Assembly (NCBI GenBank): GCA_048013815.1
Contig: CM106585.1
Location: forward strand, 124,001 to 188,000
DNA: 64,000 nucleotides
From: Setoptus koraiensis
Lineage: Eukaryota; Animalia; Arthropoda
Reading direction: 5' to 3'
The notes below the pieces were generated by a model that saw only the letters and a list, made by a program, of their open reading frames with translations, was not told where the DNA came from and did no database searches. This document shows positions 1 to 64,000 of this stretch, one piece after another; within the stretch, counting starts at the first letter, position 1; every line of letters begins with the position of its first letter. The translations under genes and the position numbers were made by a program.

Positions 1-1413
1 TGTACTTGTTCATTGATCTCTCTGTCTCTTTTCGCATTTTTCCTTGTTTTGCATCATCGCTAGAGGTAGAAATAATTGGAACAAAATACAGGTCATTTTG
101 TATCTTGAATCATCTCGGATGGGTAAGTAATCATATGGAAGATTGGTTGTCGAAGCATCAATTCTATTCGTACTCCCGCAAAACACGACTGGAATCAATT
201 GTGCATTGATGATTGATTTTAAATAATTTCTCTCCAGGGCATTGGAATGTTTCTTGCGCCATTGGTAGGTCATTTTGCTCATCAATGGAGATATCTTATT
301 GCTGTTATACCTGTTACAAATGCGCTAATGTAAGTCTAAAACATCATCAGTTATCAACAAATGATAGCCACAGTATCCAATCCAAGTACTTTTGGTGGAT
401 TTACTCATTATATGTTTGTTTCATATAATCGTATTCGATTAGGATGCCATGGATGTTTATCTTGCCAGAATCTATCAGATGGCTGATACTGAACAACGAG
501 ATGGACAAGGCTAGAAAAGAGATCAAAAGAGCCTCCAAATTCAATAGGTTGAGTCATGTGGATTTTGACCAGAAGATTGACAAGTTTTTGGTCAAGAAAA
601 AGCTCGATGTAAGCCTTTTATTTCATCTTAAGCTAGATATCGAGACAAGACTACCTACTTACAAAATTTTTTATTCGTTCTCTCTCGATCGATAAAATGT
701 AGCAAATGGATTGTTCAGAATCTCGTGGCTCCGTCACTAAGCTGTTCACCAATAGTGCTCTGCTAAAAGCCATGATCATACTAAGCTCTGTGTACTTCAT
801 GTTGATGTATATCTTTTACGCCAGGACATTACATTTTGCACCCGACGAAGCATCCATGTTTGCTAATTTCTTAATTACGGGGACGGGTGAATGGATAAGT
901 TTATTCATATCTACAATAAGCGTTTTGTACATATCGAGAAAGGGCTGTTTGGCAATATCCCTAACAATCACTTCTGCTTCTCTAATTGTCGAGGCAATTG
1001 CCCACAGTACAATGGATTCTGTTTGGCCAATATTGGATTACACAACAGAGGCATCGATCAAAGTGTTTGTAATGTGTGCAACATTGATAACAATTTTAGT
1101 GAATTTAGAAACACTTCCGACTGAATTAAGACAAAGTGGTACAACTGTCGTTTGTATTATGGGTTGTATAGGCACGGCAATCGCTCCATTTTATATTAGA
1201 CTCAATGAGATACTAGGACACATATCACACACTCTTCTATTGGCTCTAATAACAATATTGCTGGCAATATCTATCCAATATTTTCTCAGAGAGACAGGAA
1301 AAAGTGAAATTATTGACGCTGTGGCAACTAAAGCTCATCCTGACAATAAACCCACCAAGCTGAGCTCCGTTATTAGTAACAAAGACGACCACAATGAAAC
1401 TGTTCAAGATTGA
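1..1413 (+). CDS. SLC22/organic cation transporter-like MFS protein, 5' truncated by the window edge; exons <1-122, 238-329, 443-608, 703-1413
   Basis: Three GT-AG introns (GTAAGT at 123 and 330, GTAAGC at 609) join the frames without stops: EIIGTKYRS..LGW|GIGMFLAPLVGHFAHQWRYL..|MPWMFILPESIRWL..|Q-MDC..ETLPTELRQSG..LRETGK. The PESxRWL, ExxPTxxR and LxET motifs are typical of SLC22. Confidence 0.8.
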
Positions 1414-1642
1414 TCATCAATTAATGCCAATGCACAAGAACGATGTACCATCATGAGTGATCATCTACCCGCGTATATACCAGAAGACTGACACAACACG
1501 CATGATAGTGTATGCCTTATGATCATCTCGAAGTTCTAAAAATATTGATTCGATATTAACAGTTGAGTTTCTCCTTGGAACATTCACCTTAGGTTATAAG
1601 GTAATGAGTTGGATCTTGCAAATTAATAAATAGATATGATTG

Positions 1643-2143
1643 TCAAACAAGGCCTAGAGACTTCCTTACAAGTCTATCGGCGATACTATTGAACTTTTCC
1701 CTATCCTGTCTCCACATTTTCGCGGCATCAACATTTGCTCCGCTCTCGTCATTTGGTTCGGCCAGCATGGAAACAACTGACAATAGTACTTTTTCAACAC
1801 TCTGTACAGGTGACCATCTTTCCGAGCTGGACTCGTAGCCCATAGGGTCAACTCCTGGTGCGTGTAAGATTGATATGCAAACTCGCCCGTCACTATAAAT
1901 ATTTGGATGAAACATTTCGCTTATGAAACGCATTTTAGGTGGACTAAGAGGATAGTCTGAGGGGAATGTGAGTTTAGCGCAAAAGACTCCGCCTTCAAAG
2001 CAAGTGCCCTCGGGTCCCATTATTACAGCCTCCCATTCGAAAAAGTTCTCCTCGTCTATGGGGCCCGCAATGATTCCATCGGGTGGATCGAGGGTTAATT
2101 GTTTGTATTCGGCCAATAGTCTACGCAAAGCAGCTCCTGCCAT
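1643..2143 (-). CDS. UBE2G2: Ubiquitin-conjugating enzyme E2 G2 (Ubc7), intronless
   Basis: 166-aa ORF starting MAGAALRRLLAEYKQL; HPNIY..GRVCISILH active site plus the Ubc7-type acidic loop (PGVDPMGYESSSERWSPVQS). Confidence 0.95.
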   Translation of the reverse strand: MAGAALRRLLAEYKQLTLDPPDGIIAGPIDEENFFEWEAVIMGPEGTCFEGGVFCAKLTFPSDYPLSPPKMRFISEMFHPNIYSDGRVCISILHAPGVDPMGYESSSERWSPVQSVEKVLLSVVSMLAEPNDESGANVDAAKMWRQDREKFNSIADRLVRKSLGLV

Positions 2144-2725
2144 AATTGCTGGTTGTTTCTATCCCTGAAAATCCGAGAAGTTTTGTAAGTATGATGTAAT
2201 AGCGATAAACCCCAATTTAGAAACAGATGGTGTTTGTTTATAACTGTTACTAAATTCTAGAATTATGACGATTTGTTGCGCCTAACATGCTGGCGCGCTA
2301 TTCAAACTATTACATTGCGTCATTTCAGAGTTTTATTGTTGTTTACACATCCACCATGGCCATCGTTGGCCACCATTACACAGAGTAGTAGAGTGGATAG
2401 AAGCAAGAAATTATTTACTGAAAACAAAACTAATTCTAGTAATAGACAACTAGGCTATCATTATCATCAGCCGAACATTTCCATTCATTTATAAATCAAT
2501 CACTATGTGATGAGCTCATCGAGGCCATAAGTAGAATGAAGTTATCTCGTTACTAGGCAGAACATGTACCAACTTAAAGTATTTTGGAAAATATAAACGA
2601 GCTTAGTCCATAATCAAGAATTTATCAAACCAATAAAAAATCACAGATTGATCTATTTTCTACAAGATTGGAACTTCCAAGAATATTATTTTTGTTGCTA
2701 AATAAACATTTTTGTATATGCAACC

Positions 2726-4564
2726 ATGTTGTCAGGATTACTATTGAGGACAGTTCCGAAAACGGCGCAACTAGTTTGTAGAGGACCTCAAATTATTAGA
2801 ACTCTAACCTCAACTAGACCAAATTACGTTGTTACCACCCATTACAAAACTATAGATCGATCCAAAGATGAAAGATGGAAAGACATTGATATGGAGCGTG
2901 TCGTTGATGAAACCGACATATTAATCGTAGGTGGGGGACCAGCTGGATTGGCGACAGCCATAAAATTGAAACAACTAGCCAATCAAAATGGTAAGGAGCT
3001 CAGAGTTTGCCTCATCGAGAAGGCTGCCGAGATTGGGGGCCACACTCTCAGTGGTGCTTGTATTGAAACAGCTCCGATAGATGAATTAATACCCGACTGG
3101 AAGTCGGACCCAGATTGTCCAATTAAGACACCAGTTACTAAAGACAAATTTAGTTATTTAACCGAAACAAGGAGTATTAGTATTCCTGTGTTCAAAGGAA
3201 CACCAATGTACAATCACGGTAATTACGTTGTTCGCTTGGGACACGTTGTTAAATGGCTAGGCCAGAAAGCTGAAGAACTTGGAGTAGAAATTTACAATGG
3301 ATATGCCGCCCAGGAGATTCTGATGGACGATGAGAATCAATTTGTCAAAGGTGTTGCCACAGGAGATGTGGGTATTTCCAAAGACGGTTCACCCAAATCC
3401 CAATTTGAGCGTGGAATGGAGTTACATTCAAAACTAACAGTATTCGCCGAAGGTTGCCGGGGTCATTTAGCAAAAGAACTGATAAAAAAGTATAATCTGG
3501 GAAAAAATAGCGATCCACAACATTATGGTATTGGATTAAAAGAGTTGTGGGTAATAGATAAGGCGTTGCACAATCCGGGACAAGTAGAGCATACCATAGG
3601 TTGGCCATTGGGAAAGGACACTTATGGCGGATCATTCTTATATCATTTAAATGAGGAACAACCAATCATTGCAGTGGGCTTCGTAGTAGGATTAGATTAT
3701 AAGAATCCCTATCTCAGTCCCTATAGAGAGTTCCAGCGTTACAAACTACATCCTTTTGTAAGAAAATACTTTGACAATAGCGCAGCGCAAAGGATTGGCT
3801 ATGGAGCTAGAGCCCTCAACGAAGGTGGATATCAATCAATACCCAAATTAACATTCCCTGGCGGTTGTCTGATAGGCTGCTCCGCGGGCCTGCTGAATGT
3901 GCCGAAAATTAAGGGCACCCACAATGCAATAAAAAGTGGAATAATTGCGGCCGAAAGTATATACGATTCTTACGAGAAGAATCTCCTCAGCGACTATGGT
4001 CATGATCCGGAAGAGTACGAGACTAATTTGCGCTCTAGCGAAGTCTGGAAAGAACTGTACAAAGTAAGGAATGTTAAGCCGTCTTTTGAAACAAAACTGG
4101 GATTGTATGGCATGTTGGCTTACGGTGGTGTGTCACAATTGCTATTCCGTGGCAATGAGCCTTGGACATTGTCACACTCGCACCCTGATAATACCAAATT
4201 GTTGCCTGCGGATCAATGTAAGGATATTGAATATCCAAAACCGGATGGAAAGATAACATTTGATATATTGTCATCTGTTGCATTGACTGGAACAAATCAC
4301 GAGGGCGATCAACCTGCTCATTTGACGCTAAAAGATGATACGCTACCAGAAAGTGAGAATTATCCTAAATATGCGGGCCCTGAATCGCGTTATTGCCCAG
4401 CTGGAGTGTACGAATACAACGCGGACGAGAATGGAAAGTTTAAGTTGCAAATTAATGCACAAAATTGTATACATTGTAAAACTTGTGATATTAAAGACCC
4501 TAATCAGAACATTAATTGGGTGGCGCCAGAGAATGGTGGCGGGCCCGCCTACAACGGAATGTAA
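2726..4564 (+). CDS. ETFDH: Electron transfer flavoprotein-ubiquinone oxidoreductase, mitochondrial, intronless
   Basis: 612-aa ORF with a basic presequence, FAD-binding IVGGGPAGL, and C-terminal 4Fe-4S motifs RYCPAGVYE and [13 protein letters not shown]. Confidence 0.97.
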
Positions 4565-4683
4565 CAGACACAACCAATCCAACTATAATAAATATTGTTG
4601 ACAAGCTTATAGATAATATATATATATATATATATACATGAATGTATATTATTGATTGATTTAATAATAAATTTATTTATTGT

Positions 4684-5823
4684 TTACGGTTTTTTAGACA
4701 AATCTAGAGGGGCATTTTGATTGAATACATAGACGTACATGTTAGATGAGTGTGATGGCTTTGTGTGATGCTGTTGTTGGTGGCGATTGGCATTGTTGAG
4801 GTTGTTGTTGTTGTTGTTATTGTTGTTGTTGTTGTGTGGGTGATGATGATGATGGTGATTATGATGATGGGGTAGTTGTTGGTTAGCTGGGGATGATGGT
4901 TGTGAGCGTGGGTTATGATGATGATGGTTTAATTGTAATGGTTGTTGTTGTTGTTGTTGTTGTAATTGGCTAGCCGAAGACGATGGTTGTAAGTGTGTTG
5001 TGTGATGATGAAGAAGATGATCTTGGCGCAATTGTAATTGTTGTATTCCGGACAACAAGGGCAGTACGTGCGAAGTGTGATGATTATGATGGTGCTGCTG
5101 GTGGTTGTGATGAAGGTGATGTAGTGGGTTAGCTGAAGTAGATGATTGTGATTGTGCATTGAGTTGATGGTGTTGATGATGATTATGATTAAGTTGGTTT
5201 GGGTGCACGTGTGCGTTTGCGTTATTTGTGATTGTTGTAGCAGTTGTAGTTGTTGTGGTTGTTGTTGGTGTTGTTGTTGGTGTTGTTGTTGTGTTGGTTG
5301 TTGCCGATGATGATGATGATGTTGTTGTTTGCAGTTGACTTGGTGACGACGACGAGGTAGATGACGAGGATGACGAGGAGGACTTTTTTATCCTAGGTCC
5401 TCTTTTTGTTCCATATACATCAATGAAATGTGTGTTAGTTGTTCCGTCGCTGTTCAACACAGTAGATGGTTGATGCTCATATTTGCGTAGGTGCAATTTT
5501 AAACTGTGCAAATATTTTGTGGCGTAACGACAGTCTCGACAACAGTAGGGATATTTGTCCGAATGTGACTTCATGTGACTATTTAGCATTGATTTGTTGA
5601 CGCATTCGTATTTGCAAATGTGACACCTGAATGGCTTTAGGCCACTGTGATTGCGATGATGATATTCCAAATGGTGTTTGTATTCTGTGACAAATGCACA
5701 TTTGTCGCAGCATAACAATTTCTCTGGTTTCATATGTTGACGAGAATGTTGCCAAAAGTCACTCTTGCTGTTGAACACATGATTGCATTGGCGACACTTG
5801 TACTCTCTGACTTTGTTGGCCAT
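4684..5823 (-). CDS. hb: Hunchback C2H2 zinc-finger transcription factor (four central fingers only)
   Basis: Fingers [51 protein letters not shown] and [23 protein letters not shown], followed by the hb-typical [17 protein letters not shown] box. Then poly-S/T/H/Q/N tracts and a terminal PLDLSKK. Confidence 0.92.
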
Positions 5824-5949
5824 TGCTGTGTTGGCTCTGTTATTGGGCGCTTGTTGGGTATATTTTTGCTATTGGTTAGTCTGCTGATAGCTGATTTTTG
5901 ATTTCTGATTGTTGATTGTTGATTGGGCAAGCTTGTTGCTGCTGGTTGA

Positions 5950-6050
5950 TATCAATCAGTTGCTGATGCCAGTCGCTTGCTGATGCCAGCCGATGGTCGC
6001 TGCCAGCCGATTGTTGGTGCCAGCCGATTGTTGATGCCGGTCAATTGTTG
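5950..6050. repeat. Degenerate ~17-bp tandem array (GTTGATGCCAGCCGATT-like), about 5 units, in the hb leader
   Basis: Units such as gctgatgccagccgat, gctgccagccgatt, gttggtgccagccgatt and gttgatgccggtcaatt are visible. Confidence 0.7.
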
Positions 6051-8255
6051 ATATCGTCGGTATCAGTCGAATGTCGGTGTATGGGGTCGAGTTGCATTGG
6101 CGAGTCTTGTTTGTTTATCGGCGATTATTTATAAAATAATAATAGTGATCGGCGAAGAATTGAGAAGTTGTTGTAATAAGTGAGAGTGCATTCGATTTGC
6201 TCGCCACACACAACTTTTTGTCACAGTTTTGTTGCTCTTGTTGGCGTGCGCCGCTGTGCGCACTCCCTCACACCATTGGCTGTGTTTTAGCCTAGAGCGC
6301 AGTGTAGCAGCCTCGGGCCCACTCGCTCTCGCTCACTAACATTCTTTGTGTGCGTGCGCAAAAAAAGTGTGTTGGCCTGCTCAAAAAGTGATGACGCTGC
6401 GCATGGGCACTGACCATTTTTTGCGCGCCAGCAGCCTATCTATTGGTCCATTTCTCTCTACATTTGTATGCCCGTCTCTACTCTCTTTGCCCCCCTTTAC
6501 ATTCTGCCTGCGTCTTTACATTTTGTGCCCGTCTGTCCGTCCGTCCGTCTCTGTGGCACGACAACAACAGCAACAACAGCAACAACAACAACAACAAGCA
6601 ACAACAAGCAACAACAACAACGACAAGCAACAAACTGGCTTGCGAACGCCAATCTCGATGCAGCACGCTGACCGCTGCTAAAACGCCACTGCGCATGCTC
6701 TCTCAAGACGAGCTGTTGCTACATAGAGCCGCATGCACACTCTCTAGCTAGCTCACTGGGTAGCTAGAGACTGTCTGCTAGGCACTCGCTTGGGTATCCC
6801 CCCCCCCTGACGAAATTTTACTATTTATTGTGGTAAAATTACTTACCAATAGTGCCAATGCCCAACAAATACCCAATCACCTGTGTCTGCCCGTAGCGTT
6901 GGCCCGCAGCGTTGGCGCGTAGCAATGGTCCGCAACAATGGCCCGTCCAAATACCCAAAGGGGTCACGGGGGTAGCTAGAGAGCGGGTGCGAGGCTAAAG
7001 GCCAGGTACCTGCAAGCAGTGCCTATAGTGACACTGATACTGGTGCAGCTACACACAATTAGATTGTTGTTGTGCATATCATTATACTGCTAGCAGTTGT
7101 TGTCGCATATCATCAGTTTTTGTGCGTGTCTTCAGTTTTTATTTTGTTATTATCAATTGTCATCTCTCTTCGCGACAACTACAACAACAACAACTGCAAC
7201 AACGACTGCTTGTGTTGCCGCTAGTTGAGCTGCACGCAGCAACCCATCGAACGAGCAGCGCTCGCAACAATATAATCACCAGGCACACTGCACAAAACGT
7301 CGATTTAAGACGATAGCAACAACAGCAACAACAACAACACAAACGTGTGTTTTAATCGCTGATCAAAGTGACGATTAGAGCACGTTGTTGAGTTCGCATC
7401 AGTTGTATAGAAGCAGCAACAGCCAAGAGAACACAAGATGAAGAACAACACGAGACACTGAGATAGACAAACAATGAAATTAGCGGTCAAGATTGGCGTT
7501 GCTTACAAAGCTTGTTAGAGGTTGCTCTCTCTAACAATTGTAAACAGCTCGCTACTCTCGCACAATCACAGCAACGTGTTTCTACACACTAACACGCACA
7601 AGCACGCACATTTGACCCCTGGCTCGTACAAGTGTAGTTATAGTTAGTTATAGCTAGTTATAGTTAGTTGGCCCGGACACACGATATCATGTCACAATAT
7701 CGACAACATTGACCACGTCGACAACATCGACCATGTCGACTACATCGACAATGTCTCGGCAGAGCCCCAACAAGACGCAAAAAGTCGACGTAAAACGTCG
7801 TTTTATACATTGCCATACATACATACCAACCGACCAATGAGACTAGCGAGACAAACCGAGTGCACATTCTTGCACTTGTAACAACTGTTTGCGCACATTG
7901 CTGGTCCACTGCGCCACCTCGCGCAGCACCTATATAAACACAACTAAACTACACTATACTACCGGCTACTTGGGCCGGCACAGTTAGCCATAGTAGTTGT
8001 GTCGTGTGCAAACAACTGTGCACTTTTTGGGCCCCACTTATAAACAAATGGGGCTACTGTCATAACCAATGATGACGCAATACTGTAATACGATGATGAC
8101 TGTGGCTCTGTCAGGCTTACAGTGTGCGTGTGACAACAATGGTACAAAGTATTCATTCTATATATATATATTCATTCACCTATGGATGGATATATGAATG
8201 AATACGAGAATGAATATGCGAATGAATCTATGAATGGGCATGCGAATAGGTGTGT

Positions 8256-8358
8256 GAATGAATATGTGAATGAATATACTGAATGAATATCTCGAATGAA
8301 TATACTGAATGAATATCTCGAATGAATATACTGAATGAATATCTCGAATGAATATTTC
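8256..8358. repeat. 13-bp tandem array with 26-bp higher-order structure
   Basis: GAATGAATATACT alternates with GAATGAATATCTC three times (8268-8345), with one variant unit on each side. Confidence 0.95.
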
Positions 8359-10900
8359 GAATGTGACCAGACTGGCCGCTGGCCGAATTTGTGCCTGTCG
8401 GCGTGTTGATTGGCCGAAGCAGAGCGACAAAACCGGTGAGGCCAAGCACAAATGAATGAGCAGTTTTGATGGGAGCCATCACGATTATCAGTTATTATCG
8501 GTGTGTGTGTGTGTTGTGGCGCAAGTGAGAAGAACGCATTCACAATTGCCGGTGACCGTGCTATTGGTGTTACAATTGGAACGGTTGCTTCTGTTTGCAG
8601 CGACAGCGGCACGACTAAAATCATCATTATCTAATGGCGTCATCATTATCGCGAAAGCGTCCTGTCTATTTCCTGTTTAGTCACTAAACTTTGTTGTGTG
8701 CGCGCACTGTTTGTGCCACGAAACGCATCAGTGTAGGTGTCAGAGTGTCTCTCTAGTGTCATATTTGTCACCTTGTTGTATAGTTTGTTGTTCGTACAGT
8801 TTGTTGTAGTGGCTCACTTGGCAAGTTGTTGTTGTTGATGTAGCTCTGTCAATTTGCTATGCTCGTCGGCAACTCACATGAGCAGCATGCAGCATCACTC
8901 ATGCGACGGCATAAATACGCCAGACGCATAATTCACGTGAGCGCCAATAATTCCAATAAAAGCTGGCTCCATCTTTTATTTATCTCCAGTTGCTGGGATT
9001 GGCACCGGCCACTGGCCACTGACACTGACATGAGCGCTGACACAATGCAATCTGTGACAGTGTCGTGCATCACGACACACTCTACACATACAACCGGTAT
9101 GCATGCAACCGGTACATATGCAACCGATATATATATATATCCGCATGTGTAACCGGTTATCATAACGGTACTCAAATTAGCGCCCGCGAGAGGCGCCAAA
9201 AAGTGTTGCAAATGGCAGACTGGCAACTAACAGCGACAACCAAACAGCACGGTCAGCCGAGTGGCGCGCACAGCCAAATGAGCGTGTTGATTAATCATGC
9301 AATTCATGCATCATCACTAGCGCTAATAATAATAAATACGCAACATTGTGCCATTGCGCACTCTCATTTACATTTGTGCCGTGCATGCAGCATGAGCAGC
9401 ACGACCGCTGACCACTGGTCAGCGCGAGCAACACGTGGTGGCCCGGCCGCACAGGCAGCACAATCAGCACGGGCAGCACATGCAGCACGGGCTGCACAGG
9501 ATTAATGCGTGGTCGCTGGCTCGTGCCAACTAATAATGATTATGGGCGCGCTTGAGATGAATGATGGTCAGGCAATAAATAATAATAATCTTATAAATAC
9601 GATTGTGCGGCCCGCTGGTCGCCGTCGCATGTGCAACTTGCTCGCTGACCGCTGCTCACATATATTGTCAATGCAGTTGTCGGTTGGCTCTGTTTGCGCT
9701 TTGAGCACTGTGAGCGTGATAACTGTGCCTTACTCACTCGCAACTTTTATACGATTGTTGCGTTTGTGCAAAAGTGTGCGCATCGTGAGCTAACCGATTG
9801 TTGGCCCGCTCACTATACCAATCACATGTGTCCGGTCGGCGCAAACTTGACCAGTCGAGTGAGACATTTGTTTGCATCACGAGAGCCCACGTTAAGACTG
9901 CCTACGCTCGTCGGCTGTCGCAATTGGTCCGATTGGGCCGATCGGCCCAATTGGCAGTGGCTAGACACACGAACGTCACTGCCAACTAAACTCGCGAGTG
10001 GCGACTCTCGAGAGCCAGACTGTAAATTGGCAAGCATGTGCATCATGCAATATATTGCGCATCGGACAACAACATGCTCGCAAATAAATCATCATCCTTT
10101 TTATCATCTCTCTGTGCGATCGACTGGCCGTCCATTGATTGGCTGTCGGGCCTGTGGGCCGTCGGCTCGTCTGGCTGTCGGGCCGTCCGCTTGTCGGGCC
10201 GAAAAGTGTGGCCGCAAAAGTGGCCATCAATTGCGCCGGCAACTCTCATTTGCATGCATGCACTCAGCTTGCCCAACAAAAGCAGCAAATATTAAATTAT
10301 CAATAGTTGCGATATAACAACTGTCCGACTGCATGTCCGATGTCCGCCGCAACATTGCAACGGGCATGCTGCGATTGCCGATTGGCCGTTGTGGCCCAAT
10401 AAAGAGCACAACTGTCATATGTCTCTCAATGGACATTACAACAGCAACACAGTAAGTAAATGGCAACGCAGCCAAGTAATTGCCAGCAAACTTAATGACT
10501 CATGATTGTTTCTAGTGGACACTCATCTAATCTAATCATTAGAGCACAACAGAGCCATTGGCAACTTTTACGACTTACAACTTGTTAGTCGCCAGCAACT
10601 CGCAAGCGACTTGCAATCAAATCGCCAGACACTCACAATGATAAAAAGTTTTGCTTCATTCATGTCTGGCTCACTTTGCATTATTATTATTTACACAATA
10701 ACGAGTTACTTGACTGTCGAGTTGAGTAACGGCACGACAGCGGCATCTAGTGGCCGCTCGGCGGCCCCTTATTAATGTTATCGCTGTTACGGAAATCGCA
10801 ATTAGTAATAACCATTGCATCAACGGGCCCATCATTAATAGTTACATGACTATTAATAACCGCGCTCGTTGTAGCTTTACTAGGTGCACTGATTGCAGGT

Positions 10901-10980
10901 ACACTGATTGCTGCTGATTGCAGCTGATTGCAGCTGATTGTAACTGGTTGTAGCTGGTTGTTGCTGGTTGTTGCTGGTTG
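10901..10980. repeat. 10-bp tandem array, 8 units, stepwise divergent
   Basis: acactgattg ctgctgattg cagctgattg cagctgattg taactggttg tagctggttg ttgctggttg ttgctggttg. Confidence 0.9.
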
Positions 10981-11370
10981 TGAGCTGATTGTGAGCTGAA
11001 CCGTCGGAGGCAGCTTGCGTTTGTTGCAAACTGTCGCAAAAAAAAAACAAAAACTTGTCGACAAAGTGTGGCATGCGGTTGGCATATCTGAGGCTGGCAT
11101 TTTGAGCGAACGACGACAGTCGCAAAAAATGGTGCTTGTTGATTTGAACTTGACAGTAGCAGACGGCGGCAAGCTTGTTGTTTGCATGGAGATGTTGCAG
11201 GCATGAACATGCTGTTAATTAATCATTAGCCAGTGTGTTTGTTGGTGTTTTGTGTCGTCTCATTGGACGGGCTGCATTTGGCGAGCGATTCGATGTGTGC
11301 CAGACGCGATGCTGATTTCATTTCACGCTTAATTAATGATCATGTATCTCGCTCTGTGTATGTGTCGCTC

Positions 11371-11450
11371 ATTATGCGTTATTATGCGTTATTATGCGAT
11401 ATTGTGCGTTATTGTGCGTTGTGGTGCGTTGTGGTGCGTTGTGGTGCGAT
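11371..11450. repeat. 10-bp tandem array, 8 units, stepwise divergent
   Basis: attatgcgtt x2, attatgcgat, attgtgcgtt x2, gtggtgcgtt x2, gtggtgcgat. Confidence 0.9.
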
Positions 11451-14349
11451 GGCCCCATGATGCTGCTGCCATGTCACTGTGTTGTGGGTTTGCTTGTTGC
11501 GCAACAGTCAGTTATCCGGCAGATAACTGGCTGATAGAGTGAACAAACTGTAGAAAATAAATGAAGAAAAGGAGCGACAATCGACGACGAGCAATAGCCG
11601 ACAGCACGACAAACAGGACGCGAACAATTGGCGCTCTGGCGCTGATTTTTGTCCGCCACACACAACTCGGTGGTGTGTAGATAACCATAGATCATCGCCT
11701 ACATGATGATTATTATTATTATTGTCAGTGGCTGTAAAAAGTGTACTGATGCAGTGTGATGTAACAGTTGTTAGGCGACGTGTCTGCTGCTTTTTATCTG
11801 TGTTTTATTCGGGATGCGATTGGCAACGTTTCGTTTGTGTGCAAACATTTGCTACTTGCTTGCTTGCCACAAAACCTTGTTGTTCTGCTCGAGAAAAAAC
11901 ACACTCGCTTGCAGAGTCGTGACGCCGACGGTCGAAGAGTCGACAGTCGACAGTCGACAGTCGCAACATGCAAGCCAGCGACAGCCACAACCAACAGCAG
12001 CCAACTTACAGTTACAGTGTCATCGTCGCCAGCCACAATCGCAACATTTGCAATTCCAGATCGCGGAGGAGAAAAAATGAAATAATGAGGCGTCTCATTT
12101 GAAAAATAACAGACACACGGACACACTGACAGGACCTTAATTAATGCTCAATCAATCATTGTTTTGCCGGCTCGTGCCAGTGTGCATGTGTAACTGTTAC
12201 ATATGCAATCGCGATCACATGTATAGTTGTGATATATGCGTTATTGTGCTGGTCGCCACCATTCGCCATCGCAACCGTTCAGTGTGCGACTTCAGTTTCA
12301 AGCCATTGCGGGCTCGTATTCACTCGTAAACTTGTTACAACTCGCCAGTTTTTATCTACAACTTTTTTTTATCATGTCAACTTTACACAATTGATGCTCC
12401 ATTCATAATGATAAGCCATTTATGCAAATTACACCGCGCAACACTGTGTCATGTACTTGTTAGTCGTCGTCGCAATGGCCGTCGCAATCGCCGCAAACTG
12501 TCACATAACTTGTGACTCATAAGCGACGCTAATGAGAAAAGTGTGACTCCCACAACTGACGGTCTTAACAAGCGTGCACTAATTCATCATTATGTGCGCA
12601 TTTACAGTTGCACACTTACATTAATTCGAGGCGCACACCATGGGCACGCCACCTTTTAGCACATGGAACATTGAAACATGTTTTTGGTGCTCGCTGTCGA
12701 CAACTGGCACACGACTCGCAACTATCATTATGCCGTCATCCTCAATCATTAGCGAAACATCAATCTGCGCGCCACTCGCTTGCCACTTTTTACGCACAGC
12801 CGCATGCCAAAATGTGCCACTGCAGTCACTGTGACAAGAACAGCGACAAAGTTTACAGTGCCAGAGCGTCGCTAGGTGCGCGCCTAGCGACACTCTGGCA
12901 TCGACAGACACACCGGTGAGTCTAGCAGCGCACGATCAAGCTGGCGCAGAGTGGCAATGGCACAGTGTGTGTGTGTGTGTGCCGACGGTGTCGTTATTAG
13001 TTATCAATTACTGTCATTATTTGCACAAAACGCGTCGTCTAACGGCAATTGTAACGGCCAACGACACGGGACACAACAGAGCGCAACACACTGACAAGAA
13101 AAACACCCACGCACACGAGCACACAAACAAATATGTGATAGAGACAATCAGGTGATGCGTAACGCAAATGGCGCTAATAAAATCATGTTAATGACACATC
13201 AGAGCAGTGAGCAGTGGCCAATGGTCAAGCTGCTCATTGGCTTATGTAACGTTGGTTTGTGTCTGTGCTGTGCACTCTTTATGTCTTGCTCACTTGGTCA
13301 CTATATGGTCTCTAATGGTCGCATATGCACACATTAATTGGCACATAGATTAGACACAGATTATATTGTTTGTTGTTTATACTTTTGCTACCACTGTTGT
13401 GGCACTGTTGCTGTGCCATTGGCTATTGCTGTGCCATTGCTAAGCTATAGTGACATTGCATCACACAGTGTGTTAGAAGGTGACCAACAGATAGAGATCA
13501 TTGTGGCAAGTGGTCAGTGTTTGTCTTGGCACAGAAGAGCACGCTGTGAGCAGTGTAGTGCAGCACAGAACAGATCAAGGCGCCAAGAGGAAAGCAAAAT
13601 GGCTGCATGTTGCGCCACTAGTTACGACAATCATGGGACCAATAGCAGCGACAGTTAGATAGCGAGCGATGGACACATTATTACGTTTGTTATTATGTTA
13701 TCCATGTGCCGTATGTGCTGTGTCCAGTGGAGTCAAGTGAATAGTTAGTTAGTGATCGCGATCATGATATTTGGCCCAAAGAAACTCACAACTGCAAGCC
13801 ACAACTGCAACTGACCAAGGCAACGGAGCAAGGCGACGGAGCAACGAGTCAACTGACAACGATACTCGCCATTAACAAATGGTGTGTCCCAAGTATCAAT
13901 TGCCAGCCATCGCTTTGCATTGTCTATTGTTTGTTGTGTCTGTTGTTGTGTCTGCTGTTGGCTCTGTTGTCATTGCGTCACCGTGAGTTGATAGCAACAA
14001 TGGCGACTGGCAGTTATGCAATTATGTTGTTGTTTAATGTTCATTTGATGTATGTTAATGGTCAATGTTAATGACTTTTGATTTTGGCCATCTCTTTGGC
14101 TTTGAGCCCACACTCATATCACAGCAGCTCGTGTGCTGCAACTGACACAGCAGTGTCACAGAGCTATGAGTCGCGCTCGCCAGCCATTCGGCCAAACACA
14201 AACCAAACCAAAATGCAGCCCACTGATAGCTTGTCAGGCTCACCGTTGTCAGCATCGTCGAGTTCACTAGGTGAGCTCATTCGTGTGATCGGTTTGCTCA
14301 CTTCCGTCACTAGGTGACTTGCGGTTGCTTTGCGCGCCACCTAGTCAGT

Positions 14350-14489
14350 AGTCGGTAGTCGGTAGTCGGTAGTCGGTAGTCGGTAGTCGGTAGTCGGTAG
14401 TCGGTAGTCGGTAGTCGGTAGTCGGTAGTCGGTAGTCGGTAGTCGGTAGTCGGTAGTCGGTAGTCGGTAGTCGGTAGTCGGTAGTCGGT
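14350..14489. repeat. Perfect heptanucleotide array (AGTCGGT)20
   Basis: 20 identical 7-bp units, with degenerate units agtcagt and ggtcagt at the edges. Confidence 0.97.
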
Positions 14490-17400
14490 AGTCAATGGTC
14501 AGTGGTCAGTAGTCAGCGGTGGGACAGACGAAATGTGTAAAGATGAAATTCATGATGAGTATCATGGTCGCAAGCAGCCGATTTGTGTCATGTTTTGCAT
14601 TTGTGTCGCATGCCACATCTTGCGAGCGACACGAGCGGCATCGATTGCGGCATTGATGGCGCAAGTTAATTCAATGATTCAATGCAACGTCTCGCAATTA
14701 ACAAGATCGACAAACATTGTTGTTTGCGAGCAGCATGTTGGTTGCACATTTATGCAAATGACGATCGAGAGACCACGATCAAAGATTAAAGTCACTGTGC
14801 GCATCTATCGATCGGCTGCGATGATTGCCAGCCGAATGATTGAATAAGTTTCTAATGGCCATTGGATAATCGATGTGAGCCGCACGAGGCATCGCTAGCA
14901 ACTTGGTGGTGCCAGAGCAAGTGACGCTCTAACGATGCAATCATGTTTGCAAAATATGCGAAATATGCGCAAGAGTTCAACGCTCTCTCTCTCTCTCTCT
15001 CTGTCTCTGTCTCGGCTGTCGTCTCTGGTTCGGCCTGTGGACAGCGACTGACCAGCGACTGACCAGCGACTGACCAGCGACTGGACAGCGACTGGCCAGT
15101 AGTCGCGACTGGTGCCAGCGATGACAAAACGCGATCGATGCGCGGCCATCGATGCAACGACGATAATGACGACGCCTAGTTCAATTATTCGACACTTGCC
15201 ACACTTGATCTGTCAGTGTGTCGCGGTTGCCACACAACATGTGCCAACAGCAGCCGCCAACAACAAGTGCAATATTGTCAATGAATGCACATTATTGGCC
15301 GACTTGTATATGATATCGGCACAATGCTGGCCACTGTGCTGCAAAACAAACCGGTCGCCGGCCATTGATTTGCGCGTGCCGTGCTCGCGCATGTGAGCTT
15401 GTGCTGTGCTGTCGTGCGCGCCTAACGGTCAGTTTTGGTGGGTGATATATGCCAGCCAGCGACGTATGCAAACCAGTGATATGTCTGCAGCATATTTAGC
15501 AGTGTGTGTGTGTGAGTGTTGGGCCGATGACCGATGCGTGGGCGACATTGGCACCAGAAGCGGCAGATGACGCGCCGGCGGCCAGTATTTGCGCGTTTGC
15601 CGACGCTTGCAGCGAGAGCGGTGGCGGTGGCGGCGAGCAGTGAGCTACTAAATAGTAGTTAGCAGTGGACGAAATAGTAAAAAATAGCCGGTTGCTGGTG
15701 GCACGAGTTGTACATGTTGCACGCACACGCTCATTGTTGTATTCAAATGAGTGTGCATCTCATGCGTTACTCGTGCCAGTCTCGTGCAAGCCACTATTAG
15801 CGACACTATTGATAGCATCGCCAATGCTCGCATCACAAATAGATGAATGAACGGACAAACAAATGCAATTTACTGTGAGCAGTGACCACCACCACACCGA
15901 GTGAGCACAGCAAACAACAAAAGGTGACGCAAACGCGCATAAACGAGTAACGCCAGCTGACCATTGGTCAGTGGTGCAGCCGACGCACACTGACTCAGTG
16001 TCACCGAGTGCTGCAGCAGCCCACTCACACTGACAATTGTGAGTGGTGCAGCGGCCCTGCTCGCGCGGCCTGTGCAACAGGCGACAGTGCTGCAAAGTGG
16101 TGCAAATGCAGCAAAGATGCGCTCCTTTTTTCGAGCAACTTGCGGGCTCCGCTTTCGCCCGCCGGCCCGACCTTCACGCACCGTTATACGCGCCGCTATG
16201 CGCCCCGGTGCCGGCTCACTTGCGAGCCGTTTGGTGCCGCAAAACGCACAACTTTGCGAAACTCTACAACTGTGCACCGTCGACCGACACAAGCGCCAAT
16301 GCCGAGCGAAACTCTCGCTGGCCGGTGCAGGGTCACTGCGAATGGTGCATCTGCACCATTAGGCGCGTTGTCCAGTTGCGGGCGCCGCTCGAACACGCCG
16401 GCGCACGCCAGAGTTTATTGACTATTCACGTAAACTGCAAACTGCCAACAGAGAACAAAGGTTTACATAACTCGCCACTGACCCGGCGACACTGCGCACC
16501 GCTGGTCGCACTGGTCCGCATCGCGGGTATCGCGGGTATCGCCGACATCGCCAGCATCGCCGGTACGGCCGGTGATACTCGTGATTGGGCCCGACCAGCG
16601 ACACCGGCGCTAATGGTGGGGCCGGCCGCATCAGCTGTGCGGCGCGACATGGATCATTTTGGAGGAATCATTTCGAGTGATCGATTGTTGGCGAGTAACG
16701 GTGCCCACGCGACTGCTGGCCTGACCATTGACATTGACACAACATCGGCACGTTGACACACAGGCGCAGTTTTAATGTGGCAACGCGCTGGCACAGTGAG
16801 CACTTTTGCACAACACTTTTTCACGCGACCTAGGGCTATTATTGTTTTTCTATCCGACAATATCCAACACTGACCAGCACTGACCAATGCAATCCAATGC
16901 CGCCTAATGCCGTAGACAAACACGCACCGTGGACGGTGTTTATTAGCTAACAGCGCCAGTTTTATTCAAAACTGACCGGTCGCATTTGCGCCATCGTTTG
17001 TTTATTTCGTTTATCTGGCCGCGCGGCCAACAACTGTGTGCAGTCTGTGCCGATGACCACATGAGCGCCATGTGCTCTCATATGTGTATACGCGCGCACA
17101 GTCGAGTAAAAATTGTCACAGTGCTCCGTTATACGTCGCGTTTGTTATAACATCGCTGATTGTTAACGTTGCTTGTTATATCATCGGCCAAACGGTCAAA
17201 TGTGGGCCAGTTAGAGGTCGCTTAGAGGCTCGCGCGCGATTGCGTGGGATGCGGTGCCCCAGTGGCCATTTTTCAACATTTCTGGCCCGTGCTGCCGCTC
17301 GCAATATGCCCACAAAATCAAGCGGCGTGTGCAACTGCTAGCCGCTCGCTTCGCAAAGCCCCTTGTACACAAAGTGTGTGCGAGTGACCGTTAGCGATTG

Positions 17401-20400
17401 ATCACTCAGCTGGCTCCGAATCGCCAGCGTCGAACCGCCGGCCGGCGCCAAATTGGCCCAAAATCGCGGGGGTGCCCCGGCCCCACAAACGATGCTATGT
17501 GAACTAACCAGGCAACACGGTGCACGGTTGCGCGCTGTTGTGTAAGTGGACGGCACCATTTGCATAGTCTGTCATAGCTACTCATTACTGTTGATTGGTG
17601 ACCGTTGTTGGTTGCGCAAAAATAGTCTCTCTCTCTGTCTGTCTATCGCCAGTCGTGTGCATGCCGCACATGAGCACGAGCAAACACATGACAATTTTGC
17701 AGCATCGCTAGTGTGCCAAAACTGTCACTGTTCAACAGTGTTGGCGACGGTCAGCAGCGGCCGATAGCCGCGGACCATCCCCGATCGCCCGCAACAGAAT
17801 CCGCCCGGATCGCGCGGATCGACCCGATCGAACGGGACCGGGCGCGCTCGGACGGGACGGCGCCGAGCGGCGTCCGTCACATGCGAAGAGCATGTGAGAG
17901 TGGCAACCAGCAGAGGCGCCCTCCCACGCGCCGCACATTGCGCCGTGATTTGCATCGCGCGTCGCATGATTGTCACACTGACAGCTGCATCATTGGCCGA
18001 CAGCATCACTGGACCATTGCACCGATGCACCAATGGTGCATGGATGGTGCACCGTTGGATGGCCCGGCGGCACACATTGGGCAACAATTGTGTAAAATCA
18101 CTCAATAACAACATGAGCATAATAATTGCAAATCGCGTGCCGCGTAATCTGATCGCCTCTCTCATTGTCCGTTTTGTATGTTTGTTTGTGCAACTGTCGC
18201 CTGCTGGCCAGAACTGACATTAGTCGTTTTCTGAGCGACTCAGCCTCGCTGAAGTTGGCCCGCGGTGCACGCTGATGCCAGCATCAACAACTAATTGCGC
18301 CTAAAAAGCGCGCCCTTCCGACGATTGTGGCAATTGTTCAAAAGTCGAAATATACACTGTGATATAACAATGTCAAGCTGGCCTCGCCGACCACTCTCAC
18401 TACTGCTCACAAGTCTGTGCGAGTTGTCGGTGTTGTGAGTCGCAATTGTCACTGTTGTTCTGGCGGCAACAGCAGGTTGTGCAGCACGAGTCGCAGTTGC
18501 CACGAGGACGCTTTATAGGCGCGTTGCTCGTGGCGGCACAGTGAAGCCGCTGTTGCCATCATTTTTGCCATTGGCGACCTTGTGACTCTCAAGTTGCGAG
18601 TGGCGCCTAGTCACCAGCGGCCCTATGCTCTGCGCTGTGCTCTGTGCGCGTCTGTGCTAGCAGGGAGCATAGAGCCGATCGGGCCCTCATTGGGCCCACG
18701 GCAGCCCGACCGACTGAGCAGAACGGCTCTGCGCGGCTCGGTCAACAATGCTGTTCGGCACGTTGCGAGGCACGTAATCTAAAGAACAAATACTGCAAAC
18801 GTCTAAACAAACAGTCAGACAGTGAGCGAGTGCGACAGGCGGACGGATTGCGAAAAATTTTGTTTTATCCAATTTTCGTCGCCAGTCGCACAATCGTATT
18901 GAGCCATCGAAGCGGGCCCAATGGCGGCCCCCGAGAATCGTTTCGCCGAGACGCACAACTCAATTGCGATTGGGCGAGCATTGTTCGCGTACAATTGTCG
19001 CGTCAGTCGCAGCTCGTGTGTGTGTTTGCCTCAGCCAATGGGCGCAAGCAATGTTGCGCAAGAGACTGTGGAGCGATATAGAAAAGTTGGCAGCGTGTGC
19101 GAAAAGCTTTTTGTGTAAATATCTGGCGTGTGCGCTCATCTGCTGCCAAACTACTCAAAGAACACTCAATATGTTGTGTCTCATGTCCACTCAAACAGAA
19201 ATTGGCCTGTCTTCGGCGCGCTCTCTGGCGCGTCCGAATTCGAGCCGCTTCCCCGAATTCGAGCTCCAATTCTGACTGCATTCGAACTCGAACTGCATTC
19301 GAAGGCCGCTCTGAATTCGAAATTGCCAACCGCTCACAACTGGTGCTGTTGTTGCGACGGCAGCCATGGGCGACCATACTGAACTGACCACAGCGCCGCC
19401 AACAGATAAGAGCACGAGTGAAAGTTGAAGAAAATTAGAATACAGTTGCCAGAGTCGCCAGAGTTGCCCCCCCCCCTCGCTTGTTGCAAGAGTTGCCCCC
19501 GTTGCTTATCGCCATCCCCTGCTTGCCGGGCCCAAAGAACGAGCCAAGTTGGCCGAATTTAGAACGCGCGCTGGCTAGAATGTTCTTTGCCCAAAAGAAG
19601 TGAATTGGAAAAACGAGTTGCTGCGCATGCGCTGTCCGGCTCATTTCAGTGCGGGGCCCCATTATAAATTTTAGTTTGACGCTTAGTGAAGCGGAAGCCA
19701 GTAGAGAGAAGAGTGCAGTTAGTTAGGCTGCTCGTGCACACAATCAAACAATTGGTTTGAGAAGGAGAGAGGCAAACTTTTGCAAAGATAACGGTTCAAG
19801 TGTGTGTGTGCATTCTAGACACTCCCAGATACACGAGGCATGCGAATGTTTGAAAAGAATTTCGAATTGGCCGTTGCCAATTCTTTTCCAAACATTCGCA
19901 CAACGCAATTCCACGATACAACCAACCAAACTGAATAGAACTAAACTAAACTGTTTCACAATTGTCTAGTCGATTTGTGATGTGCCACTGTCCTATAAAG
20001 GACGCTCACACTGCCAGCAATGCAAAACATTGTTGCTGCCATCGTCGGCCCGAATAGCCGACAACAGACCAGATAAGACTCAAAAAAGAGACCTATAATG
20101 TCATCTTATTCTTATTCTACGTGTGCGTCATAAGAAGATGATATTTCTTTTTTTTTCTTTCTTTCCTATGACTCTCTTTATAGTGGCGGTTGTGCAATAC
20201 AACTATTATAGGTTCAGTTTTTTGTTGGTTGCGCACTTTTTTTTTCGTTGTTCGTGTGGCACCACAAGCAACCGGAAGTTGCGCTATCGTTGCGTGCTTT
20301 GTCTATTGGATAGAGTGGTGCAAGTGGCCGATTCAATTTGTCGTTCGATCTGTCTACATGATACAACAACCAATCGACGACTGTTCACGCTTGGCAATAT

Positions 20401-22110
20401 CCCTTTTTTCCCCATCCAATAATACGTAATATTATGTAATATTACGTAACATCACCTAATATCACCTAATATCACGTAATATTATGTGTGAATTGTGGGT
20501 TTGCGCATGGAGTGATAGGCGCGTATTTTGCTGCTCATTTAGTCGATGCCGGCTTGTTGTTTGCGCCGCTGATGAACGCACATCGCTAATTGAGTTGTTG
20601 CACTTGGTTGTTGTGGGCAACATTTGTTTGCGGGTGTCACGTTTTGTGGTGTTGCAATAGCTCTGGCTATAACTCTGGTCTGTCGACAACAAATTGTAGT
20701 TGTGCGTGCGCTCGATTTGCTCTATTTACGTCTGACGTGCGATAGCTAACGATTTGTGGTTACGTCATTGACGCAAAACGCGTGTGTGTGTGTGTGTTAT
20801 GTAACTCTCGTTGTGCGTGGGTGTCGAGCAAACGGGCAGCAAAAAGCAAACGATAATGATGAGCTAAACATCGTGACACGATGATTGAGCATGGCTGGTG
20901 TGGCCCGATTAACAAGGCGCCGTTACGCCAAACAGTTGACGAGAAAGCGAGCAGCGGGTCTCTCGCTCGGCTTGACCACTGTCATTAATCAAGCACTGCA
21001 AACGTCATCAAGTCACTCACCGCTCGCTGCTCACTGCTGCTGTCCAAAGACTGTCCACACGCTAATTGGAGCACTTTGCATTGCGCGTCAACAACGAGTT
21101 ACCTTGTTGCGTAACTGCTGACGCTGTTGTCAACTGTGCTCAATTGGTGTCGAGCCAACCTTGGCTTGCAACAACAAATTGATTAATGCGATTCATTATG
21201 CAACTGTTGTGCTGCAACCATCAGTGCACCTCTGGGCCCTCGACTGCTCAATGGCGTGACACTGGCGCGCACAGAGTCTCGCAAGTCGCAATCAATCCAT
21301 CACGAAACGGTCGCTCATTTATCATCGTTACGCAATCGCGTTCGCTTGCGTAACTCATTGTTTTGACGCCTATATGCGCGTTATGTCTGGCAGTCGGTGC
21401 AGCTATTGCCATGGCAGCAGTTTGACACAAATCATGTGATTGGCACTGTCATTTGGCTCATTTCGAGCCTGTCTGCCAAATGTCATCAGCGTCTTGTCAG
21501 CTGATGAGGGCGCCTATGACACCATTATGTGCACGTACTATACAATGCACAGTATGCATGAGCAATAACGGTCGCTGTTATCGATGATTACTTTGTCACC
21601 CGCTGCTCACGCAGCGCGTGCACAAGCCGCTGCACGCACCGCACACTTGCACAGACTCGGCTTGCCGTTTAGACACGCGCGCCCGTTTGCGTGTCTGTGT
21701 CAAACCATCTAGCCATTATATGTGCACAGTATTTATATAAACACTGGCCGGACTGCACATTCACATTGCACGGCCAATGGGGCACATTGGGCACATTAAA
21801 ACCGCACAACACGCGCCACTTGGCCCGGCTTAACTGGCTCCCACAGGCTCGGCATCGCTAAGCCTGGCGTCATTTGCGTCAGATGCGAAAGGGTATACCC
21901 AGTGCCCTCATAGCCAAATTAGGCAGACAGTGCGGGCAGCGCGAGCAGGTATCGAGGGTGGCGCAGCAAAGATGACTCAATTTGGCACGTGGCGGCCACT
22001 TGGCACAGTGCGCCGGTTCAACTGAAACTGTCAGGCATGATCAATAATATTTGGTCTTGTTTCATTACGTTCATTTGTTTCATTGTTGGGCAATGATTGT
22101 CGCCGTTTGC

Positions 22111-22167
22111 GACATTGATGGTTGCGACAACAACGGTTATTGTGTTGTTGTCGCAACCATCAATGTC
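22111..22167. other. Perfect 24-bp inverted repeat (hairpin, 9-nt loop)
   Basis: gacattgatggttgcgacaacaac (22111-22134) is the exact reverse complement of gttgttgtcgcaaccatcaatgtc (22144-22167). Confidence 0.9.
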
Positions 22168-24671
22168 AATGGCAGCGCAAGAATGTTTAACCCGACCAAA
22201 AATGTGTCACGTACGCTGGAGCAATGAACCAAAACTCGACCAGTTGTCAGATCGGGCGCACATTTGGAGAGTGGCGCGAGCCGCCCACGCTTCTGTTGTC
22301 GTCCGGTTGTTGATGCGGGCTGGCGCTGGCAAAATGCAAACTTGAGCACGCACAATATATGATGCGTCGTTGGTGATGCACACGATGATGAGCGCGATGC
22401 TGCCCACCACCGCCGACCAAAGTGACCAAAGTGGCCCAAGTGACCAAAGTGACCAAAATGAGCGGACTGGCCCGGCTGCAGCGGCCGCCAGTTTGGGGCG
22501 CCCTCACAATTGATAATTTTGGCGATTTTGGCAATTGTGGCCTCTGTCGCGGCGTCCTGTGCCGGCCGGTTGAGCGTGGCCGGCTGAACGGGGCCTGCTG
22601 AAGGCGGCCGGTCGACAGTGGCCGGTCGACAGTGGCCAGTTGGAACGTGGCAGACGAAAGTGGCAACTTTCTCTTTTCTCGATCGGACAGATTGCATTTG
22701 TTTGAAAGCTGCCACTGTCACCAGCTCCGGCTGCACCGCTCGTCGGGCGCACAGTTCACGCCGCTTCGAATTGGAAGCGGCTCGAACGCGAATCGGCAGG
22801 CCCAATTCGAGCGGCGGCCACCGCTGGCCGGCGCGCAGTGAGAGTGAAAGGCTTCGATTCGGCCAATTCGGCCGATTTGGGACGGGCGCGCGTGTTCATT
22901 GAACTCTTATATTGGCCGGCAAAACAACAACAACAACAACAACAGCAACAACAACAGCAGCAACAGCGGCGCCTACTTGTGTATTTGTATATCTGTGCGT
23001 CTGTGTGTCCGTGCCGGGCAGTGTCGCGTCACTGAAGAGTTCGCCGGGCCCCGCTGGGCCCCGCTCGGGCCGCATCACTGGGCGACGCGGGCACCGGTAG
23101 TGACCGGTGCAGCGCCGCACGCGTCCATATAGGCACCGGTTTCCGTGTGCGATGCGGCCGTGTCGGGCTGTCGCGATATTGCGATACCGCGATATTTGCA
23201 CGTAGCCGGCTCGAGCATCGGCGCAATGTTTGCGTGTTGCGAAAGCTGCAAATGTTTGAAATGTCGCAAGCGTCGCACCAGCGTGATGCGATAACCGATA
23301 TATGCAAATATATGGCGAATGAGTGGCGGATATATCGCCAATATGCGCGTACATGTACGCGTGTCGACAACTGCAATGTCGGGCGCAATGTCGCGGCCGG
23401 ATGACGGGCGCGCAAACAAAATGATTGCCCGTCTCGCATCTAACTGGTTGCGGCGATCCCGCTGTCGGGCCAGCGTCGGCCCACTGTCGGCCGCACCGTG
23501 GGCCCAGCGTCGGCCGCGCTGCTGGGAATCCCAATTAAGGCGCCACGCCCGACTTGCGCCAAGGGTCAGCAGCCGGTGCCGGCCCGTGGGTGCGCTGGTG
23601 CCCGGCGAGCACAATGCCGCTCGCGGGCTATTTGCGGCCATCGGTTGTTTGCTGGCCGTGGCCGGTTTGCACGCACACAGCGAACAGGCCCAGCGAAATC
23701 ACAATCGGCGATCATCACTTTCACCGTTCATTGGACAGCGCCGGGCAGTAGAAAGTTTCCACTGGAAACACATTTGCATATTTACACATTTGGCAGCATC
23801 AATGTGTTTGAGACAGAGTTTGACAAAATTTAACAAAATTTTCATCTCTTGTTGGCCGCAACGAGATGCAGTGTCGCGCAGCAGAAGGATTTAGCTGTTA
23901 GATTGGTGCGTGGCCAGAGTTACTTTTTAGCCGGGCCAATGACCTGGTCACTTTTGTTTCTTTGCAATTGTGAGCCAGCTCGTGTTGTGCTGCACGTACA
24001 AACAACGGCAACACGCGCAAATAATCAATAATCGGCAGACAATGTTTAGTTTTAGCAAAGGTATATAAAGTTTGTGCGAAGGGATTGTTTTGGCTGCATG
24101 CGCTTATAATTTGCGCCGGCCGAGCCTCGCACTTTGCGCCGGCCATGGCTCGCAGTTTATCGCTGCAGCTATTTATGCTTAGAAGCAAAATATAATGCGG
24201 CTATCTGGTCATCGTCGCATTTATGGCCGGCCCAACGAGACGCGCCGAACGCGCCGAGAGGCGGCCAGCGGACGCGATGACCAGATACGATCGAGCATCG
24301 CGTTGTGTACCTGCTGATGGTGACAATAATTAATGATCACGCTCAACGTGTCACATTCAATATCGGCACAGTGGACAGTCCGCCGGCCGGCTCGACGGAC
24401 AGCGACACGCCACTTAAGAGGACAAGTTTGCAGTTTTGCGCGCAAATCTCTGGCATCTTTTTCACATTTTGTGGCACCTAAAACGTCGCTCTGGCCACAT
24501 CGTTCGGGCAGCGTCGCGCTCGCCGCTGTCATGTTTTGTCGGCGCTCCGGCGCTCATTGGCACCAATTTGGGCTTTTCACAAAAATACAAACATAAACAA
24601 ACACGTATAAATATATAAACGCATAAACATATAGACACATAGACATATAAACATATAAACAATCCTATATC

Positions 24672-26365
24672 GCGCCACCTAGATTAAAGTGGACGGCGCC
24701 GGCCGTTGTCAGTGGTGCAGCAAACGAACTGGCGCAGTTGGCGCGACCTCTCGGCGACCCCGTGCCAACAGGCACCCACTTGCCATTGTTGTCAGCGGAT
24801 ATTTTGTTTCTGCTGGCCAAATTATGAGATTAGCAAAAACATTTCAAACGCACACTGTCTCGTGTTGGCCAGTAATTACAGCACGCGAACACTGTTCGGG
24901 CCAGCTTACCTTTTGAGTGAATTTGCAGTATAGGTTGTAGTTAGGGCAAAGTTATAGGGCTACTGTAACTGTAACTGTGCAACTAGCGCGCAACAGTGAC
25001 CAGCAATATCTGCCGCCAACTGGGGCCCGCAAATATTAATTTAAACATTTTTGTTGCGCAACAAACGCGAGGGGCCCCTCACTTGACGCGTCCTCACACC
25101 GGCCCTCACAAGCGAGTCCTCACACTGGCCCTCACACAGGCCTCGCAAGAGCCAGTGTGAGGACTCAGAGGCCCGTGGCCTGAGCTGTAAATGGCTTGTA
25201 AATCTTGTTGTGGCTCGCATTGTGTATTGATCTGTCGCAGCTCGATCGCGCTTGTTGTGCGTGCAATCGCAAATTCAATTAAGTTGCATCACGTACTGGC
25301 CGGCATTGTGGTGCGACAGTTGGGCAGTGTTGCCGGCACTGGCCCCACACCAACAAACAATAATAAATAATAATAATTTATAACGGCACGGGCTCGAGAT
25401 ACTCGGTGGCCGGCGGTGTCTAGAATTGCGCTGTGTGCGGCATCTAGAATTGAGTTGTTTCAGCCAAACAGTGGAAACAACTCACTAATAAGACGACACA
25501 AACTCTTTATAAACTTAATCACGAGCCATTTCGACCATTTCGGGCCCAACTTGGGCCGGCCCAAGCACAAACTGACCGGCCCAAACACAAACTGACAAAG
25601 AAGAGAAGCGACAAAGTTTTCGGGCCACAAAGCACAAAATTGCATTTCATATCCCTTTATATCCCGCCGTATATTGTAATAGATTATATAATATATCTCT
25701 ATTATATACATTGTGTGTTTATGCACTGTTGTGCTCGTGCTCCAGCGCCATTATCAAAATTATCAAAACTATGATGGGCACGCAACGAGAAAAGAAAAGA
25801 GATTGAAAACTTTCGATTGTGACTGTCAGCGTTTTCTCACTGTTTGCCGCAAATATTGTTGCTGTCCATTGTACACTCTTGCACGCCATTGTATATTGCC
25901 GTGTGTGGTGCATTGCGCCGTCTGCTCGGGGCCTCCATTTGAATTGAATCAACATCATAACACAATATACATTACATATATATATATATTATCCCCTTCA
26001 TAGTTTAATAGTTTGATAGTGGCCCGCTTTTGCGAGTACCCGTTTTAGCGGGCTTTGCCAGCAACGGTAATAATGATGCAGCAGTTAATCATGTTGAATT
26101 AGTTGGCTTCAGCGCCCTCTGTCGGTGCCACAATGTCGCTCAATAGCCTATATAGGCCTATTTGGTCATTATGCAACCACCGTTCACTCTCTATACTTGC
26201 CATACACTGTTATATAAGGTATTATACAAAGTTACACAAACTCAGTTGCACGTGAATTGTGCGATATGGACCATTGGTGACCAGGGTGCGTACCGTGCGA
26301 CACCGTATCATGGGCGCCGTTTATTTGCGATTTGCAGAAATAAAAGAATAACGACACACGAAACA

Positions 26366-26399
<34 letters not shown>

Positions 26400-27560
26400 C
26401 AGAAAAGAGATAAACTTGACCACTGTCAAACTGTTGCCAAAAGCCCCCATTTAGCCAGCCCGTAAACTCTAGAGTCTATAGGCTGTGCATTTACAATAGG
26501 CTATCGCTCTGGCGCTGGCCTGGTGAGATATGCCCGACCGGATGGGCAATTTTTAGACATGGCGACGACGGCCACACTTTATCCGTCGTTGTCAAAGCGC
26601 CTGTCACAGAGGGACAGTGAAAATGAAATCAATTCAACTCGCTCGCTCATTGTTCTCTGGGCCGTCGTATTTAGCACATATTGCACATATTGTGCGTTTA
26701 GCTGTCGACGCTTTTGTTGTTTGCTCCAGTTGTGCTGCCGAGATTGTTGTTGTTGCCGTTGGTGTTGCCGTTGTGGTGTCGCCATCAGTGGACCAAACAA
26801 CAATTGGCCAAAGCCGAAGCTTGCAAAAGTTAAAAGTGACCATCATCAGTGGCGAGTAACATTAGATGACCACACACAAGCAGCGACTCAGCAAGCCAAC
26901 AACATCATTATGTAATGCTGCTGCTGTTGTTGTTGATGCTGCTGGAGACAGCTTTTAAACATACAACACATTGGAGACCCAATACTAAACACTCGATACC
27001 AGATTTCGGCCAAAAGCGTCTATTGGTGCTTGTGTCAATTCGGTGTGTTGTTCGAGTTGCCACAAACAAAACACTGACAGACAAACATGGCGTAACATAA
27101 AGACAACAAATAATAAAGGCTAAAGACAATAACACAAGCCAACTATGGATGGACAACAAAGCGTTTAGCTTGGCTTGGCTTGGCTCGGCTTGGCTGCAAC
27201 TTGATTGTTTAAATCATTTAACAGCGGCAACACATTGTGCACAATCGGATCATTAGACAACGACCAGAGAGAAACAGAGAGAGAGAGAGAGACTAAATTA
27301 AACAACTAATGATTATGATTAACGGGCTCACTGGTCGCCCACTAACGACCACCAAACGTGGCCCCCTGGCGGCTCGGCAGTGGCTCGTGGCAGCCATTAA
27401 TGGTTTGGTCGGTGTGCAATTCGATATCGTAATACGTATGTATATGTGCACGATATATGAATGGTTGTTGTCGGATGAAAAGCCTATCTTGTTGTTGTTT
27501 TTATCGTTGCCAACCATACGTGCTTGTCATGCTGTTGTCGTCGTTGTGTTATTGTTGTCG

Positions 27561-27601
<41 letters not shown>

Positions 27602-27866
27602 GCTGCTGCTGCTGCTGTCGTTGCTGCGTTTATCTGGCGAAAGTAAGTTTTCAAGAGTAAGCAACTCATTCTATCGTTTTGCACCAATCGTGCCAATAAA
27701 ACCCACAGAGGCCCCACAACTTGTAGAGGCCCGAGAAGCCCCCAGGCGAGTCGGTCGCAGCTTGCACGCAATGCTATAGATATAGGCCGGCTATAGATCA
27801 GTGCTATATTGGCCTCAGTGGTGGCAGTTGAATATTGTGAGAGATTATGCAAGAAGTAGAGGGCGC
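24672..27866. promoter_or_regulatory. Candidate CTCF/insulator motifs in divergent orientation (24672-24684 -, 26112-26125 -, 27853-27866 +)
   Basis: ATCTAGGTGGCGC, CCGACAGAGGGCGC and GAAGTAGAGGGCGC resemble the CTCF core AG(A/G)(G/T)GGCGC. Motif resemblance only. Confidence 0.35.
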
Positions 27867-30222
27867 ACACTTGTTTTTATAGTGGCCAGTGGTAAAGTTT
27901 GAGTAAAACCTAAACTAGAGCGACGCGCGCGAGTTATATTATTACTTCAATAGTAATAGTAACTGCCACTAGCAATAGCGATGCGACTATTTGGATTGCT
28001 CAAGTTAGATGATGCATTTAATTTCATTTGTTTTATCTCTCTCTGTCTCTCTCTCTGTCTCTCTCACAGACACTCATTCACTCACTCTCTAATTCAATGT
28101 TTGTCTATAAAAGAATTCTAACTCTCTGCCCATTCTCACAACCAATTCATCACAAACACACGAGCAAACAACCAGCTAGACAGAGAGCGACAGAGACAAA
28201 CAAACAAACAAACAAATAGACTACTAACTAACTGACTCGTTCTCTGGCCGGGGACCAACTTCACAACAGACACCAGCACGACAAATACACACGATGATAT
28301 AAATGTTTTATATAGGCAGCTTAATAGACTGCCACTACTGGCCACTATGACTGCTAGCAGTCATAGTAGCAAAGCACTATTACAGCCATAGGGTAGTTTA
28401 CTTCAGACACTGCAGATAGTTACATAATAATCATATGCCAGAAGTAGTTATAATAATGCACATTACAAACAACCATACTCAATGCAACGGGCAATATCAG
28501 TCACTCCATTTTGGTTGCGTAATGTGCTAGCGTATCATACTAGTATTACACTAGTATTAAATAATAACAGTAATAGTAGTAGCTGTTGTAATAGCGGTAG
28601 TGTGGTGGCTAGAAAATTAATAACTAAATTAGTGTTTGTAAGCTGCTGCTGCTGGTCCAAGACTGCACCACCAAATTATCGATAGTTGTTACTGTTGATA
28701 TGCAATTTGCTACAACAACAACAATTATACATATACTGTTATTTTAATGTTGATGCAGTTGTGCCAGCAACAGCAAGTCAAACCTTTGAACCAGCCATTA
28801 CGTCTAATCACTTTATAGGTCTAATGTGTCAAGCTCCAACCTCCTTCTAGTATAAATAATATTACATTCAAAGAGCCTCAAGGCTCCACGGCCCACATAG
28901 CCTCGCTACGGGCCGGCATACACTGGCGGACAAAATTTTCTCTATGAGCTGCTAGGCCAAGTCATAAGAGAGGTCCAACAACAACATAACCTTTTAATAT
29001 CTACATTAAGAGGCTACTATAATGAACTATGGCCCTGTTTAACATACGGCCAATACCAATGATATCAATGGCTGTTACGAGAGTAGTGAGATATCACAAA
29101 TTTGTTTCCCACGATTAACATATATTGTTATTATTATTATTATTAAACTAAATATTATATACACACATGACAATGTTTTGATGGATCTTATCTTGTTCTC
29201 CCCTAACATCAAAACTCCAGCCATGTTGTTGTTGCTACTGCTAATGAAAGCTCTCTAGCTAGCTTACAACTAGCTTATTTGCCTGTTGTTTGTTTATTTT
29301 CTCTTCTTGACTCCTAATGACAATTGTAAGCGACAAATAACAACAACAACAACAAAAACAACAAATTTTCATTGCCGCTTCCTCATGATAATGACAAGTA
29401 ATGGCCAAGTTAAGCACTTTGACAACTCTCTCTACTTTGCGATGATGATTGCTCTCATTTAGCTGCAATTGATTTATAACACATTTACTTGTCTATCTTC
29501 ATCATCTAAGATTCTCACAATTGATTGCTATACTGTGTTTTACACACAACAATAATGGATGCAAAAAGAATCAACAACAATCTATTGTTATGGCAACTAG
29601 TGATTGACTGTGGAGATAAAAAACAGCATCTCTCTCTAATTACTATAGAGTGAGAACTTGATATCTTGGTCTATTTGTTCCATGTCTCAGCGAAAAAACA
29701 ACATCAAAAAAAGAGATAAAAAAATATCATGTGACACATGTACAACATTTCCTATCATTGTGCTCTAATTTGGGACCGTCTAACGCTATTGTTGCCCTTG
29801 CCGATTTGAATAATATTTGTGGCATTTACATAAGGCAAAGTAGTAACAATTATCATTATTATAAGTGGTGTTTGTTTAAGGAAGAAATAACTCTTATCAT
29901 TTATTTATTGAGTACGATATCGTTTACCAATTACATTTCAATTACTCACTTATGCGATATAAACACATAGTATATAATAGTGGATGGATATGGTCTATTT
30001 TCTCGAACTAATTATCAATGACATATACACAAACAAACAAACAAATCGCAAAAAATCAATGCCATCGCAGATCAATATCTATCGATTATCATCTGCTTCC
30101 TAGTAGAGCAATAAAAAAGTGCTTCTCCTCAATGATGCTACGAGGCTAATACAATGACATTTAGATGACGCAGATCGGATAATAATAAAGCTCATAATGA
30201 TTGGCAATACTTGATTGATTAC

Positions 30223-30840
30223 TTATGCCTTTTGGAAGCGTAGATAGTCTTTTCCGGATGGCAACTCCACCACTCTGGCGCCAGTGCCCTCGCATCCTGG
30301 CTTTACTAGAACCTCGTCGCCTGATTTCCAGTTCTGTGGGGTGACAATTTCATTATTAGACGCGGTCAGCTGTAGAGCGTCGATGAGACGGATAATCTCA
30401 TCGAAATTTCTGCCAGCTGCAGCCGGATAACATACGGTGGCTTTGATTTTTTTGCTTGGATCCAAAACGAAAACGCCGCGCACTGTCTGAAATTTGTCCA
30501 GACCTTCCTCGTACATGCCTGTAATTTTGGTTATTTTATTGTCCTCATCATCGATAACAGGGAATGGTACCTTGCAGCCTGAATAGTGTTCTATGTCTTT
30601 TACCCATTGTTTGTGCGATTCAACTGGATCACAACTCAAGAACACGACCTTTACATTCCGTTTGTCTGTTTCTTTTGTCAATTGGGCCATTCTGGCTATT
30701 TCTGTTGTACAAACTGGCGTAAAATCAGCCGGATGAGAGCATATTAGGCCCCAGCTATCGCCAAGATATTTGTGTAAATCCAATTCGCCCAATGTGGTCT
30801 TACACACGAAATTAGGAAACTCAACTCCTAGATTCAACAT
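30223..30840 (-). CDS. PRDX6: 1-Cys peroxiredoxin (peroxiredoxin 6), intronless
   Basis: 205-aa ORF containing GDSWG..SHPADFTPVCTTE (Prx6 peroxidatic motif) and GRNFDEIIRLIDALQL. Confidence 0.95.
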   Translation of the reverse strand: MLNLGVEFPNFVCKTTLGELDLHKYLGDSWGLICSHPADFTPVCTTEIARMAQLTKETDKRNVKVVFLSCDPVESHKQWVKDIEHYSGCKVPFPVIDDEDNKITKITGMYEEGLDKFQTVRGVFVLDPSKKIKATVCYPAAAGRNFDEIIRLIDALQLTASNNEIVTPQNWKSGDEVLVKPGCEGTGARVVELPSGKDYLRFQKA

Positions 30841-31352
30841 GTTGTTGCTCGCTGAGAACGACGAAACAGATCTAAGGTATAATTAAATTTAGTAATAATT
30901 AGAATTGACTAATGAGCGAGTTAATGAATTGTATTCAAATGTTCAAATGTTGGTATCGAATGGTATTAATGACGGGCGTTTTTGTTATAGTGTGTGTGAA
31001 TGAGTAGATTGGCAAATAACTATACTATTCAGTTGGTTGCGTTGTTTGCTTTTTTATAATGAATGAGAACATTAGAAGATGATTGAGTATATATTGGAGA
31101 ATGGTGAGATGATAAAATGGCGTATTTGTCGTATGTGTGTTGTTTGTTTGTTTCTTTGTTGGTTAGGTTGTTTGTGTGTGTGTGTGTTTAAGTGTTTGTG
31201 CAAAGCATTATTGTAATTAAAAAAGCTATACTTTAGGAACATTGCGCATGGCACTAAATTTAATTGTGCGATGATGAATCATATGTAATATTTGAGCAAT
31301 TGGGACGTGGTAATTGGATAATGGGTGGCAAGACATCATTTATCGCAAATAG

Positions 31353-31970
31353 TCAGCACCTCTTCAGGCGTTTCCTGCTTCGATTCATTGATTTATAAAC
31401 GCGCAGATCCTCTGTATGCTCTTTACATCCCATTGGCCTGTATGATTGCGGTTCACAATATTGTTTATATTGTCCATAAAAAGCCTTGTAACCACCTTCC
31501 AATAAGTATAGTTCGGGATGCATCAAACGCGGATAGTGGTCCCTATTGATATCGCGATCCTTGTTCCTCAAATGTCTAAGTAACTTTGGTGCTCGTTCTG
31601 ATGAAAATTCACAATGAAAAATTAAAACGTGTCGACTGTTGCTATCACTATTAGCTATGGATGGATGAAATGATGATGAATCTGATGACTGTGACATGGA
31701 AAATTTCGTGAATGGTTCGATAAATTCGCGTTGAATGCCATCTTTAGTGTATATGTTGACACTATTAATGATGTGGCCGCCTTCATATTCGTATGGGTAA
31801 CGACAATCGACAATTGTAAACGAGTCTATTGTGTCGCAAAAGCAATTATCTAAAAGCTTAACCAAAGTGGTAGCGTTAATACATTTAAGATCTGCATGCC
31901 GACCTTGTATAATGGGTAAAGCGTAAGGTTTGGATCCATCACCAATGTGATTATGAAATGATAAGTCCAT
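31353..31970 (-). CDS. CDC25: Cdc25/string M-phase inducer phosphatase (rhodanese catalytic domain)
   Basis: IVDCRYPYEYEGGHI, the catalytic loop FHCEFSSERAP, and YPRL..PELYLLEGGYKAF. Confidence 0.92.
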   Translation of the reverse strand: MDLSFHNHIGDGSKPYALPIIQGRHADLKCINATTLVKLLDNCFCDTIDSFTIVDCRYPYEYEGGHIINSVNIYTKDGIQREFIEPFTKFSMSQSSDSSSFHPSIANSDSNSRHVLIFHCEFSSERAPKLLRHLRNKDRDINRDHYPRLMHPELYLLEGGYKAFYGQYKQYCEPQSYRPMGCKEHTEDLRVYKSMNRSRKRLKRC

Positions 31971-33103
31971 AGTCCCTAATTGGTCTGTCTATCTCTTTCT
32001 TGGAATCGGCAGGCTATCAATAGATTGCTTGTATATTGTTAAGTATAATAGATTGCTTGTACATATAATAAGCAAATAAGTATTGACGACCAATATATCC
32101 TAAATATCATCGGTCGTTGGCAGTTATCTTATGCAAAGTTTGTGTGTGTGTGTGTGTGTGCGCGCGTCGCGTGTGTGTGCGTGTAAGTGTAAGTGTGTAT
32201 ATATGAATGAAAAATAATAAATAAATAATTTTATACCTAATTAAAATCTATCTATTCTAATAATAATAAATAATAATCAATAACATGGTGACATCTTGTT
32301 GCTGATAGCGAAAGTTGGAGACAACAAAAGTGAGATCGACAGCACGAGCACACATACGCGCAAACTAATCACATGTTTCTATATGATGAAGACAGTTCTC
32401 TTTACTTTACATTTACTAACGGATATCTTGCGACAGGATATTCACACAAGATATTCATGAGTGGGCAATACCAAACACAAACACTGCAACAATGTGCTCA
32501 AATGGGGCGCGGCACAGAGCACAAGTTGCCCATTGAATCTAATGACGAGTCCAGCTGCATCGTGCCAGCTGGCAACTGCTGCGCGCATTCACGACTGTTG
32601 TGAATATCAACACCGCATCCAATATCCGAGCCGACTGAGGCGCGCCTTGCGGATCCTTTGTGAACTTGCCTGTACCTCTATTGTGCGTGCTGCAACTCAG
32701 AATCGTTGTGAATATCACTCGCGCGACTAGTAAGTATCCACGCACGTTTGAACGGTATTCACGCATGCGTTAATGCAACACATGCCGTCGGCGGCCGACG
32801 ATTTCATTCAAACTTGGCGCTGCTTGCGCAATACGCAATACAGCCAGTGCATAAGAACCATCACTGTCAAATCTCTCTCTTACACGTACAGTACACACTG
32901 TGTTATCGCTAGTGGTCACATTGTTTTTTTTACATGGAACAAGCATGGAATCCTTATTATTATTTTATTGTCCTGTTTAATTAACTTTCCCTTCTGCTGA
33001 ATCTCTCTCTTTCTCTCTCTTTATAAACAAAAGAGAAATTGTCACATTTGGCCACAATTGGCAAACTAGGACTTGGCCCAGACACACAGGCACCCATCTA
33101 GCC

Positions 33104-34878
33104 ATGACTTGTCCAACGAGAATAGTCTTGGCAAACTTAACTGTTTTCGGCCAATTAACCTCACTTAGGACCTTGGCGCCGGCGGCCTCGCTTAGTAATC
33201 ATATGTGCAAACGATACAGCAGCTCCAAAGAAACTCGTCCCTGTAAATACTTTGAACCGAAAAGTAAACACATGATTAAACTATGTGAAACCTACTCTAG
33301 TAAGCGCAGAGTTGTAATTGACGAAATCAAACATTATTATCATGGATTTCGATTGCTCTTTATTGACGCCAGAGTATCGTCACGATATGCTTGGAAGATA
33401 TTGAATGGCGAACAATTGACTAGGAGAGAGCATCGACAACTAGTTAGGAGCACATCAGATCTATTTAGGTTGTTACCATTTTCCGTATTTATTATAGTGC
33501 CTTTTATGGAATTTTTGCTACCCGTCTTTCTAAAATTCTTTCCCGGTATGTTACCTTCAACTTTTCAAACCTCTAAAGACAAAGACACTAAAATCAAGAA
33601 TCAACTTAAAGTTAAACTGGACATGGCCAAATTTCTACAACAAACACTGGATGACATGGCCCTACAATCGAAGGCCGGCATCCATTCTCATTCGGCCAAA
33701 CAATTTGCGAAATTTTTCGAAGAAGTCAGGGCCACAGGCGCCGGTGCCACTAATGAAGACATTATGAAATACTCGAAATTGTTTGAGGATGAAATCACAT
33801 TAGACTCCATGACTAGACAACAACTAGTGGCCTGCTGCAAATTGTTAGAACTGCAACCAATGGGTACTAATGCGTTTCTCAGATTTCAATTGAAAATGAG
33901 GCTCAAATCTTTGACGGCCGACGATCAGAAGATCCTACAAGAGGGTGTTGATAGCCTCACTGCCTCAGAGCTTCAGGCAGCTTGTAGAGCTCGTGGTATG
34001 CGGGCATTGGGTGTACCTATAGAAAGGTTGCAAGCTCAACTTTTACAGTGGCTTGATTTGAATTTAAATCAAAAGATTCCTCCTTCATTGTTGTTATTAT
34101 CACGTGCTTTATTTGTACCAGAAAATATTCCTACAAGTGAGCAACTCAAAGTCACTATACAATCTCTTCCAGATATTGCAGCCATGGAAGTCAAATACAA
34201 TATAGGCGAGGCAGAGGGTAAAGTGGACAATCGAGCCAAACTTGAACTCATCGAACAAGAGGAAGCTGAGATCAAGAAAGAAGAGCTACAAGAATCAGTG
34301 GAAAGTTTCAAATCTAACTATGACGATTCTCTAATTGACTTCGCTGATGAGGTCATAGAGAGGGCAGCTAAACTGAATCAAACTGCCATACTAAGAATAG
34401 TCAAAGAAAAGAGTGAAAAGAATGATTTGACAAAGGAATTTTTGGGTAAGTGTGCCAACACCACAATTCTCGTTTTTCTCACTATATGATGCCTAGAAAA
34501 ACTTCACTAATATTTGATCTCAATCTTTGTAACTTTCCTTATATAGAATCTGTTGACAGAGATCTAGACAAATTCCTTGCTGATCGCGAAGAATTGTTAT
34601 CGGGCAAAGAACCTCCCGAGGAAGAGTATGATCTTCGCCAGATTAAAGAAGAGATGGAAGACTACCATGAAGAGATTGAAGGTCACCCGGAGGAAATTAA
34701 AGAGAAGGGATTACGCGAGTCCAAGGCGGCAAGACGATTGAGTAAACGCGTCGATAAGATGCTAAACAAATTAGATAGTCTAATAGACTCCATAGAGGAG
34801 GCAAAAGAAGAAAAAGAGAAGCAGGAAGAAAAGAAAGATAAGGGGGAGGAAAAGTCGAGAAAAGTTGAGGAGAATTAG
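33104..34878 (+). CDS. LETM1: LETM1 mitochondrial inner-membrane protein; exons 33104-34445 and 34547-34878 (557 aa)
   Basis: [50 protein letters not shown] and [16 protein letters not shown] phase-1 GTAAGT..TATAG intron joins the second ORF in frame ([10 protein letters not shown]..). Confidence 0.92.
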
Positions 34879-34920
34879 AATAAAACTTTAATCATTGATA
34901 CAAATCTATTCATATAACAT

Positions 34921-37437
34921 TTATTGTGCTGTTGGCAGTGTTAGAGGCTCCAATCTATTGTTAGCTATCTTGTCTAAGTACTGAAACTTATTCTCCGAAA
35001 CCTCGAACCTCTTCTGACACTCCCTTGCCCTAACCAAGTCTTTGAGAGCCAATAAGTTGATGATTGTATGGCTGAGAGATAGATTTAACCACTTATTAGA
35101 ACTAAATTTAGAACATTCCGATCGAGAATTTAGTCTAACAAGATCCGGACAAAGTTGGGCTATATCTAACGGCGGAGGTGATATTCCCTTCAACTCTAGC
35201 TGATATTTGAACAATTTAAGTTTTTGTTCGGTTTGTTGCGCGGCGAATTCATTCTTTGTCTTGCGGTAACTTTTGAAGGCGGAGTCCAATTGGTTAATAC
35301 AACATAATTCGTTATTCGATGAGCCCTCCCTTCTAAAACTAATCAAATAACTTCTGGACTCCTGCTCGTAATCCTTGCAATTGTAGGATATCATGATAAG
35401 TTTCTGAATATCTGTTTGCGATAGATATGTTTGATACATTGGGAAGGCGTAAGAATGTTTTCGAAGTGTAGTAACGAATCTATTTTCATCAGGTATGGAC
35501 ATCCGTAGTCTGAATATGGCTAAAAATATAAGGTTGCAATCGTAACTGTCCAAGGCACTAGTAAATACTTGGTCGAATTGCTTCAGATCCAATAACAAAG
35601 GTACTTTCTTAGAGGAATCTGGCTCACTACATAACAATTTGATAGCCAGCTGCACTCTACCACAATCGATGGCTTGCTTGGCCACATCAGCATATGAGAT
35701 GAGCGGAAAAGATGCCAATTTACTTCGAATCTCTTTGGTGATATTGTCGTCATCCAAGTGAGCCTTCCTCACTAGATTGTAGGCCCATTGAGCTATGATA
35801 AGTGTCTCTCCGTTTGCTCTTGGCATTTTGAGCCATTCTGCTATCCACAGTGCATATGAATAAAGGCCTCTTTGGATGATATGATTCAAAACTGTATTAA
35901 TAGTCAGGTATTCATATTGACAATAAGTCATTGGAATAGCAATTGGATCCTTGCGAATAAGGTTGAGCACTCTCAACTTGGTCCACATTGTCTGATATTC
36001 AGTGATTGCAATACCAGGATCAAATCTTTTTCCAAAGCAAGCCGCTTCGATGAGTAACTTTTGCTCGGCCACTTGATATTCACTTCCGGCAGCCTCTATA
36101 CACGATAATACTGCAAGGTGCATTTCGTCACGCTCTCCAATGCTTTGTATGTTGAGATAGGCTTGAAGATTGCCTCGTTTGTATAATTTATAGGCTTCGA
36201 CTAGTAGAGCTGCTGATGAGATTGTACCAACCCTAAATATTTCCACGCTCACCGGCGACACTTGACGCAATATTTCATGGTACTGATTGCTGATTAATCT
36301 GATGCAATCCAATTCTCCGATCAGATGAGTAGGCGAATCAACAGCGTGGAGTATATAGTCTTTATCCAGTCCCACCATCAATAGTTTATTCTTCCAAAGG
36401 GCGCATACGGCCTCAGTTGCGCACCATAACATTTCTATTGGAGGCTTTTTACTTTTGGTGTCAAACTCACTCAAAGTTAATACGGCGTAACCGACAGAAT
36501 CTTCAGCACAGATTGATATGAAAAATATGTGACCGGTGTTCATGAAAAGTGCCAGACGACTAGAGTCAAAGGAAACGGCGATGCGGTGAATTAGCGAAGA
36601 GGATGTGATTGAAGGCATGTGTAGTAATTGACAGGTGGAATGCCCACTTCCCTCTAAAAGATACAAATTGGATCCATTGGAAACCACAAGGCTCAGGTTA
36701 TAATCGCCTCTTTGAACCAAACCCTTATCTAAGTTTTGTTGGTTCAGTGCCTTTGTCATAACGGCCCAACACATGTTGCTCACATTAAGCGAGGGTATAT
36801 CTGGTAACTTTGTGACACCCACTGTTTGACTAGCATCATGTTTGAAACTTTCTTGATTTGTGGATACTCTACCACTTACGAAAAATTTACAAACTGAATT
36901 GGCTTTTTGAGTAATGAAAGCTAATGACGTATAGGTATCGTTGGGAGTGACACATCGACAATCAACAATTGGTCCAGTCTCTGCAACTTTCAAGTCCAGG
37001 TGTTGCTCGATTTGCAAAACTCCTTGAATATCATAAATATATATATCACCACTACTGTTGACAATCATTAACTGTTGATCATGAGTCCATTCAATGGATA
37101 CAACATCGATGGCTTTGGATTTTCCCACTGATATCCTGTTACCCGAACATGTATAGGTCAATATAGTTGGTCTGGAGGGAAAATTTGGCACGTGCTTGCC
37201 ATTCTGGTCGGTGTAAAAAGCGGCTTTGCCGATGACGGATAGTTGAGTGCCCATGGTCGCTTGACGTTGCCTTATTATGTTATCATCGAGGGGCACAATT
37301 GCAATCGGTCCCCCAAATCTGCACGCCACTATATGGCATTTGTTCAGATCGATCTCGGAATTCCATTGCATTTGATAAAGTTCCGACTTCCTGTAGAATA
37401 AATCTCCCAAAGGACTCCAGTCGCCATTGACCTGCAT
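34921..37437 (-). CDS. VPS16: Vacuolar protein sorting 16 (HOPS/CORVET subunit), intronless
   Basis: 838-aa ORF. N-terminus WSPLGDLFYRKSELYQMQW..IVACRFGGPIA, plus CIEAAGSEY..QKLLIEAACFGK and ISYADVAKQAIDCGRVQLAIKLL. Confidence 0.9.
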   Translation of the reverse strand: MQVNGDWSPLGDLFYRKSELYQMQWNSEIDLNKCHIVACRFGGPIAIVPLDDNIIRQRQATMGTQLSVIGKAAFYTDQNGKHVPNFPSRPTILTYTCSGNRISVGKSKAIDVVSIEWTHDQQLMIVNSSGDIYIYDIQGVLQIEQHLDLKVAETGPIVDCRCVTPNDTYTSLAFITQKANSVCKFFVSGRVSTNQESFKHDASQTVGVTKLPDIPSLNVSNMCWAVMTKALNQQNLDKGLVQRGDYNLSLVVSNGSNLYLLEGSGHSTCQLLHMPSITSSSLIHRIAVSFDSSRLALFMNTGHIFFISICAEDSVGYAVLTLSEFDTKSKKPPIEMLWCATEAVCALWKNKLLMVGLDKDYILHAVDSPTHLIGELDCIRLISNQYHEILRQVSPVSVEIFRVGTISSAALLVEAYKLYKRGNLQAYLNIQSIGERDEMHLAVLSCIEAAGSEYQVAEQKLLIEAACFGKRFDPGIAITEYQTMWTKLRVLNLIRKDPIAIPMTYCQYEYLTINTVLNHIIQRGLYSYALWIAEWLKMPRANGETLIIAQWAYNLVRKAHLDDDNITKEIRSKLASFPLISYADVAKQAIDCGRVQLAIKLLCSEPDSSKKVPLLLDLKQFDQVFTSALDSYDCNLIFLAIFRLRMSIPDENRFVTTLRKHSYAFPMYQTYLSQTDIQKLIMISYNCKDYEQESRSYLISFRREGSSNNELCCINQLDSAFKSYRKTKNEFAAQQTEQKLKLFKYQLELKGISPPPLDIAQLCPDLVRLNSRSECSKFSSNKWLNLSLSHTIINLLALKDLVRARECQKRFEVSENKFQYLDKIANNRLEPLTLPTAQ

Positions 37438-38086
37438 CTTGGTTTAGTTCTAATCAAAACAAAATTATGTTGATCACAGTTGTGTCGTCACATTTATTCG
37501 TATTCCAGATTGTTTCTGTTTAGAGACAACAACTGATAATGACATAGTTAGAATAAGTATTTGCCGTAAATTAATATCTTTGATGCCTATGATGATACAG
37601 CATGCATGTGGTGGTACAGTGTAAGATTACCTCGGTTGGATTTGCGATTAGTAAACCACCAGATTGAACCCAGATAGTTTGATGAATGAACACAACACTG
37701 ACAAAGATCCTCGAAGGAACCATCAGCTGACTGAATGCGAGGTCTTGTGCTAAAATGAAAAGATGCGATGAAAGTTCCTGTATCTAACTTAGTTCAATTT
37801 GTCCCAGTAGGAAGCGCTCGAAACGCTTTTGAATGCAGTATAATGCAAGCGATACTAGAAAACTAGTTCATGTGAAATATACTCTCAAAGCTTGGCACCC
37901 TGCCCTCTTGCAGCATTATTCTGACTCAACGCTGAACACTTTCATCCTAAAATCTGTTCATAAAATTGAAAAATAAATTATTTTTGTTTCATTATCGGCA
38001 TCATTGAGCCAGGGTACAGTACAATACAACACCGATCACTCTAGTTATATAATTTTTTCGACACTTCAGGTACTCGTACCATAATT

Positions 38087-38455
38087 ATGACGGAAACAGA
38101 AACCGCTGAACCAGAGCAAGAGGGAAAAAAAGGGAGAAAGTACTTCTATAGCGAAGAGCAACGAGTTCAAATATTTGCTTACGTCCAGTCAGCACTCGAC
38201 ATTGAAAAAATCCGTAGAAAGGATTGGGCACCTCATTTGAGGGAGAAAATTACAGTTACTAGAGCCATCACTCGGGTGGTGCAACTACGTTTTCAAGAGA
38301 AATACAACTCTAAACCGCCTCACCATAACAATATAGTCAGAATTTACAAGAAAATGATCTCTGGCTACGGTGTCAAAGATAGAGCTAGAAGTGGTCGACC
38401 CAGGAAACACCCTCGACCAGAAGGAGAAAGCTCTCAGAAGGAGAAGAAAAAGTGA
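38087..38455 (+). CDS. Small Tc1/mariner-like helix-turn-helix protein (DUF4817-like), no DDE domain
   Basis: YSEEQRVQIF..QLRFQEKYNSKPPHHNNIVRIYKKMISGYGVKDRARSGRPRK resembles transposase N-terminal HTH domains ending in RSGRPR. A splice acceptor (cttcag, ending 38069) lies upstream of the ATG. Confidence 0.65.
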   Translation: MTETETAEPEQEGKKGRKYFYSEEQRVQIFAYVQSALDIEKIRRKDWAPHLREKITVTRAITRVVQLRFQEKYNSKPPHHNNIVRIYKKMISGYGVKDRARSGRPRKHPRPEGESSQKEKKK

Positions 38456-38673
38456 GATTCTTCTGGACAAATTTGAAATATAGATACCAAACTCGACTAG
38501 TAAAGGTATTTCCCTCCGTCTCAGTAACTCTTCTCGCCGAAGATTTGAAAACGTTTGACCAAAACTAATTTGATTATTTGTGTAAATACGTTTTAGATCG
38601 GGGATGTTGAAAGAATTCATACTATCATGTGAAAGAATATTAATAGTTTGAAGTTGACTAAGTGGGTAACAAA

Positions 38674-40291
38674 CTAATTTATTCCTCCCATTATGTTGAC
38701 GGGTCTATCGCGGTACAGTTTTGATATTGAATTTTCGACCTATTCGTGGAAATAACAATTATACAACAAGGAGCTCGTCGATAAGTCATGAAGATATTGT
38801 AAAAGAAGTAAGGTAAAAATAGTTTGTTGAATCAATACTTACCTGTCTCTGAATTTCTCTAGCTTTTTCAATATTCTGTTTCAATTGTATCTCTAATTCT
38901 TTCATCTGTAGTTTGCAGACCTCAATTCTTTCATCACAAATTTGCGCTTTTTGCAAGCTCTTCTCCGCCTGATTTCGTTTGTTCGTTAATCGCTCTAGAA
39001 CCCTTCCAACATAGTTGTCAGAATCTCTCATTTGGAATAGAGTCTTGTTCTTTTCCTCATTCATTATGCTGATAATATCTTGGACTTTGGATAAGATTTC
39101 TTTAATTTCACTCTGATCATATTGTGGTCCCCTGGTAGAAGCATCTGCTGAGAAGTTAGCCGTCTGATTATTTGTTTTTGTCTCGCTAGCTCTTTGAATG
39201 AAGAATGCCTCTAGTTCATACAGATCATTCAAATACTGATTACACGTGTCTTTGGAATCTAAAATCATACGAGCGTCATTACCACGGGCCACCTTATCAA
39301 TAGGCATAACGTTTTCATTTGTTGGCTTGGTTTCAGACGATTGTATCATGATTGTCTGACTGGACGTATCTAATCCAAAGTCGATTTCATCATCTTCTTC
39401 ATTGCTTTGGTTAGCTGCTACTTCACTTTCTACGTGAACAAATCCGTTGGAAGATTCACTACTGGCTAAATCCTCGCCAAAATCAATATCATCATCCGCT
39501 TGATTGCTATCTGCCCGACTTGACGTGGATTTGTCCTCTGCAACGGGAGCCTCGATACTTAGTGGCGCTTGTCCGAACTTGTATTCAAATAATGTAGTGT
39601 TTCCTTTGTTTATAATATAATTCAACATTTCTACAAATTTAGATTCTTTTTTGGAAGTTAATTTGGCAAAAGTGATATAATATTCAACGGCCGGCTTTAG
39701 ACTAGTTGTCCTCTCTACCAGATCCTTCAATAGATCTGGTAGCACCTTCAGTTGGTCTTGCAGCTCGCGGCTTATATCGAGCCCTTTAATTCCGTATGAT
39801 TGGGCTATTTTCGCGAATTCGTTATTGAAATTCTGAGATTGCTTCTGAAGAGTGGCTTTCTCTCTTTCGGCCTCCTCTTGGTCCTTTCTTAGTTTGGCTA
39901 AATTCTTTCTCAGATTTGGTATTTCGTAAGACACTTCTCTGATCAGATTTGTCGACCACTCTGCGAGAAACACGCAATCCCTCTCATAGAGATTCACAAT
40001 CTCTTGCCAATCTTTCATTCGTTGTGATGAATAATAGCCAAATATGTTCTTGGTGCTAGCCTCCGTAGTTCTTAGTATATCAATTATGCTCTTACAACGT
40101 GGATAATCTATTCTGGCACCAGTGAGAAGAGTCTTGATCTCCTCGTTGGGTGGCATGTCAATTATGGCATTGCGAATTCTTTTCCTGATGACACTTAATT
40201 GGTCACCCCAATCTCGTTTGCAATGTCGACGTTGGACGAGCCAGTCCACAAGCTTGCCACAATGTATATCTACCGGTACAGTCGATTGCAT
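38674..40291 (-). CDS. CDK5RAP3: CDK5 regulatory subunit-associated protein 3 (C53/LZAP); exons 40291-38843 and 38739-38674
   Basis: MQSTVPVDIHCGKLVDWLVQRRHC..YSSQRMKDWQEIV..YE. A CAG|GTAAGT donor at 38842 and an acceptor at 38740 give the C-terminus VENSISKLYRDRPVNIMGGIN*. The start is set at the ATG that matches the family N-terminus; the ORF stays open to 40339. Confidence 0.9.
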
Positions 40292-41018
40292 CTCAATCTT
40301 TAAAAATTGTGTTGGCTTATGCCCAGAACGCATGTACACGAGTCTTCCTAAATTGAATCAGATAAAATTCTTGTATCACTATTGATATTAATAAATGCAA
40401 GAATAACCCGCAAATAACAAACGGGAAATACAGTTCATTTTGATACGCACTATGTGTGCTCGATCCCGACATTTAGTAGCTTTATTTACAGTGGTGCTTG
40501 TGACGTCAACTTGCCTTAAATCTGGTACAGCGGAGCGACCTCTGATGTTGGGACGATAAAACTTTCATTGAGTTCCAAAATCTATTCATTCATTCAGTTC
40601 TATTATATTTATATGCTACGTTCCGAATAGAATTGCATTTTCAGTAAATGTTTTTTTTTACGGCGATCGATCAATTATTCCTTCCATCAATTGATTTTGA
40701 CACATTCTTTAGCTGTCAGTTATTGTTTGGCTAGTTTTCGTATCCTTTGCGTAAACCAATCTCTAAAGTAAAATCTAATATACATCATATCGAATGATAA
40801 TGACCTCATTGATATTACCTAGACCAGCAGTTATTCATACAAGTGGTGTTCAATCAATTACTTGTTAATTAAAACCGATGTACCTGTTGGCAATAGAAAG
40901 ACTATCGTTGAAAATTTCATATAGAATGAATCTAGACTTTGCGACAAACATTGAGACCTATATGTTCAAGAGAAGCTCTATCAGACGATGGAATCATCAA
41001 TCTCTAATGAGGTCGTAT

Positions 41019-41150
41019 TTAACCTGGCAAACTTTGGTGAAGGGATGAATGAGGTGGTAACAACAATAATGGATCCTTTGCAGCAGCATCGAGGATCTTC
41101 ACTTTTCGTAGCTCTGATTTATCAACTTTTTGTTTGAGTTGAGCAACTGT

Positions 41151-41218
<68 letters not shown>

Positions 41219-41430
41219 TGGCTCTTTTTTGGGCACTCGTTGTTGCGTCAGAAATTTATCTTCATCATAGTAAATGGTAACCGCGGCCCCCTTCTCCTCA
41301 TTGTCCACTTTGTTCTCTTTAGATTGGTCTTTTTTCCTGAGCAACGAGAACCTCTTGAAAGCATTGGGGAAAGAGGTCGTTTTCCTGGGGGCTTCTCGTA
41401 GATATATTCTATTTCCACGGGTTTTCCCAT
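41019..41430 (-). pseudogene. SF3B2: Decayed partial copy of splicing factor SF3B2 (SAP145/Cus1)
   Basis: Three collinear fragments in different frames: VEIEYIYEKP, FPNAFKRFSLLRKKDQSKENK and MTVAQLKQKVDKSE..DAAAKDPLLLL. They match the remembered SF3B2 order VEIEYVTEEP..FKRIFEAFKL..FTVAELKQLVARPD..DVTAQDPKLLV. A stop follows at 41019-41021. Confidence 0.7.
41153..41214. repeat. Compound microsatellite (TG)17(AG)14
   Basis: Read directly from the sequence. Confidence 0.97.
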
Positions 41431-41744
41431 ATTTTAATGCATCCGAGATGAAACAAAGTTGCAAAACAATGCACCTGTAATACACTGATATAATTCAGCA
41501 CTGCACAACTATAATTGAGTTGTGCCTGTGGCTTTTTTTGCAGACAGTGACACTAGATTTAGTTCGATGCTTCTGATAGAGGGCGCTGTTCGATGACAAA
41601 GATCGTTCATCTTCTTTCAAAGCGACTTCTGTAGGAAAGATTTAGAGCTGCGTTAAACAGCGCAAACAGCGTAGAACATTTCAGTGGACTGACCGTTTCC
41701 ACGCGGCCACCCTATATATACATGGATAGCAGATTGTACATTTG

Positions 41745-42074
41745 TACTATGTGAAGTTTTTCCAATGGCTCGTTACGTGGTTCAATACAAATCCGCTACG
41801 GGCGCTGGAATAGCTCAAAAATGCGCAGCCAAAGGCAGACTGTTTCGTTAAATATTTTCTTTTTTCGAATGATTTATACAACTTGCGTGTGCAGCGCATC
41901 GTAAGAGCGAGTCGAATACCCTAGTCTCAGCGCAAGGGGGCGCAATGACTACTTTCAGCATTTCGAATCACAACTTCGATTCACTCACAATGCTAAAGTT
42001 GTAAGCAAAGAGCGCCGCCCTGGCGGATTTGTATTGAACAACGTGCCAAGCCATTAGAAAAACGTCACACAATA
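41745..42074. repeat. Diverged 54-bp inverted repeat pair (41745-41798 and 42021-42074) with a 222-bp spacer
   Basis: The reverse complement of the left arm aligns ungapped to the right arm at 45 of 54 positions (counted by hand). Confidence 0.9.
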
Positions 42075-42359
42075 TATTGACTATACATAAAGGACACCCT
42101 TTACATGGAGAGAAGAGAAAAAATTCAAGATTCTTCACGGCAACAACAATTCCAGCTTGTCAAGGCGCGCACAACCAACACACACAAATACACATCCATA
42201 AGCACACACACACACCCTCGCATACAAACACACACACTCACACACACACCCGCACACACAGACACACACACACACAGACACACACACACTTCAATACACA
42301 GACTGTGTGGAGATTGTTGGATTGACGACGAAAGATTATCCATTCGCAGGTCATATTGA

Positions 42360-43180
42360 TGCAGCCTATAGAACTGCATCTTGTTATCGACATTATTATA
42401 TAATAACCTTTATTAATACTGTAACTATTACTATTATTACTGATATTCCTAATCTATACTATTATTATAACTATTATTAATATTATCACTATTATTATTA
42501 CTATTATTATTATCAATAGATTATTACTATGTATTATGATTAGCGCTGATATGATAATGATCATCATTTCATGCTAGCACAATCATAATCTTATAATGAA
42601 ATTTAATCCAAGATCATTTTGTCAGATTAATCTGCATATATATAAATACTATTATTATATAATTCATACATCATTATTATTTATATGATCATAGCATTTT
42701 ATTATTTATTACATCAAACAGATTATTATGCATAGAACATCTTGTCATATCACTAGTTAAAGTCGAACACATTGGCCAACTAATCATCACCACCAAAATC
42801 AATTCTGAATAAACTCAAAATCAAGCCATGTTGCTTTTAACAACATTTACAGGGTAGATGCATACTATTATTTGGATACTACTATTTGGATTTTATTATT
42901 AAAAAAGAATAAAGAAGAAATAGCCTCTGGATAAGACTATATTCCCAAAAAAAAAAATAAATTCATTTCTAACGATCTGATACGATCTAGAACGGCACAC
43001 ATATACATAAATTACTCAAGACGTACATAAAACTTTATGTATATTAATACTTAATAGGACAACAATAGAAAATTCTCTATTATTAATAATATAATTGGAT
43101 TTATATTTATTTCTATCTATACAGAACTAGATATTGAATCTACATCGTAAATTGTATCTATCTATAAAGAATTAATAATA
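42360..43180. other. Very AT-rich low-complexity (TAT/ATT) segment upstream of the Myb-like gene, probably leader intron or intergenic
   Basis: Runs of attatt/actatt and no ORF of 60 aa or more in the supplied track. Confidence 0.6.
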
Positions 43181-43184
43181 GAAG

Positions 43185-44701
43185 ATGACGAAACGTCAGA
43201 AAACTTCAACATCAGTCATAGACACTAGCAATGATAGCAACAGCCAAGATAAGACAAACAAAAAGGAAAGAGCCGATAATTGGGCTGTTGTTGAGGTGCA
43301 AACACTTCACAAAGGTATTGAGAATAGACGAGACACCTTCTATGGACCACCGGATCAAACAAGTAAAAAGAGTCGAGAAGAGGCATGGAAACAAATTACT
43401 CAAGAAATCAACGCAGTCAGCCAATGCACTCGTACAGTGGAACAAGTAATGAAAAAGTTCAAAAATGAAAAATGTCGAGCTAAGAGGAAATATACAGACG
43501 GTGAGCTATCTAAACCAAATTCTGTTATACTCATTGTATCAATCTGATTTAACTATGTGACATTTTACTGAATTATTTCTTCTATTCTATTTCTTTATTT
43601 TTTTCGTCATGACAACAGCCGAAAAGAACGCCCAAAATTCCACCCCGAACACTATTAATGGTGCCGGTTTATCTCAGCAGCAATTACAACATCATATGAC
43701 AACCACCAACACAACCACCATGCCTTCTCAATCATCCATAAACGTCGTCAAATTAACGCAGGCATCGCAAAATGTAGCCAAAACAATGATTGATATACCT
43801 GGTGGACATGTTCAACAAATTCAAATGCCAAATGATGATCAAAATCAGATAGTCATCATGGTGCCTGAAATGGATCAGATGCTTGGAGCAATCAATAATC
43901 AACAGCACAATCACCATGGTCAACACACACTACAAGCAATCAACAATGGTCAGGGTGTTGTCAATAGTGCTGTAGGAAATCACATGATGACCAGGGCTAT
44001 ACAATCCACTAACATGTGTTCAGTTGGTAAGTGAATTTAAATCATATCAAAAATCTATTAAATTGTTTCGATTGCCTAAACCCTTTCCATTTATCTACTT
44101 ATCAGTGTATTCAACAGGTGGAGACGTGTCTAATAACGAGCACCATATGGCCAACAATGTAGCATCAAACAACTCAAATAATCTAGCTATTGCCTCAAAC
44201 CAGATAAGTGTAAATACGCCTACAATCATGCATCACAGGAACTCTGTTGACCAAGGTACAAATAACCAAGTACAACAAGGAATGTCACAACATCATCATC
44301 AACTTCATCAGCAGCAGCAACAAAATCAGCAACATCAGCATGCTCAACAACAGCAACACCAACAGCAACAACAGCATCATCAGAATCATTCTGCCTCATT
44401 AACCGGTAGCAGTCCTCTGGATTCCCAAATCAAGAATCTCTTGGTGAACATATTGCTGAATCGGGACGACAACGGAGGTCAACAAACTAATTCAATGGTG
44501 ACCGGCATAGATTACAATAAACAACGTAATGAGTGGTTAGCCGTCATTGCAAATAATCTATCTAAGATCGAATCGCACATGAGCAAGATTGCCAAAGTTG
44601 CTACTTCAGTAATAACTCAACCAACTACGCCCAACAACAATAATAACAATAATCTAAATAGTAATGCCGATATCAATCCGGAGATAAATCGATCAAACTA
44701 G
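43185..44701 (+). CDS. Myb/SANT-like DNA-binding protein (Myb_DNA-bind_5/NAIF1-type) with Q/N/H-rich region; exons 43185-43500, 43619-44026, 44118-44701 (435 aa)
   Basis: RADNWAVVEVQTL..SREEAWKQITQEINAVSQCTRTVEQVMKKFKNEK. Two phase-1 GT-AG introns join three ORFs in frame. C-terminal amphipathic helix RNEWLAVIANNLSKIESHM. Confidence 0.8.
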
Positions 44702-45692
44702 TAACCCGTACGTCCAAAAATAAATGTTTGATAAACCAAGATTACAGCCAATCAATCTAATTTTAGTGTAAAGATAATAATCATCATTCGGAGAGACCAA
44801 TTGTGGTTATTGAGGCTGCTTCTCAATTTGATACTCAGATATCTGAGAGGTATGGCCGGGCCTATGCGTCCAGCCAAGAAATACAGTTCAGATATCAACA
44901 AATTGTAGGTCTTCAAGCCAGAATTTCGAAATGTTACAGAGGGTTAGATTGTCAGTTACTAATTGACTCTAAATACTAGTAAGATTCAAGAAGTCACACT
45001 TCCCAGAACCCAATTACTGTTTTCAATGAATCGGTCGACACATAGCATGGTGTTGATGCGTCACGCATTTTATGTATAAATCAAGCAGACACGATTCATT
45101 CATGTAGTAACTGGTCGATTTGGAAGTATAAAACTTGAAAAAATCCAATGAATAACTATTTATTTGCACTATTTTGTGGCGAATATGCAATTTTTGAATC
45201 CAAAATACTGGATCTGAAGATATCGACTTTTGAGTCAAAATTCTATGTACCTCACGAGTGTGTGTATCTTGAACGTTGTGGTTGATGTCTTTTCGGAATC
45301 TTCCTCCGTTATCTCCCGACCCAACATATTGTTATTTTTTGTTGGGTGTTTGAATATATATTCTGTAACTTCCATTTGAGCTCTCAGCGCAATCTTTCTT
45401 GACCTTATCTTGATATCTTATCATAGCTGATCATCGCAGTATATATTCTAGAGAAGATACAGTGTATATTATTTCACTTACCAAATTGTATTACCAGTTG
45501 TATTGTCTCACCATATAGTATTATTCAATGAAAAAGAAACTTCGAGTTGATTCGCCAGGTAGACTTTGAAACCTTGGAGATAAATCATTCTTCAAGATAA
45601 ATTTTTCAAATCTTGTTTTTCGTTTCACTAGATCAACATTAACTTGCAAATGAATAAACTTCTGTCTCCTATTATTCGTTATTTACGAGCAG

Positions 45693-46930
45693 ATATGAGC
45701 AGTAAGGATGCACATAATGATGGCATCAAAGAGATTCAACCCCGTGCGGAAATGGAGTTAAAGAAGTTGCTGGAGAAATCCGAGGATAACATTGAAGAAA
45801 ATCCTGGATAAATTGCGAGAAATACGCTTATACGTTACGAGCCTAAATTTTCTCCTACGATGAAGGAAATTGTCTCTATGTTGAATCAATTGGTAGAAGA
45901 CTGTGACGAAAAAACAGACAATATGGATGAATGCAGTCAGAATGGAACCTTAAATAGTATCTAGTGTTCAGGTAAAAACATTTAAATCGGGTGGTAACCG
46001 GGCTTTCATTGAAATGATAAAAGCTAAGTTTGTACAAGAATGTTCGATGTTTGAAACAACAGCTCGTCAAATATCGTATACCGGTGCGAAGGATGGCAAG
46101 CAAGTTTGATATTGATTTGAGTGAGGTGTCGCCATCCGTAAAAGATGGGGGAGTATTGAAAGATGTTCTTGCCCGTTGTTCAGAATGAATAATATCCAGA
46201 ATGACAGAAAACAGTAGACACACTCAGCAATAGTACCTTTCAAGAGGTAGCTACAATAATGGCAAACAATGTCACTCGACCAATTAGTTTCGAGGCCATC
46301 TTCAAGGGATCATTCAACAAGATGACAGTCATTGGGGTTCTCCATTTTTATTATCCCGATGAAATAGGCATGACCAATGCAATCATTGTTCTGAAAACTT
46401 TGAGCCCAGACACAATGTACCATGTAAAGGTGAATTTTCTAGCGTATGTGGTTAAATCATGTTCCATGGCTCTAGCTGCTTATCCAATATTAGTTGGAGC
46501 AATTGGTCAAGATAAACAACATATAATTACTAGTGCAAGAATATCACAATGTAGTGATGGATACAAAAGTTGCTTCAACTGTGCCAAATATCAAGAATGT
46601 CGAGAAATCAACCGTTTTGGAGGTGGCTAATCAATTAGATTTTCTTAAAAGTCTTAGGAACTTTGGTAGCCTATCAGACTTAGCTGACTGGTACCTTTTC
46701 ATCAATATTGGCTTTTTTGGTTTTTTTGTCACCATTATAGTTGAATCAGAGCTTGGGATTAGCGCGTTAGGAAAAGTTACGCGTCTATATTATGGGAATA
46801 AATTTGAGAAACAATTAAAGCCAGATTCTTCAACCTCTGGAGATTCTACTTGCAGAACCCATCCATACTTGTAGTCAGACTTCGCCGATGGACGGAATTC
46901 TTCCGATTGGTTAGAATATGGTTATTTGTG
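45693..46930 (+). pseudogene. DBT: Degenerate dihydrolipoamide branched-chain transacylase (BCKDH E2) copy
   Basis: E3-binding domain PVRRMASKFDIDLSEVSPSVKDGGVLKDVL (46081-46173). Catalytic-domain pieces HFYYPDEI, KVNFLAYVVKSCSMALAAYPIL, MDTK..VPNIKNVEKSTVLEVANQL and INIG..ELGISALGKV. Several stops and frameshifts; the HRxxDG motif is not intact. Confidence 0.8.
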
Positions 46931-47257
46931 GATCAGTTGACGGCAAACTGTGTTGTTTCAATTATTTGAGAGCTTGAGAGGGCACACTTCGACACATTCA
47001 GAATGACTACGGAATCGATAGTTAATATTAACATGATTGCCATTAAACAAGTGACACAAACAACGAAAAAGATCACAATGCGTCGAACAACAATTTAGCG
47101 TGGAGTGAAGAATGCAGAATTAGAGCAAATGCACCTGATTGAGTCATTTCTCTGAGACACATGCCGAGATGGAATTTATTGACATTAAGGTAGACCGTGG
47201 TAATCATGCGCTTTTATTATTCAAATATGTTTAAAACGGAATTAACGCCGTGCCATC

Positions 47258-48184
47258 TTACTGAACTTCTTTTTCGTGCTTTAACAGATAATCTGCAAGA
47301 AACTTGATCGGCTCTTTGGGACGCTGCCTTGCCAACTGCGATAAAGCTGAATGAAGTATTGGAACGACGGTAGCGTCCAGATATTGTCGTGTAGGTAAAG
47401 CTGGTGGTTGTTGTTGCTGAGAGGAGACGTTGGTTTCTTGTGGCTGCTGAGAGGAGACATTATTTTCTTGTTGCTGCTTCGGGGACGAGACAATATTTTC
47501 TTGTGGCTGCTGAGAGGAGACATTGTTCTCAATGGGCAGCTCAGATAAGACATTGTTCTCTTGTTGTTGCTGCGGGGACGAGACATTGTTCTCTTGTTGT
47601 TGCTCAACTGTTTCCATTTTAACCGTTGTTTCCAATTTAACCGCTGGCTCTACTGAATCGCTTTGAGGCGCACCAGAAGCATTATCACCAGATTGATTAT
47701 TTAAGTCGAGCGGTGGCGCAGAAGATTCTTCCATAGGTGTTGATTCATCTTCCATAGGTGTCGAACTATCATTAGCTGTGGCGGCCGCCGTTGTTGTTGT
47801 TTCCTCTACCGCATTATTGGATTGGTCGGCGGCGTTGGTGGCGTTTGCGAGGTCAGAAGATGACGACGATGGAGCGGGTACAGAAACAGATTCTGATTGA
47901 TCGTCTGACGGTGTTGTTGTTGAATTGAAGTTATTAGAGTTGTTGTTGTTACTGTTGGTAGTGTCAACTGCTGACGGTTGCTCTAAAACCGAATCATCTT
48001 GTTGTTGTTGGTTGTTGCTGTCAGCAGTTGTTGCGGCAGCATCACTGGCCACACTACTAACATCAGCGTTGGCGGGGGCGGCAACAGTATTGTCCTTAAG
48101 TGTGGCTTGCTGTTGTTGCTGTCCATCTCCTGCTTGTTCGCTCGTTGAGTTGAGTTCTGGATCAACTGAAGACATATTGTTCAT
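47258..48184 (-). CDS. DPY30: DPY-30 (COMPASS subunit) with a long low-complexity N-terminal extension
   Basis: C-terminal LPTRQYLDATVVPILHSALSQLARQRPKEPIKFLADYLLK is the Dpy-30 dimerisation motif. Confidence 0.9.
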   Translation of the reverse strand: MNNMSSVDPELNSTSEQAGDGQQQQQATLKDNTVAAPANADVSSVASDAAATTADSNNQQQQDDSVLEQPSAVDTTNSNNNNSNNFNSTTTPSDDQSESVSVPAPSSSSSDLANATNAADQSNNAVEETTTTAAATANDSSTPMEDESTPMEESSAPPLDLNNQSGDNASGAPQSDSVEPAVKLETTVKMETVEQQQENNVSSPQQQQENNVLSELPIENNVSSQQPQENIVSSPKQQQENNVSSQQPQETNVSSQQQQPPALPTRQYLDATVVPILHSALSQLARQRPKEPIKFLADYLLKHEKEVQ

Positions 48185-49549
48185 TTGTTAATTACGATGA
48201 CGTGTCTTGACTTGATTGATTTTAAATCTATATGTATGTATATATGTCAGTATTTATAAATATTATTAATCTAATATATTAAATAATTATTAATGCAATG
48301 TGCCAAGCAAGTGTGAGTAAGTGTTTGTGTAACTAGTGTCTATTTGTAGATTTTCGGCCAAAAGTCGTTGATTTTCATCGCATGCGCAAGTCCCATGCGC
48401 GGATGCATCAAATTTTGTCTGGGCGCCAGATTTGACAGAAAAAAGCGCGCCGCTCCGCGCCAGGCTCTCGTGTGCTGATGGACACACAATCGGCACAACA
48501 CGTACCGAGCGGTGGATGTGAGGGGGTAAGTGAAGGGAGACTACAATCTCCCTCGTGGCCAGGCATCACCAACTGGACGTGCCGCGGGGGCTCCCTCCTT
48601 GGGTCCATTCTTGGCTTAACAGTGTTTGACAGATACAGAACAAAAGGTACAGCGTGCGCAGAAAAGATGGTTGAAAAATTGCATGTAAAGCTTCGAGATT
48701 TTCAATCGCAAATCAAACGTACACCGTTCGTGGATGTTGTGCTCCCTTTGCGCTGTCGGTGCGCCTAGTGCGCGAAAAATCCGCTAGGTCGTGTCACTAT
48801 TATCATGCAGTAAGTTTGTGGCAGCTACAGAGAAGTTATCTGCAGGATATCCGCACTATTTGAGGTATCAATCGGACTGTATCATCATTTGAAGGATTAA
48901 ACGACCCCAAGGAGTCCCCTAGATCGCTTAGAATGCTGGAATAATGGCAAGCCTGAGTGAGAAATAGTCGTCATTCGGTGACTCAATGAGAACTATTCAA
49001 AGAAATACTCCAAGATCAACTGCACAACAATGCCGGCCCCGCTGCTGCAATCAGGGGTCAATATTACATAAACGTGAATCGTGTATGTGCAATGTAAAAT
49101 ACACGGATTATTGTTATTAGAGGTATGCACTGTTATGGTGTCAAGTGAAAATAAGATAATCTGACACACTGTTGTTCAAAAAAGAGCAGTAGTGACGCGA
49201 GCCTGACTTGTTGGATTGATTGAAATGAGAGCCGGCGCTTTGAAATATCTAACGCCAAACGAACACTTGACGAGCAAGTCGAAAGTTTATTTATTGTTGT
49301 CGTGTATTACCTATAGTAAGCTGATGGATTGTTGTTGGCGCTCATTGATTAAACAAAGAGAGCAATCTGATTGATTTATTTGATAGTGTATTAGTGATAG
49401 TAATAATCATAATTTATAATCTCATATGTACATATGTATATGCAATATACAATACAGCTAATTATTATTAATTCAAAATGAAACAAATAGTTGTATTCTC
49501 ACTATATAAAGTTAGATACTCAGACGGAACCAAACCAGCAGCGTCGATC

Positions 49550-49990
49550 CTAGAAGCGTTGAATAACACTGGGGTGTCCGGCAACTATTGGAAATATGCG
49601 ACGATATCCGAAATATCCACGATATCCGATAAGACAGTGGGAGAGTCACGTTGGGATTAGTTGATTGAGTTTCGTTGTTGTTGCGGTTGTTGCGGCATCA
49701 TGTGACATGCCACAACAACAACAACAACAGCAGGAGTTGTAAATAGTTTTATATAGTTGGTTAGTTGTGTGTGTGATACTTACGTGCCAAATACTGATGA
49801 ACAGCAAGCGATTGCTGATAAATCGACGTCATGGGACTAGCCGAGGGCGATATAGTCGTGCCCAGTGCCGACGTTTGGTGCTGGTGCTGGTGCTGGTGCT
49901 GATGCTGACTATGATGGTGCTGATGCTGGTGGTGATATATGGGAAGTCCGCTTTTTTCCAGGGCCGGTCGTTTGGTTAGCGGAAACAAAC
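49550..49990 (-). CDS. mbl: Muscleblind, last two coding exons (49990-49784 and 49584-49550); zinc-finger exons not found in the window
   Basis: ttttccag acceptor, then a 207-nt phase-1 exon GLFPLTKRPALEKSGLPIY..YQQSLAVHQYLA (MBNL KRPALEK motif) and a GTAAGT donor. A caatag acceptor then gives LAGHPSVIQRF*, similar to arthropod Mbl C-termini ending in PRF. Confidence 0.75.
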
Positions 49991-52093
49991 CTGGAAAAGG
50001 CTGTATACGAAATATATATTAATTTATATATTAATAACTTGTGACACTCATTTATAAATATCTATTAATGTTATGTTTAGTTAGCTGACATGATCATTAG
50101 ATGGAGCTTCACACTCTTGACTTGTGTGCAAATTATCACACAACATCTTTGCAAAACAACAACAGCAACTACACTTTGTGTGTGGTTTATGTGAAGTGAA
50201 CCTTCGAAAATGACTGATCACCTTGAGGCCAGCACAACATATATAGCCCATGGCATATATATATATATATATAAGTTGGCATAAGTAGATTTGATTGGAT
50301 GAACAGGCCGGGTTAAGATTGAGGCAGTTTGGGGCCGACTGCAGCAACGAGCAGCGAGTAGCACAAATGCTATCTAAGAGTAATTGGATCGATCGATCAA
50401 TCTGTTTGTTGGTTATAGTTACGTATATGAGATAAGTAACACTAAAACAACAATTATCAGTTTGAACACGCAACTTTTGGCTTTATTTGTGGCCTTTATG
50501 TGTATTGATGGGACCTAGACACACACACAGTATTTATTATTATATAAGATGTATATATATCTTACATGTTGTGTCTCGCCGCTAGCTTAGCTGCTGGGAT
50601 AATGCTGAGATAATGCTAGCATAAGCATGATGTAATGTGTACTTATTGTGTGTATAGGATGTAAAACATAAACTCTAAGCTAAAATACAGCAACAATGTA
50701 ATAAAGAAGAACACTCTAACAACAAGAAAATTATTCATATTAACAGCACTTAAATTAGTACTGTTTACTTGAGTAAATTGAATTTAAACTTTATTTTAAA
50801 TTTCATTCAATTGGCCTCTTGCAAGCGCCAATCTTGATCTTGATTTCAACTTCAACTTGCTTCAAACACACATAATTCAATAATTGTTGAACAAATTATT
50901 TAATTTAATACTCGTCTGTCTTATCAAACAACGATAATATAATTGTGAGTGATAGTTTTGAGCTGCTTGTTTTACAAGTTTTGTCAGACTTGCACTGTTC
51001 GTAAGGACTATTCCGTTGTCATGTTGATGCGAGCGACTTTGAGAATTAGCAAATACAAACAGTGTACATAGAAAATGTAATACGAATGTACAATGTTCAA
51101 ATGTCAACCGGCGAACGAGATTTTGTCATGATTTTGTCTGGTAACAATAACAACAATTAGTGTTTGTGTGTTATTTTTGGCAATCGTATGACTTTGCCAG
51201 ATAATTGCCAGTGAATAACTAATTGTTGTTTGCTTGCTGTACCAACAAATATAAAGTATAGAATCTATTGGCTCGATACTTTCAATTGGGATAGCATTTA
51301 TATTAGTATTGGGTGCAGTTGGTGACGGAGCGGACAGGCAAATTGGTTAGATGACACAGTGAAGCAATTAAACAAGGATCAAATTGGACAAATGTCGCAC
51401 ATCACACAAACACGATGACATATCTGATTTGTTTGTCGTTCAAATGTACAAATGTTTGAATGTTTACATGTTTAAATGTTTGTTGGCTCAAATGTTGGAA
51501 TGCTCAAACGTTCGGATGCTCAAATGTCAAATGGGATGTCTGACATGGTTAATTAGATGCTGCCCAATCAATTAGTGCCAGTAGTCATCACAAGGGAAAC
51601 TATTGCTTCAAGACTGAATGCTCACAATTGTCAGGCAATCATTTCTTTGTCTGGCCCCTCACACAGTGTAAAAACACAACGCTGGCCCAATGCTACTGTC
51701 ATGTGAAACTGTGTCTCTCTGAAATTTGGAGACCGCAAGCGAAAGTGGGGCCTCAGTTCAGTTGGCCAGCTATACAGTTTGTTTGCGTTCTCGTTGGCTT
51801 GTATAGGATAAGGGGCCTCAACTTGATTTTACGATTTTTTATTGATTGCACCCACAACAACGACAGCGACAACAACGACCGCGACAACAACGACCGCGAC
51901 AACAACGACCGCGACAACAACGGCAGTGGACACAAAGGCAAGCAGCAATCGATTGGGTCGCATGGAAAAGACAAGACACGATAAGAATGACGACTAATGA
52001 CAAATAATAAAGTTAGTAATAGAATTGCCTGCTTGTAGTTGGCCAATCACTACAAAATCGCTTCCACTGACAGCAACTAGCGACTTGACAACA

Positions 52094-52177
52094 TTTTGTC
52101 AAGCCAGTTTTGTCAAGCTAGTTTTGTCAAGCTAGTTTTGTCAAGCTAGTTTTGTCGAGCTAGTTTTGTCGAGCTAG
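52094..52177. repeat. 14-bp tandem array, 6 units (TTTTGTCAAGCTAG)
   Basis: One ccag variant, three identical units, then two units with A>G. Confidence 0.95.
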
Positions 52178-55100
52178 TAAAATGAGACAAGGGGAGCAAG
52201 TTGCTATTTGTGGGTATTGCTACTACCACAACTAGTGTAGGCTCGTTAGCAAATGTAACTGGCCTAGTGGTGAACTTTGTCGACGATTATACAATATAAT
52301 ATAATTCAATGAGCTAATCTATATAGCACAACTAATTTGAAACAAACACACACACACACACACATTTACAAATCGGCATCAGTTGTTGCTGTTATATAGT
52401 TGTCGTGTAGTTGTTGTGCAGTCGCCCAATGGTTGCTATATAGTTGTTATAAGGGGCCCCAGACGCAGCCGGCGCAAAGACACAATTTTGGAACAATGGA
52501 CAAGCTCAGTTTATCTCAATGTACACTCGCAATACAAGGCTACGGGCTATAGTAATGAATAATAATAGTTTTATTATCGGAGTTGATGGCCGAGCCGGCG
52601 GCAAGCGTGATAATAAAACACGAGGGGCACTCAATTGGCCGCTAGCTTTTATTTTCTGTTCAAATCTGGTCGGATAATCTCGTTACTAACTGTTACTAAC
52701 TGACTCGTTGTTGTTTGTTGTCGCTGCCAATTATTCGTGCTGTTTCCATTGAAAACTGTGCACTGTCGCCGTCGACTTGCTCAGGGTTGCATTAGATGGT
52801 AGTTTAAAATTGCTTTTAACAATTGCTTTTATCCATCCATCGCTGCATGTTGGCCCAACTACAAACATTCAGTCGCTACTGACTGTTTGTAGTTGGGCTT
52901 TCGGGGCACTCTCTTTGCGACTTTGCGACTTTACGTCATCGTTCATTTCGTCTCATGTGAGTCGACTGTGATTCTCGATTGCAGCGATTATCAGTGAGCG
53001 TTTGTTGTGTCGACCGGCGCGTCAGACTATGACACGATTGTTGCTTGCTTGCGTGTATGATGTAAGAGATACTTACAGTAGCAGACAAGGTGATTATAGT
53101 TGATCGTTGTCTTGGTCGGCTCACAACAGTCAGTTGTCAGTATGGCCAATTGGCAAGCCGAGGGGCGCACAACAACCGCACACCAACGACAACAACGGCA
53201 AGAGATCAATTGCAATTTGCAACATTCACAGTCGGCATGCCCTGTTACGCAACTGCTCAACGTCTAGTTGATACGCACACACACACACACACACTGTCGC
53301 TGTATTATCCGTTCGCCGAGTCGAAGAACGGATAAAACGAACGCAAAACAAAACGAAATAAAAGACGCTCAATAGAGGATTGAGACAACTCGAGTTTCAG
53401 CGGCATCGATATTTGTTGTCAATCTGGCAAATATTGTTGTCGTTGCATGTTTGTTTGTTGGGCATTGTTGCGCGTCTTGCCTGCCAGTTGGCGTCTCCGT
53501 TTTCATCTTTATTTGAGCACAACTAAATAACCGATTATTACATAATAGTTACGCACCGTTGCCAGTTTGCGACAATCAAACGGCGCGATGCGGCGCAAAC
53601 GGGCCGCCCAGACAAACGCAAACGGACTCGAACGGATTCAAACGGATTCTAGCGTCGCTCAGACCCATGCAAATAAGGCCGAACAAGATGAGATTATTGT
53701 TGAGCGCTAATTGTAGAAGCGACCCTTTGCAGCAAATCACGTCACATATCAGCAGCGGATAATAGTGGCAAATAATGGCAAGTGACGGCACAAACGGGAA
53801 CGGCACCCACTCCGGCTGCCTGCACACACGCTGATATTAGGCTGATATTAATATCGGCGCAAGACAGTGGGAGTGTGTTGTTTTTGTCATGGTCGTCGTC
53901 GTTATCTCGTCGAGTCAATCTAATTATCATCGCCGCATCTACATTGTCTGCCCGTACGCAGTCTGGCTGACGACGCGACAATCGCCTTGGGGCTGCTCGC
54001 GTCTCGTCAGTGCGCGACCAGCATTCGGCTTGAACTCTTCTCAAACTGACTGTGAGTTTGCATGAAATATAAAATACAAAATGTAAAATGCGAAATGTAA
54101 ATGCGAAACGCGAAACGCGACATGCAAAATGCAAAATAAAACGAAATAAAGTGCAGACAAAATGGAATCAAAGAGAGAGAGAGTTAATTGGTAAAAAACA
54201 AATACCCCTAATAGGCAACTGAGAGCGACGCCATCGCACTGACAGAAACGCATTCGACACGACAGACGCTGCCAAGTTATATAAGCGCATAACGTTATCT
54301 CGACAACCACACTCGCACCACAACATCATCAATCTATTTTTTAGTCTTTTTAGCCTTTTTGGCCCGGCCAACTGCGCGACAATCGCATCTCGCTCATCTG
54401 CAAACTTGAGCTGCAAACTCGCTCGTAATCAAGTGATTAATAGTACATCATTGATGGCATTAATCTATTAATCATCGCCATTATTAATTGTGTCTCGACA
54501 AAATTATGCCTCACCAATTTTCACCTTGTTACGTTTTTTAGCGCTTGTTGTAGCTCGTTACGTGCGCCTTTGAGGGCTCGTTGCAGCTCGTTGGGTGTCA
54601 GCACCTCACTGGCAGACAAATATTGACGGCAAAAGAATGCGACTGCGGATAAATGTCGACGGTAACACGATAGCGCTAGTGGAAACAAAGATAAAGTGAC
54701 AGTGAGAGAGATAATCTAAATTAACTGGCAGTCAACATACCATGGCTAGGGTGTCCTTGAGCGCGCCACTGTGATCGAGTCTCTGCCGCTTGCCATTGGT
54801 TGAAATCATATCCTCATAGGAACGTTTGCTGGCCCCAAAGTAGCCCAATTGGCAGCCGGCGGACTTCTGTCAACAATGCGATGCGATTGTGTTGTTTGCG
54901 GTGCATAATTGTGCAAAGTGTTGTTGTGCAATAATGGGCCAATCGCAACGTTGATATTACGCAACGTTCATTACGCATGACGTGTGTGTGTGTGTGTTTG
55001 ATTGGTTGATGCATTTCATGAAATATTCAAATTAGTGGCGATGAGTGGCGATGAGCGACCGTCGAGCAATAATTAATTATAATAGTATCAGCGGGCGAGC

Positions 55101-58100
55101 AGGGCGCAACAATAAGCACAACAATCATTGTTGGGTCACGATTGTTGGGTCATTGTTGGGTCAGTATCGGGCAGTATCGCAAGGGGCAGGGCGACAACAC
55201 ATTTGTGAATAAACGAGGACGGGAGAAGACAGCAAAGTAATCATATTATTAAAATAATAAAACATAAATATAAATGGAGATGCATTAGCTAGTGATGCAA
55301 ATGAGGATTTGTGATTAATTAATTGGCGCTAATTTACTATTACTATCAGACTGATACTATCAGTGTGATAGTATAACACTACCCAATGCTTGCTTCATGT
55401 CGATGTGAGCATGCTGTAGCTTGCATCCGCGTGTTAATTATGTTGCATAACTTGTGCAATGTGCAATGCAACTTGCTTGATCATCACAGCACCGGAAATG
55501 AGCTAGCTGATGATGCAACAAGTTAATTTTATTCTTCATTACACTGTTGGCTTTGAACTGCAATTGTGCAGCAGTTGGCATCAGCTGCGCAGTTGACAGT
55601 AACGCTAACGAGTGACAGGTGAACATTTTGTTGGTTGGGGCGAATTGTTGGACAGCGGTTACGCTCGCGGCAGCATTGTTTTACGTCATCATGTCATGTT
55701 TGTACTGACACACTCATGTTTGTGAGTCAAGTGCTCGAAGAACCAGCCAGACAACAGCTGACTGGCTGGTCAGCGTATTGGAGCTGTCAATTGGTGCAAT
55801 TGACTCAGTCAGCTGTCAGCAGTGACAGATTGACAGGGGCAAAAGTGGGCGAAAACGAGAGCATGACGAGATGTGTTTTTGCGTTGTCAATATTGGCTCT
55901 GTCACAGGCTGGCTGTCATGATAGTCATGCGGCTGGCGAGTTGTGCGAAATGTGAAAAGGCGTTGCTATCAAAAAACAAATCAGATCGGTCAGTTTGCAC
56001 GCGAATCAACCCAATATCACAGTTGATATTCAGTTTGCATATAGTTGCGGGCTATTAGCTAATATGCACATTACAAAATGAGTTGTGTTGATTAGATTGC
56101 AAGATTTGGCACATTCAATTTACTAATTTGACTTTACTTTTTGGCCAAGTCTCGTTATTCATTTCACTGCTAGCAACCGAGTGCTGCAATAATATTATAA
56201 ATATAAGTATAAGTATAAGTATATTTATAATATGCATACAGTGCTGTTGGCATAGAGTATGTATAATAGTGCTAGTGGTAGACAGTTTAGGCGCGGTCAG
56301 CGGCGTCAAATTGTCAGATTATCATCAGACATTTGCTTTTATCTGCTGTTTGCTTTAGCCCGCTCACTTGCTAATGGGGCCAATGCAAGCCGCTGTTATC
56401 TAACTGTTGTGATCTGCGTCATTATCGCGCTGCCGTGTCCAGCCTAATTTGATTATCCGCTGTGGCTGGCACTATCATCGACAGCAATGTTTTGTGGCGG
56501 CCGCCATGTTGCCCAATCGACATATGCGAATACCGTGTATGCATTGCGCAACAAACACCGCCAAACAAACACACCAACATGCCAACAAAACACATATCGA
56601 CACATCTATGGGCCCATTATCAAATTGCCAGCTCTCACTCTGGCAATTTGATCTCTCTCTGGCTGTATTATTATGTGCTGACCAAATGTATACCAAATAT
56701 AGCCAATATAGCCAATATAGCAATGGGTGTGTGATGCGAGACTCGACACTGTCGAGTCGACAGGCAAAAACAAGCGAAACTCTGGGCACAAAAAACTAAC
56801 GAAACTGTGCGCACAAAAACCAGCCAGGGGCCTCATAAATAAGCTTGTTCGCGGGCCCCCAATTGACATGACTGTTAGTGGCAGCCACAAAAGTATCTAT
56901 TGTCTGTGTGTTGTTTATATGAGCAATTAAAACTCATGTTTGTTGTTGCGAGCCAGTTTATTATCACCATTAACACACATAATTCATGGTGTTTTGCTTG
57001 ATTAAGTTGCCGGACCAACCAACTAACTCATTTGCATATAATAGTGTGCGTTTCTTTACTTTCTTTTGTGCTCTTTGGCCAGCTCCAAAGGGCTGTTTTC
57101 TCTTTTTTTGGGGGCCCCTGCTCCGCGTTGGTCAACAGGGGCCCCACAATGGACGCAATAATCACAATAATCACACTCACAAAGTCCTGTCATGTCAATT
57201 GCTAGCTAGATTGGTAGCTTTGGCAATGGTAGCTTGCGATCACAGTTGCGATTGCGATTGCGATTGGGATTACTTATTTACTCAGTTAGAGACTCAGTTT
57301 AGCTCACTCACACACAAATGCAATTGGCTAATGGCGCCACTAATTTACCCTAGCATTACCCAATTTATACCCCCACGCGTTGTGTTATATTTCAGTGGCA
57401 GTTATATTTCGCTGGCAGTTACATAAATTCAGCAGCTCACATGCTGCTGACCAGTGAGGTGAGTTGGGGCCGTTTGTTTAGGCGCAATTGCGTCACTTAC
57501 ACAAGATATTTATAGATACACTACATATATAGACGGACATACTAGATAGTCTAGATATTCAGTGTTTGCGTAATCAAACCAATGAGTGTCACTTGAGCAA
57601 AGTTAACCAGTGAGAGTGACGTCATTATTTACTCATTAGCCAGCTAACCTGCATAACGTTGCTTTGGTGCTTCTGGGTATTTTGCGCACTCACCTACACG
57701 GATATTTCTAGGTAAACTGTGTTAGATTTGCACAAGTATAGTTAGTTTCTAACTTATTCTTATACTTATATTTATGCTTAACTTTATTCACCTGCTATTT
57801 TGCTAATATTAGTTACTAGTAACTTGCTGGTAACACTAGAGAGTCACATACCGCGAGCTGTTGCCGAGATATAAATTTGATTACTTTTGTGCTCATGATT
57901 GTGTCGTGACTCGGGGCTCTTTAGTTGGCCCATTCGAGAAAATGTCAAACTTTGTCAGCTTGTAACAAGTTTGAGATGACAGCGCATTCGACGACACATC
58001 ATCGCGAGTATGAATATGTCGTCGAATATCAGTATCAATTAATATATTTACACACAAAACAGATACATTTACATAACAGCCTGCACGTGTGCATGATTAA

Positions 58101-58216
58101 CCGACTTTCGATTTGGTGCCTACTGTACAACGAGCGCTGTCCATAGACCGGGAATGCATGTTTGGCCGAGTCAGTTTTGTTGTGCAGTTGCACGGTTGCT
58201 ATAAAGCCACTAAGCA

Positions 58217-58304
58217 AACAACAACACAACAACAACACAACAACAACACAACAACAACACAACAACAACACAACAACAACACAACAACAACACAACAACA
58301 ACAC
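58217..58304. repeat. Perfect 11-bp array (AACAACAACAC)8
   Basis: Read directly from the sequence. Confidence 0.95.
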
Positions 58305-58621
58305 AACAACAGCACCACAGCGAGTCACTTACAAAAGCACACTTACAAACTGTGAGTGTCACTTGTTACTGTAATGTCTGTTTTTGACGCCAGTGCCGGT
58401 GACGCAACAAAAGCGTTGCTGTTGTCAGCATAGTGTGTGCTCATTTGTGGGGCCCGATGCGCGGTCCGATGCAAGTGACCATTGTGAGTGTCGGCATTTG
58501 CATTGTTTGTTTGCTTGTGTGTCGACGAGTCGCATGACAAGTCGCTAACGCCACTAGGTGCCATCATCGCCAGTAGTTTTGCTGGCAGTTTGTGTGTCAC
58601 TTTCACTTTGCTTGTTTGAAT

Positions 58622-58653
<32 letters not shown>

Positions 58654-59145
58654 ATGTTGTTGTTGTTGTTGTTGTTGTGCACCATTTTACATCAGTCACT
58701 TGTTTGTTTTAGTTTGTGGACACCGTTATATTCAGCGTCACATCAACTGCGCCCATGAATGAATGGTGGGCACGTCAAGCCGCCTGCCACTGGCCTGGCG
58801 ACACCGGAGTGGCCTGGCGACAAACGAGAGAGTGACAAAAGAAGCGCGATAATGACTATAAAATGGCACAACAAACAACACTGTGTGCTGTTATGTCAAT
58901 AGGTCGCTAGGTGGCTCGCCACGCCACTTTGCATGTATCAGTGCCTTTGTGTTGCTGTTGCTTGTTAAATGACACTTGCCAGCTAACGGTCGTTTAACCG
59001 TGTTGTTGTTGTTTGTTGCATCGTATGCTGCTGACACATATATCATTATTACACGTGTTGTGTCCGTGGCACCCACTTGACAAACAGCAAGCTCATTCGC
59101 TGCTCATGTGGGCTGTTGTTGCGGCTGTTGTTGTTGTCGTGGTCG

Positions 59146-59176
<31 letters not shown>

Positions 59177-60103
59177 CATTGTTGTTGCGACAACAACGCC
59201 GCTTGTTGTGTCGCTTGGCCAAACATGATACTCGATACTCGCGCTGCCGCCAGTTGCGCAATACTCGAGTGACCGCTCCCTCTCGCTTGCGGCTGCCAAG
59301 TGACCGAAACGCACACATACAACCGAAATCAGTGAGCTGACAAACAACAACTTGAATTATTGTATTCAGATTCGCTCCAGTCTGACCGATCGCCGTTCAT
59401 TTGCAGCAGCGGCCGTAGCGGCGCCAACCGCAACTACAGCGCAACTTATCGGCACGCCTCCAAACAAATCGGCGCCCGGGCCGGCTGATGATGTGAGCTG
59501 TAAGTGGGCCGCTATAAGTTGATTATTGTGCGGCCACAACCCGAAGCTGTAATGGTCCAAATGGTCACAGCAGCGAGCCGCAGTTAGAAGCGCTGCCTAC
59601 AGTGGCACCGATAATCATCAGGCCGCTCATTTAATTTCGAGAGTTCGCCTCAAAGTTTGGACCTCACAGACCCCCGAAGCCCCGAAATGCTGAAAACTCT
59701 CAAAAGTTTCGAGGGGCCTCAAAAGTTTCGGAAGCTGCAACGAATGGCGAGGCACGCGCACAAGTGTGAAACAAAGATTACGCTGGCCGCGTTACGTGTA
59801 GATAGCGGCCACTGTCTGTCTCTGCTGACCATTATCTCTGGTTGTTGCCGTTGTTGTTGCTGTTACAATGCACTTTAGTTTAATACTTTGGCAAACATCG
59901 CAAACGAGCTTACCATTGCGCGTCGCTCGTTTTTTACACGCTCTGTCCATGACCACTGGCCTGCTAACTCGAGCCGGGCTTTAGTTGCGGATATAAAAGG
60001 GGCACACACTGGACACAAAAGGCGACCCCAATATAAATAAGCTCAACAGAGCTCATTTGGGGCCCCCTCTCGATGACCTTCTCGGCGGCCGGACCGGGCT
60101 CTA

Positions 60104-60156
60104 TTTCACCGACTGCGCCCTGTTTCACCGACTGCGCCCTGTTTCACCGACTGCGC
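60104..60156. repeat. 19-bp tandem repeat (TTTCACCGACTGCGCCCTG), about 2.8 units
   Basis: Read directly from the sequence. Confidence 0.95.
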
Positions 60157-62098
60157 TCGCCCAAATGGCCGGTCCGCCGTCCAGTGGGCCGGCCTTAACT
60201 GGCCAAGATCGTAAGTAATATCATTACCATCATCATCATCATCATGGTGGCGCTACGTTTTGAGTAAATACAATGTAGTTTGCAATGATATAGTCGAGTG
60301 TTGCAGCGTGCAATAATGATCATTAATAATCATTAATTAGAATTGTCTCTTTCTCGGTCTGGCCAAGCGACAGTGGCCAGCGACAACGCGACGCTGATTC
60401 TTGGCCCCTTCCATTGATCTTGTCAAAAGTGAATCTTGCTCTCATTTCATTTCGTCGTTTTGGTTCGTCTCGCTTCGTTCCGTTTCGTTTGGCGCGCTTT
60501 GGCTCCGTTTGGCTTGGCTTGGCTTGGCTCGGTTTGGCTCTGGTTCATTCACAATTTCACACAGCCATCACATGCTCGGACTGAATGAAATTGAAATTGT
60601 GATCACACCACATGTACTTATAATAGTTATAATAGTTGAATAGTTGCTATACAAGCCAACAAAAACTCGCCTCAACTCAAACTGTCCAACTCGAGCTTTT
60701 CACCCGAGCGCAACTTGACTAGATGGGGCCCACGCAAGAATTGAACCCCCTTCGAGACTTGATGCCATCCAAGTGGCAAGTCCATTAGTGGCAAAAGTAA
60801 AGTGCTGGTGTCATTGTTAAATGTACACCAATGACCAGATAATTCACATGTACGAGTACGCGATGATGAATGATGATATAAGCGCCAACTACTCAACTTT
60901 TGACCATTGTTGAATTCCATTGAATAATAGAAAATTCTCAATTGGGTCAACATCCACTCGTACTCTAAATACTCTAAATGCCCTAATTTTTGTTCTAATT
61001 TTTTTATATTTTTATATTAATCTCTCTATGACTCACAGACTATGAGAGCCACTGACTGATGCAACTGACGTTATTAGTGATCATAGTTACATGCAAGTAA
61101 TACTTATATTAACAAGTTATTTATAGTTGTAAGTTATTTATAATTCGCTACTGGCTACAGCAGTGAGGTGGCGCCACCAGTCGCTGGCTTGCCGGAAGTC
61201 ACTTGCGCTTGCTCTCAATTGCGTACACATGTATCATACAAATTACGTCATTAAGTATGATGCAACAACATTTATTTAAATTCAGTATTATCTTTATATT
61301 TATTATTATAGCGTAAACAGTGTATCAGCGTGATTACATAAGCAACAATGGATGGATTGTGTGGCCAAGAGTCGACGATGTGTGATGCCACATCATCGAC
61401 ATGATGCCCGCTCATTAGCAATGAGTCATCACATTGATGTCGATTATGATGGAATTATGTAATAACTGTTACTGTGTATGATATGGTTGATGGCACCGCA
61501 CTCAATTCATAGTATGAATCTGGCTCAATTGTTTCGTGGCCAGTAAATGCATTTGGCGCAAAAACAGCGCAATGGACGCTGTGTGTGGCCTTGTCTGACT
61601 ACACTGCCAAAAAGAAGGATGCACGTGTGCACGTGCAACCATGAACTGAATTTCAATTGGCCGACAAGCAACTGCTTCCGGTGCACAGCCGAATATCCGC
61701 TAACTGTAGCTGCCCAGCTGTTAGTTAGGTCAGCACGTAACGTGGGCCCACTCAAACAGTTGGCCGACTTGTGTTGGCACTGGTGAGAGGCGCCATTAAT
61801 TAGCGCTTCCGGTGGCAGTTATTTGTTGACAACAATGATCCATTGATCATTGTTGTCAGCATCAAACACTGCTGCTGCTGCAAATGTCAAAATGGCTGTC
61901 GCGTGCACATGCTGTTATTATGTTGATGGCTGTTGTTAGTGGTTGCGCGCACTAATTGCGTTGCGGCCTAAAAGTTGATTAACGACGCACCGGAAGGCAC
62001 CTGTTCTGTCAGTGGCTGGGTGACAGGCTGAAGTGGGGCCCAGAGGCCACGCTCGCCACGCGCACGCAAAAAATGCCAGGATTAATTTAGAAAAAATT

Positions 62099-62165
62099 TT
62101 GCCCTTTTGGCGCCCCCTATCTAAAATTCTTTTGTGAATTTTAAATAGGGGGCGCTAAAAGGCAA
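62099..62165. other. Pre-miRNA-sized hairpin in the mbl intron
   Basis: ttgcc-c-ttttggcgccccctat-c-taaaattc, loop ttttgt, then gaatttta-a-atagggggcgctaaaa-ggcaa. About 30 bp of stem with one mismatch, one bulge and one G-U pair on the + strand. Confidence 0.7.
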
Positions 62166-64000
62166 GCTGTGCATACGCACCATACATACCCGTACACGTA
62201 AGCAATACTGTGAGTATACCATAAATGAGTTTACCTGTCCGGCTATTGTTACTACTCTTTGCATGGCTTTTGTTTCGTGCCACTTGACTGATTAACTTGA
62301 GTGCGCGCCACACGATAGCTCAGACGCCTGGCACAGGCAGAGAATGGCCAACGGCCTTGCCAGACACATACCGCCAGATGTATAAATATATATATTATGT
62401 AATATAAAATGCTAGGTGTGTCACCGTTACTTTATTGGCGCTGCGAGTGCCCGCATACAGCCAAACATAAAGTAATACGTATAGTGATACGTATAGCAAT
62501 GCACCTGTACACTTGCTGATATGCTGCAGCTTGGGGCAACAACAACAGCAACAACAACAGCAACAACAACAGCAACAACAACAACAACAACAACCACGAG
62601 CTAGCGAGCGAGCGCCAACTAACAAACGTGAAATTGAATTCTCAGCTATTGATATTCATCATCATCATCATATGGAATCACGAAGTTGCATCATCATGAA
62701 CTCACTTTTGCATTGCAACTATTTAGCAACTAACTCAACACACACACACACATAAAGGTATTGAGACACGTACACGTACAACACGGCTCACACGAGCCAA
62801 CATGTAGCACGTATTTTGGGGCGCACAAACACACACAGTAGTTGCAGTAGTTGCAGTTGTTGCAGTAGTTGCAGTTGTTGTTGCTGTTGTTGTTGTTGTA
62901 GCGGCTATAACAATAATAATAGGCATGACAGGGCAACATGCAACTATAGGCACGGCAAAGATTGCGTAACATTGCAAAGGATTCTTTTGGGCCGCAATAG
63001 AATAGCTGCACAATTTAGCTGTGTGAGAAGTTGTGCGAATTTGAGATTACAATTTAAACTGTTTGCTGCTGTGGCCTCACCGAGATTTCGCTCAAACCAA
63101 TCTCTGGCTCAACAGCCAGCGAAACAGATTGCCGGCTGGCCGAGATAAAAAAACAACATTATACATTTATATTATTTACTACACATTATACATAATAGTT
63201 TTATTTACGGAGTGGCACGCAGTGTTACGTAACACAACCGGTGCCACAACCTACCATCATCATGCTGATCTGATATTTTAGCATAACGCTCATACATAAC
63301 GGTGCTGGCTGCACACTCTACTTAACAACTACGATTCTATTCTATACTCTGTGCCATAGACATAGGAATAGACGAGGCCACTATGTTACATAACATTGCT
63401 GCTGGCGTTGTGGCCGAAATGGGGCCCAACATTGTGCTGGCGGTCAAGCTATGACCGAGAGCTATGAGAGCAAAAAAGAATGACGAAGCAAGAAAAGAAC
63501 GCGTACAGGTGAGTGCGCGCAACAAAACATGAATTGGATTATCAGTGCGTTAGTTTGCACAACAACGAGCGGCGGTGGCCAACAAAAAACTGGCGACCAG
63601 TGTCAACAAGCATAAACAGAGACAGACAGAGAGAGAGAGCACAACAACATGGCTTAAATATAACATAAACAGAGTTGTCCAGAGGACCGGAAGTGGCCAG
63701 TGAATGAGCTACATACATATTATGTAACATATCACATGAGTGTTACACTATGTATGCTAGCATGCCAGCGTGCAATGTATTGGTATAATGCAATGGTATT
63801 GGGCTAATGGGATGGATATTATACAGAAATATCGCGGCTAGGTGGCGCCCAATGCCAGTTTGATTGTTGCTCGACTGGGGCCATGCAAAACAACAGCTGA
63901 CTGATTTGACAAGGGATGAGTAACGAGCGCCGATCGGGTGTCCAAGATTTGCCATGTTAATCCTGTACACAAACTGTTGTTGTTGCCAGTGAGCTGGCGA

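What the first reader, a model, noticed from the sequence alone, without database searches (positions are those of the whole stretch)
4684..5823. Hunchback stripped to its four DNA-binding fingers: no C-terminal finger pair, ending in a CtBP motif
Seen: only 7 aa precede finger 1. After the conserved [10 protein letters not shown] box the protein is microsatellite-encoded low complexity and ends PLDLSKKP*. The ETFDH stop codon lies 119 bp further on, so there is no room for more exons before that gene. Known: Hunchback/Ikaros proteins normally carry two C-terminal dimerisation fingers, and PxDLS recruits the CtBP corepressor. Inference: this is a monomeric Hb that may repress through CtBP, which would matter for gap-gene or neuroblast timing in a miniaturised arthropod.
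Basis: partly seen in the sequence, partly recalled or inferred. Interest (0 to 1): 0.7.

Follow-up and report, generated by a model that had tools for sequence, protein, structure and literature searches.

The report
Minimal Hunchback of gall mites
This gall-mite genome encodes a real, complete Hunchback developmental regulator cut down to its four DNA-binding fingers plus a short C-terminal docking motif, and the same stripped-down design is kept in at least eleven related mites, so it is a working natural "mini-Hunchback" and not an annotation artefact.

Summary
The ORF at 4684-5823 (-) is the only hunchback (hb) gene in this 48.7-Mb, two-contig genome. It has 7 residues, then fingers MF1-4, the IDVYGT-RGP box, 229 residues that are mostly trinucleotide-repeat-coded low complexity, and the end [13 protein letters not shown] converges on it 119 bp away.

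Single-sequence and profile searches of the whole genome find no C-terminal dimerisation finger pair and no N-terminal finger pair.

The new result is that this design is not peculiar to this species. Fragariocoptes setiger (Eriophyoidea) has a 157-aa Hb with the same layout and the same convergent ETFDH neighbour. Ten further unnamed 153-206-aa Hbs share the design; the nine placed in the tree group with these two.

The PLDLS box was not gained. It is an ancestral Hb box in ticks, spiders, mites and most insects, normally upstream of the basic box and the C-terminal fingers. Eriophyoid Hb simply ends just after it. The low-complexity stretch is specific to this species.

CtBP is present in the genome. 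A co-fold places NAPLDLSK in the CtBP cleft region (0.67 against 0.01 for the best control). That supports binding but does not prove it.

No RNA evidence could be obtained. The scan had noted only this same stretch before.

The parts
4684..5823 (-). Complete single-exon hunchback CDS (379 aa plus stop)
   Evidence: ORF list and translation. MF domain is 64-71% identical to tick, mite and insect Hb. Only hb locus in G000.
5734..5802 (-). Finger MF1 (residues 8-30)
   Evidence: Alignment A3, with C10, C13, H26 and H30 invariant.
5647..5715 (-). Finger MF2 (residues 37-59), recognition helix [10 protein letters not shown] identical to canonical Hb
   Evidence: Alignment A3.
5563..5631 (-). Finger MF3 (residues 65-87), helix VNKSMLNSH identical to canonical Hb
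   Evidence: Alignment A3.
5473..5547 (-). Finger MF4 (residues 93-117), helix [10 protein letters not shown]. The Cys-to-Leu/Val change is shared with the eriophyoid-type clade.
   Evidence: Alignments A3 and A4.
5395..5424 (-). D-box [10 protein letters not shown] (residues 134-143)
   Evidence: Invariant D135, V136, Y137, G138, T139, R141, G142 and P143 in A3.
4747..5385 (-). Species-specific low-complexity insert (about residues 147-359, rich in S/T/H/Q/N), largely coded by trinucleotide repeats
   Evidence: TRF arrays. Composition and shuffle test. Absent from the 153-206-aa relatives, which have a 15-25-aa Ser-rich linker here.
4687..4710 (-). C-terminal PLDLSKKP (residues 372-379), the conserved Hb LDL box and a PxDLS-type CtBP motif
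   Evidence: Box present in most arthropod Hbs and invariant L-D-L in the eriophyoid-type relatives. Interface residues 370-377 in the co-fold with the mite CtBP.
4672..4681 (-). Two overlapping AATAAA hexamers just after the stop codon (putative poly(A) signals)
   Evidence: Read directly from the sequence. No transcript evidence.
2726..4564 (+). Convergent neighbour ETFDH (ETF-ubiquinone oxidoreductase), an intronless 612-aa gene
   Evidence: Pfam. 72% identical to the ETFDH that converges on hb in Fragariocoptes locus L042.

Best explanation
Shown: this is the complete, single-exon, single-copy hunchback ortholog of an eriophyoid-type mite. The lineage has reduced Hb to a start codon, 3-8 residues, the four DNA-binding fingers MF1-4, usually the D-box, a Ser-rich linker and a C-terminal [P/V/I]LDL[S/R] box followed by a stop. 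The N-terminal region with fingers NF1-2, the extra finger, the basic box and the C-terminal dimerisation finger pair are gone from the whole genome. In this species the linker has been inflated to about 210 residues by trinucleotide-repeat expansion.

Inferred: the protein binds canonical Hb sites, because the recognition helices of F2-F4 are unchanged. It binds without the finger-mediated homodimerisation of canonical Hb and Ikaros. It acts mainly as a repressor by docking the corepressor CtBP through the terminal PLDLSKK motif, and possibly Mi-2 through the D-box region. The LDL box is an ancestral Hb element. Its retention as the last conserved residues in every truncated form argues that it carries an essential effector function.
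For: Identity and uniqueness: Hb hits at E about 1e-60 to 1e-70, and the next-best locus in G000 is only 32% identical.

Absence of other domains: searches of all 48.7 Mb with a single sequence and with profiles (A1 for CF1-2, A2 for NF1-2) give only generic C2H2 matches of 30-36 bits inside unrelated multi-finger ORFs. No Hb motif lies elsewhere in the window.

Gene model: there is an in-frame stop 16 codons upstream, and no upstream ATG within 273 nt. Eriophyoid genomes are mostly intronless (PMC7738191).

Conservation: the Fragariocoptes Hb is 157 aa with the same layout and the same convergent ETFDH. Ten more 153-206-aa proteins share the layout. For the two whose loci were read, in-frame stops lie 10-11 codons upstream of the ATG. 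Nine of the ten were placed in the tree and form a clade with the window and Fragariocoptes at SH-aLRT 86. L-D-L is invariant among the relatives.

LDL box is ancestral: 75 of 186 Hbs carry a strict P-[LIVM]-D-L-[STRK], and most of the others a looser [AV]LDL[ST], upstream of the basic box.

CtBP: three loci in G000 give 383-583 bits to CtBP1/2. The co-fold scores 0.67 against a best control of 0.01. That mark was reached by 51 of 78 solved complexes and 2 of 108 mismatched pairs. The runs agree in at least 33% of contacts, and partner pLDDT is at least 41. The interface is Hb 370-377 on CtBP 134-169.

Literature: Hb dimerises through its C-terminal fingers and interacts with dMi-2, and Ikaros binds CtBP through PEDLS (PMC5393059; PMC6145585).
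Against: No transcript evidence was obtained. The one read-laying run gave contigs only. One run (X4) has very uneven depth that could reflect RNA or amplified DNA, and no splice joints were seen.

CtBP binding is a model result for a short disordered peptide of a kind with solved look-alikes, so the pass may be memory.

Ten of the relatives have [C/F/S][I/V]LDLR in place of PLDLS, which departs from the strict PxDLS consensus, so the box may serve another partner.

The D-box is degenerate or missing in two relatives (P0207, P0217), so Mi-2 recruitment is not universal.

The MF domain sits on a long branch. It is about 71% identical to Fragariocoptes, no better conserved than ETFDH at 72%, so constraint is relaxed compared with other arthropods.
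Confidence: 0.6

Rival explanations
1. The conserved C-terminal LDL box is functional but is not a CtBP motif. It docks another partner, for example as a SUMO-interaction-type hydrophobic core (ILDL flanked by S/D) or for an unknown Hb cofactor. The minimal Hb then works through that partner, or simply by occupying sites.
For: Ten eriophyoid-type relatives have [C/F/S][I/V]LDLRV rather than PxDLS. Beetles and moths have VLDLS or ALDLT. No paper linking Hb to CtBP or PxDLS was found.
Against: The window, Fragariocoptes, ticks, spiders, other mites, Hymenoptera and Hemiptera have a textbook P-L-D-L-S followed by K/R. The co-fold docks exactly this stretch with controls at 0.01. CtBP is retained in three copies in a reduced genome. 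From memory, VLDLS-type variants are discussed as CtBP-related in Drosophila Giant.
Confidence: 0.25
2. The missing Hb parts still exist but are reached by splicing, encoded by a separate gene, or lost in an assembly gap, so the protein is not really minimal.
For: A weak GT (CCG|GTAAAC) overlaps the stop codon. No RNA data were available. The frame upstream of the Fragariocoptes ATG is open for at least 50 codons.
Against: Whole-genome single-sequence and profile searches find no NF1-2, CF1-2 or other Hb box. The assembly is two chromosome-scale contigs. The stop position just after the LDL box is conserved in 12 proteins with different downstream neighbours, ETFDH or MAU2, lying 67-119 bp away. 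The Leptotrombidium full-length Hb is one exon, so no ancestral intron is expected at this position.
Confidence: 0.04
3. The gene is a decaying relic: Hb function has been lost in these simplified mites and the ORF survives by chance.
For: Very long branch of the MF domain (1.57 against a median of 0.09). Invasion by microsatellites. Loss of most domains.
Against: All 16 zinc ligands and the F2-F4 recognition helices are intact. The same compact ORF is kept in at least 12 species that are only 54-64% identical to Fragariocoptes over the protein, with 55 invariant columns. The 229-codon tail stays in frame up to a conserved terminal motif.
Confidence: 0.05

Closest known systems
Canonical arthropod Hunchback (for example Leptotrombidium deliense P0124, Ixodes scapularis P0133, Oncopeltus P0180)
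   Same: Orthologous MF1-4 DNA-binding fingers with identical F2-F4 recognition helices, the D-box, and the LDL (PLDLS) box. Single copy.
   Different: It lacks the whole N-terminal region including fingers NF1-2, the extra finger, the basic box (RRKG-R/K-A) and the C-terminal dimerisation finger pair. The protein ends 3 residues after the LDL box. The finger domain evolves much faster.
Fragariocoptes setiger 'Protein hunchback, partial' (P0200, GCA_019968535.1) and ten unnamed 153-206-aa Hbs from public assemblies
   Same: The same minimal architecture. Fragariocoptes has the same convergent ETFDH neighbour. Derived substitutions are shared (EYH-H/Q-RNH, Y-E/Q-CVNKS, TKY-V/L-HSL).
   Different: They are about 153-206 aa with a 15-25-residue Ser-rich linker, where the window protein carries a repeat-coded insert of about 210 residues. 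The window protein keeps the VLN-DG-N spacer before the D-box that the others lack. Ten of them read [I/V]LDLR instead of PLDLS. The two of those ten whose loci were read lie beside MAU2, not ETFDH.
Ikaros family (vertebrate Hb-like factors)
   Same: N-terminal-type DNA-binding fingers. A PxDLS-type motif (PEDLS in Ikaros) that binds CtBP. Interaction with Mi-2/NuRD (PMC5393059).
   Different: Ikaros function depends on its two C-terminal dimerisation fingers, which are absent here. Natural Ikaros isoforms lose DNA-binding fingers and keep the dimerisation fingers, which is the opposite of this protein.
CtBP-dependent short-range repressors with PxDLS-K/R motifs (Knirps, Kruppel, Snail; adenovirus E1A C-terminus)
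   Same: A DNA-binding domain plus a short linear PxDLS(K/R) motif near the C-terminus. In E1A and here, the motif lies within the last dozen or so residues.
   Different: These are unrelated DNA-binding domains. CtBP dependence is demonstrated for those proteins and only modelled here.

Membership tests
Hunchback orthology group | Four consecutive middle C2H2 fingers with the Hb signature helices ([29 protein letters not shown]) | tested here: met
   Alignment A3: all zinc ligands present and helices identical except C105L. Best database hits are all Hb.
Hunchback orthology group | D-box (IDVYGTRRGP) directly after MF4 | tested here: met
   [10 protein letters not shown] at residues 134-143.
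Hunchback orthology group | Single-copy ortholog placed within arthropod Hb, with lineage-conserved synteny | tested here: met
   Only one locus in G000. Forms a clade with Fragariocoptes Hb. The hb-ETFDH convergent pair is shared.
Hunchback/Ikaros dimerising zinc-finger (DZF) subfamily | Two C-terminal C2H2 fingers (CF1-2) that mediate dimerisation | tested here: not met
   None in the ORF, the window or the whole genome. The best profile hit is 36 bits, partial, inside an unrelated 630-aa multi-finger ORF.
Canonical non-insect arthropod Hb architecture | N-terminal finger pair NF1-2 and N-terminal boxes | tested here: not met
   Seven residues precede MF1, and a stop lies 16 codons upstream. 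Genome-wide searches give only generic C2H2 hits, equal in score to hb's own MF fingers.
Canonical Hb architecture | Basic box (RRKG-R/K-A) and extra finger between MF4 and CF1 | tested here: not met
   Absent from the 229-residue tail and from six-frame searches of the window.
Canonical Hb architecture | Conserved [P/A/V]LDL[S/T] box | tested here: met
   PLDLS at residues 372-376, and the box is found in most arthropod Hbs.
CtBP-recruiting repressors | PxDLS motif, ideally followed by K/R | tested here: met
   PLDLSKK at the C-terminus.
CtBP-recruiting repressors | CtBP encoded in the same genome | tested here: met
   Two tandem 543-aa open frames and a third split copy, 383-583 bits to CtBP1/2 structures.
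CtBP-recruiting repressors | Physical, motif-dependent binding to CtBP and CtBP-dependent repression | not testable with these tools
   Only a co-fold is available: score 0.67 against a best control of 0.01, a mark reached by 51 of 78 solved complexes and 2 of 108 mismatched pairs. Contact agreement is at least 33% and partner pLDDT at least 41. It may reflect memory of solved CtBP-peptide complexes.

The most novel reading that the evidence does not exclude
The LDL box is the ancestral CtBP-recruitment site of arthropod Hunchback. It was overlooked because Diptera, including the fly model, lack it. Eriophyoid mites show that DNA-binding fingers plus this box are sufficient for essential Hb function. 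Finger-mediated dimerisation, the N-terminal fingers and the basic box would then be dispensable accessories that can be lost stepwise. Other acariform mites show forms that look intermediate: with NF1-2 but ending at the LDL box, or ending just after the basic box.
Probability: 0.3. Interest if true: 0.75.

Novelty: new variant of a known kind. Interest (0 to 1): 0.62.

Why it matters
Hunchback is a textbook gap gene and neuroblast timing factor. Its C-terminal dimerisation fingers define the Hb/Ikaros family and underlie the "dimers repress, monomers activate" hypothesis (PMC6145585). A lineage that has kept Hb for a long evolutionary time with only the DNA-binding fingers and one short motif is a natural deletion experiment. 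It suggests which parts are indispensable. It points to a conserved LDL/PxDLS box in most arthropod Hbs for which I found no published study. It also gives a 150-aa protein that can be tested directly in fly or cell assays. Finally, it adds a concrete case to the picture of regulator trimming in miniaturised, body-plan-reduced mites.

Tried and rejected
(1) Transcript evidence. No listed run is recorded as RNA. The single read-laying run returned contigs only. X2 is even DNA. X4 is very uneven, with zero coverage at 9000-9600 and contigs at 4172-4604, 5510-5745 and 5945-6523. It also carries a strand-switch artefact, so it may be RNA or amplified DNA. No splice joints were reported, and I drew no conclusion.

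(2) I first thought loss of the C-terminal fingers was common to all acariform mites, because Halotydeus, Medioppia and three metagenome mites show none within 5-10 kb downstream. I rejected this when Leptotrombidium Hb turned out to have the full set in one exon.

(3) I considered an ancestral intron right after the LDL box to explain ORFs ending there. I rejected it for three reasons. The stop and the five residues before it are conserved in two species (P0018, P0021) while the downstream DNA diverges. Leptotrombidium is intronless there. The Notodromas case is a contig end.

(4) A scan of JGI metagenome contigs with the finger domain found nothing.

(5) Literature searches for Hb with PxDLS, PLDLS or CtBP, or for mite or eriophyoid Hb domain loss, found nothing relevant. 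Tran et al. 2010 (PMC2853844) is not held.

(6) The first word search missed the eriophyoid relatives because of its length filter. Repeating it with the 150-aa finger domain alone found them.

(7) I did not run the large representative-protein search, because the word searches settled the question.

Full report
**What is there**

The minus-strand ORF at 4684-5823 encodes 379 aa. Seven residues precede the first finger. Four C2H2 fingers follow, then [10 protein letters not shown]. After that come 229 residues dominated by H, S, N, Q and T, containing trinucleotide arrays. The protein ends PLDLSKKP and TAA.

ETFDH is an intronless 612-aa ORF at 2726-4564 on the plus strand (Pfam). It converges on hb with 119 bp between the two stop codons. 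A UBC-fold gene lies beyond it.

An in-frame stop lies 16 codons upstream of the ATG, and there is no upstream ATG within 273 nt. The low-complexity tail is open in only 1.3% of dinucleotide-preserving shuffles. More tellingly, it ends in frame with a motif that is conserved in relatives.

Contigs from an independent public run match the finger region and the stop region without a single difference.

**Identity**

The finger domain hits Hunchback proteins of ticks, mites and insects at E about 1e-60 to 1e-70 and 62-70% identity. In alignment A3 all 16 zinc ligands are present, and the recognition helices of fingers 2-4 are identical to canonical Hb except for one Cys-to-Leu change.

The genome (G000) is 48.7 Mb in two contigs. 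It holds one such locus, and the next best match is an unrelated zinc-finger ORF at 32% identity. No second hb paralog exists.

**What is missing, tested across the whole genome**

I searched all of G000 with a C-terminal finger pair (CF1-2) and with a 24-sequence profile of it (A1). I did the same for the N-terminal pair (NF1-2) with a 15-sequence profile (A2).

- The best matches are 30-36 bits, partial, and lie inside long canonical multi-finger ORFs far from hb.
- hb's own middle fingers score the same against the NF profile, which calibrates these hits as generic.
- Full-length mite, tick and spider Hbs find nothing else in the 64-kb window apart from the 8-residue terminal motif.

The N-terminal region with NF1-2, the extra finger, the basic box and the dimerisation pair are therefore absent from the genome, not just from this ORF.

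**The decisive comparison**

My first word search was limited by its length filter and returned no close relative. Repeating it with the 150-aa finger domain alone returned "Protein hunchback, partial" of Fragariocoptes setiger, an eriophyoid mite.

- That protein is 157 aa: Met, four residues, MF1-4, the D-box, a 17-residue linker, PLDLS, eight more residues and a stop.
- Its locus shows ETFDH converging on it 67 bp downstream. This is the same gene pair as in the window, and the two ETFDH proteins are 72% identical.
- Ten further unnamed proteins of 153-206 aa from public assemblies have the same plan: MPKQR, MF1-4, usually a D-box, a Ser-rich linker, [C/F/S][I/V]LDLR plus 5-20 residues, then a stop. 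The 206-aa one carries a 46-residue extension before the conserved MPKQR.
- I read the loci of two of them. The next gene is a convergent cohesin-loader (MAU2-type) gene about 65-75 bp away, and in-frame stops lie 10-11 codons upstream of the ATG.
- In a maximum-likelihood tree the window, Fragariocoptes and nine of these ten form one clade (SH-aLRT 86; the nine have 99). The tenth, P0219, lacked the search pattern used to cut the region and was left out of the tree.
- Across the 12 proteins 55 columns are invariant, including L-D-L of the terminal box among the relatives. MAFFT misplaces the window's own terminal box because of the long insert.

The minimal architecture is thus a conserved, selected state of this mite lineage. 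This also validates the gene model in the window.

Two features are specific to the window species. One is the repeat-coded expansion of the linker by about 210 residues. The other is retention of the VLN-DG-N spacer before the D-box.

**The terminal motif is ancestral**

Among 186 Hb proteins gathered here, 75 carry a strict P-[LIVM]-D-L-[STRK] after the D-box, and most others carry a looser [AV]LDL[ST]. The strict form includes ticks (PLDLSR), spiders and scorpions, Leptotrombidium, oribatid-type mites (PLDLSSNK), Hymenoptera (PLDLSKP) and Hemiptera. The box is missing in the fly-like group.

In full-length proteins it lies a few to a few dozen residues upstream of the basic box and CF1-2. 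Eriophyoid Hb therefore did not gain a CtBP-type motif. It kept this box and lost everything after it.

**Other acariform mites are a mosaic**

- Leptotrombidium has the full set of domains in a single exon.
- Halotydeus ends nine residues after the basic box. Its annotation breaks at a frameshift.
- Oribatid-type proteins replace CF1-2 with a different conserved tail.
- Several unnamed mites keep NF1-2 but end right after the LDL box. In two species the stop is conserved.

For these taxa I could inspect only 5-10 kb of flanking DNA, so those losses are provisional.

**Mechanism**

From the literature, Hb binds DNA with the middle fingers, dimerises through the C-terminal fingers and interacts with dMi-2. 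Ikaros binds CtBP through PEDLS (PMC5393059). The C-terminal fingers are the basis of the hypothesis that Hb dimers repress and monomers activate (PMC6145585).

Here the dimerisation module is absent while the D-box and a textbook PLDLSKK remain. CtBP is encoded at three loci in this reduced genome.

A co-fold of the mite CtBP core with the last 45 Hb residues gave the following:

- It scored 0.67 against 0.01 for the best of three controls.
- That mark was reached by 51 of 78 solved complexes and 2 of 108 mismatched pairs.
- The runs agree in at least 33% of contacts, and partner pLDDT is at least 41.
- The confident interface is Hb 370-377 (NAPLDLSK) against CtBP residues 134-169. By the alignment these correspond to about residues 28-63 of the solved CtBP chain 1hku. 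From memory, that is the N-terminal region where PxDLS peptides bind.

Because CtBP-peptide complexes have been solved, this shows likeness, not binding. I therefore hold the architecture with high confidence (about 0.9) and CtBP-dependent repression by a non-dimerising Hb as the most likely mechanism (about 0.5).

The main rival is that the box serves another partner. The ILDLR variants in ten of the relatives fit that idea.

**Limits**

- I found no RNA evidence.
- The relatives other than Fragariocoptes are unnamed.
- The finger domain evolves fast: its branch length was 1.57 against a median of 0.09 in the first tree, before close relatives were added.
- No published description of this architecture, or of a Hb-CtBP link, was found in the searchable library.

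Noticed in passing
G000:C2:22117910-22118461 and C2:22122625-22123176 (L037, L038); C2:21852592-21853237 (L039, L040): CtBP is present in three copies in this very small genome. Two are tandem 543-aa open frames about 4.7 kb apart, and the third is split into two pieces. All score 383-583 bits to CtBP1/2 structures.
   Followed up: partly
P0115, P0121-P0123, P0129; L023:6050-6330: Oribatid-type Hunchbacks lack the C-terminal finger pair. They end instead in a different, well-conserved motif (…ISKINNATSLLQEILIDMYSLKN…) after the basic box. This may be a replacement C-terminal module.
   Followed up: partly
L022:11480-11870 (Halotydeus destructor, GCA_022750525.1): The annotated Hb (P0009) stops at a frame change. 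The next frame continues with TTPLDLSTK… and the basic box, then ends 9 residues later. The public model is therefore truncated by a frameshift or a short intron.
   Followed up: partly
window 4172-4604 and 5510-8831: Public run X4 has contigs over the ETFDH 3' end, the hb ORF and about 3 kb upstream, none at 9000-9600, and a unitig break at 4172-4201. If X4 is RNA, hb would have a long 3' UTR antisense to the ETFDH coding end. It could equally be amplified DNA.
   Followed up: partly
window 4606-4650 (minus strand, just after the hb stop): The (TA)n microsatellite begins with CATGTATATA, which reads as a UGUAUAUA Pumilio-type element in the putative hb 3' UTR. GTTGT motifs follow further on. 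This may be chance.
   Followed up: no
window 5824-22000: About 16 kb upstream of hb has no ORF with a Pfam hit, and its GC content rises to 0.50-0.57 against about 0.38-0.42 over the neighbouring genes. It is a candidate large regulatory region of hb.
   Followed up: no
window 706-1413 (+): A 235-aa ORF next to the UBC-fold gene has no Pfam match.
   Followed up: no
P0218 (Dracunculus), P0228 (Cichlidogyrus), P0001 (Panagrolaimus): Short or rearranged Hb-like proteins that consist mainly of the four middle fingers are also annotated in some nematodes and a flatworm. Panagrolaimus has the four-finger block twice in one protein.
   Followed up: no
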